DNA from: an uncultured virus (IMG/VR IMGVR_UViG_3300028805_000102)
Lineage: Duplodnaviria > Heunggongvirae > Uroviricota > Caudoviricetes
Reading direction: 5' to 3' (one strand)
IMG/VR virus record: IMGVR_UViG_3300028805_000102
DNA length: 64,000 bases
The notes beneath the pieces were generated by a model that was not told the origin of the DNA, searched no databases, and saw only the letters and a program-made list of their open reading frames with translations. This document shows, piece by piece, positions 1-64,000 of the stretch. How positions within the stretch are numbered: the first letter of the stretch is position 1; every line of letters starts with the position of its first letter. Position numbers and translations under genes: made by a program.

Positions 1-252
1 AAAGAAATTATTAAGGAGGTAGATAATCTACGTCATTTATTAACATTTTCTCAATTCACAATAGATTTGATTGAAGAATTTAGCGAATCAGTAGAAGAAA
101 CTGATGTAAATGAAGAAACTACAGCTAGTGCTATTTGCTATAAGATTGATACAGTCCTTGATATTATGAACAAAGACAAACCTGATCATGAGTTTCTTAA
201 AACCTTGTATACAAAGATCAGAGAAAATTATCCAGTACAAAAACAACAGTAA
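1..252 (+). CDS. hypothetical protein, probably 5'-truncated by the window edge
   Basis: Open frame from position 1 to TAA at 250-252; the next gene starts 4 nt later. Confidence 0.6.
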   Translation, partial: KEIIKEVDNLRHLLTFSQFTIDLIEEFSESVEETDVNEETTASAICYKIDTVLDIMNKDKPDHEFLKTLYTKIRENYPVQKQQ

Positions 253-256
253 AATT

Positions 257-778
257 ATGAAAGACATTACATTAGAGGATGTTAAGAAAGCTGAGACAAA
301 GTTATTACCTTGTCCATTTTGCGGAATCAAACCACAGATAATAATTTGTGACGATGAAGGAAACATAAAAAGAAATCCAGAAGAATACCTTGAAGAACAA
401 TGGTCAGGACTTTCTTTTGCTTTGATTCACCCAATGGACAAAGAATATTTTTGTCCAATCACAACAGACAAAGATGATAGTGTTGTTCTTGGTAACTATT
501 TATATAGTTCTCTTGATGAGTTGATTGAAAAATGGAACAAGCGTTTTTCTAAAAAGACAGAAAAATCTTGGTTCGATGATATTTCTGCAATTTATATGAG
601 GTTAAACGAAGAAGACACATATATTCCAATGACTTCGATGTTTGTAAGCAGCCGTCTCAGTTATCTAAAAAATCTCGATTTCGAAGAAGTGGTGAAAAAA
701 CTACGTGAAGAATGGAAAGTTTGTTTTGATATGAGATTTGTTTTCAAAAATGGAAACATAAACGATTATAAAATTTAA
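257..778 (+). CDS. Lar-family (restriction alleviation-like) zinc-finger protein
   Basis: LLPCPFCG motif and IEKWNKR motif; start reassigned to the ATG at 257 after AAAATT. Confidence 0.6.
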   Translation: MKDITLEDVKKAETKLLPCPFCGIKPQIIICDDEGNIKRNPEEYLEEQWSGLSFALIHPMDKEYFCPITTDKDDSVVLGNYLYSSLDELIEKWNKRFSKKTEKSWFDDISAIYMRLNEEDTYIPMTSMFVSSRLSYLKNLDFEEVVKKLREEWKVCFDMRFVFKNGNINDYKI

Positions 779-1036
779 AACTATGGGAAAGGGAAAAGAA
801 AGACTATATCCAGACAAAAAGCAGAACAACTATCAGTACTGCACGTATGCCGACAATCCAGACAAGGATGTCTTACAAGAATGCATGATGCCTTGGTCAA
901 ACAGATGTAAAGGAAATCTGCATATGTGTAAGAAGCTGAAATATCAGTTTCTTGCATCAGTTCCAGATAAAGAAAAAGAGAAATATTCAAAATAAATTAT
1001 TATTTCTACATTGTTTATTATATTAAAATTAAAGTT

Positions 1037-1654
1037 ATGGTAACATTAGAGGAAATTCAGAATTTTAGAAAGAAGTGCATATCTTTTGAGAAGAAAGTAC
1101 ATGAAAGTCATTCTAGTATTGCATCTGAAATCAGAGATGTCATAGAACGATGTGATAATGAAATACTACGGAATGAACTTATGGAACTTGGTTATGAAAC
1201 TATGGAAAATATTAATCGTAGTATCAATGCACATTCTTATAAAGTGGCATCTAATTATAGATGGATAAGTGATATCTGTACCATAATTTACTGGTCTGAC
1301 AAGTGTAAAATGAGTTGGCCTGACAATGATGACATAGTACCAAAACCTGGAAATTATTATGCGGAACTACGTTTTGGTACAGGTCCATATTTAATAAGTC
1401 AACATTATGAAAAAGCAAGACCTTATTTTTCAAAAATGTGGAATGAATTTCTTTCACTAAATCCAGATGTTACAGATACTCACAATAATGAACTTTTATG
1501 GGAAATTCATTCTGAAAACGCTGTTAAAGTTTGGAATACTTGGGAGACTGTAGTGAAAAAATATATTGACATGTTTAATGATGACATGAAAAAAGATAAA
1601 GAAATGCAAATTGCTGAATTGGAGGCAAAAATAGAAGCTATAAAAAAATCTTAA
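1037..1654 (+). CDS. hypothetical phage protein
   Basis: 205-aa ORF downstream of a TTGTTTATTAT motif. Confidence 0.75.
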   Translation: MVTLEEIQNFRKKCISFEKKVHESHSSIASEIRDVIERCDNEILRNELMELGYETMENINRSINAHSYKVASNYRWISDICTIIYWSDKCKMSWPDNDDIVPKPGNYYAELRFGTGPYLISQHYEKARPYFSKMWNEFLSLNPDVTDTHNNELLWEIHSENAVKVWNTWETVVKKYIDMFNDDMKKDKEMQIAELEAKIEAIKKS

Positions 1655-1889
1655 GATATTGATTATGGATTACAGGACTTTCAAATATGACAAAAAATAT
1701 TTAGAAAAAGTAGCTGAATGGCACTTGAACAGGACAGGTAAGAAACTTGAAGTTCTTGATGAATATACCTTTATATACAAAGGTATTGAACGTAGCGAAC
1801 CTTTGCATGTACCTGCAAATATTTTAGTTCAGCAATATGAAAAAGTTCAAAAAGAAATTAAAAGTTAATATAATTAAAATAAAAATATT

Positions 1890-2660
1890 ATGGAACCATC
1901 AAATTTCATAAACCATTCTATTTCCTACCTACTTACGACAGCTTTTAAGAATTCTGTCAAAAAGTTGGTATTTGAAAATTCTTGTGATAAAATCGATGGT
2001 GTTACAAGAGATGACATTAACAAGATTCATGAAAAAATAGAATCAGGCCAGAATATGGTAGATTATTCTACTGAAATGCTTGTACTAAAAGATGCTAATA
2101 TTGTAAATGTCCTGACTTATGTAATAAAATCAGCTTTAGACCATTACTATGTAGACAGAGAACAACAAACAATTTATATTGTATGTAGTAAAGCACATTA
2201 TTTTTATCAGGAAATATATACGTTCTTAAAAGAGGTATTTAAAAATAAAATAACAGGAAGAGGTTCAAATCTTGAAGTTGAGGAATTTAAGGTAATCTTT
2301 ACAGGTTATGATTACAGAGATTTTATAGGAATGAATGTAAATTATCTGATTATAGAAGATGATTCTTATGAAGATGTTGAAAAACATAATGCTATCCATA
2401 AAATTATAAAAGATGAGTATCCGATAATTTCAGCAAGATATAACGGTGGAAGAGTTATGCTTGTTGAAAATAAAATGGAATCCACGAGATACCAACTTTT
2501 ATTAAATAATGCTCTTAGCTATTACGGTTCCGAAGTTGGATGCAATATGAATATTAGTTTAGAAAATCCAAATATCGTGCATTGTACAAGTTTTCTTGGA
2601 ACGATTGACGTACCTGTTGAAGAAATTATTAAAGCATATAAGGAACACTTAAACAAATAA
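1890..2660 (+). CDS. hypothetical phage protein
   Basis: 256-aa ORF with A-rich start context, packed in the + strand operon. Confidence 0.75.
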   Translation: MEPSNFINHSISYLLTTAFKNSVKKLVFENSCDKIDGVTRDDINKIHEKIESGQNMVDYSTEMLVLKDANIVNVLTYVIKSALDHYYVDREQQTIYIVCSKAHYFYQEIYTFLKEVFKNKITGRGSNLEVEEFKVIFTGYDYRDFIGMNVNYLIIEDDSYEDVEKHNAIHKIIKDEYPIISARYNGGRVMLVENKMESTRYQLLLNNALSYYGSEVGCNMNISLENPNIVHCTSFLGTIDVPVEEIIKAYKEHLNK

Positions 2661-2992
2661 TTATGCAAGCAACTTATGATTATGAAACAGGAAAAATTAC
2701 AAGATATTTCAAATTTGTTGAAATTGGACAACCTTGTAAGCTTACATCTACATCAACATTTGTAGGTGATGAAACATGTAAGTCCTGTAAATTTAATCAA
2801 GGTACTTTCGAACTTTCATCTAAGTACCGTCATTTTTTTGATAATAATACTTGTGAAATGTGTTCTCATCCATATGCAAAAGATTTTGAAGGATGTGGAT
2901 GTTTTGTAAGTGATTTTAATGAAAAACTTCAACGAGAGGCGTTTAGTTCATTTTATGACTAACATTGTTTATTATATTTAATTATTAAAATT

Positions 2993-3439
2993 ATGGATCA
3001 TAAAGATTGGATATCAATAAAAAATAATCCTGTAATATCTGATGACATTAAAGCGATTCATTGTGATACGAGGGATTTTCATGTACTGTTAAATACTGAA
3101 CAGCCTAAGGTTGAAAAAGATGTAACATGCAATTATGATGAATGGTGCAATCAAGGCTTGTCAAAATTTTATAAAATTGTTAAGAAAACAAACAGATCCG
3201 ATTTTTCAATTTCAAAAGCCGAAATTGTACCTTGGCTTACAGAACTTTGTGAGAAATCAGGAGGATTTGAAAAAGATTGGAGACTGCTTATATCTGATGT
3301 TGATTATTGTAGAAATTGGGAGATAAAATATATAAGGTTTGTCAGGAATGTACAATGTCCTGATGAATTCATTGTATGTAACTCATATTTTATGCCAGTT
3401 AAATACAAGGATATTATACCTAATTTAAAGAAAGACTAA
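2993..3439 (+). CDS. hypothetical phage protein
   Basis: 148-aa ORF following a TTGTTTATTAT motif. Confidence 0.7.
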   Translation: MDHKDWISIKNNPVISDDIKAIHCDTRDFHVLLNTEQPKVEKDVTCNYDEWCNQGLSKFYKIVKKTNRSDFSISKAEIVPWLTELCEKSGGFEKDWRLLISDVDYCRNWEIKYIRFVRNVQCPDEFIVCNSYFMPVKYKDIIPNLKKD

Positions 3440-4533
3440 TAACTATGAAAGATATAATTTATAAATTAGATATTCCAGAATGTTCCAACTATACTTTTGA
3501 AGTTGGAGAAAAAGGTGTAATCAGAATTGAAGAAGATATTATCCAAACAGGAACCGCTGATGGTTATAATCCTTCAAAACTGATATATCGAGTTGTTTTT
3601 GACAATAATGACACTATTGAAATATCAGCTTCAGTAAGTGGAATTATAATCTATAAACGAAAATCTGAAAAATAATAAAACTATGAAAACAATTGTGATT
3701 ATATGTATCACCATAATGTGTTGGTTGTTTTGTGCATTTTATTTCTTTTGTTGCTTAGAAGATGATAATGATATTATTTACGACAAACTATCCAAGTTTA
3801 TTGTTGCAATAATTATTGGTTGGATAACTACTCCAATAATATTAGGTATAAAACTCGGCAGTCTGAAAAAATAATGAAAGGGGAATAGGGCTATGAAAAC
3901 AGGTAAATTTAACAGTATTGACAAACTTCTCAGTGAACTGAATTTAATTCCGGGGACAATATTAAATATTGGAGGTGATTCTAACTTTTTTGATTGTTGT
4001 CATATTAGCATAAAACCCAATAAAAGCAATATTAAAGAAGGCTGGATAGATTCAATTCATGTCTTTCTTGCAGAAAATAGAAGCACTGCCGTAACTTTTT
4101 CAATAACGTTAAAATTTGATGTAGAAGGTGCTGAAAGATCAACTATTACTGTAGACAAGTCATGGATTGATAAAAATGTTAGTGAAATTAATATTTGGAG
4201 CTGGAAATAATACTTTGTAAATAACAATTAAATTTTAATAATTATGATAACTAAAATTTTAAAACGAATCTATCTGAAACCAAATTCCTATCAAAGAGAC
4301 TGCATAGAGATATGGCAAACAAGTGAATGCTATGTTATTCCGTACATTTCATTTGAAAACATTATGAACATCATTCGCAAAGGTCGTGCTTATGTGAGAC
4401 TTGGTTGGCTACACTGGAGTGTGGAGTATTTTAAGGATAGTGTCATTTCATCAGGATGTGATGATGAAGATTCTCAGACAAATACGACAAGTGAAGAAAA
4501 TTAGGTATATAAATTGAAAGATAAATTAAAATT

Positions 4534-5127
4534 ATGGACAGAAAAGAAGCAATAGAAATTGTAAGAAAGAATTTTCCTGACAGTAGTTTCACAATGTTAC
4601 GTGAAGCATTGGAAACCTTAATTCCAGAGCTCAATGAGGGTAAAGATGAGAAGATAAGGAAAGCACTCATTGAAAGCTTTAAATTCTTTGTTGATGGCTT
4701 TCTTGAAACACCTGAGGTAGGTAAAGATGATAATTTGCTTATTAAAGATATTCTTGCTTGGCTTGAAAAACAAGGACTTATTAAAGAACTTGGCGAGTAT
4801 AAGGTCAAATATACACAAGAAATTTTAGAAAACCACATGAATAATGTAAGTAATAAAGATGATGAAAGATTAAGAAAGACTACAATCGGTTTTCTTAAAG
4901 ACTTTGCAGATAAAGGATATGAAAATGCTATAGAGTGTATAGATTGGCTTGAGAAGCAAGCCAAGCAAAAATCTGAATTTAGTACTGTTGACAGAGACAC
5001 ACCTAATTGGATTGGAAACAAGTAAAAATTACAAACACTTAACACACATACAATTGAAAGTACTGTAACATATTCTGATGATAAACGCATTTTAAATGAA
5101 CTTTATAATGATTTGAAAAAACTTTAA
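4534..5127 (+). pseudogene. modular WLEKQ-family paralog with premature stop at 5023-5025
   Basis: ORF 4534-5025 shares modules with 22392 and 61689. The same frame continues past the TAA to ...ILNELYNDLKKL* (5127), matching the C-terminus SLFNDLKKL* of 22392. Confidence 0.6.
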
Positions 5128-5301
5128 GTATATGAAACCAGCAAAAAAGAAAAAATGGGAAAGAAATTGTTATAACTGTAAACATATGTCAGGATGCAAG
5201 ATAAAAATATTTGTAGGTGAAAAATGTGATAAATTTGAATTTAGTGCAACCTGTAAATCAATATAATCTATAAAGTTGTTTAAAATATAAAATATTTAAT
5301 T

Positions 5302-5799
5302 ATGGGAACAAGAAATTCGATATATAAACTAGATAAAAAAATTTGGGAGCATTATCTTAATTCAAATGATAAAACCGAAATAGATAGTTCATGTGATATT
5401 GAAAAATTAGGAGGAAAACTGTTGCAAAGTGATTTCGCCACTGATTTCTTTTTAACATTGAAAGCTGAAGGAAACCTTAAAAGATTTTGCTTGGAAAAAG
5501 CTTCTTATGAATGTGATATATCTGTATATGTTCTTGACAAGGAATTATTTGAAATTTACCTAAAGAAACTTAAAGTACGTGTTGCGGAACTAATAGACAA
5601 AATAGGTAATAATAGTCTAACTGCCAAATATCATAAAGGAATTTTTGAAGATCCTATGAATTTTTATTTGAAGATAAGTGATGACCCTGATACGTTATTA
5701 AAAAGTACCGATACGTGGTTTGACTGTCTTTATGAATCATTATACATTTATAAAACCTTTGACTGGGAAAATTTTGTAATTGTAAGTGTAATTAGCTAA
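5302..5799 (+). CDS. hypothetical phage protein
   Basis: 165-aa ORF. Confidence 0.7.
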   Translation: MGTRNSIYKLDKKIWEHYLNSNDKTEIDSSCDIEKLGGKLLQSDFATDFFLTLKAEGNLKRFCLEKASYECDISVYVLDKELFEIYLKKLKVRVAELIDKIGNNSLTAKYHKGIFEDPMNFYLKISDDPDTLLKSTDTWFDCLYESLYIYKTFDWENFVIVSVIS

Positions 5800-5808
5800 A
5801 TTAAAATT

Positions 5809-6237
5809 ATGGAACTTGAAGAAAAAATAAAATTATTGACTGTTGACTTGATGTCAAGAGTGAACTATTGGAATGATTTGAAAGTTGACTACAAAGGCAA
5901 GACATATACTTTGTTCGGATATGGAGCTGGGAGAGTGTCATTACTTGCAAATCCATTTATGTCAGCTGTAGAAGAAGTTCCTTTGATTGAAGAAGTTAAA
6001 CCATACTTACGTCCACTTTCAAACATGACGGAAGAAGAAGAAATTGAATTTTCCAATATTTTCAGTAAGTGGTTTGATAAAGAATTGTTCGTCTTGTCAG
6101 AAGAAACTTTTTTGGAATATGCTTTGTCTCAGATAGATTATTCAATTAGTCATGAATTATTTGATTGGCTCAATGCTCATAATTTTGACTATCGAGGTTT
6201 AATTGATAAAGGACTTGCTATTATCGAACTTAAATAA
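5809..6237 (+). CDS. paralog family A protein (DLxxR...KPYLRxMS...WLNAHxFDYRGLI)
   Basis: Shares motifs with six other ORFs in the window. Confidence 0.8.
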   Translation: MELEEKIKLLTVDLMSRVNYWNDLKVDYKGKTYTLFGYGAGRVSLLANPFMSAVEEVPLIEEVKPYLRPLSNMTEEEEIEFSNIFSKWFDKELFVLSEETFLEYALSQIDYSISHELFDWLNAHNFDYRGLIDKGLAIIELK

Positions 6238-7054
6238 ACATATATTTTCATGGAAATAACATTTTCAATACTAGGTCTTATACTTTTACTTTTACTTATA
6301 TTTGTTTTTAGAGAATTAATTACAGAAATTATTGTTATTTTCTTAATTGCATTGTTAATTATGTATGAATGTAGTGATGATTTCAAAAAGAATATTCAAG
6401 ACATGACAAATGGTATTGAAATTAAACTTGATACATCATCAAATAATAAAATTATCAATATAAAGTAAATTATGTCAAACATATACTATGAAGAAAATCA
6501 ATTTTAAATCTTTACGATGGAGGGTAACAATTCTATTGTATAGTCTAAAAGACCGATTGCTATATACTATTCGTAAATTGAGGCAAAAATCCATGATATC
6601 CGTTATAGGTGACGGAAGTAGACTTTTATGCAAGTTTCCAAACGAGAATCCACGTATTGTTGTAATTAAGAGAGTATGGGTTGAATTTGGTCATAATGGT
6701 GATTATGATAAGTTTTATATTATGGCGGACACGTCATTGGGAATGTCAACATTAAACGCTATACTTCGACATGCGGAGTATGTAGAAATTTTATAAATTG
6801 ATATTGAGTTTCATTTGAGTAAAAATAAAATAAATTGATATAGGTTATGACGAAGAAGTGTAAACTATGCAGGAATTTCAATATATTGTTCAGACCATTT
6901 TCATGTGACTTGTGGATAGAGCGACGATTGAAAGAAATGAAGACGAATGAAGTCAACAAGATAAAGCGTGCAACCAGTTTTGCCACAAATGGGATATAAT
7001 CTCAATCTATGATAGAGATAAATTGTGGAAGTGAAATGAAACGTAAAACATAAA

Positions 7055-7447
7055 ATGATTGAAGTTATGAAATCTTATACCGATTTGAAACAAAGCAAAA
7101 AATTGGCTGAAATACTGCCAATTGAAAGTGCGGATATGGAGTATATACTTGAACAATGGAGAGACGAAGAAACGCATCGTCTCAAGAAAGGATATTCAGA
7201 ATATCCTGTTGTAAAGGTTGATGATGATGACCAATTTCAAGTAATTACACTTCCTTGCTGGAGTCTTGTTGCATTGCTTGCTGTAATAAAGCCAGTCAAT
7301 GAAAATACATATACTATTAGAGGTACTCTTGACGGAGGTGCAGCTATTTCATTTGATGAAGTAACAACGGTAATGTTTCAAGAGGAAGAAATCATTGATG
7401 CTGTATTTAAAATGGTGGTTTGGCTAAAAGAAAATAAATTGATATGA
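7055..7447 (+). CDS. paralog family C protein (QxKKL...SAD...LPCWSL)
   Basis: Motifs shared with 27826-28218. Confidence 0.75.
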   Translation: MIEVMKSYTDLKQSKKLAEILPIESADMEYILEQWRDEETHRLKKGYSEYPVVKVDDDDQFQVITLPCWSLVALLAVIKPVNENTYTIRGTLDGGAAISFDEVTTVMFQEEEIIDAVFKMVVWLKENKLI

Positions 7448-7510
7448 AAAACAAGAACGAGAAAACAAAGAAATTTCATTAGATTCGACAATAGAAAAGA
7501 TTTCAGGCTT

Positions 7511-7987
7511 ATGGAACCAGAATTGAAAAGAGCAAAGTTCATTGGTAACAACACTAATATGCATGTCTATGGTTTTGATGAAGGTAAAGAATATGCTTGT
7601 CGAGACTTTGGACGTGGTATTGAGGTGTATTACGAAGGAACGAAAGGAACTTCTCTTGCAATGGGCTATTCAACATTCTCATCTTGTTTCAATGTGATTG
7701 GAATGTGGCCAAGCAAAAAATCAACTAAGAAGTCAAATGGCAAAACCCTTTACAAAGTTGGAGACGTTCTTAAATTCACATATGCTGATGATAAGCACAA
7801 GTCAAAAGGATTCATGAAAGTTTCACGAATTACTGAAGAAGCAGGTACATTTTACTACTATGATGAAATAAAACAGGTATTCATTGACGAACTTGATGTT
7901 GAAGGTAAATTAGAAGGGGACAAATTAATTCAATATAATAAAGAACTAAAGGAATATTTACGCTTAAAGAAAAAATTTGAATTATGA
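7511..7987 (+). CDS. hypothetical protein
   Basis: 158-aa ORF; ATGA overlap with the next gene. Confidence 0.7.
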   Translation: MEPELKRAKFIGNNTNMHVYGFDEGKEYACRDFGRGIEVYYEGTKGTSLAMGYSTFSSCFNVIGMWPSKKSTKKSNGKTLYKVGDVLKFTYADDKHKSKGFMKVSRITEEAGTFYYYDEIKQVFIDELDVEGKLEGDKLIQYNKELKEYLRLKKKFEL

Positions 7988-8451
7988 AAAAGAATAATGA
8001 AAAGAAGGGTTTTTATGTAATAACCTCTCCAAAAGATTTTATTGACAGAATTGCAATTGCACTTGGACATATTCGTTGTACTAGCCATAAACTTGATTTA
8101 AAAGAAGTAATCTATGAAAAAGTTTTAGGTTTGAAATATGTACAAGAGGTAATATCATTTGATGAACTTAAACAATGCAATGATGTTTCAAAAGAAAATT
8201 CTTTGAAGGTTAAAGAACTTCAAGAAAAATATCAAACACCTTGTCATGGTCACGGAGACTGCGAATTTGAAGTAATGTCAGCAGCTATTGAAATGGCTGA
8301 ATGGAAAGATGAACAGACTAAGCAGCTTATTATAGAATTTTCAAAATGGCTTAATGAAAGAGGATTCTTTAAAGAAGATTTACAATGTGACCTCGAGCAT
8401 CAAGCTAGAACATTCTTAGATAAGAAAGGTTTTAATGGGGCTTACGAGTGA
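7984..8451 (+). CDS. hypothetical protein (MAxWKxxQ motif shared with 24366)
   Basis: 155-aa ORF. Confidence 0.7.
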   Translation: MKKNNEKKGFYVITSPKDFIDRIAIALGHIRCTSHKLDLKEVIYEKVLGLKYVQEVISFDELKQCNDVSKENSLKVKELQEKYQTPCHGHGDCEFEVMSAAIEMAEWKDEQTKQLIIEFSKWLNERGFFKEDLQCDLEHQARTFLDKKGFNGAYE

Positions 8452-8530
8452 ATTTATAAAAATCAATAATGCAAGGCATTTTATCAGAACTATATAAATT
8501 CATTGTTTATTATAATTAAAAATTAATGTT

Positions 8531-8821
8531 ATGAAAAAATTATTTATATTATTAACAATATTGCTAACAGCAGCCTGTTCAAGTACAAATTCATCAAGTA
8601 CTAAAATTATTTCAATACCAAATAATTCACCTGTCTATAAAATTAAAGGTACTCCAATATACCTTGTAGTTCTTGATTCATGTGAATATTATTATGCAGG
8701 ATTTGGCAATGGTTTGACGCATAAAGGAAATTGTAAATTTTGTAAACAACGTAAGGATAAAGAAAATGAATCTTTGAATAATGAAGATGAATATGATTTT
8801 ACAATAAAAAGCAGACGATAG
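8531..8821 (+). CDS. putative lipoprotein
   Basis: MKK + hydrophobic stretch + lipobox LTAAC. Confidence 0.65.
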   Translation: MKKLFILLTILLTAACSSTNSSSTKIISIPNNSPVYKIKGTPIYLVVLDSCEYYYAGFGNGLTHKGNCKFCKQRKDKENESLNNEDEYDFTIKSRR

Positions 8822-8845
8822 AATAACAGTTTAAATTATAAAATT

Positions 8846-9478
8846 ATGCCTACAAAAGAAAATATAGAATTACTAAGAAGATATGCAGAGCTAAGAGGCG
8901 AACTTAATAAATTCGTATACCTTAGAGCTAACGAACGTGGTGACAGATATATTGAATATGCTTTTATACCAGGTGCGCCACATGATAATACTTGCCTGTC
9001 TTGGTATAATAAAATACAAGTACATGCTCTTTTAAGAAATGGACATAATATTAAAGACTGGAAAGTATCTAAACTGGACGAAATATATTACTTGTCAAAA
9101 TTTGATTGCGGCAATAGCGAAAATACTGGCGAACATCATTGCTCACCTGGCCATCCTTGTAAAAAATGTCTTCCTATTCAAGCAAAGAATTGGACTTATG
9201 AAGAACCTGTAAAATGTGCCTGTTGGTATTTAAGACGAGTGAATTATACAAATATTGCAAACTCTTCTGAGATTAAAACTGAAGCAAAAGTTAGAAAAGA
9301 ATTGTTAGAAGAAAGTAAACAAGAACAGTATAATAAACGTAATGAGCATTCTGTTTTAAAACAAGATTCTAAGTTAAATATTTTGAAATATATCTTAACA
9401 TTCATTTTGAAATATAGCTTAGCATTCATTCTCGGCTTTATATTATCAACAATATTATTTTTAACCTTAGGTGCTTAA
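8846..9478 (+). CDS. Cys-rich protein with C-terminal membrane anchor
   Basis: CxPxxPCxxC and CxC motifs; hydrophobic C-terminus. Confidence 0.65.
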   Translation: MPTKENIELLRRYAELRGELNKFVYLRANERGDRYIEYAFIPGAPHDNTCLSWYNKIQVHALLRNGHNIKDWKVSKLDEIYYLSKFDCGNSENTGEHHCSPGHPCKKCLPIQAKNWTYEEPVKCACWYLRRVNYTNIANSSEIKTEAKVRKELLEESKQEQYNKRNEHSVLKQDSKLNILKYILTFILKYSLAFILGFILSTILFLTLGA

Positions 9479-9481
9479 ATT

Positions 9482-10111
9482 ATGAAAAAAGAAGAATCAA
9501 TAGGAATAATACTTAATCATTTTCCAAGATCTGTAAAGTTATGGTCTCCGATGATAGGAGTTTGTACTTTCGTAGATTTACGAAAAGATGAAGAATCGGG
9601 ATTTTGTCATATTATTGTTGAAGATGTCAACAAGAACAAGTACTCTTTTGAAGAGAATGGAAAGTTTACATACTTTGGAGAATGCATGCTATATCCTTCT
9701 GAAACGAATCAAAATTGGGAACGTTGGTATGAAACATTATTTGAACCAGGTGATAAAATCTTATATAATGACAATGTGTATACCTTTGTACGGTATGCAA
9801 TTAAAGAAGGTGTATTTCTGCTTGGTTCAGATGATTTTGAACATTTTGTAAATTTTGAATCATTTGAAAAATTTCCGCCTGAAGTCATTTCAAATATTGA
9901 ATTTACGGAACGGTCTAAGAAAATTCAATTCCTGTCTGATTATTCAATTGATATAATAATAACAAATACTAAAACCGGTACACAAAAGATTTCACATGTT
10001 TTTGATATCGAGGAACAAGACGCAATTATTAAAAAATACTGTAATGAAAGTATTAAAAGCCCTGATAATATCAAATACGAGCATATTCCTGATGACAGTC
10101 TGCCATTTTAA
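9482..10111 (+). CDS. hypothetical phage protein
   Basis: 209-aa ORF. Confidence 0.7.
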   Translation: MKKEESIGIILNHFPRSVKLWSPMIGVCTFVDLRKDEESGFCHIIVEDVNKNKYSFEENGKFTYFGECMLYPSETNQNWERWYETLFEPGDKILYNDNVYTFVRYAIKEGVFLLGSDDFEHFVNFESFEKFPPEVISNIEFTERSKKIQFLSDYSIDIIITNTKTGTQKISHVFDIEEQDAIIKKYCNESIKSPDNIKYEHIPDDSLPF

Positions 10112-10151
10112 AATCAGTTATAAATATTTTTGTAACTAATTTATAATAATT

Positions 10152-10718
10152 ATGATAGAATTTCTTAAATATCAACCATTCGGGTATGACAAGTCAATGG
10201 CCATTACAGCATTTGTATTTGGTGTGTTTTGGTTTATAGCTTATAATGCTTATGTATTATGGCATATTAACGGTATTGACAAAGACCATAAGGAAATTAA
10301 AATTTTACCAATCTCGATTAGTCAGTCATATTATATGATTGATGTCAGATGGTTGTTCAAGGCTTTTATGTACAGTTCTATTTTTTCAATAATCTGTATA
10401 GGCCAGAATTATCTCTACATGATAGTCGGGATATTGTTTTTCATTATGGCCGTCAATCCAAGTGTTAACAGCGGTGACAGATATCTGATACCACACATGA
10501 TTGGAGCGATTGGAGCAATCACCTTAGGCATATTGGGACTTGGAATTTGCTATAATATGTGGACGACTGTAATTATTACAGGTATAGGATGTGTATTATT
10601 ATGGGTGTTGATAAAAATAATCAATAATGAGAAAATATCAGATTCATTCGTATATTTTCTTGAATTATATACACTTACATCTTTAATGACCGGATTTTGT
10701 ATTTCTTTAGTAAAATAA
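10152..10718 (+). CDS. multi-pass membrane protein
   Basis: About 6 hydrophobic segments; SISQSYY and H-x-x-GA motifs. Confidence 0.7.
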   Translation: MIEFLKYQPFGYDKSMAITAFVFGVFWFIAYNAYVLWHINGIDKDHKEIKILPISISQSYYMIDVRWLFKAFMYSSIFSIICIGQNYLYMIVGILFFIMAVNPSVNSGDRYLIPHMIGAIGAITLGILGLGICYNMWTTVIITGIGCVLLWVLIKIINNEKISDSFVYFLELYTLTSLMTGFCISLVK

Positions 10719-11322
10719 ATTATGCTTGAAAAATTATTTCTTGGAAGATTACTGAAACAAATGGATAATGACTATGAAAGATGTCGTCTTACATTTTACA
10801 CTTGTCAGTATACATTTTCAAATTTTGATGAAACTGTAAAAATTGATCCTTTCATTCAACAAAAAAGACTAAAGATAGCTGTAAAAATGGCTGACAACTT
10901 TTATAAGAAATGGTTTGGCAAGCTTTACAATTACAGTATATTTTTCGATATTGTTGATAAAAAACGTAATGATTACCGCAAGTCACTACGGAGGTTGGAA
11001 TCAAATTTTTCATTGGATATTAAACGTAGATTAAAATATGAACCTATTAATTTATGATTATGAAAAAACGAATTGTAAAAAAGACCTGTAACTATGTACA
11101 TACAGTTGATGAACATGGAAATCCTGAAATACGTACAGTTACTAAATTCTTTGTAGAAGAATATGATGAATATTCTAAAGATTGGCAAATAATGACGTAT
11201 TTTAATGATGCCGACGATGATTGTATAAGACCTGCAATTTTCGAAGAACAAAAAGTTGCTGAAGCATTTTTAAAAGGTGAATTTGGTATTTTAAAGGAAG
11301 AAATTATATATACAGAATAATT

Positions 11323-11847
11323 ATGTGCAAGGTATTTTTTACAAGCGATTTACATTTTGGACATGAGCTATTGTGTCAAGCACTTCGTAATATGTCAGCA
11401 AAAGAATCTGATGAGCTGATTATTGACAACTGGAATAGTATTGTAACAAAAAGAGACACTGTATATATTCTTGGTGACATAACTATGGAAAAACATGCAA
11501 ATATTTCTATGCTTGACAAACTTGTAGGCAATAAAGTCATTGTCGGAGGAAATCATGATGTTAGAAAATGTTGTGTTGCTTTACAGGATATGAATATTCC
11601 AGTAATGGGTACGTTGTCATATAAAGGATTTTTATGTACCCATATTCCAATTCATCCTTTATTCTTGAAGGAATGTCGAGGTAATATTCACGGCCATATT
11701 CATCTTCCTGATTCAGAATCTAATTATAATATGCTTTTACCTGAAGGATCTGAAAGATACTATAATGTAAATTGTGAATTCCATAATTACAAACCTGTTT
11801 ATTTTGAAGAAATTGTAAGTTATTTCGAAAACCTTAATAAAAAATAA
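11323..11847 (+). CDS. calcineurin-like metallophosphoesterase
   Basis: SDLHFGH, LGD, GNHD, HIP and HGHIH motifs. Confidence 0.9.
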   Translation: MCKVFFTSDLHFGHELLCQALRNMSAKESDELIIDNWNSIVTKRDTVYILGDITMEKHANISMLDKLVGNKVIVGGNHDVRKCCVALQDMNIPVMGTLSYKGFLCTHIPIHPLFLKECRGNIHGHIHLPDSESNYNMLLPEGSERYYNVNCEFHNYKPVYFEEIVSYFENLNKK

Positions 11848-11848
11848 G

Positions 11849-12241
11849 ATGTATATCGCTGTTGACTTTGACGGAACATGTGTAGAACATGAATATCCTG
11901 AAATCGGAAAAGATATTGGAGCTGTTCCAGTTCTTAAAGAAATTATTGCAAACGGGCATAAGCTGATTCTTCATACTATGAGAAGCCATCCTGCTCCTAA
12001 TAATTCAAGTTCTATAATTTATCGAGACACTTTACAAGAAGCAATTGACTGGTTTAAGAATAACGGAATAGAATTATTTGCAGCAAATGAAAATCCTACA
12101 CAATACAGATGGACAAGAAGCAAAAAGATTTTTGCAAACCTTTATATTGATGATGCAGCACTTGGAGCTCCACTTGTAAACGGACATATTGACTGGGTAA
12201 AAGTAAGAGAGATGCTTGTCGAACTTGGAGTAATAAAATAA
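11849..12241 (+). CDS. HAD-superfamily hydrolase (BT0820-like)
   Basis: IAVDFDGT, TMR, K...YIDD motifs. Confidence 0.85.
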   Translation: MYIAVDFDGTCVEHEYPEIGKDIGAVPVLKEIIANGHKLILHTMRSHPAPNNSSSIIYRDTLQEAIDWFKNNGIELFAANENPTQYRWTRSKKIFANLYIDDAALGAPLVNGHIDWVKVREMLVELGVIK

Positions 12242-12529
12242 CAAAATATTTCACATTGTTGTTTTTTAATTAAAATTAAAATTAAGATTAAATGTATCAG
12301 CTTTCATCAGATCAAAAGGCTTTTTATTATTCAAACGATAAAAAGATTCAAATTGATATAGCAATAGCAAATAAGCTGTTGCTAAAATATCCTTATTTGA
12401 ATGTCGAACCTATAAAATTTTCTTTTGGAAGAAAAGATCCTGAAGAAGTATGTATTGTACGTCAGAATGGAGGTTACGTATCCTATTCCATAGATAAAGA
12501 AGTTTCAGAAATCATCAATAATAATTAGT

Positions 12530-13357
12530 ATGGTTGGATCTGTAGAAATAGTAGATAATACAAAATCTCCAATAGGATACCTTATGGAAATTCCAAATTT
12601 TGCAAATGGAATGAAGTATGAGTTCAAACCTGGAGTCAATATTATTATTGGTGAAAATGGATGTGGTAAGACAACTTTATTAAGCCTTATAAGAAGTTAT
12701 CTTATGGTTGATATTCGTACAGTAGGTACAGGAATGTTTAACAACGCTTTACATAAAGCTCATCATAATTTTGGAGATAATAGTGATAATGAAGCATTTA
12801 GTGAATCATTCAGTGACGGAGTTATTGTGAAATCTGACTATTATAGGCAAACATTCAACTATATACGTGATAATGAAATATCAAGCAATGACATAAATGA
12901 AAATTCGCATATATCTGTCGGAGAATGCCTTAACTCAAGATTTTTGTCAAGCGGACAAAGTAATTCATCATCACTTGGAGAACTTTTTAACATGGCATTT
13001 TCATTAAAACCTGAGCAGCTTGTTGTAAATTATGAAAAAATTTTTAAGAAATATAATTACAACAATAGAATAAAATACATTAAAGAAAATAAGATTAAAG
13101 GAGATGAATTTACATTTTTAATTGATGAACCTGATTCATCTCTCGATATTGAAAATATAAAAATGCTTTATGACATATTCAGCTTTCACAAGGAACAAAC
13201 ACAAATAATCGCTGTGTTACATAATCCGTTGCTTATAGCATCCTTATCACAGGTTGAATGTGTCAATGTTATTGAAATGACAGATGGTTATCTAAATAAA
13301 ATTAAAAAATCAATTAATTCATTATTAAAATTACCAAAAGCATATAAGCTTAATTAA
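12530..13357 (+). CDS. ABC/AAA-type ATPase
   Basis: Walker A GENGCGKTT, signature-like LSSGQ, Walker B LIDEPD, H-loop HNP. Confidence 0.85.
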   Translation: MVGSVEIVDNTKSPIGYLMEIPNFANGMKYEFKPGVNIIIGENGCGKTTLLSLIRSYLMVDIRTVGTGMFNNALHKAHHNFGDNSDNEAFSESFSDGVIVKSDYYRQTFNYIRDNEISSNDINENSHISVGECLNSRFLSSGQSNSSSLGELFNMAFSLKPEQLVVNYEKIFKKYNYNNRIKYIKENKIKGDEFTFLIDEPDSSLDIENIKMLYDIFSFHKEQTQIIAVLHNPLLIASLSQVECVNVIEMTDGYLNKIKKSINSLLKLPKAYKLN

Positions 13358-13368
13358 AACTTAAAATT

Positions 13369-14349
13369 ATGAAAAACAAAAAATCAGAAAAATCACCAAT
13401 GCTTTTATGGGCTGAAAGAGAATGTAAAATAGCTTGTAAAAGAGAAAATCCTGATCATAAATTCCTTGGCAGGCAGTTTGATTATGGTTGTGCCTGTTAT
13501 GAAGCAGCTTATAAAGTTTATAAGTTAATGGATAAAATGGGTCATTCAGGTGCTTCTTGGTCCATAACAACAAATATTATAAATGACTTGCTTAAAGGCA
13601 GGCCTTTGTCTCCAATTACAGATAAAGACTTTGAAGAATTTAAACATATAGATAGCTTAAGTGACAGCATACAATGTTCCAGATATTCGTCATTGTTTAA
13701 AAGAACTGACGAAAATGGAAACGTTTCATACAAGGATATTGACAGGGTATATTATATAGATATTGAAGAACCAAGTAATACTTGGAGCGGAAGCACTAAA
13801 GTAGTTGATGAACTGTTTCCTATAGCTTTACCATACATGCCTCCAAAAACTCCATATAAGATTTATGTAAAAAAATTTTTATGCGATAAGAAAAATGGTG
13901 ACTGGGACACAACAGGAATTTACTATATAATTACTCCTGAAGGTGAAAGAGTAGATGTCAATAAATTTATGACTGTAAAAGACAGCAAAGATGTTGAAAT
14001 TACAAAAGAAGAATTTGAAAGCCTTTTAGAGACAAAAAGAATAGACAAACTTCATAATAAAATTTCAGAACACTTGATTTGGACTTTATTATATAATTCT
14101 TCAAATGATGAAGAATCTGCAAGACGTTTGGAAAAATGGAATAATTTGCCTAACGAAACAAAAAAGGACTTTACTGACAAACTTAACAAACTATGTATGT
14201 TTTTTGAAGAAGAAGAAAATTTCAAATATAACACTTTCTCTATGCATCAAGCTTTATGTACAGGAAAATATGAAAGCTATAAAATGTGTCGAGAACTTGT
14301 TGAAATTGCTGACTTATTAAAAAACATTTTACATACTATATCATGGTAA
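13369..14349 (+). CDS. hypothetical phage protein
   Basis: 326-aa ORF; GHSGAS and PLSPITD motifs. Confidence 0.75.
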   Translation: MKNKKSEKSPMLLWAERECKIACKRENPDHKFLGRQFDYGCACYEAAYKVYKLMDKMGHSGASWSITTNIINDLLKGRPLSPITDKDFEEFKHIDSLSDSIQCSRYSSLFKRTDENGNVSYKDIDRVYYIDIEEPSNTWSGSTKVVDELFPIALPYMPPKTPYKIYVKKFLCDKKNGDWDTTGIYYIITPEGERVDVNKFMTVKDSKDVEITKEEFESLLETKRIDKLHNKISEHLIWTLLYNSSNDEESARRLEKWNNLPNETKKDFTDKLNKLCMFFEEEENFKYNTFSMHQALCTGKYESYKMCRELVEIADLLKNILHTISW

Positions 14350-14588
14350 GTTGTGGAATAGTATTAAAAAATTCAGAAGGAAAATATCTTTTCGTTCAAG
14401 CGACTGGGAATAACCGAGACCGATGTTTCGGTGTTCCAAAAGGGCTTGTAAATGAGGATGAAGATTTTGAAACTTGTGCAAGACGTGAGTTTTTTGAAGA
14501 AACAAATAATAAAATAGAAGGACCTATTACGCTTATATATGACGAAGATCCTTCAAATGAACATATTCTTTCAAAAACTAAAAAGTAT
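14343..14588 (+). pseudogene. NUDIX hydrolase, 5' part (interrupted by IS607)
   Basis: Nudix box GLVNEDEDFETCARREFFEETN; the homologous reading stops at the IS left end. Confidence 0.85.
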
Positions 14589-14670
14589 AATTACAAAATA
14601 ACATAAATATATAAAAATATGAAAAAATATTTAAAATTATAAATATATAATAAAAAACAACAAATACTCT

Positions 14671-15225
14671 ATGAAATTATCAACTTATGCTAAAAAACTT
14701 GGAGTTTGTTATAGAACTGCGTGGAATTGGTTTAATGAAGGTAAAATTGATGGCGCATATCAATTACCGTCTGGTACAGTTATAGTACCTGATAGTGTTA
14801 AGAATGAATATGGAGTGATATTGTATGCAAGAACGAGTTCATCACAAAATAAAGATTTACTTGAGAATCAAGCAAAGAGACTTGAATCTTATGCAATAGC
14901 AAAGGGCTATAAAATAAAAAAGATAGTAAAGGAATTCGGTTCGGGATTAAATGATGAAAGAAAACAATTAACAAAAATTTTGCAAGAGAATCAATATGAC
15001 AAAATTATAGTTGAACATAAAGATAGATTGACAAGATTTGGATTTAATTGGATACAGCTTCTTACAGGAAACAGAATTGAAGTTATAAATGAAGCAAAAG
15101 AAAAAGATGAAGATATCACAAGAGATTTAATATCCATAATTCATTGTTTCTCCGCAAGAATTTATGGTTTGCGTAGAAGCCAAAGAATTAAAACAAAAGT
15201 AGAAGAGGTATTAAAAGAGGAATAG
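14671..15225 (+). CDS. tnpA: IS607 transposase (MerR-like HTH + serine recombinase)
   Basis: N-terminal HTH ([15 protein letters not shown]), [34 protein letters not shown]. Confidence 0.93.
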
Positions 15226-15227
15226 TT

Positions 15228-16460
15228 ATGTTAAAAGGAATCCAAATACGATTATACCCAAATGATGAGCAAATGCATTATATTGCTTGTCTTCTTGGAT
15301 GCTGCCGTAAAACGTACAACATGTGTTTGAATTATAAAAAGACTTCTTATGAAAAAGATAAAACAAATATTTCATGGATTGATTTAGGTAAATATCTAAC
15401 TGAAAAGAAAAATGAATTTGCTTACATGAAAGATGTTCATAGTAAAGTATTACAACAATCAATTATTGACCTTAATACCGCATTTAACAACTTTTTCAGA
15501 GGAATTTTGAAAGGACAAAACATAGGTTATCCTGAATTTAAATCAAAATCTAATCATAATGATTCATGTAGATTTCCAAAAGATGCTTTTATCGGAATTA
15601 ACGGTAATAGAATTTCATTAATCAAACCATTATCAAATATTCATTTTAAATGTTCAAGAAGGGACGAATCCTGGCTTAATCACAATCAGGATAAAATAAA
15701 ATATGTTACTTTAAGAAGAAATAAAGCCAATCAAATATATTGTTCCATACTTGTTGATTATCCAATTGAATTGGTTTCTAATAATATAAACGGTGAAGTA
15801 GGAATCGATTTAGGTTTAAAAGATTTTTGTATAACATCAGATACTGAAAAATATAATTTAGATGATTGTTCTCATCTTGAAAAGAAGTTGAAGAAGCAAC
15901 AAAGAAAATTCTCAAAAACAGCAAACGGAAGTAAACGTCACGAAAAACAGCGAATACGAGTTGCTAAAACTTATCAGAAAATATCAAACAAAAGAAAATA
16001 TAATCATCAAGTAATATCTTCAAAACTTGTGAAAGAAAATTCAGTGATTTCAATAGAAGATTTAAATGTTTCAGGCATGCTTAAAAACCACAAGCTTGCA
16101 AAAAACATACAATCTAAAGGTTGGAGTCAATTTGTTAATATGCTTGAATACAAATCAAATTGGTATGGTTCAAATCTTGTAAAAATAAGTAGATGGTTTC
16201 CGTCAAGCAAGACCTGCTCTTCTTGCGGTTGGATTTATAAAGATTTAAATTTATCTATACGAGAATGGACATGCCCTTGTTGTGGAACACATCATGACAG
16301 AGACATCAATGCAGCAATTAACATTTTATCTGAAGGAAAAAGAATAATAGGCTTGAGTTCAGCCGAATTTACGCACGGGGAGTACCCAACTATGGATGAC
16401 CGTCACATTGACCTAAAAAGTAGTGGTACGTTGAATCGTGAACAGAATGTAAAACCATAA
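15228..16460 (+). CDS. tnpB: RNA-guided endonuclease TnpB
   Basis: RuvC GIDLG, IEDL and DRDINAA motifs; zinc ribbon CSSCG...CPCCG. Confidence 0.93.
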
Positions 16461-16515
16461 AAATTATATAATTTTCTATGATTTACAGAACTATCTTAAA
16501 ATTTTTCTTGCAGAA
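16345..16515 (+). ncRNA. probable TnpB omega RNA (scaffold overlapping the tnpB 3' end, guide from the right flank)
   Basis: GC-richer structured stretch (GGCTTGAGTTCAGCC...) at the tnpB 3' end and IS right end, the established location for omegaRNAs; boundaries approximate. Confidence 0.6.
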
Positions 16516-16707
16516 GGTGAATTTGATTTTAGTATTTTCAAGTCAAATACTTGTATCGTAAACATAAACGGTAAGGATGTTGAAATACCGGAAGTCTGTA
16601 ATCCAACTTTCTTTACATTGGAAGAGATTGAAAATAAGTGTTTCTTTTCTCAGATTAAATTAATTGAAACTCTTAAAAACTTGGAAACTAAGTCATTAAA
16701 AAAATAA
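16495..16707 (+). pseudogene. NUDIX hydrolase, 3' part
   Basis: Reads LKIFLAEGEFDFSIFKSNT...EIPEV...* with no start codon, in frame with the 5' part after IS removal. Confidence 0.8.
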
Positions 16708-16726
16708 TTTGAAATTTTTTCAAATT

Positions 16727-16770
16727 TTTGATCCTACTTTCAAAAATCTGTATTATATTTACCTCAACAA
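16727..16770 (+). promoter_or_regulatory. class-1 repeated promoter motif TTTGATCCWACTTT-N13-TATATTTAC
   Basis: One of six near-identical intergenic copies (16727, 31501, 35024, 36147, 58076, 62783). Confidence 0.75.
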
Positions 16771-16793
16771 ATTAACATTAAAATTAAACAGAT

Positions 16794-16973
16794 ATGGAGA
16801 AAGATATTGAATCAATAATTGGCTGGTTTGAACAGATAGCACAAATCGCCAGAGACAGAAAAACTAATGATGGTACTGTAATGAGTAGAAAACAGGCACT
16901 TGATGCTATTGAGTCAATTGCACTGGATGCCTCATATTTTGTGAAGAAATATGTAAACAAGGTTGAGATGTAG
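16794..16973 (+). CDS. small hypothetical protein (59 aa, below the ORF-track cutoff)
   Basis: MEKDIESIIGWFEQ...VEM*, first ORF after the class-1 promoter. Confidence 0.65.
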   Translation: MEKDIESIIGWFEQIAQIARDRKTNDGTVMSRKQALDAIESIALDASYFVKKYVNKVEM

Positions 16974-17989
16974 ACTTGTGCTAGAATCAAGAATAGTGCT
17001 TTATTCATTATTATTCAATTATATTAAAATTAAAGATTATGGAAACACATCGAATGTTTTGGTTCTTTACAGGTAAGGATAACAAAAAACTCACTGAAAT
17101 TGAAACAATCTCCGTTAAAAACGAGTATCTAAACGGATTGATACAACCTGTTTGTGAAATGACACTTAAAGATGGTACTAAAATTTGTGCTGAACTTTAT
17201 TCAGTACAAAAGATAATCGTCAAAGAGTATGGATATGATGATAAAATCATTCTTACCTTTGAGTCATACACACCAAACTTTGACGAACTGAAACAAGAAC
17301 TACGATTGGTCTAACAACTTAAAACAAATTAAGATTATGGAAACAGTAAGCAGTAAGGTTATACAGGATGGTATGTGTGAATATAGGCTTGCATCTGTAT
17401 TATGGGAAGTCGGACTTGACGAAAGGCATTTTTATAAAAGTGATAAAGAAGCTTGGGAAGACCTTAGGAAATCCCTACCTGGTAAGTATGCAACATTGTA
17501 TAAAAAGACACACATGAAAATGAAAATAAACAGTCCAAAGACACTAATACCAATATATAATAAAAAGTATTCTGAAAAACTTAAAGAAAACGCAACATTT
17601 GTTGATACAGAGGTATGGGTTCCCGTTTTGTTTGGAATAACAGATGATGAATATTCATTAGTATAAAATCATGTAATTATGAAAAACTATGCAATAGTTA
17701 TCAAGTTTAATTCCTTTGAAGAAGGTTCATATTCTGAATTTTATAAAAAATTAGAAGAACTTAAAGCCCACAGTTCATTTACTAATTCCTTTGTAGATTT
17801 GTCAGGGCTATACTTTGTACATACTGACAAATCTGCAAAGGAAATCAGGAATATGTTGTATCCTGTATTGAATAATACTACATTATCACAAGATTTATTA
17901 TTCATTTTTGAAATCGGTGATGATTTTAGTGGATATACATATTATTCAGATATTGCATGGTTGAAAGAACATAAACAAAAATTAGAATT

Positions 17990-18853
17990 ATGAAATCAAG
18001 AAAAGAAATACAAGAATGGCTTCTTAAAGAAGTTGATGACATTATTGAGAAAAAAGATGAAAATTCTATAATGTTTCAAGCTCCTGCATTAGGTAAATGT
18101 CAATGGACGCTAAAAGAATATAGGCACGCTGTAGAAACTGATACGTGTCTTGAAAATACATCTATAAATCCAATTGATGATGTAATCAGCTACGTCAAAT
18201 ATTGTAAAGAACGTTATAATGTAGATCCAACAGAACACAATTCAGAAGGATTGATGTCAGACATAGAATATACCCGTATAGTTACTAACAAAGAAAAATT
18301 TGTCATTGCTCAAACTATACGATTAAAAGACATTATTGATTATCTCGATGGTGCTCTTATATCCTGTAAATTAACAGAACAAAACCTCGACCATATTGAC
18401 AATCGATACTGTTCTAAAGAAATTAGTTACAGAATATTTAAAAAAGACGATTATTCAAAAGTATGTTTCTCAAATAAATGGTACATCGACCCAGAAAAAC
18501 CATTTTGTGAAGAATTGAAAAAAGTAACTGAATATACGTTATCTAAAAATGCCATCAGGAAATGCAATACAAAGGATGACATAATTAAAATGTACATAAA
18601 GAAGTTTTCCGGCTATTTGCATTTCAAGATTGGAATTCCTTATACATATATCAACATTCAAAAAATATTATGTGAAGAGGTGAACAGTTCTAAATTATAT
18701 TCTTCTGACAAAAGCCGTGTCTTACAAGAAGTTTATAAAGAAATATGTGATGTCACATCTCAAATAAATTCTCTTTATAATAAATTGAAAATTCTAAAAA
18801 GACGAGAACAAAAACTAGAATTTCATCAAAAGATTCATGACATATTGAAGTAA
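17990..18853 (+). CDS. hypothetical protein
   Basis: 287-aa ORF. Confidence 0.7.
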   Translation: MKSRKEIQEWLLKEVDDIIEKKDENSIMFQAPALGKCQWTLKEYRHAVETDTCLENTSINPIDDVISYVKYCKERYNVDPTEHNSEGLMSDIEYTRIVTNKEKFVIAQTIRLKDIIDYLDGALISCKLTEQNLDHIDNRYCSKEISYRIFKKDDYSKVCFSNKWYIDPEKPFCEELKKVTEYTLSKNAIRKCNTKDDIIKMYIKKFSGYLHFKIGIPYTYINIQKILCEEVNSSKLYSSDKSRVLQEVYKEICDVTSQINSLYNKLKILKRREQKLEFHQKIHDILK

Positions 18854-19978
18854 ATATGTTGTTTATTATATTAACCTAAATATTATTGCTATGTCTAAGA
18901 TTATGCCATTTATGAAAAATCTCTATGGAGAAAATAATTATCATAATCACTTTAAGTATAATAGTGAATATTGGTATGGTTTTCCTGATAATGACGAAAT
19001 AGTACTATTAACAGGTAAAAGCTTACACAAACTTAAAATTACAAATATACGTTCAGGCTGTATTTTTTATGTTCTGCCTGAATATCCTAGCATTCCTGAA
19101 AAGTTTGTATCAGCAAAAAGTCTGATGTGCGCATTTATGGTTCCATGCGTTCTTGATCCAATTAATGACACAAATATTCCAAGCTTGATAGAAAAATCAA
19201 AAAAAGATTGTCCGTTGCTTCCGATACCCAGATTTATTTTTGACGACAAGCTTACAACAATAGTAAATTGGGATAATGAAAAAGGTTGTCCTCTCAATGA
19301 AAATATCTAAATAATTACAGTTATGACATACTTAATCAAATATAAAGACAAAACAATTTTTGACATTAACTTCTATATGGCACAAGGTTCTGTCGATTCA
19401 AAACTTGTAGGATGGAATTCAGAAATCTGTTCATCTCTAAGAATAACAGGACTGATGGCATTTATCACTGACGAAATTCAAAAAACAAAAAACTTTGATG
19501 AATTTACTCATGATACTGCAATCATCAGCGACCTTAGACAGATTTTATATGAAGAAAATCAGAATGGATTTATGGATGGTGAAGAAGCAAAAGAAAGACA
19601 TTATCATAAGTTTAGGCCTGTTATCGAGAATAAAATAAAAGAGTACTGTAAAAAGTATAGTTTTCAATTATTTATTGACTGACAATGCATAAATTCAGAG
19701 TAAACCTTACAGATGTAAGAGGAGATAAAATAACTGTTGAGCTTGCTTCTGAATCAGAGCAGGATGCAAAAATTATTACTGCTCATTGCTGTAATGTTTC
19801 AGTAAAGAAGATAACAAGCATTGAATATATCGGTGAAACAAATGAAGCATATTTTAAAACTATAAGTACAGAATCTAATTAAAATTAAATTTATGGAAAG
19901 ATGTAATGAGTTTTCAAATAGTGATTTACGATCAATTAGCAAAAGACAATATAGACTTACAAATAAACTTATAAAATT

Positions 19979-20569
19979 ATGGGAACTAATAGAAAAATAG
20001 GTTATAGTACTTCTTTAGATATTACTGTATATTTTAGTTTACACTATAAAGATACAGGTGAAGAGTTCACAATTACAACGGAGGATTTTAATGGTGTTGA
20101 AGATAATAACGGAACTACTGTCATATTCTATCCTTGGGATAATGAAGGCCTGTATTTTCCTGAAGAAGAAGTACTTGAATCAGTTGAAGAAGTAAAAGCT
20201 CTTTATAAACAAGCATTGAATAAAAAAGAAAAACTTTATGATACACGAATTGTAATTCAAAGAATTCCTGATTCCAAAATATGGGATTTCTGTTCAAAGA
20301 CATCCCATGAATGGTGGCAAATGGCTATGAATATATGGAATACCTTATCAGACGAAGAACAGAAAAAATATAACCAATTTATAGGTTTCAATGACTTCAG
20401 CGACTATTTAATGAATATAATGGCTGGAGCACTTATGAGACTTCGTGATACTGGAAAACTTGATTACGAAGAAGGTTCTTTGCTTTTAGAAAAAGAACAT
20501 CATAAACCTTCTGATTTAAATATTGGAACTAGTAATAATGTATCAATGATTGGAGATGAGCAGAAGTAG
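19979..20569 (+). CDS. hypothetical protein
   Basis: 196-aa ORF. Confidence 0.7.
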   Translation: MGTNRKIGYSTSLDITVYFSLHYKDTGEEFTITTEDFNGVEDNNGTTVIFYPWDNEGLYFPEEEVLESVEEVKALYKQALNKKEKLYDTRIVIQRIPDSKIWDFCSKTSHEWWQMAMNIWNTLSDEEQKKYNQFIGFNDFSDYLMNIMAGALMRLRDTGKLDYEEGSLLLEKEHHKPSDLNIGTSNNVSMIGDEQK

Positions 20570-20975
20570 AAAGAAAATAGCCGGTACAACTTGGTGCACT
20601 TGTAAATCCAGAAAGAAAGGTAAGCAAATGTGTCATAGAAAATTTAGAAGATGTGGAAAATTCTTTAAGATGATCGAAGCAATGGATTCTTGGGATCTAG
20701 GAGGTGACGGCAAGCAGGTTGTTACTTGGGACAAGAAAAGTGAGTTATTTAAGAAATATACCAAAAAATAATTATGAAAAAATTGTTTCTTATATTAAAG
20801 AATCTATTTAAGAAAAAATCGTCTTTAAGAGAATTATGTATCGAAAAATATGGTCAGGAATTTGGAAAAATATATGACAATATGTCATCAGGTATTCCTG
20901 TTGGAGATTTTTATCAAACAACAGTATATCTTGATATGATTACACAAGTTAAAAAAGAAAATAATTTTTAAAGTT

Positions 20976-21407
20976 ATGCAAGTATTTTTACCATACAAAA
21001 GTCCGTTAAAAGTTGCTAAAGTCCTAGACAAGAAAAGACTTAATAAGCAAATTGTCGAATGTACTCAAATTATTAAGGGTATTACTGACAGTTCTTATAC
21101 TTGGTCAAAACATCCAATTGTAAAGATGTATAAAAACCATCTTAAGTTTATACAGCTTTATCAAAAAGTCTTAATATCATACAGAGACAATGCAAATTCA
21201 TTCAAACTTAAAATATTGAATTTCAGGGCATTATGCCATTTACCATCCTTTATAACAAAAACTTATGTCAACCTTATGAAGAGTCGTCTTTATACAAAGG
21301 ATGAAGATTATTATAAATGTTTTAAGGAATATGGTAAATCTTACTACAACCTATATTACATTGATAACCAATGGATAAAATATAACCAAAAATATTATAA
21401 AATATAG
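20976..21407 (+). CDS. pyrimidine-dimer DNA glycosylase / endonuclease V-like protein
   Basis: MQVFLPY...LDKKRLNKQIVE...HPIVKMY pattern. Confidence 0.75.
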   Translation: MQVFLPYKSPLKVAKVLDKKRLNKQIVECTQIIKGITDSSYTWSKHPIVKMYKNHLKFIQLYQKVLISYRDNANSFKLKILNFRALCHLPSFITKTYVNLMKSRLYTKDEDYYKCFKEYGKSYYNLYYIDNQWIKYNQKYYKI

Positions 21408-21892
21408 TTATGGATAAAAAAGACTCTAATTCGGCAAATATTTCAAATATAACATATATTTTACATTATACTAATGATTTTGGTCCTCAACAATGTTTTT
21501 ATAGAACAAGAGATGAACTAAATTCAGCAATAATGAAAGTAAAAGGAACAGATATATGGATTGAAATAAATGCAATTGTTAATGCAAGTTCACCAATAGC
21601 AAAAGTTACTGTAACGCTTGAAAATAAAAAATAATATAGATATGGAGAATAATGTTAAAAATACAAGAAAATTCAGATATATAGTGGAATTTGATAAATG
21701 TGATAATTGTCCATTCAAAAAATTTGTGGATGACGATTATTCTCCTACACATACTGAATGTGAACGAATCGATGAATATATTCAAAAATGGATTTATAGA
21801 GAAGAAACTGATTATCGCAATCCAGAAACTGGTGTGTTAGATAATTGTCCATTCTTAAAAAATAATACTATAACTGAATAAGAAAACAGAAA

Positions 21893-22387
21893 TTGACAGC
21901 TTATTATATTGTTAATATGGAAACAAATTTCAAAGAAGGAGATTGGATTGTAAGAATTGACGGTTCAGACATTGTACCAAAAGTACGTACTATGTTAGTT
22001 CGAAAGATTGATACGGATTGTGTGCACTGTGAATATGAAACGTCAACTAAATTTGTCTATGGGTACTTAATACCAAATATATCACTTAATAATTTTAGAT
22101 TATGGAATATCAATGATGCAAAAAGAGGTGATTTTCTATTGGATAAAGAAAATTTTACAGCTGTTATATTTGATGAATTATTTGAAGATTCCTTCAAGGT
22201 ATTTTGTTTAGTCATTTATGGCTGCATAGGTAGATGTAACCGGGTTCATGTGGAACACTTTAAACTTAATCCTGAAAAAGTCCGGTCATATACTCCGATA
22301 CCGGCATGGTATAACATTGTGGATTATGCTTTGGAGGATGAAGGATATAAGTGGGACAAGGATAAAAATGAATTAATAAAAATATAA
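21893..22387 (+). CDS. family B module protein (FKxGDW...LWxIxDAKxGD...GYKWD)
   Basis: Shares a module with 58697, 60747 and 61689. Confidence 0.75.
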   Translation: MTAYYIVNMETNFKEGDWIVRIDGSDIVPKVRTMLVRKIDTDCVHCEYETSTKFVYGYLIPNISLNNFRLWNINDAKRGDFLLDKENFTAVIFDELFEDSFKVFCLVIYGCIGRCNRVHVEHFKLNPEKVRSYTPIPAWYNIVDYALEDEGYKWDKDKNELIKI

Positions 22388-22391
22388 AACT

Positions 22392-23564
22392 ATGGAAAAT
22401 TACAGCAAACTATTAGAAAAAGCAAAAAAGGTATATAAAACCTGTACAACTGATGCTGAAAGAAAAGTAATTGAATCTATCTTTCCTGATGTCAAAGAGA
22501 GCGATGACGAGCGGATAAGAAAAGAACTATTGGATTACTTAGAAGAAAGAAGAGTTGTTGAAAGGCTTACAGATATAAGAGTTAAAGAAGAATGGATTGC
22601 TTGGCTTGAAAAACAAGGGGGAATAGATTTGGAACACTATGAAGATAGTGAAAATGAAAAACGGAAATTTGTAGGTTACGGATTCCTAAAATGTAAGGGT
22701 GATTTTCTTTCCTTCAAAGAGGGAAAAACATATTGGCTTGAGTATGTAGGTAAAGATAATTATAATGTGAGAAGTGATAATCTTCTTGGACAAACTTTCT
22801 ACATCAAACCTGTTGAATTATATACAGTTTTTCGTCCTACAACTTGGCTTGAAAAGCAAGGCGAGCAACAACATACAAATTCAAAAGAAGATGATACTAA
22901 TGAAGAGACAAACGCTCCAACAGAATATGGTAAATATGTAGATGAATGTCTTAATGAAGCGTCTAAACATTTCTTTTCAGACGGAGAAGATAAATATTCT
23001 GTTGCAGATTTGTTTTATGCTGGCGTAAGATGTGGGAAATCTTGGTTTGAAAAGCAAGATGATAAAGATAAACTTATTAAAGAACTTGGCGAGTATAAGG
23101 TCAAATATACACAAGAAGTTTTAGAAAATCACATGAATAATGTAAGTAATAAAGATGATGAAAGATTAAGAAAGACTACTATTGGTTTTCTTAAAGAATT
23201 TGCAGATAAAGGATATGAAAATGCGGTTGAATGTATAGATTGGCTTGAAAAACAAAAAGAACATAAATCGGTATGGAGCGAGGATGACGAAGCCATACTT
23301 AAAGCTATAATACAAGATATTCAGGAACGTCACCATGATGCAATGTGGGGAATAGATACGAGTAAAACTGCTTCTGTTTCCACAGAATTTATTATTAAAT
23401 TTCTTAAATCACTTAGCCCGCAATCACATTGGAAGCCAAGTGAAGAACAAATAAATGCTTTGGAGCATTTTGTTAGAAGTATAGGCGAAAGCGGATATGC
23501 TTCTCCTTATGACAATAATACAAAACTTGTTTATTCATTATTTAACGACCTTAAAAAACTTTGA
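22392..23564 (+). CDS. modular WLEKQ-family (family B) protein
   Basis: Four W(L/F)EKQ junction motifs, DERIRK motifs; 184-bp block shared with 4776-4959. Confidence 0.8.
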   Translation: MENYSKLLEKAKKVYKTCTTDAERKVIESIFPDVKESDDERIRKELLDYLEERRVVERLTDIRVKEEWIAWLEKQGGIDLEHYEDSENEKRKFVGYGFLKCKGDFLSFKEGKTYWLEYVGKDNYNVRSDNLLGQTFYIKPVELYTVFRPTTWLEKQGEQQHTNSKEDDTNEETNAPTEYGKYVDECLNEASKHFFSDGEDKYSVADLFYAGVRCGKSWFEKQDDKDKLIKELGEYKVKYTQEVLENHMNNVSNKDDERLRKTTIGFLKEFADKGYENAVECIDWLEKQKEHKSVWSEDDEAILKAIIQDIQERHHDAMWGIDTSKTASVSTEFIIKFLKSLSPQSHWKPSEEQINALEHFVRSIGESGYASPYDNNTKLVYSLFNDLKKL

Positions 23565-23565
23565 A

Positions 23566-23760
23566 ATGACAAATGAATGGCATAAAATATCCAATGGTGA
23601 CTTTCCACCGCATACAGATGATTATTTGGTTGTCTGTAAAAATAAAAACAAAGAAGATGGAATATATCTTTATGAAATTGCGTATTATACAGGTGATGGT
23701 TGGGACAATCGTACACATTGGGAGGATATTATCGCTTGGATGGAATTACCAAAGTATTAG
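23566..23760 (+). CDS. DUF551-like small phage protein
   Basis: W..I....P....YLV ... IIAWMELP pattern. Confidence 0.65.
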   Translation: MTNEWHKISNGDFPPHTDDYLVVCKNKNKEDGIYLYEIAYYTGDGWDNRTHWEDIIAWMELPKY

Positions 23761-23866
23761 AAATTGATAACTTCAATATGCAATATAATATTGAATGTGG
23801 AGAAGGTATACACTTCTTCAGGACTAAGAAAGATGAAAAAAACTATGGAATTTAAAAATAATTAAT

Positions 23867-24361
23867 ATGACACAAGAAGAAAAACAAATACTGTTAAATG
23901 ACTTAAAATGTCGTTTATATACGAAGACACAATGTCAATGTATGTGGTCTAATACTGCAAAGAATGGTTCAGTAGGTGCCGTTAATGAACTTAACACTTA
24001 TATCCTTGATGAGCTTGAGAGGATTGACAATCCTGATAACAAGGATGTGATCAGTGACATTGAGCCAATGTTTAGCGACATTAAGCCTTTTCTTCGTCCA
24101 ATGTCAAGTATGAATGGTGAAGAGAAAAACGAGTTTATTAATTATGCTGGTTATGAGGTTGAAGAATCTGTAAACGGAAGACATTACGAATATTATTTAA
24201 AAGATTTTGTTGGTACAAAAGAAGAACCCATTGTAAATGTTGATGCAATTAATTGGCTCAATACCCATCACTTTGACTATCGTGGATTGATTGAAAAGGG
24301 ACTTGCTCTTGAAGCACCTGAAGGAATGTATGATAATCCAAAACTGATAAAAGGAGAATAG
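23867..24361 (+). CDS. paralog family A protein
   Basis: MTQEEKQILLNDL...KPFLRPMSSM...HHFDYRGLIEKGLALEAP. Confidence 0.85.
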   Translation: MTQEEKQILLNDLKCRLYTKTQCQCMWSNTAKNGSVGAVNELNTYILDELERIDNPDNKDVISDIEPMFSDIKPFLRPMSSMNGEEKNEFINYAGYEVEESVNGRHYEYYLKDFVGTKEEPIVNVDAINWLNTHHFDYRGLIEKGLALEAPEGMYDNPKLIKGE

Positions 24362-24620
24362 AATTATGTCAAATGAAGAAAAAGCAAATGAATTGATAGC
24401 TGGAGACGAAAGTATCAATATATCAACAGTAAGATTATTGATTAAGGATAAAGTTTTACAAATGGCAAAATGGAAAGAACAACAGATGATTGATAGAGCA
24501 TTGAGACATCTTCAAGATGTCTATACTCAATTCGATATTACTGACACAAACGGTTATAGAATTGATTTCAGATTTTTTAAATACGAATTTGAAAAAGCAA
24601 TGATGAAAGGAGAATGAATT

Positions 24621-25064
24621 ATGACAAAAAATGAAAAACAACTTTTAATAAAGGATTTATCAGCAAGATTGCCATATGGTGTTATATGTAAAGGAATAAA
24701 TTTGGACCTTGATGTAACTAAAGATGAAGATGAGTATGTGAACAGAGAAGTCAGTGGTCCATTGACAAAAATTGGATATGATCATTGCACACTTGGTATT
24801 ACAAAAGAATGTGAATTAAGTACAATCAGATCATACTTACGTCCAATGTCAAGTATGACGGATGAAGAATATAAAGAATACAGAAAAGCTGGTGAAGGAG
24901 ACACTTTAGACAGTGCAAAAGCATTAAGACTAAAGGCTGAAGGAAAATGTTACATATCTTCTTGGTACCGAGGTGCAGATTGGCTTAATGCTCATCATTT
25001 CGACTACAGAGGTCTTATTGGTAAAGGCCTTGCATTGGAAGCTCCAAAGGATATGTATAATTAA
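24621..25064 (+). CDS. paralog family A protein
   Basis: DLSARLPY...YLRPMSSM...HHFDYRGLI. Confidence 0.85.
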   Translation: MTKNEKQLLIKDLSARLPYGVICKGINLDLDVTKDEDEYVNREVSGPLTKIGYDHCTLGITKECELSTIRSYLRPMSSMTDEEYKEYRKAGEGDTLDSAKALRLKAEGKCYISSWYRGADWLNAHHFDYRGLIGKGLALEAPKDMYN

Positions 25065-25078
25065 AATTGATATAGGCT

Positions 25079-25846
25079 ATGACAAAAGAGGAAAAACAAC
25101 TTTTATTAAAAGACTTGACGGCAAGACTACAGTATAAAGTAAAAGTTCAAATTGATGGACTTGCTAACAGCATACTTACAGGTATAGATGATGACGATGT
25201 ATTTACTGATAGAGGCATAAACTATCCAATAAGGTTAGTCAAACCATTTCTTCGTTCAATAGATAGTATGACTGATGAAGAAAAACAAGTTTATAAAGAG
25301 ATTAGTTCTCATTTATGTGATACAATTTCTGCAAGAACACTAATTGATTGGTTCAACATACATCATTTCGACTATCGCGGACTTATTGAATTGGGACTTG
25401 CACTAGAAGCACCTAAAGGGATGTATAACGTAACAGCATATAATTCTAAACAAAATAAAATTATGGACACTAAATTATATTCTAACTGCAGACAGCTTAA
25501 TGAATTAGCAAAAGAAATTCATCAAGATAATGTTGACAGAGGATTTTATGAAAAACCTCGTGAAACAGGAACCGAACTTATGCTTATTGTTTCTGAGTTG
25601 TCAGAAGCTCTTGAAGCTTTTAGAAAAGATAAATTTGTTAATAAGGAAGATTTATATAAGCATATATTTGACAAAGATCACTTCAAAGAAAAAATAAAAG
25701 ACACATTTGAAGACGAAATTGCAGATGCTTTAATTAGAATACTTGACATGTGCGGTAATATGAATATTGATATTACAGAACATGTTTATCAAAAACTTGA
25801 ATATAACAGAACTCGTGAATATAAACATGGTGGTAAAAAAATTTAA
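25079..25846 (+). CDS. family A domain fused to a MazG-like NTP pyrophosphohydrolase
   Basis: N-terminal family A motifs; C-terminal LIVSELSEALEA...EDEIADALIRILD...KLEYNRTR. Confidence 0.8.
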   Translation: MTKEEKQLLLKDLTARLQYKVKVQIDGLANSILTGIDDDDVFTDRGINYPIRLVKPFLRSIDSMTDEEKQVYKEISSHLCDTISARTLIDWFNIHHFDYRGLIELGLALEAPKGMYNVTAYNSKQNKIMDTKLYSNCRQLNELAKEIHQDNVDRGFYEKPRETGTELMLIVSELSEALEAFRKDKFVNKEDLYKHIFDKDHFKEKIKDTFEDEIADALIRILDMCGNMNIDITEHVYQKLEYNRTREYKHGGKKI

Positions 25847-25849
25847 CTT

Positions 25850-26071
25850 ATGAAAATACAAAATTATGATTCAACAAGCTCGAAATTAAAACCATGTCCA
25901 TTTTGTGGAGGAACTCCTATATGGCACTATAATGGCAATGATTTTACTCCATCAAGAACAGTTGTAATAGAATGTAAGCCGTGCAATATATCAATGCAAA
26001 TAAAGGGTCGTTTACTAGGCATTGATAGACTTGAAGAAATAATTATTAAAAAATGGAATAATAGAAAATAG
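25850..26071 (+). CDS. Lar-family zinc-finger protein
   Basis: LKPCPFCGG...CKPC...KWNNR. Confidence 0.7.
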   Translation: MKIQNYDSTSSKLKPCPFCGGTPIWHYNGNDFTPSRTVVIECKPCNISMQIKGRLLGIDRLEEIIIKKWNNRK

Positions 26072-26078
26072 TTAAATT

Positions 26079-26840
26079 ATGATTCTTCCAAGAAAAGTAG
26101 ATATAAAGTCATTAAAAAATATAGAGGGTTTCAGCAGCGAAATTCAATTGGCGCTTATTGACCTTATATGCAGATATAAAAATCCTAATAATGTACTTGA
26201 AATAGGTACTTGGCATGGACGAACTTCTGTCATACTTGCAGCTTATGTCAATAAGAAAAATGGTAACTATTATGGAATAGAACCTCATGAGAAACGTGCT
26301 GACATCACTCTTGAAAACTGTAAAAATGTCTGTTCGCCTGATGTACTGCATATTGACAAAAACGTTTCATTTTATAGTGAGATGTTAAGAAAGATGTTAT
26401 ACCTCGATATAGTCCATATTGACGGTGAACATAGTTTTTCAGCAGTTTATAATGATTTGTCGGTAGTATCAAAAATAATGCAAAGAGACGGTATAATTAT
26501 TCTTGATGACTTCTTTTTTGATATGTATCCACAAATTACACAAGCAACTTATAAATGGCTGGATGACAATCCTGACTATGTTCTGCTTGCTACCGGAGTC
26601 CTTAAAGGGTTTATTTGCAATAAAATGTATTATAAAAAATATGCAGATTTTCTTTTAAGTCCTGAATTTATACATGAGCTTAAATTGTATAATCCTTCAG
26701 AATATCCATATATTTCAATAACAAGAACTTCACCATTAATTGATTGTCAGACACTTGGTATTTCATTAAATATATCTGAAAAAAATCTTATTGGTAATGA
26801 ATGCGAAGATGGACGAATGGAAAAAATTATGTGTTCTTAA
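26079..26840 (+). CDS. class I SAM-dependent methyltransferase (Methyltransf_24-like)
   Basis: VLEIGTWHGRTS, HIDGEH, IILDD. Confidence 0.85.
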   Translation: MILPRKVDIKSLKNIEGFSSEIQLALIDLICRYKNPNNVLEIGTWHGRTSVILAAYVNKKNGNYYGIEPHEKRADITLENCKNVCSPDVLHIDKNVSFYSEMLRKMLYLDIVHIDGEHSFSAVYNDLSVVSKIMQRDGIIILDDFFFDMYPQITQATYKWLDDNPDYVLLATGVLKGFICNKMYYKKYADFLLSPEFIHELKLYNPSEYPYISITRTSPLIDCQTLGISLNISEKNLIGNECEDGRMEKIMCS

Positions 26841-27825
26841 TTGTTTATTATTAAAAATATATAAAAATGACAAAATTGCCAAAAGAAATATTACAACTTA
26901 TATCTGACTTTGAAAGTGATTCAAAGACTAAATCTCTTTGTGCTGAAAAGAGTTTGATAAAAATCTGTGAACCAATAATTAAAAAATATTATGACATAAC
27001 AATGGAATACAATCAGTTAGTCTATAATGTTTTTAATGAGTTGTCATCTGATATATTCAGTGAAGAATATTCATCTGACAGAGGTGACTTGGTAAAGTTT
27101 TTAAGATATAACAAAGAAGATAATTCTCTTGAATTTCTATATAAAGACGGATGTCTTGGTGAAGTTTGGGAATGTACTGTAAGTATGCCTGTAGATTGGT
27201 TTGATGAAAATTATAAACAAACATTCCGTAAACAATATAAAGATTCAATAATTAAAAAATTGAATACAGTTCTTGAACAACATGAACGTAAAAAAGCTGG
27301 AATCTTAGATACTATTGATAAACTACAAAAACTTTAAAATTATGGACATTAGCACAAAATATTGTACAAATGATACTGTTCTACTTTATGAACAGTCAAA
27401 AGGTCTTATTTATGGAAAAGTTAAAAATATAAAAATAGACATTGTATCTCATTTTAGAGGTACAGATTACGTAGGTCACTACACATCAATAGTTTATGAC
27501 GTAATACTTTCAGATGATGAACTTCGTCATGCTGTACCCGAATCACAACTATTTTCGTCAAAAGAGGATTTTATAGATTCACTTTAAAAGAAAGACGTAT
27601 GAAAAATTCAGAAATTATAAACATTGCAAAACAAGAACTCGATGTAGTAAAAGTCATTGCATCTTCAGTTTGCCAAATAAAGGATGAAGATGTTAAGGCA
27701 AAAATTGATTATGTCCTTAAATATTTGGATTGCGACGTATATAATGATCAGGCTCGTTCAGGATTCAGAATATTCGCACAAAAATTAAAAGAATTGATTA
27801 ATGATGATTCAAAATAATTTCATCT

Positions 27826-28218
27826 ATGGAGTTTGTAAATTTTACATCAGAAGAGCAAATCAAAAAGTTAATCAAAGCAGGTATTGATATAAATTCTGCT
27901 GATTACACTTTAAGCAGTAATATTGTTGTACCTCATGATCCAGAATCTAAGAGAGGTCTAAAAGAATTACCTTGTTGGAGTCTTGGAAGGCTTTTTCAGA
28001 TAATTCCTTCTGAAATAATCTTAAATCCTGAAGATAAAACAACAATACAAAATTTCAAAATGACATTCTGTAATGTCAACCATGTTGAAGTTTGTTATGA
28101 AAATCAATATCTTGAAGCTAATTCATATTATATTGACGATGACAATAAAAATATCATAGACGTTTTAGTTTCACTTATATGTAAGTTATTACAAGATAAT
28201 TTACTTAAAGGTTTTTAA
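27826..28218 (+). CDS. paralog family C protein
   Basis: FTSEEQIKKL..SAD..LPCWSL. Confidence 0.75.
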   Translation: MEFVNFTSEEQIKKLIKAGIDINSADYTLSSNIVVPHDPESKRGLKELPCWSLGRLFQIIPSEIILNPEDKTTIQNFKMTFCNVNHVEVCYENQYLEANSYYIDDDNKNIIDVLVSLICKLLQDNLLKGF

Positions 28219-28221
28219 GCT

Positions 28222-28650
28222 ATGGATAATAAAAATACAACATCTTTAAGTTTTGAAGACATGCAGCTGCTTATAGGTGATTTAAGTATGCGCCTGCCTC
28301 ATGGAGTTTGGATAGACTTAAACGGTATAAGAGGAAAAATCAATAATCTTGATGTAACTCATTATTATGATAATTCAGACATTCCTACAAACTTAAAAGC
28401 ATTTACAGATTTCTTCATACCTAATGAACCTATTGATATTTGTAATTTCAAGCCTTTGCTTAGAAAAATGACGGATATGACAAAAGAAGAAGAATCTGAA
28501 TATACATCAATAAAAGGCATTATACGAATGAATCATTTTGAAGAGCAGTCTATGAAACTTATAAATTTTTTGTTAATACATCATTTTGATTTTCAAGGAC
28601 TCATAGAAAAAGGATTAGCAATAGAGGTTAAATACGATTTTTACTTTTAG
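28222..28650 (+). CDS. paralog family A protein
   Basis: DLSMRLP...KPLLRKM...HHFDFQGLIEKGLAIE. Confidence 0.8.
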   Translation: MDNKNTTSLSFEDMQLLIGDLSMRLPHGVWIDLNGIRGKINNLDVTHYYDNSDIPTNLKAFTDFFIPNEPIDICNFKPLLRKMTDMTKEEESEYTSIKGIIRMNHFEEQSMKLINFLLIHHFDFQGLIEKGLAIEVKYDFYF

Positions 28651-28653
28651 AAT

Positions 28654-29019
28654 ATGGATATAAATTTAAAAAATAAAATAGATAACTGGTATATAAATTT
28701 CATCAATAACAATAAGAATGTTATTATGAAACTTATTCAATTAGGAATTCTTAAAACAGGTGAAACAAATTGTCAGGACCATAATGTAGGTGAAAGTAAT
28801 TATGCAAAACATATCATTCAGCCTTGGCATATTTGGCAGGAATGGAAATTAAATCCATGGGATGCTGATATTGTAAAACGAATATTGCGTACAAAATCAA
28901 CAGATGACCGGGTTCTTGATTATCAAAAAATTATTCATATCTGTGAAGAACGAATTAGACAGATTGAAATTGAACGAGAAATATCTGAAAATAATGGAAT
29001 TGAAGAAATTATTAAATGA
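28654..29019 (+). CDS. DUF3310-like (T7 gp1.7/SaV-type nucleotide kinase-like) protein
   Basis: NVGESNY..IQPW.I...NPWDADIVKRILR..DYQK pattern. Confidence 0.55.
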   Translation: MDINLKNKIDNWYINFINNNKNVIMKLIQLGILKTGETNCQDHNVGESNYAKHIIQPWHIWQEWKLNPWDADIVKRILRTKSTDDRVLDYQKIIHICEERIRQIEIEREISENNGIEEIIK

Positions 29020-29395
29020 TGATGAAAGAAAACTGATTTTAACGGACTTATCTCTCAGAATTCCATATAAGGCAAAATTCAGGGCATTTTCAGACAATAA
29101 AGAGTATATATGTAAAACAGTGTCAAGTGATTTTAGAATTAATAAGTCCAGATGTTTTGACGGTTATTTAATAACCTCAATAAGACCTGTGTTACGCCGG
29201 ATGTCTACAATGACTGAATCAGAGCTAAAAGAATGGAAACAGATAATGTCCCTTAATGTCCATGTGTCTGACAATAATACAGTATTTTCATTACCTAATT
29301 ATGTCGCACTTGAATGGTTATTAAAGCATCATTTTGATTTTCAAGGACTTATAGAAAAAGGGTTAGCAATAGAAATGAATTTTAAACATATTTAA
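28994..29395 (+). CDS. paralog family A protein
   Basis: DLSLRIPY...RPVLRRMS...HHFDFQGLIEKGLAIE; start reassigned to the ATG at 28994. Confidence 0.8.
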   Translation: MELKKLLNDDERKLILTDLSLRIPYKAKFRAFSDNKEYICKTVSSDFRINKSRCFDGYLITSIRPVLRRMSTMTESELKEWKQIMSLNVHVSDNNTVFSLPNYVALEWLLKHHFDFQGLIEKGLAIEMNFKHI

Positions 29396-29406
29396 ATTTT
29401 AATATT

Positions 29407-30477
29407 ATGAGAAAATTAGTAAGCGTAAGAACAATTGGAAGTACTTATCCAATTAAAGGTAAAGACAGAGTTGAAATGGCAGTCGTAGATGGTTGGACCT
29501 GTATGGTCAGTAAGGCCGATAATTTCAAACCTGGTGACTTATGTATCTTTTGTGAAACTGATTCTGTTTTTCCACAAACTGAAAAATGGGAATTTTTGAA
29601 AAAATACAATTACCGTATTAAGACACAGCGTTTCAAAGACGCCGATGGCAATTACATTTATTCACAGGGTCTGGTACTTCCAATGACAGATTTTCCAAAT
29701 GCAAAACTTGGTGATGACTTGACAAAAGAAATGAATGTCATACAATACGAAGCAACAATGGATATTGAATCAAAACCTAAAAAATTCAAAAATCCTTTGA
29801 TGAGATTTGCTTGGTTTAGAAAACTGTTCGGTAATGTACAAACTAAAGAATCATTTCCTGATGAGATAAGTAAAACAGATGAAGAACGTATCCAAAACTG
29901 TCCTGAAAGACCTTCACTTGCAGAAAAATGGATAATGACAGAAAAAGTTGATGGACAGTCAGGAACTTATTTACTTCGAAAACATAAATGGTTGTTCGGT
30001 ACAAAATATGAATTTGTTGTTTGTTCCCGTAATTTTAAAACAAATGACAAAAATACCTCATATTGGAAGTGTGCTGAAAAATACAACATTGAAAAGGCTT
30101 TGAAAAACCTTATCGGTAATCATAAATGGATTTGTCTGCAGGGTGAGTGTCTTGGTCCCGGTATTCAAGGTAACAAATATAAACTGCCTTGCTATACGTT
30201 AAGAGCTTTCAACTTAATTACTCCTGAAGGACGTATGGACAGTGTAACTGCTGAAACACTTGTAAAATCACAAGGTATTTTTTGGGTTCCAATGCTTGGT
30301 GAAATTTCAGGTGAACAACTAATGAAATTAGGAGTTGACGGTATATTAAAAGCAGCAAACGGACTTTCTAAATTAAATTCAGATACTAAGCGTGAAGGAA
30401 TTGTATTTAGAAGCAGTGACGGTAAAAAATCATTCAAAGCCGTAAGCCCTGAATTTTTAATCAAATTTGATGAATAA
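29407..30477 (+). CDS. ATP-dependent RNA ligase (DRB0094/Rnl5-like)
   Basis: N-terminal MRKLVS..GW..G..SQGL domain, KTDEERIQN, motif I TEKVDG, QGE, EGIV, SFK. Confidence 0.88.
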   Translation: MRKLVSVRTIGSTYPIKGKDRVEMAVVDGWTCMVSKADNFKPGDLCIFCETDSVFPQTEKWEFLKKYNYRIKTQRFKDADGNYIYSQGLVLPMTDFPNAKLGDDLTKEMNVIQYEATMDIESKPKKFKNPLMRFAWFRKLFGNVQTKESFPDEISKTDEERIQNCPERPSLAEKWIMTEKVDGQSGTYLLRKHKWLFGTKYEFVVCSRNFKTNDKNTSYWKCAEKYNIEKALKNLIGNHKWICLQGECLGPGIQGNKYKLPCYTLRAFNLITPEGRMDSVTAETLVKSQGIFWVPMLGEISGEQLMKLGVDGILKAANGLSKLNSDTKREGIVFRSSDGKKSFKAVSPEFLIKFDE

Positions 30478-31500
30478 AATATATTCATTGTTTTTTTATT
30501 ATAAACTTAAATTGATGAAACATATTCATTTAAAATATTTTTATAATGAAAAGACAGGAATTCCTAAATATCTGCTGGATTGTGCTAGCAGATATTTAGG
30601 AATTAATGAATTTGATTTTAAATTGTCAAGACATATTATAAATCATTGTAATAGCTTAAAAACAAATAGATTTTTCACACCTGAGTATTTAATAAATCAG
30701 GTAAATCACATAAGAACTAATAGAATAGCTCCAATTTCTATAGAAACAAATGATAACATAGTCGTTGGACAAGCTGTTTACAAAATGAATTTATCAAGTG
30801 AAAAATCTTTATATCTTGTGATAGGAAATAAAATACTTATAACATCTTATATAAAATAGTCCTATGAATTTTAATGATGCAAAATTATTTGTTGATGAAA
30901 CCATAAAAGAAGGCGAGTCAACACTGTATAAAGTCGTTTCAGACTTTAAGGTAGAAGAATTAAAGTTTGACAAAGATTCTATAAAGCTAATCTTTTCAAA
31001 TGATAGCGTAACTATCAATGAGCATAATATTGATGTACTTTATAAGTATAAACAGCAGGCTTTAAGGCATATAGCAAATAGATGTAAAATTTTCTTAGTC
31101 CAACATGATTTTTTAGCTTTGAAAAATGCGGACATCATAAAAATATAAATAAATAGTTCGTTTAATTTTATAACTATGAAAAATATCATTTTATCTGACA
31201 TATCTGAATTGATAAAAATTGCAAAAGAAGCATTTGAAGAATTGCAAGTTCGTGATTTCAACGGCAATATTACTGTTGAATATCTTGAAAAGATGTTTAC
31301 AGACATAAGAAATAAAGAACTTACAGGCGAAAAAATGCAGGCTTCTGGATATAATGATATTATTGTAATGCATTATATGTTAAGAGCAAAAGGTGTCAAT
31401 TTCTATTTTCAACGTCATGAACTTCAAGTAGATAACATGGATGATTGGAAAGAGTTTGTAAAAACTTACATAAGGCACTATACAAGACTTTTGTAAAATT

Positions 31501-31545
31501 TTTGATCCAACTTTAAAATTTTTACATTATTTTTACGTCATCAAA
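31501..31545 (+). promoter_or_regulatory. class-1 promoter motif at the head of the RNA island
   Basis: TTTGATCCAACTTT...TATTTTTAC; followed by a class-2 motif at 31564. Confidence 0.65.
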
Positions 31546-31608
31546 CAATTTTTATAAATTCTGTTGTTTATTATATACAAACAAGCTTATAAAGTACATT
31601 GAAATATT

Positions 31609-31695
31609 AAGGAACTACAAGTTAACATCATACCAAAGATGTTGAGTGGAATCGGAAACAGGTGGTGCTGTCGGTAACAGAAAAAGTAATTCCTT
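31609..31695 (+). ncRNA. unknown structured RNA
   Basis: Closing stem AAGGAACTAC/GTAATTCCTT (9 of 10 pairs); hairpins TTAACATC/GATGTTGA and CTGT/ACAG. Confidence 0.45.
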
Positions 31696-31701
31696 TTTAA
31701 A

Positions 31702-31815
31702 ATTGCGTTATGTAGGAATGGCTGACCAACATTCCACAAATTGCTGGGCGTGGAAGTGTGTGAATAATCCAGAAGAACAACACACAATGATTGGTACGAA
31801 TTCCTCTGACGCAAT
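31702..31815 (+). ncRNA. unknown structured RNA, multi-way junction
   Basis: Stems ATTGCGTTA/TGACGCAAT, AGGAAT/ATTCCT, TTCCAC/GTGGAA and TGTGTG/CACACA. Confidence 0.55.
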
Positions 31816-31826
31816 AAATTTAATCT

Positions 31827-31900
31827 GGGCCGGGTAGTGTAATTGGCTAGCACGTCACATTTGCACTGTGACAGAGGGGTTCAAGTCCCACCTGTGTCCA
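31827..31900 (+). tRNA. tRNA-Ala(TGC)
   Basis: TCACA-TTTGCAC-TGTGA anticodon arm; G3:U70; the acceptor stem appears to carry a bulge. Confidence 0.75.
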
Positions 31901-31932
31901 CTAAAAAAGAGTACATTGAAATAGTTATAATT

Positions 31933-32111
31933 TAAAGATTCTGAGGTGGAGCAGGTTTTTCCTCTAAAGCATTCGAGGATAGAGGGTTGGAAGTAATAAC
32001 TGCGTGGACGTGTCCTTTACGCTCGACTTACTCGCGTGAAACTAAGAGTATGGGGACCAAAGGTCGGCTACAACAGGGCGAATACTGTCGAGGGCTGTAT
32101 AGGAATCTTTA
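31933..32111 (+). ncRNA. unknown ~180-nt structured RNA
   Basis: Terminal stem TAAAGATTC/GAATCTTTA enclosing hairpins CCTCTA/TAGAGG, TACTC/GAGTA and others; GC-rich, no ORF. Confidence 0.5.
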
Positions 32112-32118
32112 ATTTTTG

Positions 32119-32465
32119 GGGGGTGTATGGTTTTGACTGCAGATTAGTGGTATGAGATACATGTGGTGATTGAACGGCTCACCTAAAACAACGGTCGAAA
32201 AATAAAGGTAAAAAACACTTTCAGCAAAGTAAGCAACAAGGTTGTAGACTTCGCAAACAGAGTAGCAGACATCAGAATTGCTCCAGTAGTAATGAGAATG
32301 GCTGCTTAATAGCCTTTAAGATTTCCGTGTTAGATTAAATACGGTGGTGGAGCTGCGAGAGCAGAGGTTTTGGAACAGAACCTTAATCTGTTATCCTAAA
32401 CATGTAAATAATATCTTGTATTGACGGTTTGTAGGACCGGAGTTCGAATCTCCGCACCTCCACGA
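32119..32465 (+). ncRNA. ssrA: tmRNA
   Basis: 5' GGGGGTG...GGTTTTGAC; 3' GGACCGGAGTTCGAATCTCCGCACCTCCA with G3:U70; tag frame 32208-32309 ends in MAA*. Confidence 0.92.
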
Positions 32466-32468
32466 TTA

Positions 32469-32543
32469 ACGCTTGTCGTCTAATGGTTAAGACATAGGGT
32501 CTAAAATAAAGCCTTAGATTCGGGTTCGAGTCCCGACTTGACA
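32469..32543 (+). pseudogene. tRNA-like element with unpaired acceptor and enlarged anticodon loop
   Basis: D arm and T arm like tRNA-Glu; TAGGGT-CTAAAATAAA-GCCTTA anticodon arm; acceptor strands not complementary. Confidence 0.6.
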
Positions 32544-32628
32544 TCATTGCACCTAACATATATGTCAAAGCGTTGTCATCATACTTATCACTTGCGGCAT
32601 GCGTGAGGATTCCGTGTGCCGCCCTCCT

Positions 32629-32697
32629 GCCACGGTCGTCTAATGGTTAGGATCTGAATGCGCAATCAAGAACCAGGTTCGATTCCTGGCTGTAGTA
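32629..32697 (+). pseudogene. tRNA-like element (Glu scaffold) with degenerate anticodon arm
   Basis: GCCACGG/CTGTAGT acceptor; D arm nearly identical to tRNA-Glu; intact T arm. Confidence 0.6.
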
Positions 32698-32702
32698 CTA
32701 AT

Positions 32703-32836
32703 GTCCATGTTGATGGACTTTCTATTGCATAAGTGTACATAGTTCAATAGAAAGGTGCTGGTAAGCTTTATCATCTGTTTTTGTCAATATTCATGATACA
32801 TTGACAAATAATGAGGTTCGATTCCTTACGTGGACT
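32703..32836 (+). ncRNA. tRNA-like RNA with greatly extended D and variable arms
   Basis: GTCCATG/CGTGGAC acceptor; TGAGG-TTCGATT-CCTTA T arm; 10-bp and 9-bp internal hairpins. Confidence 0.6.
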
Positions 32837-32840
32837 CAAA

Positions 32841-32917
32841 GACTTATATAGGCAAATAGGCGAAGTCGTCAGGAAGAAATTCCTGAAGGTACTGGTTCGA
32901 AACCGGTTATAAGTCCA
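32841..32917 (+). ncRNA. tRNA-like RNA whose anticodon arm is capped by a GAAA tetraloop
   Basis: GACTTATA/TATAAGTC acceptor; TCAGGAA-GAAA-TTCCTGA; intact T arm. Confidence 0.65.
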
Positions 32918-33037
32918 ATAGTAATGAACTGAGTCAGAAAAGTAAAGCGCTTAATATGTCGACTAAAAGCGTGAGTAACGAAGTAGGACCAAGGACGTGA
33001 GTAGCTACGCAGGTAAGCATCTTCAGGCGTCCATTCT

Positions 33038-33109
33038 GCCCCGGTCGTCTAATGGTTAGGACGTGAGGTTTTCATCCTCAAAATTCGGGTTCGATTCCCG
33101 GCTGGGGTA
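33038..33109 (+). tRNA. tRNA-Glu(TTC)
   Basis: Cloverleaf; TGAGG-TTTTCAT-CCTCA. Confidence 0.92.
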
Positions 33110-33152
33110 CAAAATGATTTATTTTAGTTCTTTGACATATTGGAAATATTTT

Positions 33153-33234
33153 GGACCTGTGGTGGAATTGGTAGGCACGCCAGACTTAGGATCTGGTGCA
33201 GAAATGCGTGAGAGTTCAAGTCTCTCCTGGTCCA
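33153..33234 (+). tRNA. tRNA-Leu(TAG)
   Basis: CCAGA-CTTAGGA-TCTGG; long variable arm. Confidence 0.92.
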
Positions 33235-33486
33235 CAAAGAAAAATCGCAGGTGCAGTTCGAGTCTGCATGGTTGTGAAACGGTGCACCATATCACATATT
33301 CAGGTGTACAACTAATATGTGTATGAAGTAGCAACCATAGGTGTATGGGTAGCATGGCGAAAATTTAAGTGGTGATAGACGATCAATAAGATGACATGAG
33401 AACGGTTGATGCGGTTAGGCTACAAATTACCGGTAGTATCTGGTCTCATTGGAAGGTGACGAATCGGTATTCCTTCTGCCACTTTT

Positions 33487-33561
33487 GGGCCTTTAGCTCA
33501 ATTTGGTTAGAGCTTCCGTCTGATACGCGGAAGGTTCTTGGTTCAAGTCCAGGGAGGCCCA
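33487..33561 (+). tRNA. tRNA-Ile(GAT)
   Basis: TCCGT-CTGATAC-GCGGA. Confidence 0.92.
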
Positions 33562-33668
33562 CAAATGATTTCCAAGTTAGATTAAACTTGGTGGTGCAGG
33601 AAGCATCAGCCAACACAGGTGATGTAAAAAAATATGTGGATGCGCCTACTGCTAAGTGAGGATTTTTA

Positions 33669-33744
33669 GGGCCTGTAGCTCAGTATAGGTTAGAGCAACT
33701 GACTCATAATCAGGAGGTCACTGGTTCAAGCCCAGTCTGGCCCA
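33669..33744 (+). tRNA. tRNA(CAT), Ile2 (lysidine)-type or elongator Met
   Basis: GGGCCTG acceptor; CTGA-CTCATAA-TCAG. Confidence 0.85.
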
Positions 33745-34010
33745 CAATACCAAATTGCGTTGTGGTTATAAACAAACGCTGGCATAGACGAAACTTGCCA
33801 ATGTAACTATGTAGGTAGCTTCTGGAACGAGTGGTGATCGTAAACAGAGACAAGTTCATCATAAACTCGTAGTGAATAGTACAAAAGTTAGACGTAGGTG
33901 CGGAACGATTCTTTTCAGAAAATGCTAAGATTGAAAGACTTACCAGGTCAGTTGTTCTCTTTTAACCGCCCAGAACAAATAAAATGAAGAACATACGATG
34001 TTAGCTTTAT

Positions 34011-34091
34011 AGCGGAGTGTCAGTAGATGGTAGCTGGAAAGTCTCATAAACTTTTGCGAAAGCCTCGGAGGTTCGAGTCCTCCCTCCGCAA
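34011..34091 (+). tRNA. tRNA(CAT), initiator-like with a long variable arm
   Basis: A1:A72 mismatch; AAAGT-CTCATAA-ACTTT; variable hairpin GC-GAAA-GC. Confidence 0.75.
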
Positions 34092-34203
34092 CTACGAAAC
34101 ACGCTTGGTACCCTGCGTCCGGGGCTGGACGAGCCAAGTAATGAACAGGTAAGTCTCCACCTGAAGTAATTAGTGAGGTGATAAATGAGTAAAGGGAGGC
34201 GAT

Positions 34204-34319
34204 GGACTTGTCGTCTAATGGATAAGACACGGGGAATAGTCAAGACACGTGGTCTAATAAAGACACGAGGTCTAGTCTAAACTATAACCTTGGATTCAGG
34301 TTCGAGTCCTGCAAGTCCA
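34204..34319 (+). ncRNA. tRNA-like RNA with internal repeats/insertion in the anticodon region
   Basis: Perfect GGACTTG/CAAGTCC acceptor, D and T arms present; three AAGACACG copies inside. Confidence 0.6.
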
Positions 34320-34382
34320 CAAAAGTAATGGAGATCTTGAAGGATGGTACTCCACGTTAAATACTAAAAGACCTCCTATCAA

Positions 34383-34467
34383 GGCCGAATGGTGGAATGG
34401 TAGACACGTGAGACTTAAAATCTCAGGAACAGAAATGTTCGTGCAAGTTCGATTCTTGTTTTGGCCA
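34383..34467 (+). tRNA. tRNA-Leu(TAA)
   Basis: TGAGA-CTTAAAA-TCTCA; long variable arm. Confidence 0.92.
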
Positions 34468-34592
34468 CGTGAAATGGTGTAGTGTATGCTTTCCACCATT
34501 GGTCCTACGGGCAGATGGCTGGGGGTTCCTCATTATGCACCAACCTTTGAAGAGGTACCACTTCTGAAAGGAGGACAAAAGGAACCAAATTT

Positions 34593-34679
34593 GGAGAAAT
34601 AACCCTAACCTGGTAAGGGAACTGTTTGCTAAACAGTCAGTAGCCGAAAGGTGTGCAGGTTCAAATCCTGCTTTCTCCG
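34593..34679 (+). tRNA. tRNA-Ser(GCT)
   Basis: ACTGT-TTGCTAA-ACAGT; long variable arm; G73. Confidence 0.92.
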
Positions 34680-34904
34680 CAAATTACATCGTTGTAGTTT
34701 CTTCTACAACAGAGTACATTACTTATTAAGTCACAATATGTACATTCATCTTCAAAAATGTGCGAAGGTTTTGATTGTTCATCAATCTAAGTTGCTTCTA
34801 CAATAGACTGTTAAGAAGATGTGTGAGGGATTCTACAAAAAATCCCCGTTAAGTTTGGACAGCAGCTGATCAGGTCCTGACAAAGTGAGGTCGAAAAACT
34901 TTCT

Positions 34905-34978
34905 GGTGGCATAGCTCAGTTGGATAGAGCAACAGCCTTCTAAGCTGTGGGTCGGGAGTTCGAACCTCTCTGTCATCA
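34905..34978 (+). tRNA. tRNA-Arg(TCT)
   Basis: ACAGC-CTTCTAA-GCTGT. Confidence 0.92.
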
Positions 34979-35023
34979 CAACATTTTGAAAAAATTTCAA
35001 AAAAATGAAAATTTTTTATAGAA

Positions 35024-35057
35024 TTTGATACAACTTTAAAATATTATACTATATTTG
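35024..35057 (+). promoter_or_regulatory. promoter of the second tRNA operon (Bacteroidota-type TTTG ... TAnnTTTG)
   Basis: TTTG at 35024-27 and TATATTTG at 35050-57; member of the class-1 motif family. Confidence 0.75.
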
Positions 35058-35079
35058 CTATACATAAATGAACAAAACG

Positions 35080-35151
35080 ATGTTAGTAGTTTTTACACAT
35101 AAGACACAAAATAATTACCAACCCAAAGATTGGTCGGATATTTGTATCTAG
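35080..35151 (+). CDS. leader peptide MLVVFTHKTQNNYQPKDWSDICI of a putative tRNA-operon attenuator
   Basis: Short ORF just after the promoter (alternative in-frame ATG at 35068); codons mirror the downstream tRNA set; overlaps antiterminator strands. Confidence 0.75.
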   Translation: MLVVFTHKTQNNYQPKDWSDICI

Positions 35152-35180
35152 TGTCGGAGTGTATTAAAATATAAAAACCT

Positions 35181-35221
35181 AAAATCCCTCTCCGACAATC
35201 TTGGTGAGGGATTTTTATTTT
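35181..35221 (+). terminator. intrinsic terminator (attenuator) immediately before tRNA-Asn
   Basis: AAAATCCCTC-TCCGA-caatc-TTGGT-GAGGGATTTTTATTTT hairpin with a U-tract. Confidence 0.8.
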
Positions 35222-35295
35222 GGTGACATAGCTCAGTTGGTTAGAGCATCTGACTGTTAATCAGAGGGTCGAAGGTTCGAAGCCTTCTGTCACCG
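35222..35295 (+). tRNA. tRNA-Asn(GTT)
   Basis: TCTGA-CTGTTAA-TCAGA. Confidence 0.93.
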
Positions 35296-35300
35296 CAAAA

Positions 35301-35376
35301 CTAGGTATAGAGGAGCTAGGTTTATCTCGCCTGTCTTGGACTCAGGAGCACGCTGGTTCGAATCCAGCTACCTAGA
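35301..35376 (+). tRNA. tRNA-Pro(TGG)
   Basis: C1:G72, A73; loop CTTGGAC (A37 rather than the usual G37). Confidence 0.85.
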
Positions 35377-35383
35377 CAAATTT

Positions 35384-35471
35384 GGAAGTGTGTTCGAATT
35401 GGTAAGGAATCAGTCTTGAAAACTGACGGGTACATAAAATGGCCTTGTGGGTTCGAGTCCCTCCACTTCCG
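35384..35471 (+). tRNA. tRNA-Ser(TGA)
   Basis: TCAGT-CTTGAAA-ACTGA; long variable arm. Confidence 0.92.
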
Positions 35472-35476
35472 CTGAT

Positions 35477-35549
35477 TGTCCTTTCATACAATGGTTTAGT
35501 ATACCAGAATTTGGATCTGGTCATCTTGGTTCGAATCCAGGAAGGACAA
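35477..35549 (+). tRNA. tRNA-Gln(TTG)
   Basis: U1:A72; CCAGA-ATTTGGA-TCTGG. Confidence 0.88.
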
Positions 35550-35556
35550 CAAAATT

Positions 35557-35645
35557 GGGAGAGCGGTTACGATGGTGGAGTAACGCTGGACTGTAAATCC
35601 AGTACATTTAAAGAAACGTAGTAGGTTCGAATCCTACCTCTCCCA
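35557..35645 (+). tRNA. tRNA-Tyr(GTA)
   Basis: CTGGA-CTGTAAA-TCCAG; long variable arm. Confidence 0.92.
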
Positions 35646-35650
35646 CACAT

Positions 35651-35724
35651 GGTGTTAGTAGTTCAGTTGGTAGAACGCTGGTTTGTGGAGCCAGTAGTCA
35701 TTGGTTCGAATCCAATCTAACACA
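35651..35724 (+). tRNA. tRNA-His(GTG)
   Basis: G-1; CTGGT-TTGTGGA-GCCAG. Confidence 0.9.
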
Positions 35725-35733
35725 CAAAATAAA

Positions 35734-35851
35734 CTAGGTATAGAGAAATTGGTAAACTCACCCTGTATTGGAACAGGGAACACAAGGAATAGTTACTAGT
35801 GGAATACTTGTGGACAGTAATGTCTTGTTGGTTCGAGCCCAGCTACCTAGA
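35734..35851 (+). tRNA. aberrant tRNA-Pro-like RNA with 8-nt anticodon loop and ~45-nt variable insert
   Basis: Same CTAGGTA/TACCTAG acceptor as 35301; CCCTG-TATTGGAA-CAGGG; hairpins CACAAG/CTTGTG and GACA-GTAA-TGTC. Confidence 0.65.
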
Positions 35852-35856
35852 CTAAT

Positions 35857-35933
35857 GATTTCGTAGCTAAGTTGGTCTTTAGAGCATGACACTTTTAATG
35901 TCGGTGTCGAGAGTTCGAATCCAATCTGACACA
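35857..35933 (+). pseudogene. chimeric tRNA-Lys(TTT) with a His-type 3' end
   Basis: TGACA-CTTTTAA-TGTCG arm intact; the 3' part TTCGAATCCAATCTGACACACAAA nearly copies tRNA-His, so the T and acceptor stems do not pair. Confidence 0.75.
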
Positions 35934-35938
35934 CAAAT

Positions 35939-36012
35939 GCCTCTTTAGCTCAATTGGTGAGAGCAGCTGATTTGTAATCAGCAGGTTGTAGGTTCGAGTC
36001 CTACAAGAGGCT
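35939..36012 (+). tRNA. tRNA-Thr(TGT)
   Basis: GCTGA-TTTGTAA-TCAGC. Confidence 0.93.
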
Positions 36013-36017
36013 CATAT

Positions 36018-36091
36018 AGTGCTGTAGCTCAGTTGGTTAGAGTAATGGCCTGTCACGCCATGGGTCGCGGGTTCGAGTCCCGTCAGCACTG
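36018..36091 (+). tRNA. tRNA-Asp(GTC)
   Basis: ATGGC-CTGTCAC-GCCAT; G73. Confidence 0.93.
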
Positions 36092-36146
36092 CACCTTTTA
36101 TTATATCAGTCGAGAAATCGGCAAAAATCCAAAAATTTTTCAAAAT

Positions 36147-36190
36147 TTTGATCCAACTTATAAAAAGTTGTATTATATTTACCTCAACAA
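36147..36190 (+). promoter_or_regulatory. class-1 promoter motif
   Basis: TTTGATCCAACTTAT...TATATTTACCTCAACAAA. Confidence 0.75.
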
Positions 36191-36219
36191 ATTATTATTA
36201 ACATTTAAAATTAAATAAT

Positions 36220-36600
36220 ATGTATAAAGTTAATCCAATTGATTCTCAAAAAGGAGAATTCTACTATTGTTTCAAAATAACAGACAAAGTAGTGTTTCAA
36301 GTCAAAAATTACACAATAGGCAGTAACAAAGAAAATTATTTTGCTACTGAAGCCTGTTTATTTAATAATGATAAAACAGATTATAATGAATGTGGTCAAT
36401 GTCAAGAAAGACTATTACCTAAAGATTCATTAGCTTATAAATTTTACAAGAAGTGGGATTATAAGCAGACATTGCATTTATCCGATACTGAATTACAAAA
36501 TGTTAAAGAAGACGTTGAAAAATTGAAACAAGCGTATCCATATGTTGAAAGTATGACAACAGATTTATCTTTCGGAAAAGTAAAACAATTAGTTAAATAA
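36220..36600 (+). CDS. hypothetical protein
   Basis: 126-aa ORF (CGQCQ motif) after a class-1 promoter. Confidence 0.7.
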   Translation: MYKVNPIDSQKGEFYYCFKITDKVVFQVKNYTIGSNKENYFATEACLFNNDKTDYNECGQCQERLLPKDSLAYKFYKKWDYKQTLHLSDTELQNVKEDVEKLKQAYPYVESMTTDLSFGKVKQLVK

Positions 36601-36628
36601 ATAAATTAGTAAAATTATTTTAAGTAAA

Positions 36629-37042
36629 ATGACAAAATCAAAAGCTCTAAAAATTATTAAGAATCTACTTGATTCTGATGAAGACATGGAAACATTTGTA
36701 TTATTCAAATTTTATGATAAATACAAATATGATTTAGATGAAATCAAATCCCGGTCTGAAAAATCCAATCAAAATTTTTTCATATCTGACGAAAAATATA
36801 TTACATATCATTTCATATTGTCAGATTTGTACAAATTAATTCAGGAACAAGATAATCTCGGTATTAAAATTCTTGACGGACGAAATTGCATATTGGATGA
36901 AAATTCTGAACTAAAAGATATGACGGTTGAAGATGTGGTTCGTCAATGCTTGAAAAACCTGTCATTCTTTAAGTCACAAATTCCAATACCTGTAGAAGTG
37001 ACTTCATCAAAAGAATTATTCAATAATTATTCTCAAAAATGA
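36629..37042 (+). CDS. hypothetical protein, probable paralog of 63218 (MTKSKALK N-terminus)
   Basis: Shared N-terminus and C-terminal IP..V.S..EL. Confidence 0.7.
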   Translation: MTKSKALKIIKNLLDSDEDMETFVLFKFYDKYKYDLDEIKSRSEKSNQNFFISDEKYITYHFILSDLYKLIQEQDNLGIKILDGRNCILDENSELKDMTVEDVVRQCLKNLSFFKSQIPIPVEVTSSKELFNNYSQK

Positions 37043-37130
37043 AATTTTTCAAACATTTGTTGATAAAAATTTTTCAAACATTGTTAATTATTTGAAAATA
37101 AATAATTTATAAACTTAATTCTTTAAAGTC

Positions 37131-37499
37131 ATGTTAAAAAAATCATCTACAAAGAAAGTAGCAAGTAGCTCCAAGAAATCAACTACAGCTACAAAAGAGA
37201 CAGTTGCTAAACCTGCATCAAAATCAGTAAAAGCATCAAAATCAGTAAAAGCTCCTGTAAAAACAGCTAAAGCTCCTGTAAAGGCAACAAAAACTGCAAA
37301 AACATCTGTTAAAGCAGTTAAGGCTCCAGTTTCTAAACAAGCTCCTAAAATGGTAAAAGCTAAAACAGTTAAACCTGTAAAGGCTAAAACTCCTGTAAAG
37401 GCTGTAAAGGTTTCAAAAACAAAAACATCGCCTAAAAAATCTCCAAAACGTATTGGAAGAGTTTCAGTGCTTACAAAAATTATTCGGGCATTGAAATAA
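37131..37499 (+). CDS. Lys/Ala-rich histone H1-like basic protein
   Basis: Low-complexity K/A/P/V/T/S repeats (KAPVK, KSVK). Confidence 0.7.
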   Translation: MLKKSSTKKVASSSKKSTTATKETVAKPASKSVKASKSVKAPVKTAKAPVKATKTAKTSVKAVKAPVSKQAPKMVKAKTVKPVKAKTPVKAVKVSKTKTSPKKSPKRIGRVSVLTKIIRALK

Positions 37500-37517
37500 T
37501 TAAAACTACTTATTATT

Positions 37518-37551
37518 GTAAAGGCTCTGATATTTTCAGAGCCTTTACTTT
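37518..37551. terminator. bidirectional intrinsic terminator between convergent genes
   Basis: GTAAAGGCTCTGA-tattt-TCAGAGCCTTTAC perfect 13-bp inverted repeat. Confidence 0.85.
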
Positions 37552-39224
37552 TAATACACCTGAGGAGCTTTTTCAACATCCATTACATTATCAGCAAGTA
37601 AAAGCAGTTGTGAATCCTTTACTACATACTGTTCTATAAGCAACATCAAATCTTCTACCTTAACCATTTTATTCCAAATCCTCAAATTGGTAAGCTGTCC
37701 GTTAAATTTCTGAATGCTTACTGTCGCATCCTTCATTTCATATTGTGAAATATTGGCTGACTTAATTGACTTGAATACAAGAACATTATTCATAGCATTA
37801 AGTTTCTGTAGTTCATACAAACATACTTGCGACATCATGTTTCTCTGCATATATACCACAGCATACCAAGTATTTTCAGAAATATTTTGAAAACTGTTTG
37901 TTTTTCCATTTATTGAAGTCACTATTTTTGAATTGGATATTGACAGCTTAAATGTTTTTTCATTATTTGAAATTTTCAAAATATCTTTTGTATTCGTATC
38001 ACTTACTTTGAACAGCAAAGAAATCATTCTGTCATTTTCAATGCTTGAAAAATCTATCAGGTCATTGTATACAACGGAATCTTGATTTTTAGAATCTGTC
38101 AGGTCATAATGATTTCTTGATATTATAGCCATCTTATCACGTAAGTCATACTTTACAATCTTGACATATTTGTCAACCGATTTTCTTAAATCATCAAATG
38201 AATAAGGTGTTTGTACTGATACCTGTTCCTGTATCGTATGATTTGCTTTTTCCATTTCGATACCGGCACCGCCATCTTTTTCATATTCTTCTTCTATACC
38301 TGTAATTACATCCAATGTGTCTTCAAGCAGCGATTCTCCGTCATCAGTTTTGTCATACTGCCTTTCTGCACGTTTTTCAAATTGTTTTAATGATATAATC
38401 CAAAATGTCGATAGTTCTTCATGCTTCGTATCATCAATTACAGAATTTATCTCATACATATTATGAAACATTGTATTGACATAAATGTAGTCGCCAACAT
38501 CAGGATGGGACTTTGGTCCAAATATTTCCCTAAAATGTTTTTTAAGAATATGTACAGTAAACATTGTAGGATAATCCATCATTAAAGGATTAAAACTTAT
38601 ATCTGTAGACGGCAATGTTTGATTTGGAAACATAATCTTTACACACTTTTCTGAAACAACATTTATAAGACTGTATTCATTAAGTATGTAATCTGATGAT
38701 CTTTTATCAGGGCTTGTCTTGAAGTATTTTACATCGACACCCATTGAATTGTTGATTATGTCATTAAGCTCAGTAGTTATTTTAGATGCAGCTTTTACAG
38801 AATCATATGGTGAAAACGGTTTTGACTGAGAAGCATCATTTTCATTACCTTTTAATATGATTGAATTATCCTGACAAGCTCCGCTACAAACTCCAGTACT
38901 TGCAGCTCTTGCCTCTATTTTACTAAGTATGCAATTATCGTTACTGTCATTTGATTCCTTCATTTGAACAGTCTGAATTTCTACATTGAACTCCGTCTGT
39001 TCTGATTCCTCACTTTCGCTCTGCTCGTCAATTGCAAGACGTAAATAAAGTTTTCTATTTTTAGGGTATGCGAATTTTACCAAATTTTTATGGCTGACAG
39101 CAAGCCATTCAGACCAAAGTATTTCATCTTCTGATATAGAAAAATAAACTGTATTACTGTAATCAGTAATTATTTTATAGATACCGGCAACAGATTCAAA
39201 TGTTTGTTCAAAGACAATTTCCAT
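37551..39224 (-). CDS. virion neck/head-closure (T4 gp14-like) protein with a C-terminal LamG-like domain
   Basis: DVKYF...F.E.FG...PDVGDYIY...YEI motif; C-terminal WYAVV...GQLTNLRIWN. Confidence 0.55.
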   Translation of the reverse strand: MEIVFEQTFESVAGIYKIITDYSNTVYFSISEDEILWSEWLAVSHKNLVKFAYPKNRKLYLRLAIDEQSESEESEQTEFNVEIQTVQMKESNDSNDNCILSKIEARAASTGVCSGACQDNSIILKGNENDASQSKPFSPYDSVKAASKITTELNDIINNSMGVDVKYFKTSPDKRSSDYILNEYSLINVVSEKCVKIMFPNQTLPSTDISFNPLMMDYPTMFTVHILKKHFREIFGPKSHPDVGDYIYVNTMFHNMYEINSVIDDTKHEELSTFWIISLKQFEKRAERQYDKTDDGESLLEDTLDVITGIEEEYEKDGGAGIEMEKANHTIQEQVSVQTPYSFDDLRKSVDKYVKIVKYDLRDKMAIISRNHYDLTDSKNQDSVVYNDLIDFSSIENDRMISLLFKVSDTNTKDILKISNNEKTFKLSISNSKIVTSINGKTNSFQNISENTWYAVVYMQRNMMSQVCLYELQKLNAMNNVLVFKSIKSANISQYEMKDATVSIQKFNGQLTNLRIWNKMVKVEDLMLLIEQYVVKDSQLLLLADNVMDVEKAPQVY

Positions 39225-39337
39225 TAAGTTGTAAATTTAAGTTTATAACCTTTATTATTTATCGTTTCTATCAAACACAAAAAAATCCCTGATGAAGGTT
39301 TCACATAAATATAATATATAAATTAAACTTATTTGTA

Positions 39338-39892
39338 ATGTGTTCAAAGTCAAAAATATTAGTATTAGGAAAGTCTTACAGTCGTAAGGACGAATTATTA
39401 AAGGCATTGCTTGACCTTAAATTTTATCAAAAAGGTCTTATCAAAGTTTATACCGACAATCCTGACAAATGCAATGATATTTGTTATGAGGTATGTTCAC
39501 CTGAATTATTTGACAAACTTCATAAAAAGGATAAAATTAAAAAGGTATATTATGATGAAACAAATCACAGGTACGGTATTAAGGATTCTGAGATAAGGTA
39601 TGCAAAAATAATATCATGTCCTATTGAAATATACAATGACTATTCGGAAGAATTCAAAGATTATAAAACGGTATATGTTGAATCTGATGAAGAACAACAC
39701 CGTGAAAGAATAGCGATGATGGAAGACAATGACATCAAATCTTCTATAATTGACAAAATGAACACTGAGTCAGAACAATATGACCAAATTGATTCATATT
39801 ATGATATTGTTATAAAAAGCTCATCATTTTATATGAATCCTATACAGAATATTGTTTTTTATATACAGCGAATTTTAATGGAATATAATTAA
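39338..39892 (+). CDS. guanylate-kinase-like P-loop protein (degenerate P-loop)
   Basis: ILVLGKSYSRKD, YT, RYG, VYVES..R.R pattern. Confidence 0.45.
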   Translation: MCSKSKILVLGKSYSRKDELLKALLDLKFYQKGLIKVYTDNPDKCNDICYEVCSPELFDKLHKKDKIKKVYYDETNHRYGIKDSEIRYAKIISCPIEIYNDYSEEFKDYKTVYVESDEEQHRERIAMMEDNDIKSSIIDKMNTESEQYDQIDSYYDIVIKSSSFYMNPIQNIVFYIQRILMEYN

Positions 39893-41416
39893 ATGATTTT
39901 AAAACATTCAGAAAATCCTAATTTCTTAGAAATTGTTTCGTGTTCACAAGTAGAATATAAGTGTCTTACAACAAATTATACAAAATTTGTAAAAGGCTAT
40001 CAGTACAGGCCTACTTATATTAAAAAGCATTGGGATGGGAAATTGACGTTCATGCGTTATAAATATATTCCATTCGGTAGCTGGTCATACTTAAATTACC
40101 TGTGTAGGGAATTTAATATGGAAAGTAATGTCCTTCAAGTAGTCGAACCGACAATTAACAAGCTTGACTATTCAGAATTTGAAAGTTATTGTCTTGACTT
40201 GATGAAAGATTCTAAATATACTCCAAGAGATTATCAAATACAAGCTGCTTGGAAAATCATAAAATACAAAAAATGTATGGCCCAGCTTGCAACTTCAGCA
40301 GGCAAGACTTTAATTACATTTTTAGTATTTTCATATCTTGTAGACAGGTGCGGAGTTAAAAAAATCTTAATGGTTGTACCGACAGTACCACTTGTTAGAC
40401 AAGCATGCAAAGATTTTGAAGACTATAAAGCTGGAAAATTTAGTGTTTGTGAAATATATGCAGGTCAAAAAGATGATTCTGATAAGTGTATAATTACTGT
40501 TGGTACATTTCAATCTCTTTGTAAAAAACCAAAAGAATATTTTGACAAATATGGTTGCTGTATGGTAGACGAATGTCATAGAATGTCAGCAATATCAGAA
40601 TCAAAAATTATAGAACTTTGTGACTGCCAATATAAATGGGGATTATCAGGAACTGTTCCTACCAATTTCAAATATGCTGATGCACTACAAGCCGTATGCT
40701 TGTTAGGACCACTTGTGGTCAACATTAAAGCTTCAGACTTGCAAGATCTAGGCTTTATATCAAAATGCTTCATACATCGCATTATTTTGGATTATTCTCA
40801 TATTAAGAATAAGAAGCAGATACAGTCAATGGCCGAAACAAGAAAACTTATAAAAACTATAGAAGATACTGAAATGAAAGCACGTGCTTCATCAAAATTG
40901 TATGCTTCTGAAAAGAATTTTATAGTTGAACTTAATTCAAGGTTAGACTATATAACTGATCTTGTTACATCATTAAAAGGAAATACATTGATACTTGTAC
41001 ATCATATCGCATACCTTGAAAAACTTGAAAAGAATTTGAAACTTGCAACGGATGCAAAGGTTTACACAATTTCAGGAACTACGTCATACGACAACCGGGA
41101 TTTTGTAAAAGACGAAATCGAGAATAATCAGGATTGCATAATGCTTGCGACATTTGGAACCTGCAGTACAGGTATAAACATTACCAATCTTAACAACCTT
41201 ATACTTGCTGAAAGTTTTAAATCACAAGTTATTGTATTACAATCTATTGGAAGATTATTAAGAAAAAATGCTCAAAAGACTATTGCAATGATTTATGACA
41301 TTTGCGACAACATCTACAGAGGTTGTGCAATTTATAAACATGCTTCTGAACGTAAGAAACTGTATGATGAGCAAAAGTTTAAATATGATGAAATTACTAA
41401 TAAATTAAAATATTAA
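39893..41416 (+). CDS. uvsW: SF2 DNA helicase, UvsW-like
   Basis: WDG, PRDYQ, LATSAGKT, VDECH, GLSGT, STGIN, QSIGRLLR. Confidence 0.88.
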   Translation: MILKHSENPNFLEIVSCSQVEYKCLTTNYTKFVKGYQYRPTYIKKHWDGKLTFMRYKYIPFGSWSYLNYLCREFNMESNVLQVVEPTINKLDYSEFESYCLDLMKDSKYTPRDYQIQAAWKIIKYKKCMAQLATSAGKTLITFLVFSYLVDRCGVKKILMVVPTVPLVRQACKDFEDYKAGKFSVCEIYAGQKDDSDKCIITVGTFQSLCKKPKEYFDKYGCCMVDECHRMSAISESKIIELCDCQYKWGLSGTVPTNFKYADALQAVCLLGPLVVNIKASDLQDLGFISKCFIHRIILDYSHIKNKKQIQSMAETRKLIKTIEDTEMKARASSKLYASEKNFIVELNSRLDYITDLVTSLKGNTLILVHHIAYLEKLEKNLKLATDAKVYTISGTTSYDNRDFVKDEIENNQDCIMLATFGTCSTGINITNLNNLILAESFKSQVIVLQSIGRLLRKNAQKTIAMIYDICDNIYRGCAIYKHASERKKLYDEQKFKYDEITNKLKY

Positions 41417-41419
41417 ATT

Positions 41420-41902
41420 ATGAAACAAGAAATTAATCTTACTAACGGTAAAATCTTAGAAATTAAAGATTTCTTTATAGCTGTTGAAAGTAAAAAACAA
41501 AATGATTTACTTTCTAAAATAATTTATGCCAAAAATTCAGAATCATTGAAAAATACAATCTACGAAGTATCTGAAAATTTTGAAAAAATACAAAATGACA
41601 ATCAGAAAACGATAAATGATTATTCAAGATATAAGGCTGCTATAAATTATTTAATGCAAACTTATAAAGACGACAAAGAAGCTTTACGTGATGAAATCGA
41701 CAAGGTAAATTCTGAATATAATGACATCATTGAGGCATACCGTTATTTTGATACTGAAATTATGAAGACATTTTTTGATAATGAAATCACAGTCAAAATT
41801 GAGCCTATAAAAATTTCTACGGTACAACTTGGTGAAATTTTATTCAAAGAAAATAACCTACCAATTGTAATTGTTGACAAATTTATCACATTTACCTGTT
41901 AG
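41420..41902 (+). CDS. hypothetical protein
   Basis: 160-aa ORF. Confidence 0.65.
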   Translation: MKQEINLTNGKILEIKDFFIAVESKKQNDLLSKIIYAKNSESLKNTIYEVSENFEKIQNDNQKTINDYSRYKAAINYLMQTYKDDKEALRDEIDKVNSEYNDIIEAYRYFDTEIMKTFFDNEITVKIEPIKISTVQLGEILFKENNLPIVIVDKFITFTC

Positions 41903-41941
41903 TTTATTGTTTATTATATTAAAATTTAAAATTTATTACAA

Positions 41942-42922
41942 ATGGATCAAAGTACTTCAGAATTGTTTACAGAAAAATATCGTCCTAAAATGGTAAAATA
42001 TATTGTTTTACCAGAACGAATAAAGAAAGTCCTGCCCTTGGAAAAAGACAGTCAGATTTTCAATTATATATTCTATGGGCAACCTGGTTCAGGTAAGACT
42101 ACTGCTGCAAAAGCAATCATTAAACAATCAAATTCAAGATACCTTTATATAAATGGTTCTTCAGAAAACGGTATTGACATTATTCGTACAAAAGTTACAG
42201 ATTTTGCAAGAGAACGCTCAATAGCCCTTGATGAAGATGCAAATTCTATAAAAATCGTATTCATAGATGAGGCCGATATGCTCACACTGAATGCCTTTAC
42301 AGCTTTACGTTCTTTAATAGAACAATTTGCAGCAAATACACGTTTCATATTCACTTGTAATTATTTCAATAAAATACCTGAAGCAATTACAAGTAGATGC
42401 AGATGTATTAACTTTGATGTTGATTCAAAGGAACGTGAAGAAATTTTTGGTAGTTATAAAAAACTTGTAAACCTTGTCTGCAATAAGGAACAGATTACAA
42501 TATCGGATGAAAATACAGATTTGTTACTCAATACATTCTTACCGGATATGCGTAAAGTATATCAGTGTCTGAATATTGTAAAGGCAAACGGCGCAAATGA
42601 AATAACTGAAAATTTTATTCGCGAGTACCGTGACGGTATTGTAGATGATGATTTTATCTATGACTTATGTACAAACCTTGACCTTTCAGATTCAGAAATT
42701 TATACAAAAATGATTGACAAGATTTCTGATATCGATTTTGTATTTAAGTATTTGTCTACCAGATTCCTTGACAAAGTATTGAACACACACCCAGAATTAT
42801 TATCATTATTAGTATTGGATATACAGACATATAGTTATCAGCTTTCATCATCATTTGATAAGATGATAACACTTATTGCCTGCATTTTTAAAATTAGACA
42901 GAATTATAAAAAATTAAACTAA
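41942..42922 (+). CDS. clamp loader ATPase (T4 gp44 / RFC small subunit-like)
   Basis: EKYRP, GQPGSGKTT, IDEAD, FTCN, SRC, PDMR. Confidence 0.92.
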   Translation: MDQSTSELFTEKYRPKMVKYIVLPERIKKVLPLEKDSQIFNYIFYGQPGSGKTTAAKAIIKQSNSRYLYINGSSENGIDIIRTKVTDFARERSIALDEDANSIKIVFIDEADMLTLNAFTALRSLIEQFAANTRFIFTCNYFNKIPEAITSRCRCINFDVDSKEREEIFGSYKKLVNLVCNKEQITISDENTDLLLNTFLPDMRKVYQCLNIVKANGANEITENFIREYRDGIVDDDFIYDLCTNLDLSDSEIYTKMIDKISDIDFVFKYLSTRFLDKVLNTHPELLSLLVLDIQTYSYQLSSSFDKMITLIACIFKIRQNYKKLN

Positions 42923-42929
42923 AATTATT

Positions 42930-43145
42930 ATGAAACATTTATCTTATGAACATAGACAGAAGATTTCGGAAGCACACAAAAATAAACGTCGAAAGCCATT
43001 CTCTGAAGAATGGAAACGAAAGATGTCAGAAGCGCATAAAGGAAAGAAATTCTCTGAAGAACACAAACAAAAAATCGCATTATCAGTCAAAAAGACATTA
43101 CAAAGTAAGAAAGCCCTCATCAACTCGCAGAATCCTACGACTTAG
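42930..43145 (+). CDS. NUMOD3 repeat-only protein (homing-endonuclease DNA-binding remnant)
   Basis: Three (L/F)SxEH/W.xK(I/M)S..HKG repeats. Confidence 0.7.
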   Translation: MKHLSYEHRQKISEAHKNKRRKPFSEEWKRKMSEAHKGKKFSEEHKQKIALSVKKTLQSKKALINSQNPTT

Positions 43146-43605
43146 GAGGTATTCCAGGAAATTACTTTATACACTTTTTGCTCTTATTCTAACAATAGAC
43201 ATATCTCAATACCGTAATATAAAGATATATGAAGTTTCAGCTAATAAACAGAAAATGCCTATATCTAGAATATGTACGATTACAGTCTATAATCCTGATA
43301 AAAAGCAATGTAATGAAGATTTCCTGCATACAGCCGATATGAGTTTTATTGATACAAATAAATTAAAGGATTTCAGTATTAGGTGGTGTGCTGTTTCAAA
43401 TAATCTGTTACAGGATTTTTGTAATTTCGGCGACACTTTGTATATCAAAATAGGTGATGAATTAATAGATGGTAAATGGGTTGTTCATGACAGAATGAAT
43501 AAAAGGTTTACCAATTATGTAGATTTATTGTCTGATAAAAAATTTAACAAAAGAATTAACAAAAGAAAATCAATAGAAATATATAATCTAAGCAGATATG
43601 AATAG
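42946..43605 (+). CDS. 3D-domain (cell-wall lytic-type) protein; start uncertain
   Basis: TVYNP..QC..D...TAD...AVS...GD...VHDRMN...VDLL; hydrophobic segment upstream. Confidence 0.6.
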   Translation: MNIDRRFRKHTKINVESHSLKNGNERCQKRIKERNSLKNTNKKSHYQSKRHYKVRKPSSTRRILRLRRYSRKLLYTLFALILTIDISQYRNIKIYEVSANKQKMPISRICTITVYNPDKKQCNEDFLHTADMSFIDTNKLKDFSIRWCAVSNNLLQDFCNFGDTLYIKIGDELIDGKWVVHDRMNKRFTNYVDLLSDKKFNKRINKRKSIEIYNLSRYE

Positions 43606-45238
43606 TGAGTATGAGGTAGAGAAATTTTGTGACAGACTTCTTGAAAGCTATATGTCAACCAATGACGACGTAAATAGTTTTATTTCAAGATGTTTGTCTG
43701 CATTATCTGATGGATTTTATCGAGATATGGTATGTATATTTGATATGTATGCATCATCATATTATGTTAAAAGACAGTTAAATAACGTATTATCAAAAAA
43801 GAATAAAGAAGATGTTGAGTTTATCTATATCGACAGATTTATACAAGACGAAGAAGAACTTAAAAAATTTATTGAAAAGAAGGTAAAACCGACAAATGCT
43901 AATTTATATGTTGTTGATTTTTCAATATCTTTTACAAAGGTCAATGATGCAATCTATCATTATATAGACAATACAATACAAATGCTGAAAATTCTTTGCA
44001 AACAGATTTCCTCAAAAAGAAAGAAAAAGTGTGTATTTAATTTGTCAATTATCAATGATGACTGCGAAGATCTTATTGACGAACTTACTTCAAGATTCTT
44101 TGTCAATATGAAAATTTACAATGATTCTTTGAAGATAAATGAAAAATATGCCAAGAAATATTATCAATTTATAGATAAAATAACAAAACCGCAAAATACT
44201 CTCAACAGCCTACTTAATGATGTAGATTTTGAGAAAACAAATAGCTTTGGTAAAATTACAAATATATCAAGAGTCTTTAAAGATTTATGTTATGACAGTG
44301 CTGTAATACTTTTCTATAACAATGAAAAAATACTTAATAACTTCAAACAAACCTACAATTCAGTATTTCATTTCAAAAGCCTTAATACAGCCAATGTAAA
44401 TGTCGATTCATTAAAAACATTTTGCTGTAAGAATATTATAGGCCAAGATGAATCTATTGAAAAAATTTGCCAGCGACTTGAATCAAGAATATTATTCGGT
44501 ACATCTGAAAGAATACTGATGACAGCAATGCTTGCCGGCAGTACGGGTGTAGGTAAAACTGAAACTGTAAAAATTATTGCTGAATACCTTAAAAAATATG
44601 ACTATGATTTTTACACTTATGATATGTCTACATATTCATCAGGTATGAATGTCGCTTCATTATTTGGTGCTGCTCCTGGTTATGTAGGATATAGTGAAGG
44701 AGGAGCTCTTATAAATGATTTAGCAAATAACAACCGTGCTGTTATCTTATTTGATGAAATTGAAAAAGCTGACACACTTGTACTCAACTCATTGTTAAAG
44801 ATGCTTGATGAAGGTTTTATCAAAACACATACAGGAGACACAATCACACTTGACAAGTGCCTTATATTTATGACAACCAACAGCGGTTCGAAAGAATCAA
44901 AAATAAAATCAGTAGGTTTTAATAATAAAGGCACTGATAAAAGTAAAGTATATAATAAAGCGATTTCAGGTGATTTCAGACCGGAATTTTTATCAAGACT
45001 TGATGAAGTGCTTATATTCAATGATTTGTCAGAATCTGATTATCGTAAAATAATAAACCTTCAATTCAAGAGAATTAAAAAGAAAATAAAAGACAAGTAT
45101 TCTATTAACATAAACTTAGATACCTATTATAAAGATAAAATCTTAAAACAAATTTCAGAAAATGGATCCAATGTTCGTTCTGTAAAAAGAATGTTGGAAC
45201 AGGCTGTAATGACTAAACTAAAAAATTTACAAAAATGA
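43598..45238 (+). CDS. ClpA/ClpB-like AAA+ ATPase (D2 module only)
   Basis: IIGQD, GSTGVGKTE, DMS, GAAPGYVGY, FDEIEKA, MTTN, FRPEFLSRLD. Confidence 0.88.
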   Translation: MNSEYEVEKFCDRLLESYMSTNDDVNSFISRCLSALSDGFYRDMVCIFDMYASSYYVKRQLNNVLSKKNKEDVEFIYIDRFIQDEEELKKFIEKKVKPTNANLYVVDFSISFTKVNDAIYHYIDNTIQMLKILCKQISSKRKKKCVFNLSIINDDCEDLIDELTSRFFVNMKIYNDSLKINEKYAKKYYQFIDKITKPQNTLNSLLNDVDFEKTNSFGKITNISRVFKDLCYDSAVILFYNNEKILNNFKQTYNSVFHFKSLNTANVNVDSLKTFCCKNIIGQDESIEKICQRLESRILFGTSERILMTAMLAGSTGVGKTETVKIIAEYLKKYDYDFYTYDMSTYSSGMNVASLFGAAPGYVGYSEGGALINDLANNNRAVILFDEIEKADTLVLNSLLKMLDEGFIKTHTGDTITLDKCLIFMTTNSGSKESKIKSVGFNNKGTDKSKVYNKAISGDFRPEFLSRLDEVLIFNDLSESDYRKIINLQFKRIKKKIKDKYSININLDTYYKDKILKQISENGSNVRSVKRMLEQAVMTKLKNLQK

Positions 45239-45708
45239 TAGTATTAAAGCATAAAGACAAACGCGTTGTCAGTGTAAGATATATCTATAATAGTGAAAAT
45301 CAATTACTTGACGATGACGAAATTTTACTTGATTCTACAGATATATATAGAATATTAAATAAACATAATAAAAAAGAACAAGTAACATCTATAACAAAAT
45401 CCTTTATTCGGGATATTATTTCAATAATAGAAACAGCTTTTGAAATTCGTCCAAATACATTAAATATCAATAAACGATATGAAAATTATGTAATTGCAAG
45501 ATATACAGGTATGTATATCTTATATAAACATCATTATGGCTCACTTTCAAAGATAGCAAGTGTATTTAATAAGGATCATGCAACAGTCATACATGCAAAT
45601 CAAGTTATTGAAAATATCCTTACAACACATGACAAACGAAATTATTCAAAAGTAAAGCAATGCATTGATAGCTGTGAAGAATATTTTTTAACCATGACAG
45701 AACAATAA
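45235..45708 (+). CDS. DnaA domain IV-like helix-turn-helix protein
   Basis: ARY.GMYIL...SLSKIASVFNKDHATVIHA. Confidence 0.8.
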   Translation: MIVLKHKDKRVVSVRYIYNSENQLLDDDEILLDSTDIYRILNKHNKKEQVTSITKSFIRDIISIIETAFEIRPNTLNINKRYENYVIARYTGMYILYKHHYGSLSKIASVFNKDHATVIHANQVIENILTTHDKRNYSKVKQCIDSCEEYFLTMTEQ

Positions 45709-45745
45709 CGGAATCCATATAAATAATAAAAATAGCTAATTTAAT

Positions 45746-46684
45746 ATGGACAATATTTCATCATTGCATAATATATATTCATTTGACATTGTTGTCAGTG
45801 ACGACGACAAAAAACTTAATACAAAAGAATTTATAGAAAAAATATCTCAAGAATATAAAGATGAATACTTTTCTGAAAATTCAAATCATGAAATAGTCAT
45901 ATCTAATATTGATATAGAATTTTTGAAATGTACATTATTAACTCTTGAAGATATTATCAACCGTTCAAAAATAAAAAATTATACAGTATCTATAAATGCT
46001 CGTTGTACTACAACTACATTTGATACATTTAACACTCAAAAATTCTTTCATGATTATGACGAAGATGAAATCTATAATTACCTTGGTAAAAACTTTGATA
46101 GGTTTAGAAAATTTTATAATTATCCAGTAACCTATCAAGAAGCAAAAGAAGGCTTTAAATCGAAAATATCAAATTTTGTAGTTGATTCAAAAGATTACTA
46201 TATTGACTTGTTATCTACTCCGAATACTATAAAAATCAATTGTTTCAAAGGTGTTGATGACTTTAAGAAAATAGCTACTGTATCAAATTATATTGTAAGT
46301 ATTGTAGATAGCTGTATCAATAACTTTGAAACATACTTGTTCAATGAATCTGAAAAGGTTTTTTCAGATATTGTTGAAACTTATGAAACAGGACATACAT
46401 TCTGGAAATCTTTAAGTAAAAATCATGAATTACTTATAGACTTGAAAGAATATGACAAAGATGAGTATTTTAACTTTGAATATTTTAGAGATGCACTTGT
46501 GTGTCTTGATAAAATTTTTCATAGTAAAGATAAAATGGCAATCAACCTAGATACTGAAAACCTATGTCTTGAAATTAATACTGATAAACTTGAAAATTAT
46601 TATCTTTGCAATAAGTCAAATATAAAAATATATCTGCTTGCAGATATAAAGGGATGCAGACTTATAAATATTGAAGTTAAATAA
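45746..46684 (+). CDS. hypothetical protein
   Basis: 312-aa ORF preceded by TATAAATA (45718-25). Confidence 0.7.
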   Translation: MDNISSLHNIYSFDIVVSDDDKKLNTKEFIEKISQEYKDEYFSENSNHEIVISNIDIEFLKCTLLTLEDIINRSKIKNYTVSINARCTTTTFDTFNTQKFFHDYDEDEIYNYLGKNFDRFRKFYNYPVTYQEAKEGFKSKISNFVVDSKDYYIDLLSTPNTIKINCFKGVDDFKKIATVSNYIVSIVDSCINNFETYLFNESEKVFSDIVETYETGHTFWKSLSKNHELLIDLKEYDKDEYFNFEYFRDALVCLDKIFHSKDKMAINLDTENLCLEINTDKLENYYLCNKSNIKIYLLADIKGCRLINIEVK

Positions 46685-46695
46685 AACCTATAATT

Positions 46696-47142
46696 ATGAA
46701 AACTATAAAATCATTTAAACAATTCTTAAAAGAAAATAATATTATGAGAAGATCCATATATGAGCTACTTGCTGATCCAAGTACTCCTGCTTTTATCAGA
46801 AAAGCATTCGTGCCTGACATATCTGAATTTAGGTCAAATGTTCTTGGTCTTGCAGACGAACATGAAATAAATCTTAATAAAGACTATATAACTAAATTTA
46901 TAGAACAGCATTCTGAAGCAACTGGTACTCCTAAAGAATTGTATGCTGCTTGTTTTGAAGCAATTATGTTTGAAAAAGCAAATGAAATGCTTGACAAACA
47001 AGCTTTGATTCCACAAGATTCTAAGTATGCTATGCAAAATCCTCCAGATGAAGTAGTTATTGATATTTTCAATGATTTAGGTCTTGCGACTTCTCAACTA
47101 CAAACAGCTAATAGACTAATTGACATATTGGATAATGACTAA
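46696..47142 (+). CDS. putative internal virion protein
   Basis: N-terminus MKTIKSFKQFLKE resembles the T4 capsid-targeting sequence. Confidence 0.5.
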   Translation: MKTIKSFKQFLKENNIMRRSIYELLADPSTPAFIRKAFVPDISEFRSNVLGLADEHEINLNKDYITKFIEQHSEATGTPKELYAACFEAIMFEKANEMLDKQALIPQDSKYAMQNPPDEVVIDIFNDLGLATSQLQTANRLIDILDND

Positions 47143-47154
47143 ATTTGAATAAAA

Positions 47155-47565
47155 ATGGAATTAAAGACATTTAATGAATTCATAAATTCGTCAAAAAAAT
47201 ATAAAGAGGTTCAAACAACATTTATAAATTTCCTAAGATATTTTATGCATACAGGCGTTAATGACAAAATTACACTTGACATGTGCAATAGTCTTTTGAA
47301 AACGAATCCTGAAATAATTTTTTCAAAGCTTTCAAATAAATTTATGAATGCTGATGAACTATTTAAGCAAACGTCGGTAAAAGATGTGTATAATATAAGA
47401 TGTACTGAAGACAGACAGGCTTCGCTTATAACTTTATCAAAGGGTTCGACAGTAAATTTTAAGACATATACGTCAGAATCTCCTGATTTATTTGAAAAAT
47501 CTATAAAACAATATATGGTTGAAGAAGAATCAGAATCTTCTGAAGAATCAGAATCAAATCAGTAG
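47155..47565 (+). CDS. putative internal virion protein
   Basis: N-terminus MELKTFNEFIN. Confidence 0.5.
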   Translation: MELKTFNEFINSSKKYKEVQTTFINFLRYFMHTGVNDKITLDMCNSLLKTNPEIIFSKLSNKFMNADELFKQTSVKDVYNIRCTEDRQASLITLSKGSTVNFKTYTSESPDLFEKSIKQYMVEEESESSEESESNQ

Positions 47566-47613
47566 TTGTAATAAATAGTTTATAGACGGTTGTAAACTAA
47601 ATACATAAAGGTA

Positions 47614-49392
47614 ATGTCATCATTTTTTAATAAAGCGAGAATTTCAGCTGTACAAATAGTCCAGCAGGCTGTTGATAAAGTTTCTGAGCAATATTCTCAG
47701 GCAAAACAAGTATTTACAGCAGCCAGTCCGTTTGGTCAAATTCTACTTGTCATCTCAAATTTATTTGAGATGTTCATGACATACCTTTCTCATGCACTTG
47801 AAAACCTTAATATTAAAACTGTACATAGTGTCGAAGGTGTTTATGGACTTGCAAGCCTTGTAGGACATAACGCATTCAGAGGAGCGTCATCTAAATCAAT
47901 CATCAACTTATCATTAAATAGTTCGGCTCCTGGAAATGTTAAAGGATCTTATGTAAAGATTCCAAACAATGCGGTACTTACAACAAATAATAATTTGAAA
48001 TTCTTCATACAAAGTCCGCAAGATTTCATAACACTTAAAATGAATTCTTCAGAAGGTGTGAATGTTACAATAGTTGAAGGTACTATAGAAGAACAAATAT
48101 TTGTTTCTGATGGTTCAAAGCTACAGAGCTTCGACGTCATTACAAAAAATATGACAGATAATTTTGATGTAAGTGTATTTGTCAATGATGAAGAATGGAC
48201 TAAAAAAGAATCACTCTATGATATGAATGAAAATGAAGAAGCATTCATATTAAAAACAGGTTTATCAGCCGGACTTACTGTATTTTTCGGTAATGGCGAC
48301 TTTGGTAAAATTCCAGACAGCGGTGCTTCAATTAAGGTAAGATACATATTGTCGTCAGGTGCTGCAGGAAATGTTGATTTAACTAATTTTGAATTAAAAT
48401 TTTCAGAACCGGGAATTTCATCTACAGGTGAAGAAGTCGATCTTTCACAAAATGTTGATATTAAAGTTATTGAAAATGCAAGATTTGGTGCTGACTATGA
48501 AGATGTAAATTTTACAAGACTTATTGCACCTAAAACAAGTAAAAGTTTCGTTCTTGCGACTGCTGAAAACTACAAACAATTTTTGTCAAGATATAACCAA
48601 TTTTCATTTATAGATGTTCAAGTATCTGATTCTGTATCATATCTTAATGACAATAATATCATATATATTACATTACTAAAAGATGTAACTCCTTATTATT
48701 CAACAGGATACGACTACTTTACAATACCTGAAGAAAAATTCTTATTAACAGAATCTGACAAGAAAAACATTATAGACTTATTGAATTATTCTGGTTATGC
48801 ACTTGTCAATACCAATATAGTAATCAATAACCTTACGATAGAGCATTACATTATAAACATTATAATTTCAGCTTTTGAAGACGCTGATAAAAATACCATT
48901 CGTACGTCTATCTATGATATTCTAAACAAATATTTCTTAAATGTAAAAAGACGAGACCTTGTAGCAAAATCAGACCTAATATCACTTATAGAATCTATCA
49001 AAGGTGTAGATACCTGTCAAGTATTCTTTACGTCTGAAAAGAATGAATTTGCTAAGAAAAACGGTTACTATACAGAAAAAGTATTCATATTCAATAAAGA
49101 AAAATCCATCTATGAAATATCAGAAAAAACAATCACTGTCGAACCTGACAAAATTCCTAATTTACGTTTAGGTTTTGATGACGTCGACAATCTTGTCATC
49201 GAGAAAAATACCTTGATGCTTCCAAGAGGTGGTTGGTCTGATTATAATTCAAATTTCTTTACAGAGACTTATACCCCAGACAAGCTTTCAAACCTAAATA
49301 TATTCTTTACTGATGATACAAAATCGGATATGTATAATTCAGATATGAATAACAAGCTTGAAAAATTATTAAAAACATCTTATAACAAATAA
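47614..49392 (+). CDS. baseplate wedge subunit (T4 gp6-like)
   Basis: V.GLASLVG, FFGNGDFGKIP..G..I.V.Y..SSGAAGN, GAD.E, AP...VLATAENY. Confidence 0.8.
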   Translation: MSSFFNKARISAVQIVQQAVDKVSEQYSQAKQVFTAASPFGQILLVISNLFEMFMTYLSHALENLNIKTVHSVEGVYGLASLVGHNAFRGASSKSIINLSLNSSAPGNVKGSYVKIPNNAVLTTNNNLKFFIQSPQDFITLKMNSSEGVNVTIVEGTIEEQIFVSDGSKLQSFDVITKNMTDNFDVSVFVNDEEWTKKESLYDMNENEEAFILKTGLSAGLTVFFGNGDFGKIPDSGASIKVRYILSSGAAGNVDLTNFELKFSEPGISSTGEEVDLSQNVDIKVIENARFGADYEDVNFTRLIAPKTSKSFVLATAENYKQFLSRYNQFSFIDVQVSDSVSYLNDNNIIYITLLKDVTPYYSTGYDYFTIPEEKFLLTESDKKNIIDLLNYSGYALVNTNIVINNLTIEHYIINIIISAFEDADKNTIRTSIYDILNKYFLNVKRRDLVAKSDLISLIESIKGVDTCQVFFTSEKNEFAKKNGYYTEKVFIFNKEKSIYEISEKTITVEPDKIPNLRLGFDDVDNLVIEKNTLMLPRGGWSDYNSNFFTETYTPDKLSNLNIFFTDDTKSDMYNSDMNNKLEKLLKTSYNK

Positions 49393-49400
49393 GATTTCAG

Positions 49401-52400
49401 ATGGACAACTATAATTCAAATATTTTTGTAGATAATACAAAATGTGGTAATATTGATACAGGATATATAGGTAATCAATATAGAAATTATTCTAATAACC
49501 AAACTCTTACAGTTAGATCAGCAGAAGCAACTAGTGATGGTAAGGCAAACTATATAAAAATTAATTTAAGTCTATATACACATATTCTTTTTACCTATTA
49601 TAAACACAGACTTATTCCAGGTCATTTAACATTTAAACATGATTCTGCTAAAATTTCTGAAAATGAGCCTATACAAAAATTTACTTTTAATGAACTATAC
49701 GGAAATGAAACATATTGTCCATCTGTAAATTTTCAACCGAGTTATACATCAGGACTTCATGAATTTGGTTATGATTCATCTAGAACTTATACGTATGTAA
49801 ATGTAAATAGAGGTCCTTATTATCATAATAATCATTATGGATATTATGCTCCATTTCTTACATTATTTCATAATTCATTCTTTGATGAACAATTAATACA
49901 ATCAGAAGATGAAGAAATACCTGTTATTGATACAAGTATTTCTCAAATCAGGACATTTTCACAAAATAGAAATGATGTAGAAAATAAAAATAATAATTCA
50001 TATCAAAAAAATGAAATATTTTTATATACTCCACAGGATTTAAAAGATAAACATAACTATACAAATATTACAAGATATCCTAGGAAAGATATTCTTGTCA
50101 ATGGTACATATAAATCATTTTCATTTAATTTAAAAAAATTTACAGAAAATACAATATGGTATGATAATAATCTTTTTATAGAAAATACAAAATGTGATTA
50201 TAATTCTGAGCGTGACATTTTAGAATATGATGTAACAGATGACATATCATATCTAAACTTATATTCTATATACACACCACACCAATTTATGTGGACGTCT
50301 AATAATGCAATGCTCATTGAATCTTCACAATTCTTAAATTTTGCATTTAATGACTATGGACAAATATGGTTGCATGATAAGGGTGTAAATGGCCACTCAA
50401 AACAATTTGCGGATAATATCTATATAAAAGGCTACAGTAAAAGAGATTATTTATGGAGAGAAAGCAGATGGAGTAAAAGCTTCTATAGAACTAAAATATT
50501 CGATTATTCAAATGGAAATATTGCTTTGAAAGGAACATCTGACAGAGATGATAAATATAATCCATTATGTGTACTTGGATTAAATTTATCAAGAAAGGAA
50601 TATTATAATAATTCGGGAGATACTGAAGCAGATAGAAGGAACAGATTTCTAGAATTACTTAAAGATGCATTCAGTAATTCAGCTATTCATGCAAAATATA
50701 ATTATTCTGATCCATATGGTTGCTTAAATAATTATAGGTTTGCCAAATTATTTTGTAATGAACAAGATGACCCTAGAAAAGATTTAGATAAGATAACTTT
50801 TTCATTTACACCGCATAATACTTTATATATAGACCCATTTATAAGTAAAAGATATTGTGAATCAAATTTCTGGACAGGCCGCTTGTCCGTACTCGGTAAA
50901 AAGGGATATAACCAATATCATAAAAAGACTTATCAAGCACTTAATATATCATCAAAAATCCGTGATAACGAATATCAACCAAATAAATTACTGTATGTTG
51001 TAGGACAACGGTCATATGTCAATAATGTTATAAGAGGATATTATTATAATGAAAAATTTTGGTACGACCAGGAACATACTCAAGAAATTACAGGAGATAG
51101 AAGTAACATATATGTTGATATTGCAAGTCATTTATCTTACCTGTATCTTGGAAAATTTATTTTAGATGATGGTTATTTTGATAATATCAATGTATACACA
51201 CATCAAGATAATTTTGTAGAAGGTGGATATTTAAATCCTGTAGTTGCAGGTGAAGAACTTTTATGTATTAATAATTATAATATTGGATATGATCAAACTG
51301 GAAGTAAAGATCATTATAAAAACCTATTCGAAAATAAAATACAAATAGATAGTATTATGACAGAAGATGAAGTAACAGGTATTGATGATATTCATCTTAG
51401 TTTAATTCCATCAAAAGAATTAAATAACATTGATGAATTTAGACCTTATTACAGAATTCTTGTCAATGAATATACAAATCCTGATGACCATGGTTTGATT
51501 ACTCAAGAATTATATGACTTATTATACAATAGTAATATCTATGATCAAAAATGTTATGGAACAAATACATATAAGTATAGATTTACTGATTTTATACCTG
51601 ATGATATTAAAAAAGACTTTGACATAAAAAGTAATAGAGATACATGGCTAAGACGAATTCTATCCCAAAATAATTTATATGATAAGTTCAATATAGCTGA
51701 AGATTTTATAAAAAGAGATATTCAGGCATTAAACATTTTTTATGACAGGTCATTTAGCCTATTCAGTAAATTCTTAAAAAAAGACGGAACCGTTGACATG
51801 AACAAGGTTATTTCTGATAAAGCCATTAGTACATTAATATCTTTTGATAAAGATACAAATTCAATTGTTTTTGATAAAAATCTTTCTGTAAAAGGATTTA
51901 ATGAAACAACTAAAAAACCTGAAACTTATTTAAAAACTCCTGATGATTTTAAAACGCTTGATGAATGGACTAACTATCATACCAAATATTTTCATTTATT
52001 TTTTGCTTCAAATAACCATACAACTGATAGTTCCATTGACACAGTTTCAAAAACTTATACTCAAACCTCAGTTTTAGATATTCAAAATGTAAATGCAAAT
52101 AGAGATATTAAAAAATATGACGGTGATACATTACTTGTAACAACTAATTTATGGCAAGAAGAACCACATTCATTTCAATCAATGTACTTCTTTCCAGCAA
52201 GACTTGATTTTTCATTATACATTAAAACTTCCAAGCCAGTAGCATCTCTTGAAGATGATACTCCAAAATATCCATTCTATTTCACTAAATTAATATATAG
52301 TGATACTTCTGATAACTGGAAAGAGAATGGTTATGGTGGATTCGATATTAAAAAACCAGCTTCAAAGTGCGACTATGATGTATATGATTTACGTTATAAA

Positions 52401-52688
52401 GTACAAGTTAAAACAGATAATGGATATGAAACAATTGCTGAATACAGCATTTCACCTTATAAAGAACATACACAACTTAATGGTGATCAATATATGTCAA
52501 TAGTAGAATATGATAATAAAATTAAAATTACACCTAAACCTTTATTTGTATCGAAATATTGTAAAAATGTTCCTATTGAAAATAAATCAGAATTCATTAG
52601 GATATTGTTAGTAACAGGGTTTATAGCAACATCTGGTTGTAAAACTGAAATCTCTTCTAAGGTTGTTGATAATATCTCTTCTATATAA
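49401..52688 (+). CDS. large Asn/Tyr-rich protein, possibly structural
   Basis: 1095-aa ORF right after the baseplate gene; no recognisable motif. Confidence 0.6.
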   Translation: MDNYNSNIFVDNTKCGNIDTGYIGNQYRNYSNNQTLTVRSAEATSDGKANYIKINLSLYTHILFTYYKHRLIPGHLTFKHDSAKISENEPIQKFTFNELYGNETYCPSVNFQPSYTSGLHEFGYDSSRTYTYVNVNRGPYYHNNHYGYYAPFLTLFHNSFFDEQLIQSEDEEIPVIDTSISQIRTFSQNRNDVENKNNNSYQKNEIFLYTPQDLKDKHNYTNITRYPRKDILVNGTYKSFSFNLKKFTENTIWYDNNLFIENTKCDYNSERDILEYDVTDDISYLNLYSIYTPHQFMWTSNNAMLIESSQFLNFAFNDYGQIWLHDKGVNGHSKQFADNIYIKGYSKRDYLWRESRWSKSFYRTKIFDYSNGNIALKGTSDRDDKYNPLCVLGLNLSRKEYYNNSGDTEADRRNRFLELLKDAFSNSAIHAKYNYSDPYGCLNNYRFAKLFCNEQDDPRKDLDKITFSFTPHNTLYIDPFISKRYCESNFWTGRLSVLGKKGYNQYHKKTYQALNISSKIRDNEYQPNKLLYVVGQRSYVNNVIRGYYYNEKFWYDQEHTQEITGDRSNIYVDIASHLSYLYLGKFILDDGYFDNINVYTHQDNFVEGGYLNPVVAGEELLCINNYNIGYDQTGSKDHYKNLFENKIQIDSIMTEDEVTGIDDIHLSLIPSKELNNIDEFRPYYRILVNEYTNPDDHGLITQELYDLLYNSNIYDQKCYGTNTYKYRFTDFIPDDIKKDFDIKSNRDTWLRRILSQNNLYDKFNIAEDFIKRDIQALNIFYDRSFSLFSKFLKKDGTVDMNKVISDKAISTLISFDKDTNSIVFDKNLSVKGFNETTKKPETYLKTPDDFKTLDEWTNYHTKYFHLFFASNNHTTDSSIDTVSKTYTQTSVLDIQNVNANRDIKKYDGDTLLVTTNLWQEEPHSFQSMYFFPARLDFSLYIKTSKPVASLEDDTPKYPFYFTKLIYSDTSDNWKENGYGGFDIKKPASKCDYDVYDLRYKVQVKTDNGYETIAEYSISPYKEHTQLNGDQYMSIVEYDNKIKITPKPLFVSKYCKNVPIENKSEFIRILLVTGFIATSGCKTEISSKVVDNISSI

Positions 52689-52745
52689 CTATCTATTTAA
52701 GATTTTATTGTTTATTATTTTATTATAATTTAAAAGTTTAATGAT

Positions 52746-53606
52746 ATGAATAAATTTATTGAATTAAAGTCAGTAAATGTAAAGAACCTGACTAAACTGT
52801 TTCAAAATTCCTCAATTTTTAAAAAGAATCAATTATCATTTTACATTGATTCAACCCAAGAAAATGACATTTACAAGTCATTTGCTGTAAATGATTCAAA
52901 AACAATGATTAAGTACATTGAATCAGACCTTAAAGAATATTGTGAATCAATTGAGAAAAACTTTGAAGGACGTTCAACATCTATTTTTTCTTCATCAGAA
53001 AAGATAATGAACATCCTGAAAAATCTTGGTACAGCAACTTGTGACATCAAGATTATATTTGCTGAATCAGAAAAGTATGGTAACCTTTCAAAGATGATTA
53101 AAATTTCTAATCAGTATTTTGAAGTTAACCTGCCTGCAATGTCTGAAATTGTTTGTGATACAGTATCTGATAATTTATATTACGATGATAAATTAAGAGA
53201 CAGATTCAGTTCAGCAAAAATTGCATATTCATTCAAAATCAGCGACATCAAACAAATTCTGTCTTGTATGTCAATTGATGACGCAAATACTAAATTCTAT
53301 ATGTACAATAATGAAGGTACAGCATATTTTTCAGAATTACCTTCAGATTCAGAAGCAGTTGTTACAAATGTAGATGAGCTTACAGCTCTTGACAATATCT
53401 ACAAATATACACTTTCACCTGTTGAAAATCAATCATTAGACAAGATCTTCAATGCAGTAAGTAAGGATTTATTCAAAAACGTAAATTCAAACATAACATA
53501 CTCTGCGGATGTTATAGAAATTAATAAATCCGTTTACTCGCTTCGTCTAATCTCTGATCCGGACATTTGTTCTGAAATGTATATTGTATCAACTCTAAAA
53601 CTATAG
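52746..53606 (+). CDS. probable sliding clamp (gp45/PCNA-like)
   Basis: 286 aa, directly upstream of PolB, with a clamp loader nearby; inferred from size and context. Confidence 0.4.
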   Translation: MNKFIELKSVNVKNLTKLFQNSSIFKKNQLSFYIDSTQENDIYKSFAVNDSKTMIKYIESDLKEYCESIEKNFEGRSTSIFSSSEKIMNILKNLGTATCDIKIIFAESEKYGNLSKMIKISNQYFEVNLPAMSEIVCDTVSDNLYYDDKLRDRFSSAKIAYSFKISDIKQILSCMSIDDANTKFYMYNNEGTAYFSELPSDSEAVVTNVDELTALDNIYKYTLSPVENQSLDKIFNAVSKDLFKNVNSNITYSADVIEINKSVYSLRLISDPDICSEMYIVSTLKL

Positions 53607-53612
53607 TATTAT

Positions 53613-56477
53613 ATGCTCGTTGACATTGTTTATAATGAGACTCCAAATAATCATTATTTGGAGGTCTCATATTGGAATAATAAAGGTTTTGTTGAAAAAA
53701 TTCAAAAAAGAATTTCAGATGATGATATTTTTGATTGGGTTATTTCAGAAAAACCTACTAAAAAATTTAACTACTTAAACAAGTATGTAAAGCCAAAATA
53801 TAAAAAGTATCTACGAGACCTTTCAAAATATAGAGTACAAGAACTTATTGAACAATATTTTGATAAAGAGCTTGACCTAATTTATTCAAGTCAGCAGCCA
53901 CAATTCACATTTTTTGATATTGAAATAGAAGTACCTGATAATTCAATTTCATTGGATGACATTATTGCTCAGGCTGACAATGCAATAACACTTATTTCAT
54001 TTGTTACAAATAAAAAATTGTTTGTACTTGGATGGAAGAAAATGCCTGACGAAGACATAGAATTTGTAAAAGAATCCATTGACAAACATCTTGAACTTTC
54101 TAAAATTCAGGATAGATATGAATTCAAATACAAATGCTTTGATTCTGAAGAAGATATGCTTACATTCTTTGTGAACAAAGTTGTAAAACGTACAGGTATT
54201 TTTTGTGGATGGAATTCAGAAGGATTTGACTGGCCTTACATATGCTATAGATGTCGAAAACTTGGAATTACAGATATAGCAAAAGCATACTTTCCAAAAT
54301 CAAGAACTTCTGAACGTCCAAAGGGTGTAAGACTTGATCACGTAATTCATTTCGATTATCTTACTGCTTTCCAAACTTGGTCTAAGTATTTGACTGATAA
54401 TATGAAACTTGATACAGTCGGTGAAGTTGTCGCAGGTGTGAGAAAAATCCAACATGAAGAAGATTTGCAGACAATGTACCTTGAACATTATAAAGAGTAC
54501 GTTCTCTATAATGCTATAGATAGTGTAGTTGTACAGCAAATTCATAATGTGACAAAGGCTTTAAGTTCCGGACTTTTGACAACATCGCTTACTCACTCAC
54601 GAGCATCCGATTGTGCTCATCGTTCAACACTTGTCGCAGACATTCTTAGAAAGGGATATTCTGAAGAAGGAAAGGTATTGAATGCTGATTATGTAAGTCC
54701 TAAAAAAGATAGGTCATATAGTGGAGCATTTTTCAAAAAACCTGTTGTTGGGAAACATTTTGACAATATGGCCTGTGACTTTGCCTCTCTGTACCCTTCA
54801 ATTATGCGTGAATTCAATATTTCACCAGAAACACATTTAAGACAAGAAGCTCCAGGTTCATTCAAGGAAATTATACCTGGCGAAATACGTTGTGCCTCAG
54901 GTGCAGTATATTCTAAAAAAGAAGGTGTATTGCCTCGTATTCTTACAAAGCTTTACAATGACCGTAAGTCATTTAAAAAGATTATGATGAAGTATAAACA
55001 AGAATATGAGGACGGACGAGAACTTATGTTATCAAATGCGTCTTTATCTGAACTCTTGGATTATTATAACAGTCATAACGAGAATAAGAAGGAGTCTATA
55101 ACAAAAGATGAATTTGAAGATTATTTAACAAGGACATACAGACTTCAGAAATCAAATAATGAGCTTCAAAATGCAGCCAAAACAATTATTAACGCTTCAT
55201 ATGGTGCTTTTGGATTCGAGACTTTCAGATTTTTCAATCTTGATATTGCTGAATCAATTACTACACAAGGTAAGGACGCAATTCTATGGACTGAGAAAAA
55301 TTTGAATGAGTTGTTTAAGAAACATTGGCTTGAACAAACTGACGCTCATAGAAAAATGAACATTGTTGCAAGACATAATGTTATGAATGATTCTTCAGTA
55401 TATATCGCAACCGATAGTATCTATGCCTCAGTACGTGAAGTAATAGAATCAACTGACTGGAATGAACATAAAGTTTGGCGAATTATAACAGATGATAAGA
55501 AACATTATTTCTGTTCAGCAAATAATTTGGACACTGAAGAACAGGCTCTTGAATTTTTCAAAAATGTCCGTAATGTGGATATTAATAATGCAAAAATAGA
55601 CCTGATAGATCCTGACGGATGCTCATTCGCTATGACGCTTTATGACGTTCTTTTGAAGCAGTTCTATGCAAACTTATTCGAAGACTATGCTAAGCGATAC
55701 AATGGTAACGGTAATATTTTGAATTTCGAATTTGAATCATATTCAAAAACTGGTATTTGGCTTGCAAAGAACAGATATGTTCAAGATATTCGTTGGTCTG
55801 ATCCAAATATTTACTACAAGCCATTTACTAAAATCAAAGCAACTGGCCTTGAAGATATTAAGTCAACTTATACGAAATTCCTAAGAAAAATGATTGCTGA
55901 TACTGAATTGTTTTTATTACAGAATGAAAAACTTTCAGAAGAAGAGGTTGCTGAATTCCTTAGAAAAATGAAAAATATCTTTATGACTGCAAAGATTGCA
56001 GATATTTGTTCACTTCAGACAATCCATACATATAAAAGATATTGCATACAGGACTTCGGTAAAGCCATCATTCGTTCAAAAGCCCCTATGACAGTAAAAG
56101 GTGCCGTTCTATGGAATTATATTGTCAATAGCAATCCAAAGCTAAAGAAAAAATATAATTTGATAGGTGACGGTTCAAAAGTACGATTGGCTCTTGTAAC
56201 ATCTCCAATTATCAACTTCACAGTTATTAAAAATACTGAAGATACTGATGATGGTATAATGGATGATGATTTTACAGGAGACAATATGGAATCACAAGTC
56301 ATTGCATTTAGCCAAGATGATGAAGTCAATGATAGACTGATTTCAGATATGAAAATAAAAATAGATAAGGTACAAATGTTTGAAAAACTATACCTGCAAC
56401 CTGTAAACAGGCTTTTGGAGGCTTGTAAAATTAGAACATTTGATGCTTCGCTTTCTTACTCAATTTCATTATTCTAA
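53613..56477 (+). CDS. family B DNA polymerase (T4 gp43-like)
   Basis: Exo FDIE, GWNSEGFD, YNAID; pol DFASLYPS, KTIINASYG, YIATDS. Confidence 0.95.
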   Translation: MLVDIVYNETPNNHYLEVSYWNNKGFVEKIQKRISDDDIFDWVISEKPTKKFNYLNKYVKPKYKKYLRDLSKYRVQELIEQYFDKELDLIYSSQQPQFTFFDIEIEVPDNSISLDDIIAQADNAITLISFVTNKKLFVLGWKKMPDEDIEFVKESIDKHLELSKIQDRYEFKYKCFDSEEDMLTFFVNKVVKRTGIFCGWNSEGFDWPYICYRCRKLGITDIAKAYFPKSRTSERPKGVRLDHVIHFDYLTAFQTWSKYLTDNMKLDTVGEVVAGVRKIQHEEDLQTMYLEHYKEYVLYNAIDSVVVQQIHNVTKALSSGLLTTSLTHSRASDCAHRSTLVADILRKGYSEEGKVLNADYVSPKKDRSYSGAFFKKPVVGKHFDNMACDFASLYPSIMREFNISPETHLRQEAPGSFKEIIPGEIRCASGAVYSKKEGVLPRILTKLYNDRKSFKKIMMKYKQEYEDGRELMLSNASLSELLDYYNSHNENKKESITKDEFEDYLTRTYRLQKSNNELQNAAKTIINASYGAFGFETFRFFNLDIAESITTQGKDAILWTEKNLNELFKKHWLEQTDAHRKMNIVARHNVMNDSSVYIATDSIYASVREVIESTDWNEHKVWRIITDDKKHYFCSANNLDTEEQALEFFKNVRNVDINNAKIDLIDPDGCSFAMTLYDVLLKQFYANLFEDYAKRYNGNGNILNFEFESYSKTGIWLAKNRYVQDIRWSDPNIYYKPFTKIKATGLEDIKSTYTKFLRKMIADTELFLLQNEKLSEEEVAEFLRKMKNIFMTAKIADICSLQTIHTYKRYCIQDFGKAIIRSKAPMTVKGAVLWNYIVNSNPKLKKKYNLIGDGSKVRLALVTSPIINFTVIKNTEDTDDGIMDDDFTGDNMESQVIAFSQDDEVNDRLISDMKIKIDKVQMFEKLYLQPVNRLLEACKIRTFDASLSYSISLF

Positions 56478-56479
56478 TC

Positions 56480-57280
56480 ATGAGAGCAGTTTGTTTTTGG
56501 TATATAAATGATAGGGTTACTGATGAGTTTTTTGAAATGGAAAACCTTCATTTTGAAAAAATTAAACAGTATAACATCAAGCAATATTTTGATAAAATAG
56601 ATGTACACATATCTATTAATCCTAAATTTCATTATGCCGAACATACTGAATTCTTTGATAAGGCTGTAAGAAAACTGCAATCTTGTCTTGGAAAAAATAT
56701 TAATATAGTGGCATCCGAAAACTCTCCAAAATATGGGGAGTTTTTATGCTACTATGATATGGTATTTAAAACTCTGAAAGATGAAATTGAACCTATATTT
56801 TATTTTCATTTCAAAGGAGTTAAAAAGTTTGACCCTGTTTTTATACAATCAAGGACAAAATGGATTAATGTCCTCTATGACAAATGTTTTTCAGAAAATA
56901 TTCTTAACCATATAGGTGAATACTCTATGTCAGGTGCTCATTTTGAACCATGTTCTAGAAGCTGGTTTGAAAAATGGCTTTGGCTTGGAACATTTGAAAA
57001 ATATAAAAAATCATATCCATTCTTAAAAAATCTTCAATCTACAAATTGCGGTTATCTCGACGGATCATTTCAATGGATAAATCCGATAAAGCTCAAAGAA
57101 TATCTTTTTGAAAAGGGTGTTTCAATAGATGATTTGTTTTCAATTGAATTTTCAGACAATGCAAGAATAAGATACACTCATTTTTCAGAATATTTTCTAT
57201 GTAGTATTTTAGATAAATCTGAAATCAATGCTGAAGAATTTGTAAGAACCTACTTACAAAATAAATTACTCAATAAATGA
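56480..57280 (+). CDS. hypothetical protein, possibly glycosyltransferase-like
   Basis: IFYFHFKG and G.F.W motifs; weak. Confidence 0.4.
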   Translation: MRAVCFWYINDRVTDEFFEMENLHFEKIKQYNIKQYFDKIDVHISINPKFHYAEHTEFFDKAVRKLQSCLGKNINIVASENSPKYGEFLCYYDMVFKTLKDEIEPIFYFHFKGVKKFDPVFIQSRTKWINVLYDKCFSENILNHIGEYSMSGAHFEPCSRSWFEKWLWLGTFEKYKKSYPFLKNLQSTNCGYLDGSFQWINPIKLKEYLFEKGVSIDDLFSIEFSDNARIRYTHFSEYFLCSILDKSEINAEEFVRTYLQNKLLNK

Positions 57281-58026
57281 ACGGAATAAATCTATATAAT
57301 ACCGACTGTTTCAACATTTTATCACAGCTTGAAAATAACAATACAAAACTTGACTGTATAATTTGTGATTTACCATATTATAATGTAGTCGAAAGTGAAT
57401 TTGACAATCAATGGAAATCAAATGATGAATATATAGAATGGCTTTGTACATTCGTTGAAAAATGTTATTCTGTACTTAAAGAAGGTGGGAATATAATATT
57501 ATTTTGTTCAAGACAAAATATGTGGAGAATTTCAGCTATGATGTATAATTCAGGCTTTACTGAAAACAGAACAATAATTTGGGCACGTAAAAGAGGTTTT
57601 AACAGTACAAGAGGTAAGTCATTAACAAGCGGATATGAACCAATTTTATTTTGGTCAAAGGGTAAATCATTGACATTCAATCAGATAAAATTAAAAATAA
57701 ATTCAAAAAGAAAAGAATATACAAAGGGTTTTCTAAAAGACGGTGTAAATCTTACTGATGTTTGGACAGATATTCCTGCACTACCTCATAATTCAAAGGA
57801 AAAAACAAATCATCCGACTCAGAAACCTTTGAAACTGATGGAACGAATAGTAAGCCTTTTTACAAACAAAGATGATTTAGTGGCTGACTTCTTTATGGGA
57901 TCAGGTACGACAGGTGAAGCCTGCGTAAACTTGAAACGAAGATTTATAGGTGTTGAAATAAACAAAGAATTTTTTGAAACAGCTCAGGAAAGAATCCAGA
58001 AAAACTTGTTTGCATATGGTATCTAA
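57277..58026 (+). CDS. N4/N6 DNA methyltransferase (beta class), orphan
   Basis: ICDLPY, DVW, HPTQKP, DFFMGSGTT; no cognate endonuclease visible. Confidence 0.92.
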   Translation: MNGINLYNTDCFNILSQLENNNTKLDCIICDLPYYNVVESEFDNQWKSNDEYIEWLCTFVEKCYSVLKEGGNIILFCSRQNMWRISAMMYNSGFTENRTIIWARKRGFNSTRGKSLTSGYEPILFWSKGKSLTFNQIKLKINSKRKEYTKGFLKDGVNLTDVWTDIPALPHNSKEKTNHPTQKPLKLMERIVSLFTNKDDLVADFFMGSGTTGEACVNLKRRFIGVEINKEFFETAQERIQKNLFAYGI

Positions 58027-58075
58027 ATCAAAATTTTTATAATTTTTTATCTTATAGGTAAAAATAATTCAAAAT

Positions 58076-58120
58076 TTTGATCCAACTTTCAAAATGTCAT
58101 ATTATATTTACATCAACAAA
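58076..58120 (+). promoter_or_regulatory. class-1 promoter motif
   Basis: TTTGATCCAACTTTC...TATATTTACATCAACAAA. Confidence 0.75.
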
Positions 58121-58149
58121 TTAATATTAGCGTTTAAAATTAAATTATT

Positions 58150-58692
58150 ATGACACAAGAAGAAAAATTATTATTAATAGATTTGTCATCAAGAGTACAA
58201 TATAACGTGTTGGTTGAACAAACATGGTTTCCTACATACCTTGCAGGTAAAGTACAATGCTTAAAGTCAATACAAAATAATAATACAGTTACGCTATGCT
58301 GGCGTTTTGACAATGAATTTGTTCCTATACATGAAATTAAGCCATACTTGCGTTCAATGTCAAGTATGGCTAATGAAGAGGTGAAAGATTTAATAAAAGT
58401 AAAAATTTTATCTAAATATGGTAAAGTAGGTGATTATTTTGGTTTTAATAACATAAAGTCAATTAAGAATATTCACTTCAGTTCAAGATACAATGAGTGG
58501 TTTTGTGATGTTACGTTTAACACGATTGAGGATAAATTTACCACTTGTTTTTCAGTAGGCAGAGTTACTTGGGAAACCACAATTGCAGAAATTGATTGGC
58601 TCAACGCTCATCACTTTGATTATCGTGGACTTATTGAGAAAGGTCTTGCATTGGAAGCAAAAGAAAAAATGTATAAACAATTAAATAATTAA
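58150..58692 (+). CDS. paralog family A protein
   Basis: DLSSR...IKPYLRSMSSM...WLNAHHFDYRGLIEKGLALEA. Confidence 0.85.
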   Translation: MTQEEKLLLIDLSSRVQYNVLVEQTWFPTYLAGKVQCLKSIQNNNTVTLCWRFDNEFVPIHEIKPYLRSMSSMANEEVKDLIKVKILSKYGKVGDYFGFNNIKSIKNIHFSSRYNEWFCDVTFNTIEDKFTTCFSVGRVTWETTIAEIDWLNAHHFDYRGLIEKGLALEAKEKMYKQLNN

Positions 58693-58696
58693 AACT

Positions 58697-60691
58697 ATGA
58701 ATTACGAAAAGAAATATAAAGAAGCTCTTGAAAGAATGAAATCTTGGGTAAAAGGTGAGCATCCTGAATGCTTCTGTGAAGCTCAAAAGGCTGCCGAATT
58801 TGTTTTCCCTGAACTCAAAGAGAACGAGGACGAGAATATAAGAAAAGCCATCAAGTATGGTCTTGACCATGTGTTTACTAACAACACTACCATCTTTGAA
58901 GTCACAAAGGAACAGTGTCTTTCTTGGCTTGAAGGGCAAGATGATCAGAAACCTGTTTTGAATGAAGAGGATGAGAAGATGTTTAAATCAATTATTGAAT
59001 GTATAGATGGAACCGGTTTACTTGATTCAGACCAAATAACTTGGTTTAAATCTCTCAAAGACAGAGTTGGTTGTAAAGTGAATTACATGACTACAAAAGA
59101 ATGGAGTGAAGAAGATGAATATCAAATCAATACAATTCTTCACGGACTTGATTTAAAGAGAGCAATTTATAGAAAAGAAAAAAACAAAGTAGAAGAAGAT
59201 AGATACAATACACAATATAATTGGCTCAAATCCTTCAAAGACAGAGTTGGTTGTGAAGTGAATTGTACAACCACAAAAGAGTGGAGTGAAGATGATGAAT
59301 ATCAAATCAATACAATTCTTCACATACTTAATTTAAAGAAAGAAATTTATAAGAAGAGAGAAAATAAAGTAGAAGAAGATAGATACAATACACAATATAA
59401 TTGGCTCAAATCTATCAAAGACAAATACAAAGATGCTGTAGAATATGATAAGGCACGACTTGAAAAACAAGACGAGCAAAAAGAAACACTTTGTGATAAA
59501 TGCAGGAGAGAACAACCTTATCACTCTTGTCAAGACATTACAGAATTAGGAAGATGTGTATTAGAACATCAATGTGAACAGAAATCTAATAATGTTGAAT
59601 CGAAGTTCAAAGTAGGAGACTGGATTATACAGAATGGCGTAGGAACATACAAAATTGTAGAGGTTTGCGAGTCTTGGTATGAAGTAGTTGATGCTGAAGA
59701 CAATCAGTATTCAATCTCTTTTGATAAAGAGTATATGTGCCATCTTTGGACTATCCAAGACGCGAAGGATGGTGATGTGCTTACATTTGTCAAGAACGGA
59801 ACAATTTTTATATTCAAAAACGTTTTGGATAATATGCCATATTCTTATTGTGGAATAGATTACTTTGCAAGATTTAGAAATTGTATCGAAGAAGGCGGAA
59901 AAGAGGGAAGAAATTGGACATCGTCCTTACAAGGTATTTGTCCTGCAACCAAAAAACAACGTGACATACTATTCCAAAAGATGAAAGAAGCTGAGTATGA
60001 ATGGGATGCTGAAAATAAATTAATAAGAAGACTTTCTAAATTTCATGTAGGCGATAAGCTGATTAGTTCAAAGAACCCAAGACTTACTTATAATATTTTG
60101 GAAGTTGGACATATCAATGAACTCGGCAACACAGAATATAAAGTAGAAATCTTTACTGATGGAAAAGCACAAAATCCTTGTAACATTCTTTATATGGAAT
60201 GTTGTAAAGTAGATGAATGGGCTGAACTGATTAATCAAAAGTCCAATGATAAAGTTGAACCAAAGTTTAAGGCTGGTGATTTGGCTGTTGATAACTGTGG
60301 TTATATCTGGAAAATAGAAGGAATCTTAAACCAGTTTTATCTCTTAGAAGGTGTAGAAGGTGGTGAATCTCGCCCTCCAATAGAATTGGTTAACAAGAAC
60401 TTTCATCTTTGGACTATTCAAGATGCAAAAGATGGCGATGTACTTTCTTATGTAACAGATAAAGGAAATTTGTGGATATTGATTTATAAGTCTTTTTATG
60501 AACCTTATGAAGGACATGTTCATTATCACGCACTTCTTGCTAATGATGACTTTTCATGTGAAGGTACTTGTTGTATTTCTATTGACAACTTGAAACCATC
60601 ATCTATAGAACAACGTAAACTTTTATTCCAAAAAATTGAAGAGGTTGGTTATAAATGGGATTTAGAAAAGAAAGAACTAATAAATGAATAA
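58697..60691 (+). CDS. modular family B protein
   Basis: DENIRK, WSEEDE repeats, two KFKxGD...HLWTIQDAKDGDVL modules. Confidence 0.85.
   Translation: MNYEKKYKEALERMKSWVKGEHPECFCEAQKAAEFVFPELKENEDENIRKAIKYGLDHVFTNNTTIFEVTKEQCLSWLEGQDDQKPVLNEEDEKMFKSIIECIDGTGLLDSDQITWFKSLKDRVGCKVNYMTTKEWSEEDEYQINTILHGLDLKRAIYRKEKNKVEEDRYNTQYNWLKSFKDRVGCEVNCTTTKEWSEDDEYQINTILHILNLKKEIYKKRENKVEEDRYNTQYNWLKSIKDKYKDAVEYDKARLEKQDEQKETLCDKCRREQPYHSCQDITELGRCVLEHQCEQKSNNVESKFKVGDWIIQNGVGTYKIVEVCESWYEVVDAEDNQYSISFDKEYMCHLWTIQDAKDGDVLTFVKNGTIFIFKNVLDNMPYSYCGIDYFARFRNCIEEGGKEGRNWTSSLQGICPATKKQRDILFQKMKEAEYEWDAENKLIRRLSKFHVGDKLISSKNPRLTYNILEVGHINELGNTEYKVEIFTDGKAQNPCNILYMECCKVDEWAELINQKSNDKVEPKFKAGDLAVDNCGYIWKIEGILNQFYLLEGVEGGESRPPIELVNKNFHLWTIQDAKDGDVLSYVTDKGNLWILIYKSFYEPYEGHVHYHALLANDDFSCEGTCCISIDNLKPSSIEQRKLLFQKIEEVGYKWDLEKKELINE
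59041..59423 (+). repeat. 180-bp in-frame tandem duplication
   Basis: 59041-59220 and 59221-59400 are near-identical, plus a partial third copy. Confidence 0.9.
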
Positions 60692-60746
60692 ACTATAAGT
60701 TATTAAAAAATAACTTTTATAAAGAAAATTAAAATTGATAAAGAAT

Positions 60747-61646
60747 ATGGAAAGAAAAGAGGCAATAGAAATTATAAGAAGCAATTTCCATAATGGAAGT
60801 GTTAAGTTAAGTGAGGCATTGAAAACACTCATTCCTGAACTTGAAGAAAATGAAAACGATGACGATGGAATAAGAATGGACCTTATTGAGTTTGTTAGAC
60901 AATATGGTGATAACTATTATGGTCAATTTTCAAAGGCATCCGTAATTTCTTGGCTTGAAAAGCAAGGTGAGCAAAACAAACAGCATCTATATGATATAAT
61001 TATATCCCTATGGGGTTTATTGGATAAAATAGATACGTTTGTAGACTTGCAAATAAATGATACTAGTCAACATAATCCTTTTAGAAAAATAGAGGATATA
61101 ACACAAGAAAGACATAAATTTGTGAAATCAGATGGATATAATTTGTTCATTGATGACTTTATGATAACGAATGATAAAAATTTTGAAAAACAGGGTGAGA
61201 AAAAATCTGCAGATAATGTTGGCCCAAAGTTCAAAGCTGGTGATTGGATTATCTGCGATGGACTTCATCCTGCACTTATATTAAATGTTGCCGATAATAA
61301 GTATGAAATCGAATTTACCGATAATGGTGCTGTAGGGCATCATGCTATTGATTTCATAGAGAGACATTGGCATCTTTGGACCATCGAGGATGCAAAGGAT
61401 GGTGATGTACTTGTAAGCGGTAGTGGCTGCCCGTTTATTTATAAAAATATTAATGATAGATTGGCTCTATTTTATTGTTGTGTAAGTGCTGATAATGATT
61501 TCCTTATTGGTAATGATAGAAGTTATTGTGGTCTTAAAAAAACAGCCAAGCCTGCAACCAAGAAACAACACGACTACCTATTCCAAAGAATGAATGATGC
61601 GGAATATAAATGGGACGCGAACAAAAAAGAATTGCATGCAATATAA
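60747..61646 (+). CDS. modular family B protein
   Basis: MERKEAIEI, WLEKQ, PKFKAGDW...HLWTIEDAKDGDVL...PATKKQ. Confidence 0.85.
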   Translation: MERKEAIEIIRSNFHNGSVKLSEALKTLIPELEENENDDDGIRMDLIEFVRQYGDNYYGQFSKASVISWLEKQGEQNKQHLYDIIISLWGLLDKIDTFVDLQINDTSQHNPFRKIEDITQERHKFVKSDGYNLFIDDFMITNDKNFEKQGEKKSADNVGPKFKAGDWIICDGLHPALILNVADNKYEIEFTDNGAVGHHAIDFIERHWHLWTIEDAKDGDVLVSGSGCPFIYKNINDRLALFYCCVSADNDFLIGNDRSYCGLKKTAKPATKKQHDYLFQRMNDAEYKWDANKKELHAI

Positions 61647-61688
61647 TACTACATTAAATTTTTAATACATAAACTTTAAATTTTGGTT

Positions 61689-62696
61689 ATGGAAAGAAAA
61701 AAAGCAATAGAAATTGTAAGAAAGAATTTTCCTGACAGTAGCTTCACTATGTTGTGTGAGGCATTGAAAACCTTAATTCCAGAACTCATAGAGATTGAGG
61801 ATGAGAAGATAAGGAAAGAAATCCTTGAGGATGAGAAGATAAGAAAAGAAATCCTTGATTATTTCAAAGACCTTGATGAACACGGTTATCCGACCAAAGA
61901 ATGGACTGCTTGGGTTGAAAAGCAAGGTAAACAAAAGTCTAAAGACAAATATACATTTAATTCAATACCTCGCTTGCTTGAAATGATTAAGCCAACAGAT
62001 AGAGCAAAAAGATATTGCCAAAAGTTGATTGATTCTTTACAGCAAGAAGGATATGTTACAGATGCTAAGATAATTAGTAAATGTCTAAAACGAATGAACG
62101 GTGAGAAAGTTTCCATAGTCACTATGGATGAAAAACAAGGAGAACCTGAATCAAATAATAAAGTTGAGCAAAAGTTTGAGACAATGTTCAAGGTTGGGAA
62201 TTGGATTGTTACCAATGACGGGATTACTACCAACAATGGTACAAACACGTTTTTAATAACGAATATTAATTGCGGATATGACTCATTAGGAGAGAATATG
62301 ATTTATAGACATTACTGCTCATTAGAAGATACTGAAGGTGTTGTTCATTATCCTTGTCTACTATCTGAAAATCTCTACCACCCATGGACCATCAACGATG
62401 CAAAGGATGGTGACGTAGTTGTCGATAAATCCAATGGAATTATTGGGATATTTCAAAGCATAGGACACCACACCGATGGTGGTAGTTATAATGACCCTTC
62501 TTATTGTTTCCTACATTGTCGTTATGATGACGGATTCTTTTATGCAGATTTTGAAAATGGAAATATGATTGATTCTGATAATTTAATTCCGGCTACTAAA
62601 GAACAGCGAAATACTCTCTTTGTAAAAATGAAAGAGGCTGGTTATGAATGGAATGTAAACAAAAAAGAAATAGTTTCAATATCAAAAGATAAATAA
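61689..62696 (+). CDS. modular family B protein
   Basis: First ~100 bp near-identical to 4534; 30-bp tandem repeat at 61797-61856; WTINDAKDGD module. Confidence 0.85.
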   Translation: MERKKAIEIVRKNFPDSSFTMLCEALKTLIPELIEIEDEKIRKEILEDEKIRKEILDYFKDLDEHGYPTKEWTAWVEKQGKQKSKDKYTFNSIPRLLEMIKPTDRAKRYCQKLIDSLQQEGYVTDAKIISKCLKRMNGEKVSIVTMDEKQGEPESNNKVEQKFETMFKVGNWIVTNDGITTNNGTNTFLITNINCGYDSLGENMIYRHYCSLEDTEGVVHYPCLLSENLYHPWTINDAKDGDVVVDKSNGIIGIFQSIGHHTDGGSYNDPSYCFLHCRYDDGFFYADFENGNMIDSDNLIPATKEQRNTLFVKMKEAGYEWNVNKKEIVSISKDK

Positions 62697-62782
62697 AATA
62701 TGTAGGTAGAAAGGTTGATTAGTCCAAGCATGTACAATAATATTGTCTATAAAAATTGGCTTTTGTAAAAATTTTTCAAGAT

Positions 62783-62826
62783 TTTGATCCAACTTTCAAA
62801 AAGTCGTATTATATTTACCTCAACAA
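62783..62826 (+). promoter_or_regulatory. class-1 promoter motif
   Basis: TTTGATCCAACTTTC...TATATTTACCTCAACAAA. Confidence 0.75.
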
Positions 62827-62855
62827 ATTAACATTAACATTAAAATTAAACGGAT

Positions 62856-63209
62856 ATGAGTACTAAGAACATTTTAACAGATGAAACTGAAATTGCAATC
62901 AATTCATTCAAGAACAGATTGAAATCTTTAGGATTCAAAAAAATAATTGACGGATGTGACTATACTACATACCGTTATGACGAACTATGTGAAGACACAA
63001 GCAAATCCCTAACATTGGAAATCCAAGAAAAATCAGGAGCAACTACGTACAATTTATACACAACGGACTTTGACAATACTAAACCAAAAGGTCATCAGAA
63101 ATTTATAAAACGTGTATACCGCACAATGGTGTCCTTTAAATATTCTGAAAAAGAATTTGACAAAATCATCAAGAAATACAAATTCTCGACTCTTAAAAAA
63201 TCCAAATAA
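62856..63209 (+). CDS. hypothetical protein
   Basis: 117-aa ORF after a class-1 promoter. Confidence 0.7.
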   Translation: MSTKNILTDETEIAINSFKNRLKSLGFKKIIDGCDYTTYRYDELCEDTSKSLTLEIQEKSGATTYNLYTTDFDNTKPKGHQKFIKRVYRTMVSFKYSEKEFDKIIKKYKFSTLKKSK

Positions 63210-63217
63210 TTACGGTT

Positions 63218-63727
63218 ATGACAAAATCAAAAGCATTAAAATTGCTTAAACAGCAATTAGAGAAAGATGATACAGTTCTTATTAGCTTATATGATATATA
63301 TAAGAAAGAGCTTCGATATAATCAAGAAATCGTAGAGACAAGAGGTAAGAGCGACTTTCGTCAAGACCTACAGGATTTTGTAATAGAACAGGTGAAGGTT
63401 TCAGACCTCATCAAAAACTTGAAAAAAGAAGAGGTCAAACTTCAAGATATTGTGATAGACGAAAATAAAATAGCAGAAGAAAAATGCTATATGCCGGAGC
63501 TTCGTCCATCATTGACTTACCAAGTGCTTGTGATGGAGATTGAAAAAATCAAAAAGCCACTAATGATTCCAGCCTACATTGTAGAATCTGTTAATGAACT
63601 TAGTGACTTCATACATAATCCTGAAAATAAGAAGATTCTCGACACTCACGAATATGCTATGAAGAAAATACTTCATGGTTATATCGCAAATGCTTTTACA
63701 TCAGTAAATAACTCAATGTTCAGGTAA
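63218..63727 (+). CDS. hypothetical protein, probable paralog of 36629
   Basis: MTKSKALK N-terminus. Confidence 0.7.
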   Translation: MTKSKALKLLKQQLEKDDTVLISLYDIYKKELRYNQEIVETRGKSDFRQDLQDFVIEQVKVSDLIKNLKKEEVKLQDIVIDENKIAEEKCYMPELRPSLTYQVLVMEIEKIKKPLMIPAYIVESVNELSDFIHNPENKKILDTHEYAMKKILHGYIANAFTSVNNSMFR

Positions 63728-63743
63728 TTAAAAATTTGGAATT

Positions 63744-64000
63744 ATGGAAAATTTTAAGACATTCAAAGAATTCAACTTTGACAAAAATGGATACACGGAC
63801 CTTACAGGTGACAAACAAGAAATAAAGGATTTTCTTATAAAAAACAAAGACTCTCTTCCTGTAAAGGCTGAAATAATGGCAAATGCAACAGAATCAGATA
63901 CAAAGCTTGCAATGCTCTATAACATCTACGGTCTTGTAGACGACTTCGAAATTATAGGTGACGACTTGTATATCCTGTTCTATCCTGTATATTTCACATA
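63744..64000 (+). CDS. hypothetical protein, 3'-truncated by the window edge
   Basis: MENFKTFKEFNF..., open to the end of the window. Confidence 0.6.
   Translation, partial: MENFKTFKEFNFDKNGYTDLTGDKQEIKDFLIKNKDSLPVKAEIMANATESDTKLAMLYNIYGLVDDFEIIGDDLYILFYPVYFT

Follow-up and report, generated by a model that had tools for sequence, protein, structure and literature searches.

A putative leader-peptide attenuator ahead of a phage tRNA operon, with codon content that tracks the tRNAs encoded downstream

Some leader attenuators of enterobacteria are multivalent, such as the thr leader, which reads Thr and Ile, and the ilvGMEDA leader, which reads Leu, Val and Ile; trpL, hisL and pheL are further enterobacterial examples. 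Shortage of charged tRNA is also sensed through conditional termination by pheST, by other attenuators of aminoacyl-tRNA synthetase genes and by T-boxes. To our knowledge, none of the pheST-type attenuators and T-boxes controls tRNA genes. The erm and cat leaders and the whiB7 uORF are stalling-uORF attenuators that respond to translation stress. The tRNA genes of phages have several candidate roles, namely matching of codon usage, maintenance of translation while the tRNAs of the host decay, and evasion of anticodon nucleases. In Bacteroidetes, we take the Bacteroid-trp motif (RF01692) to be a Trp leader-peptide attenuator. This motif is listed among candidate cis-regulatory RNAs of Bacteroidetes (PMC2864571), and vmlR is described as a ribosome-stalling uORF attenuator that senses translation stress (PMC9226507).

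Here we describe a locus in a 64,000-nucleotide stretch of DNA from an uncultured rumen virus of the Caudoviricetes (IMG/VR record IMGVR_UViG_3300028805_000102; hereafter, the window), in which a promoter, a 23-codon ORF (35080-35151) and an intrinsic terminator (35181-35221) are followed by tRNA-Asn at 35222 (Table 1). On computational evidence, the locus is probably a ribosome-sensed leader-peptide attenuator that gates an eight-gene tRNA operon and exerts feedback on tRNA supply. Like the enterobacterial attenuators, it has a promoter, a short ORF with putative regulatory codons and a stop codon separated from an intrinsic terminator by tens of nucleotides. The predicted alternative pairing likewise uses the 3' region of the ORF, and in a folding model ribosome position sets termination for 6 of 10 phage leaders of this kind. 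In contrast to the enterobacterial systems, which control biosynthetic enzymes, the phage module controls tRNA genes, so its sensor would read the product class itself. Enterobacterial leaders carry runs of one to three amino acids, whereas the phage leaders name up to seven to nine, once or twice each; moreover, the phage leader matches no Rfam leader family, and its pairing in the window falls on the terminator loop and top. A single amino acid is sensed by pheST and several by the phage leaders, and T-boxes work without an ORF, by direct binding of uncharged tRNA; Rfam detected none here. As in vmlR, erm/cat and whiB7, a short ORF would probe ribosome speed and be coupled to the choice between terminator and antiterminator. 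Those systems, however, respond to ribosomes that a drug has stalled in a particular peptide or codon context, whereas the phage vocabulary tracks a tRNA set. RF01692 suggests, by analogy, that the phylum whose promoter type the phage has makes use of leader-type attenuation, although that motif serves a host amino-acid operon, differs in sequence and has no match here.

The promoter, short ORF and intrinsic terminator that the preliminary description had placed before the tRNA block were all present. The 123.8-kb record contains a family of 10 near-identical promoter-like copies, of which this promoter is one. The leader ORF begins 22 nt past the -7 box; the ORF listing also holds a longer in-frame form of 27 aa from ATG 35068 (35068-35151), which begins 10 nt past the box. 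Its stop codon lies 29 nt before the terminator hairpin, which consists of a 10-bp stem (35181-35190/35206-35215) and an inner 4-bp stem (-17.5 kcal/mol). A simple consensus scan missed this hairpin (35181-35215) because its rule permits loops of 3-8 nt only. The ORF, terminator and T-tract run directly up to tRNA-Asn, with no space for a second promoter; therefore, the operon would be expressed by read-through only. Recoding of TAG was considered as a way past the leader stop and rejected, since TAG is a normal stop in this phage, closing 29 of the 155 ORFs of at least 100 aa, and no suppressor tRNA was found. One 151-nt piece of an assembled RNA-library contig (X5) covers 34968-35118 at a depth of 2.5, from which neither strand nor transcript ends can be read. 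A 12-codon ORF in the upstream cluster (31640-31678), considered as a second leader, is without a clear terminator.

Table 1. Features of the attenuated unit in the window and the leaders of nine analogous modules
Feature	Position	Strand	Details
Promoter, Bacteroidota type	35024-35057	+	TTTG 35024 (-33), TATATTTG 35050-35057 (-7)
Promoter-family copies in the window	16727, 31501, 35024, 36147, 58076, 62783		four more beyond the window
Leader ORF	35080-35151	+	23 codons and TAG; peptide MLVVFTHKTQNNYQPKDWSDICI
Candidate sensing core, codons 6-20	35095-35139	+	THKTQNNYQPKDWSD; codon match to downstream tRNAs
Candidate antiterminator strand 2a, codons 15-20	35122-35139	+	complementary to terminator loop
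Second copy 2b	35144-35152	+	GTCGGA direct repeat over stop codon; 8 bp with 35189-35196
Terminator hairpin	35181-35215	+	5' arm 35181-35190; loop and inner stem 35191-35205; 3' arm 35206-35215
T-tract	35212-35221	+	TTTTTATTTT; last base directly before tRNA-Asn
tRNA-Asn (GTT)	35222-35296	+	ARAGORN, Rfam
tRNA-Pro (TGG)	35301-35377	+	ARAGORN, Rfam
tRNA-Ser (TGA)	35384-35472	+	ARAGORN, Rfam
tRNA-Gln (TTG)	35477-35550	+	ARAGORN, Rfam
tRNA-Tyr (GTA)	35557-35646	+	ARAGORN; top Rfam model is long-arm tRNA-Sec, under that model's cut-off
tRNA-His (GTG)	35652-35725	+	ARAGORN, Rfam
Pro-like tRNA, degenerate or intron-bearing	about 35734-35852	+	insertion of ~40 nt; relaxed ARAGORN: intron-bearing tRNA
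Lys-like (TTT) tRNA remnant	about 35855-35930	+	broken T arm; by eye
tRNA-Thr (TGT)	35939-36013	+	ARAGORN, Rfam
tRNA-Asp (GTC)	36018-36092	+	last gene of the unit; ARAGORN, Rfam
Next canonical promoter copy	36147-36181	+	downstream boundary of attenuated unit
L029 leader MKSIRVQRPLQHHIFQDTGL			before Pro, Gln, His, Arg, Leu
G006 leader MRNFTTTYKGKQYPQGTKP...			before Pro/Gln/Tyr/Gly/Lys/Thr; core 15/15 codons in set
G006 leader MRNFNDIFEFNFAAFAEEDDCI			before Phe/Glu/Asp
G006 leader ...ILVLCLLSSVVLL...			before Cys/Val/Leu
G006 leader MMSIHISSINWRRN...			before His/Ser-GCT/Arg/Met/Asn
LR745206.1 leader MTTMNLNMTMNLTLNVVNITLCNIR...			before Asn/Arg/Leu/Val/Ile/Thr/Met; 29/37 in set
LR745206.1 leader MTTTQQIQQQQINQTD			adjoins three tRNA-Gln genes
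LR745206.1 leader ...PVNPQPQDQDP...			before Pro/Asp
LR756500.1 leader MINLVNIIDNRRDDNN...			before Asn/Asp/Arg-TCT/Met

In the interval 35222-36092, ARAGORN and Rfam together identified eight intact tRNAs (Asn, Pro, Ser-TGA, Gln, Tyr, His, Thr and Asp). Ten genes had been claimed, of which these eight are clear and the other two, Pro-like and broken Lys, are degenerate. The Pro-like gene, which has the same acceptor and T arm as tRNA-Pro, was missed by both programs at default settings; the Lys-like remnant was called neither by default ARAGORN or Rfam nor by relaxed ARAGORN.

The codons of the leader match these tRNAs closely. As previously stated, 14 of the 15 codons of the candidate core fall within the nine-amino-acid set, with all nine amino acids represented; the count is 12 of 15 if Lys is excluded. 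The mismatches are two Lys codons, whose sole candidate gene is degenerate, and one Trp codon, which has no tRNA. Codon choice had been said to fit the anticodons, and 11 of the 15 core codons are indeed cognate to intact tRNAs by standard wobble, but CCC requires extended wobble. Codons for Ala, Glu and Arg, claimed to be absent, do not occur in the leader. It does contain codons for Met, Leu and Ile, and the upstream cluster includes tRNAs for these as well. For this core, which was delimited post hoc after the data had been seen, a six-frame survey of the genome found at least 14 in-set codons in 11 of 111,470 stop-free 15-codon windows; all nine amino acids at that level occurred in a single one, the leader (1 of 1,121 short ATG ORFs). 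Local dinucleotide shuffles yielded an ATG ORF with such a 14/15 window in 9 of 20,000 cases, and with all nine amino acids in 0 of 20,000. Enrichment is weak when all codons of the ORF are counted (12/22, binomial tail 0.088), and the same stretch read in frame +2 has 11 of 22 codons in the set.

We compared ten leaders, the one in the window and those of nine modules from four phage records (L029, G006, LR745206.1 and LR756500.1), taking as the leader the first ATG ORF past the promoter that ends ahead of the terminator. The module class was defined by an ORF of 16-38 codons, a strong hairpin with a T-run 19-42 nt past the stop, a same-strand tRNA block downstream, and a core vocabulary that corresponds to the amino acids of that block. 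The locus in the window fits this class with its 23 codons, 29-nt gap and -17.5 kcal/mol hairpin, and its own tRNA set ranks first of the ten. The same rank was obtained for eight of the ten leaders, with H2 at rank 3 and J, in its long form, at rank 2, and 0 of 200,000 random assignments of leaders to sets equalled the observed match. In the ORF frame, 125 of 252 codons were in the set (0.50), compared to 53 and 52 of 252 in the shifted frames (0.21 in each). Standard wobble makes 118 of those 125 codons cognate, and Ser, Arg and Leu codons lie in the correct codon box in 21 of 26 cases. The peptides share sequence only in short N-termini within one genome, and their differences track the tRNA sets; in G006, four paralogous leaders stand ahead of four distinct tRNA blocks. 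Thus, the covariation of leader codon content with tRNA content that had been proposed as a check was found, on analogous modules rather than homologues. Other tRNA clusters that we inspected (L024, L025, L026, L028 and L007/L008/L015) had no such module.

Homologues of this particular leader were not found in the phage collections searched (GenBank phages and IMG/VR). Searches of GenBank phages with blastn matched tRNA parts only, the exact terminator pattern had 0 matches in IMG/VR, and tRNA-Pro pattern searches returned analogous modules only. Among the neighbouring proteins, IMG/VR searches with a 126-aa ORF, the DNA polymerase and the helicase gave no relatives; the RNA ligase had 13 loci there, 0 of them syntenic and 0 with a tRNA cluster. 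A scan with a generic promoter motif returned 18 loci outside G006, all of them ordinary promoters that lack downstream tRNAs and so serve as negative examples only. Near-identical strains from goat and sheep gut assemblies, on contigs very close to this phage, keep the leader frame open over the parts seen; the changes listed include 35143 T>C (Cys to Arg), 35079 G>A and a 7-nt insertion after 35164. A literature search returned no description of a phage tRNA operon under such leader control.

The preliminary description invoked attenuation of the trp/his/thr type, in which ribosome stalling selects an antiterminator. In the window, a significant complement exists for the terminator loop and top: 2a is predicted to pair with the terminator over ~15 bp interrupted by two bulges (-17.0 kcal/mol), and its loop complement was matched by 1 of 2000 and 0 of 1000 dinucleotide shuffles. 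The G+C-rich 5' arm, however, has no upstream complement here (569 of 1000 shuffles pair equally well). The modelled switch geometry is thus non-canonical, with the complement directed at the loop and top and not at the 5' arm; sister modules C and H1 have a classical 5'-arm antiterminator. In all 10 leaders, the best complement to the terminator 5' arm and loop lies in the 3' part of the ORF or just past its stop, with shuffle counts per 1000 of 4, 28, 58, 103, 7, 107, 0, 43, 23 and 111 (Fisher p = 4e-8). The 2b pairing appeared in every partial-transcript fold except when covered by the ribosome. This 8-bp pairing and the lower terminator stem could form together, as a pseudoknot.

Folding with ribosome masks, which had been suggested as a test, showed no switch at equilibrium: the probability of the terminator was 0.994 at every ribosome position. 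We rejected this test as uninformative because the positive control, the proven E. coli trpL attenuator, fails identically, with its terminator predicted at every ribosome position. As a proxy, we used partial-transcript folds with a ribosome mask, again with E. coli trpL as the control, and these recovered the known trpL switch, with the 5' arm paired at ~0.95 only when the ribosome was on codons 10-12. A clear stall-dependent switch was seen in leaders C, D, F, H2, H3 and J and a partial one in H1; leaders A and B gave no clear switch. For the leader in the window, loop pairing was 0.77-0.91 with the ribosome on codons 5-10 vs 0.01-0.30 with it on codons 21-23. The alternative pairing also formed when the ribosome sat on the stop codon (0.59) and when none was present (0.55). 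In a nested model, the barrier to refolding from the alternative structure to the terminator was 13-16 kcal/mol here vs ~6 for trpL.

These results are consistent with the following scheme. Transcription would start at the 35024-35057 promoter, and a ribosome would translate the 23-codon leader, nearly all of whose core codons 6-20 are read by tRNAs encoded downstream. When reading is quick, the ribosome would reach the 3' end and stop of the ORF and mask 35122-35139 and 35144-35152, the hairpin at 35181-35215 would form, and transcription would terminate at the T-tract, one base before tRNA-Asn. At a codon slowed by a matching tRNA that is scarce, uncharged or damaged, the ribosome would stall upstream and leave the 3' segment of the ORF free. 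This segment could then pair with the terminator loop and top, so that the hairpin stays open and polymerase enters the tRNA genes. Because the leader would be decoded by the phage's own tRNAs, the circuit would amount to negative feedback on tRNA supply. Its sensitivity to mild shortage would be low, since each amino acid occurs once or twice per leader. In this scheme, translation of the leader ORF, efficient termination at the hairpin, its block by loop sequestration and the cause of natural tRNA depletion are inferred. Depletion might be due to host anticodon nucleases, as originally suggested, or to an ordinary balance of supply and demand.

A simpler possibility is that the terminator is leaky or constitutive and the ORF meaningless. 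Fixed read-through would then supply the tRNAs, the hairpin would damp or insulate transcription arriving from the tRNA/tmRNA cluster upstream and from the 35024 promoter, and the composition of the ORF would be coincidental. The equilibrium probability of 0.994 whatever the ribosome position, the 5' arm without a complement, and the weak whole-ORF enrichment with a core window chosen post hoc all agree with this idea. However, the equilibrium test has the same outcome for trpL and is uninformative, a core of this composition occurs in 1 of 111,470 genomic windows and in 0 of 20,000 local shuffles, and 0-1 in 1000-2000 shuffles equal the loop complement. In addition, nine other modules have the same layout and a vocabulary that tracks their own tRNA set in the ORF frame only. 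We therefore consider a leaky terminator, including the damping of both transcript sources, unlikely.

It is also conceivable that the switch operates independently of translation, through a protein-bound leader RNA, T-box-like tRNA binding or a processive antitermination RNA, with the ORF incidental. The leader does fold better than its shuffles (z = -2.6; 2 of 200 as good), the alternative pairing forms without a ribosome in the proxy, and UGGU in the terminator loop could in principle pair with the NCCA 3' end of a tRNA. Yet the match to the tRNA set is confined to one frame (0.50 vs 0.21 and 0.21) and the Ser, Arg and Leu codon boxes are right in 21 of 26 cases, which counts against an RNA-only sensor because such a sensor need respect neither; a cmscan of 31000-37000 against Rfam (E <= 1) gave only tRNA, tmRNA and chance matches and no T-box, riboswitch or leader family. 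Such a mechanism thus appears very unlikely. We regard as highly improbable that the ORF encodes a small functional protein with its own promoter and terminator, the tRNAs being expressed by read-through. Its hydrophobic N-terminus (MLVVF) and polar tail, and the frame kept open in near-identical strains over the parts seen, would suit a protein, but the ten peptides have no common sequence beyond short N-termini and diverge exactly where the tRNA sets do, and a Gln-run peptide ahead of three tRNA-Gln genes is the signature of a codon sensor. Taken together, the rarity of the core, the covariation over ten modules and the frame specificity support leader-peptide attenuation, the reading originally put forward.

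A broader interpretation, which we offer tentatively and think rather doubtful as a whole, is that large phages possess a general modular alarm with one bespoke codon-resolved sensor per tRNA block. These sensors might have diversified by paralogous duplication and might induce exactly the tRNAs that the host has lost to cleavage or depletion; tRNA arrays would then be an inducible counter-defence and not a constitutive aid to codon usage. The triggers could be anticodon nucleases, further defences that target tRNA, or degradation of the host by the phage itself. If attenuation is confirmed, the leaders, at ~150 nt, would be portable and would provide a parts list of amino-acid- or tRNA-specific reporters of ribosome speed, such as the Gln-only and Phe/Glu/Asp leaders. 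The module would be the first case of an attenuator that measures the same class of molecule as it produces, and it would mean that some phages regulate their tRNA supply by demand, block by block.

The leader module precedes the phage tRNA operon, and its promoter, ORF, hairpin and T-tract, which the preliminary description placed at 35024-35221, agree exactly with the sequence. Ten tRNA genes had been claimed after the terminator; eight are intact (Asn, Pro, Ser-TGA, Gln, Tyr, His, Thr and Asp), and the other two, called "Pro-like" and "broken Lys", are degenerate. The hairpin was absent from a consensus terminator scan because that scan permits loops of 3-8 nt only. Since the T-tract abuts tRNA-Asn and the next promoter copy lies at 36147, the operon is transcribed only via this terminator. 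The leader TAG is a true stop: this codon closes 29 of the 155 long ORFs, and the phage lacks a suppressor tRNA.

Features of the leader module and its surroundings, and leaders of the analogous modules
Feature	Position	Strand	Sequence	Comment
Promoter	TTTG 35024; second element 35050-35057	+	TATATTTG	read from sequence
Leader ORF	35080-35151	+	MLVVFTHKTQNNYQPKDWSDICI*	extra in-frame ATG at 35068
Terminator hairpin	35181-35215	+		-17.5 kcal/mol
T-tract	last base 35221	+	TTTTTATTTT	read from sequence
tRNA-Asn	start 35222	+		first gene of operon
RNA ligase gene	29407-30477			PF09414, phrog_968, plus PHA02142 OB-fold domain; about 1 kb upstream of tRNA/tmRNA region
L029 leader			MKSIRVQRPLQHHIFQDTGL	then terminator abutting Pro, Gln, His, Arg-ACG, Leu-TAG
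G006 leader			MRNFTTTYKGKQYPQGTKPSALRLSYLVF	block: Pro x3, Gln x2, Tyr, Gly x3, Lys x2, Thr x2
G006 leader			MRNFNDIFEFNFAAFAEEDDCI	block: Phe x2, Glu x2, Asp x3
G006 leader			MFTTITILVLCLLSSVVLLRQESYDVIYCKA	block: Cys, Val x3, Leu x4
G006 leader			MMSIHISSINWRRNVTMVSNCLDFTKTGI	block: His, Ser-GCT, His, Arg, Met x4, Asn, Arg x2
LR745206.1 leader			MTTMNLNMTMNLTLNVVNITLCNIR...	block: 19 tRNAs (Asn, Arg, Leu, Val, Ile, Thr, Met)
LR745206.1 leader			...APVNPQPQDQDP...	block: Pro, Asp x4, Pro
LR745206.1 leader	within attenuator L057 39315-39434		MTTTQQIQQQQINQTD	16-codon ORF, 7 Gln codons; terminator abuts three tRNA-Gln genes
LR756500.1 leader			MINLVNIIDNRRDDNNIIQSSWA	block: Asn, Asp, Arg-TCT, Met

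The promoter at 35024 is one of ten copies of an element conserved in the record. At the canonical copies a conserved 5' UTR leads into protein genes, and the copies at 31501 and 35024, ahead of tRNA clusters, lack this 5' UTR. At the canonical copies (16727, 36147, 58076, 62783 and four beyond the window), about 35 nt of conserved 5' UTR (cctcaacaaattaa...attaaac) precede the start codon, which suggests that one class of genes shares a signal for translation or timing. A promoter copy at 31501 serves the upstream tRNA/tmRNA cluster. In the same region (31501-31828), a compound hairpin with GGAAU/AUUCC closure and TTTTT behind it contains a 12-codon ORF at 31640-31678 (MLSGIGNRWCCR). Several codons of this ORF (Met, Leu, Ser, Ile, Arg) have matching tRNAs in the upstream cluster, making it a possible second leader, though a less clear one.

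The preliminary description had claimed that the leader core (codons 6-20) matches the downstream tRNAs. With a 15-codon length and an inclusion of Lys that were chosen post hoc, the data already having been seen, 11 of 111,470 stop-free stretches (six frames, whole record) held at least 14 codons from the nine-amino-acid set (Asn, Pro, Ser, Gln, Tyr, His, Lys, Thr, Asp). Among these 11, only the leader stretch contained all nine amino acids, and a single short ATG ORF qualified out of 1,121. When Lys was left out, 235 stretches reached 12/15, three of them with all eight amino acids; counted by codon, 11/15 cognate was reached by 87 stretches. Dinucleotide shuffling of 35062-35180 produced an ATG ORF with a stretch of at least 14/15 in 9 of 20,000 cases, and never with all nine. 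The rarity of the core genome-wide was borne out, but enrichment over the whole ORF was weak (12/22, tail 0.088), as was frame specificity for this leader alone (12/22 in frame versus 6/22 and 11/22 when shifted).

No homologue of this leader was detectable in GenBank phages, IMG/VR or the metagenome collection; strain-level contigs showed few position changes in it among the differences listed. Other tRNA clusters were reached via matches to the conserved end of the phage tRNA-Pro and via tRNA-Asn matches, and modules were found by scanning for terminators just upstream of tRNAs, the leader being taken as the first ATG ORF past the promoter that ends ahead of the hairpin. Nine further modules from other phage tRNA clusters have the same layout. 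One is on a 1.5-kb contig, L029, whose tRNA-Pro is 87% identical to that of the window. Four belong to G006, a 152-kb IMG/VR record with 52 tRNA matches, and have a promoter and 5' UTR in common and different cores. Three lie in LR745206.1, a 635-kb GenBank uncultured phage; its Gln module, an internal attenuator directly 3' of tRNA-Pro and lacking its own promoter, is the cleanest single-amino-acid example among the modules seen. The Phe/Glu/Asp leader of G006 has a TAG stop with the antiterminator strand immediately behind it. Anticodon-CTA tRNAs occur in G006 (L032 1836-1984) and at L058 584, labelled "Pyl" by ARAGORN; they look like amber suppressors, a hint of TAG recoding in those phages. 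No such module was found at seven examined clusters (L024, L025, L026, L028, L007, L008 and L015), so the device is common, not universal. On the unrelated contig L026, tRNA-Asn directly follows a hairpin (14 bp, 20-nt loop) that ends in a short T-run (2470-2518), and no matching leader ORF was evident there.

Covariation of leader codons with tRNA content, a check proposed for homologues, held across ten modules, this one and its nine analogues. Whole ORFs were used, without window picking, against an empirical background of 52,308 residues, and each leader's match to its own tRNA set was ranked among its scores for all ten sets. That set came first for eight of the ten leaders (H2 ranked third and J, in its long form, second), and none of 200,000 random assignments of leaders to sets equalled the observed total; a first, 6x6 version of the test gave 1/720 permutations. 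In-set codons numbered 125/252 in frame versus 53/252 and 52/252 after shifts of one and two bases, showing that the vocabulary signal belongs to the reading frame. Standard-wobble cognates of the actual anticodons accounted for 118 of the 125, and 21 of 26 Ser, Arg and Leu codons fell within the codon box of a tRNA present.

Equilibrium folding with a 30-nt ribosome mask gave a terminator probability of 0.994 at every position; this calculation is uninformative, because E. coli trpL, whose switch is known, likewise retained its terminator. As a kinetic proxy, we folded the masked transcript up to the terminator loop and asked whether the 5' half of the terminator was already paired upstream. 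The proxy recovered the trpL switch, with the 5' arm paired at about 0.95 only when the ribosome was on codons 10-12. Modules C, D, F, H2, H3 and J showed a clear stall-dependent switch and H1 switched across its sensing codons; A and B showed no clear switch. In each of the ten leaders, the stretch most complementary to the terminator 5' arm plus loop was located in the 3' portion of the ORF or shortly beyond its stop codon (matching shuffles per 1000: 4, 28, 58, 103, 7, 107, 0, 43, 23, 111; Fisher p = 4e-8).

In this window, no upstream complement to the G+C-rich terminator 5' arm was found. The complement at 35122-35139 (codons 15-20) pairs instead with the loop and inner stem (35191-35205) over about 15 bp with two bulges (-17 kcal/mol), matched by 1/2000 and 0/1000 shuffles. 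The direct-repeat copy at the stop codon (2b, 35144-35152) pairs with 35189-35196. By the proxy, loop pairing was 0.77-0.91 with the ribosome on codons 5-10, 0.01-0.30 on codons 21-23, 0.59 at the stop codon and 0.55 without a ribosome. In a nested-structure model, which excludes pseudoknots, refolding of the pre-formed alternative into the terminator had to cross a barrier of 13-16 kcal/mol, versus about 6 for trpL; the lower terminator stem could persist alongside the 8-bp 2b helix. A 15-bp duplex spanning the whole loop would be expected to separate the arms and stop hairpin nucleation.

The 123,839-base IMG/VR virus record is estimated to be about 49% complete (the window covers bases 151-64150), and sheep and goat gut assemblies contain near-identical DNA. 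Two adjacent clusters at 31829-36092 hold all of its 18 tRNA genes and the tmRNA (32119-32463; Rfam 90.8 bits; ARAGORN-predicted tag peptide VKNTFSKVSNKVVDFANRVADIRIAPVVMRMAA). Long, G+C-richer spacers of the upstream cluster carry weak or odd tRNA-like elements at 32475-32537, 32629-32697, 32842-32916 and 34196-34330: two Rfam tRNA matches (27-32 bits), one "tRNA-???" with a four-base anticodon (gaaa) and one tRNA-like stretch bearing an internal insertion. A 410-aa ORF at 15228-16460 matched transposase family phrog_506 (E = 6e-113), indicating an insertion-sequence-like gene within the phage. The closest relative of the RNA ligase (75% identity, locus L003) has no adjoining tRNA cluster.

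The element belongs to none of the Rfam leader and T-box families. Full-text literature searches turned up no account of tRNA genes under leader-peptide control; a term look-up in a premature-terminator survey (PMC2965389) gave no mention of tRNA genes or phage, and a table in PMC2864571 lists Bacteroid-trp.

Mechanistically, the likeliest reading is classical ribosome-mediated attenuation applied to tRNA genes, and the element in this window is probably a working member of the leader-attenuated tRNA modules. If the core were read fast, the ribosome would reach the antiterminator strand and transcription would stop at 35216-35221; were any core codon read slowly, that strand would stay free and RNA polymerase would enter the operon, much as the multivalent thr and ilv leaders work. 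Ribosomes might be slowed by phage demand in excess of host supply, by host tRNA decay in infection or by anticodon nucleases cleaving tRNAs, and the RNA ligase near the tRNA region counts as circumstantial only. The operon tRNAs decode the core, so the loop would be self-limiting.
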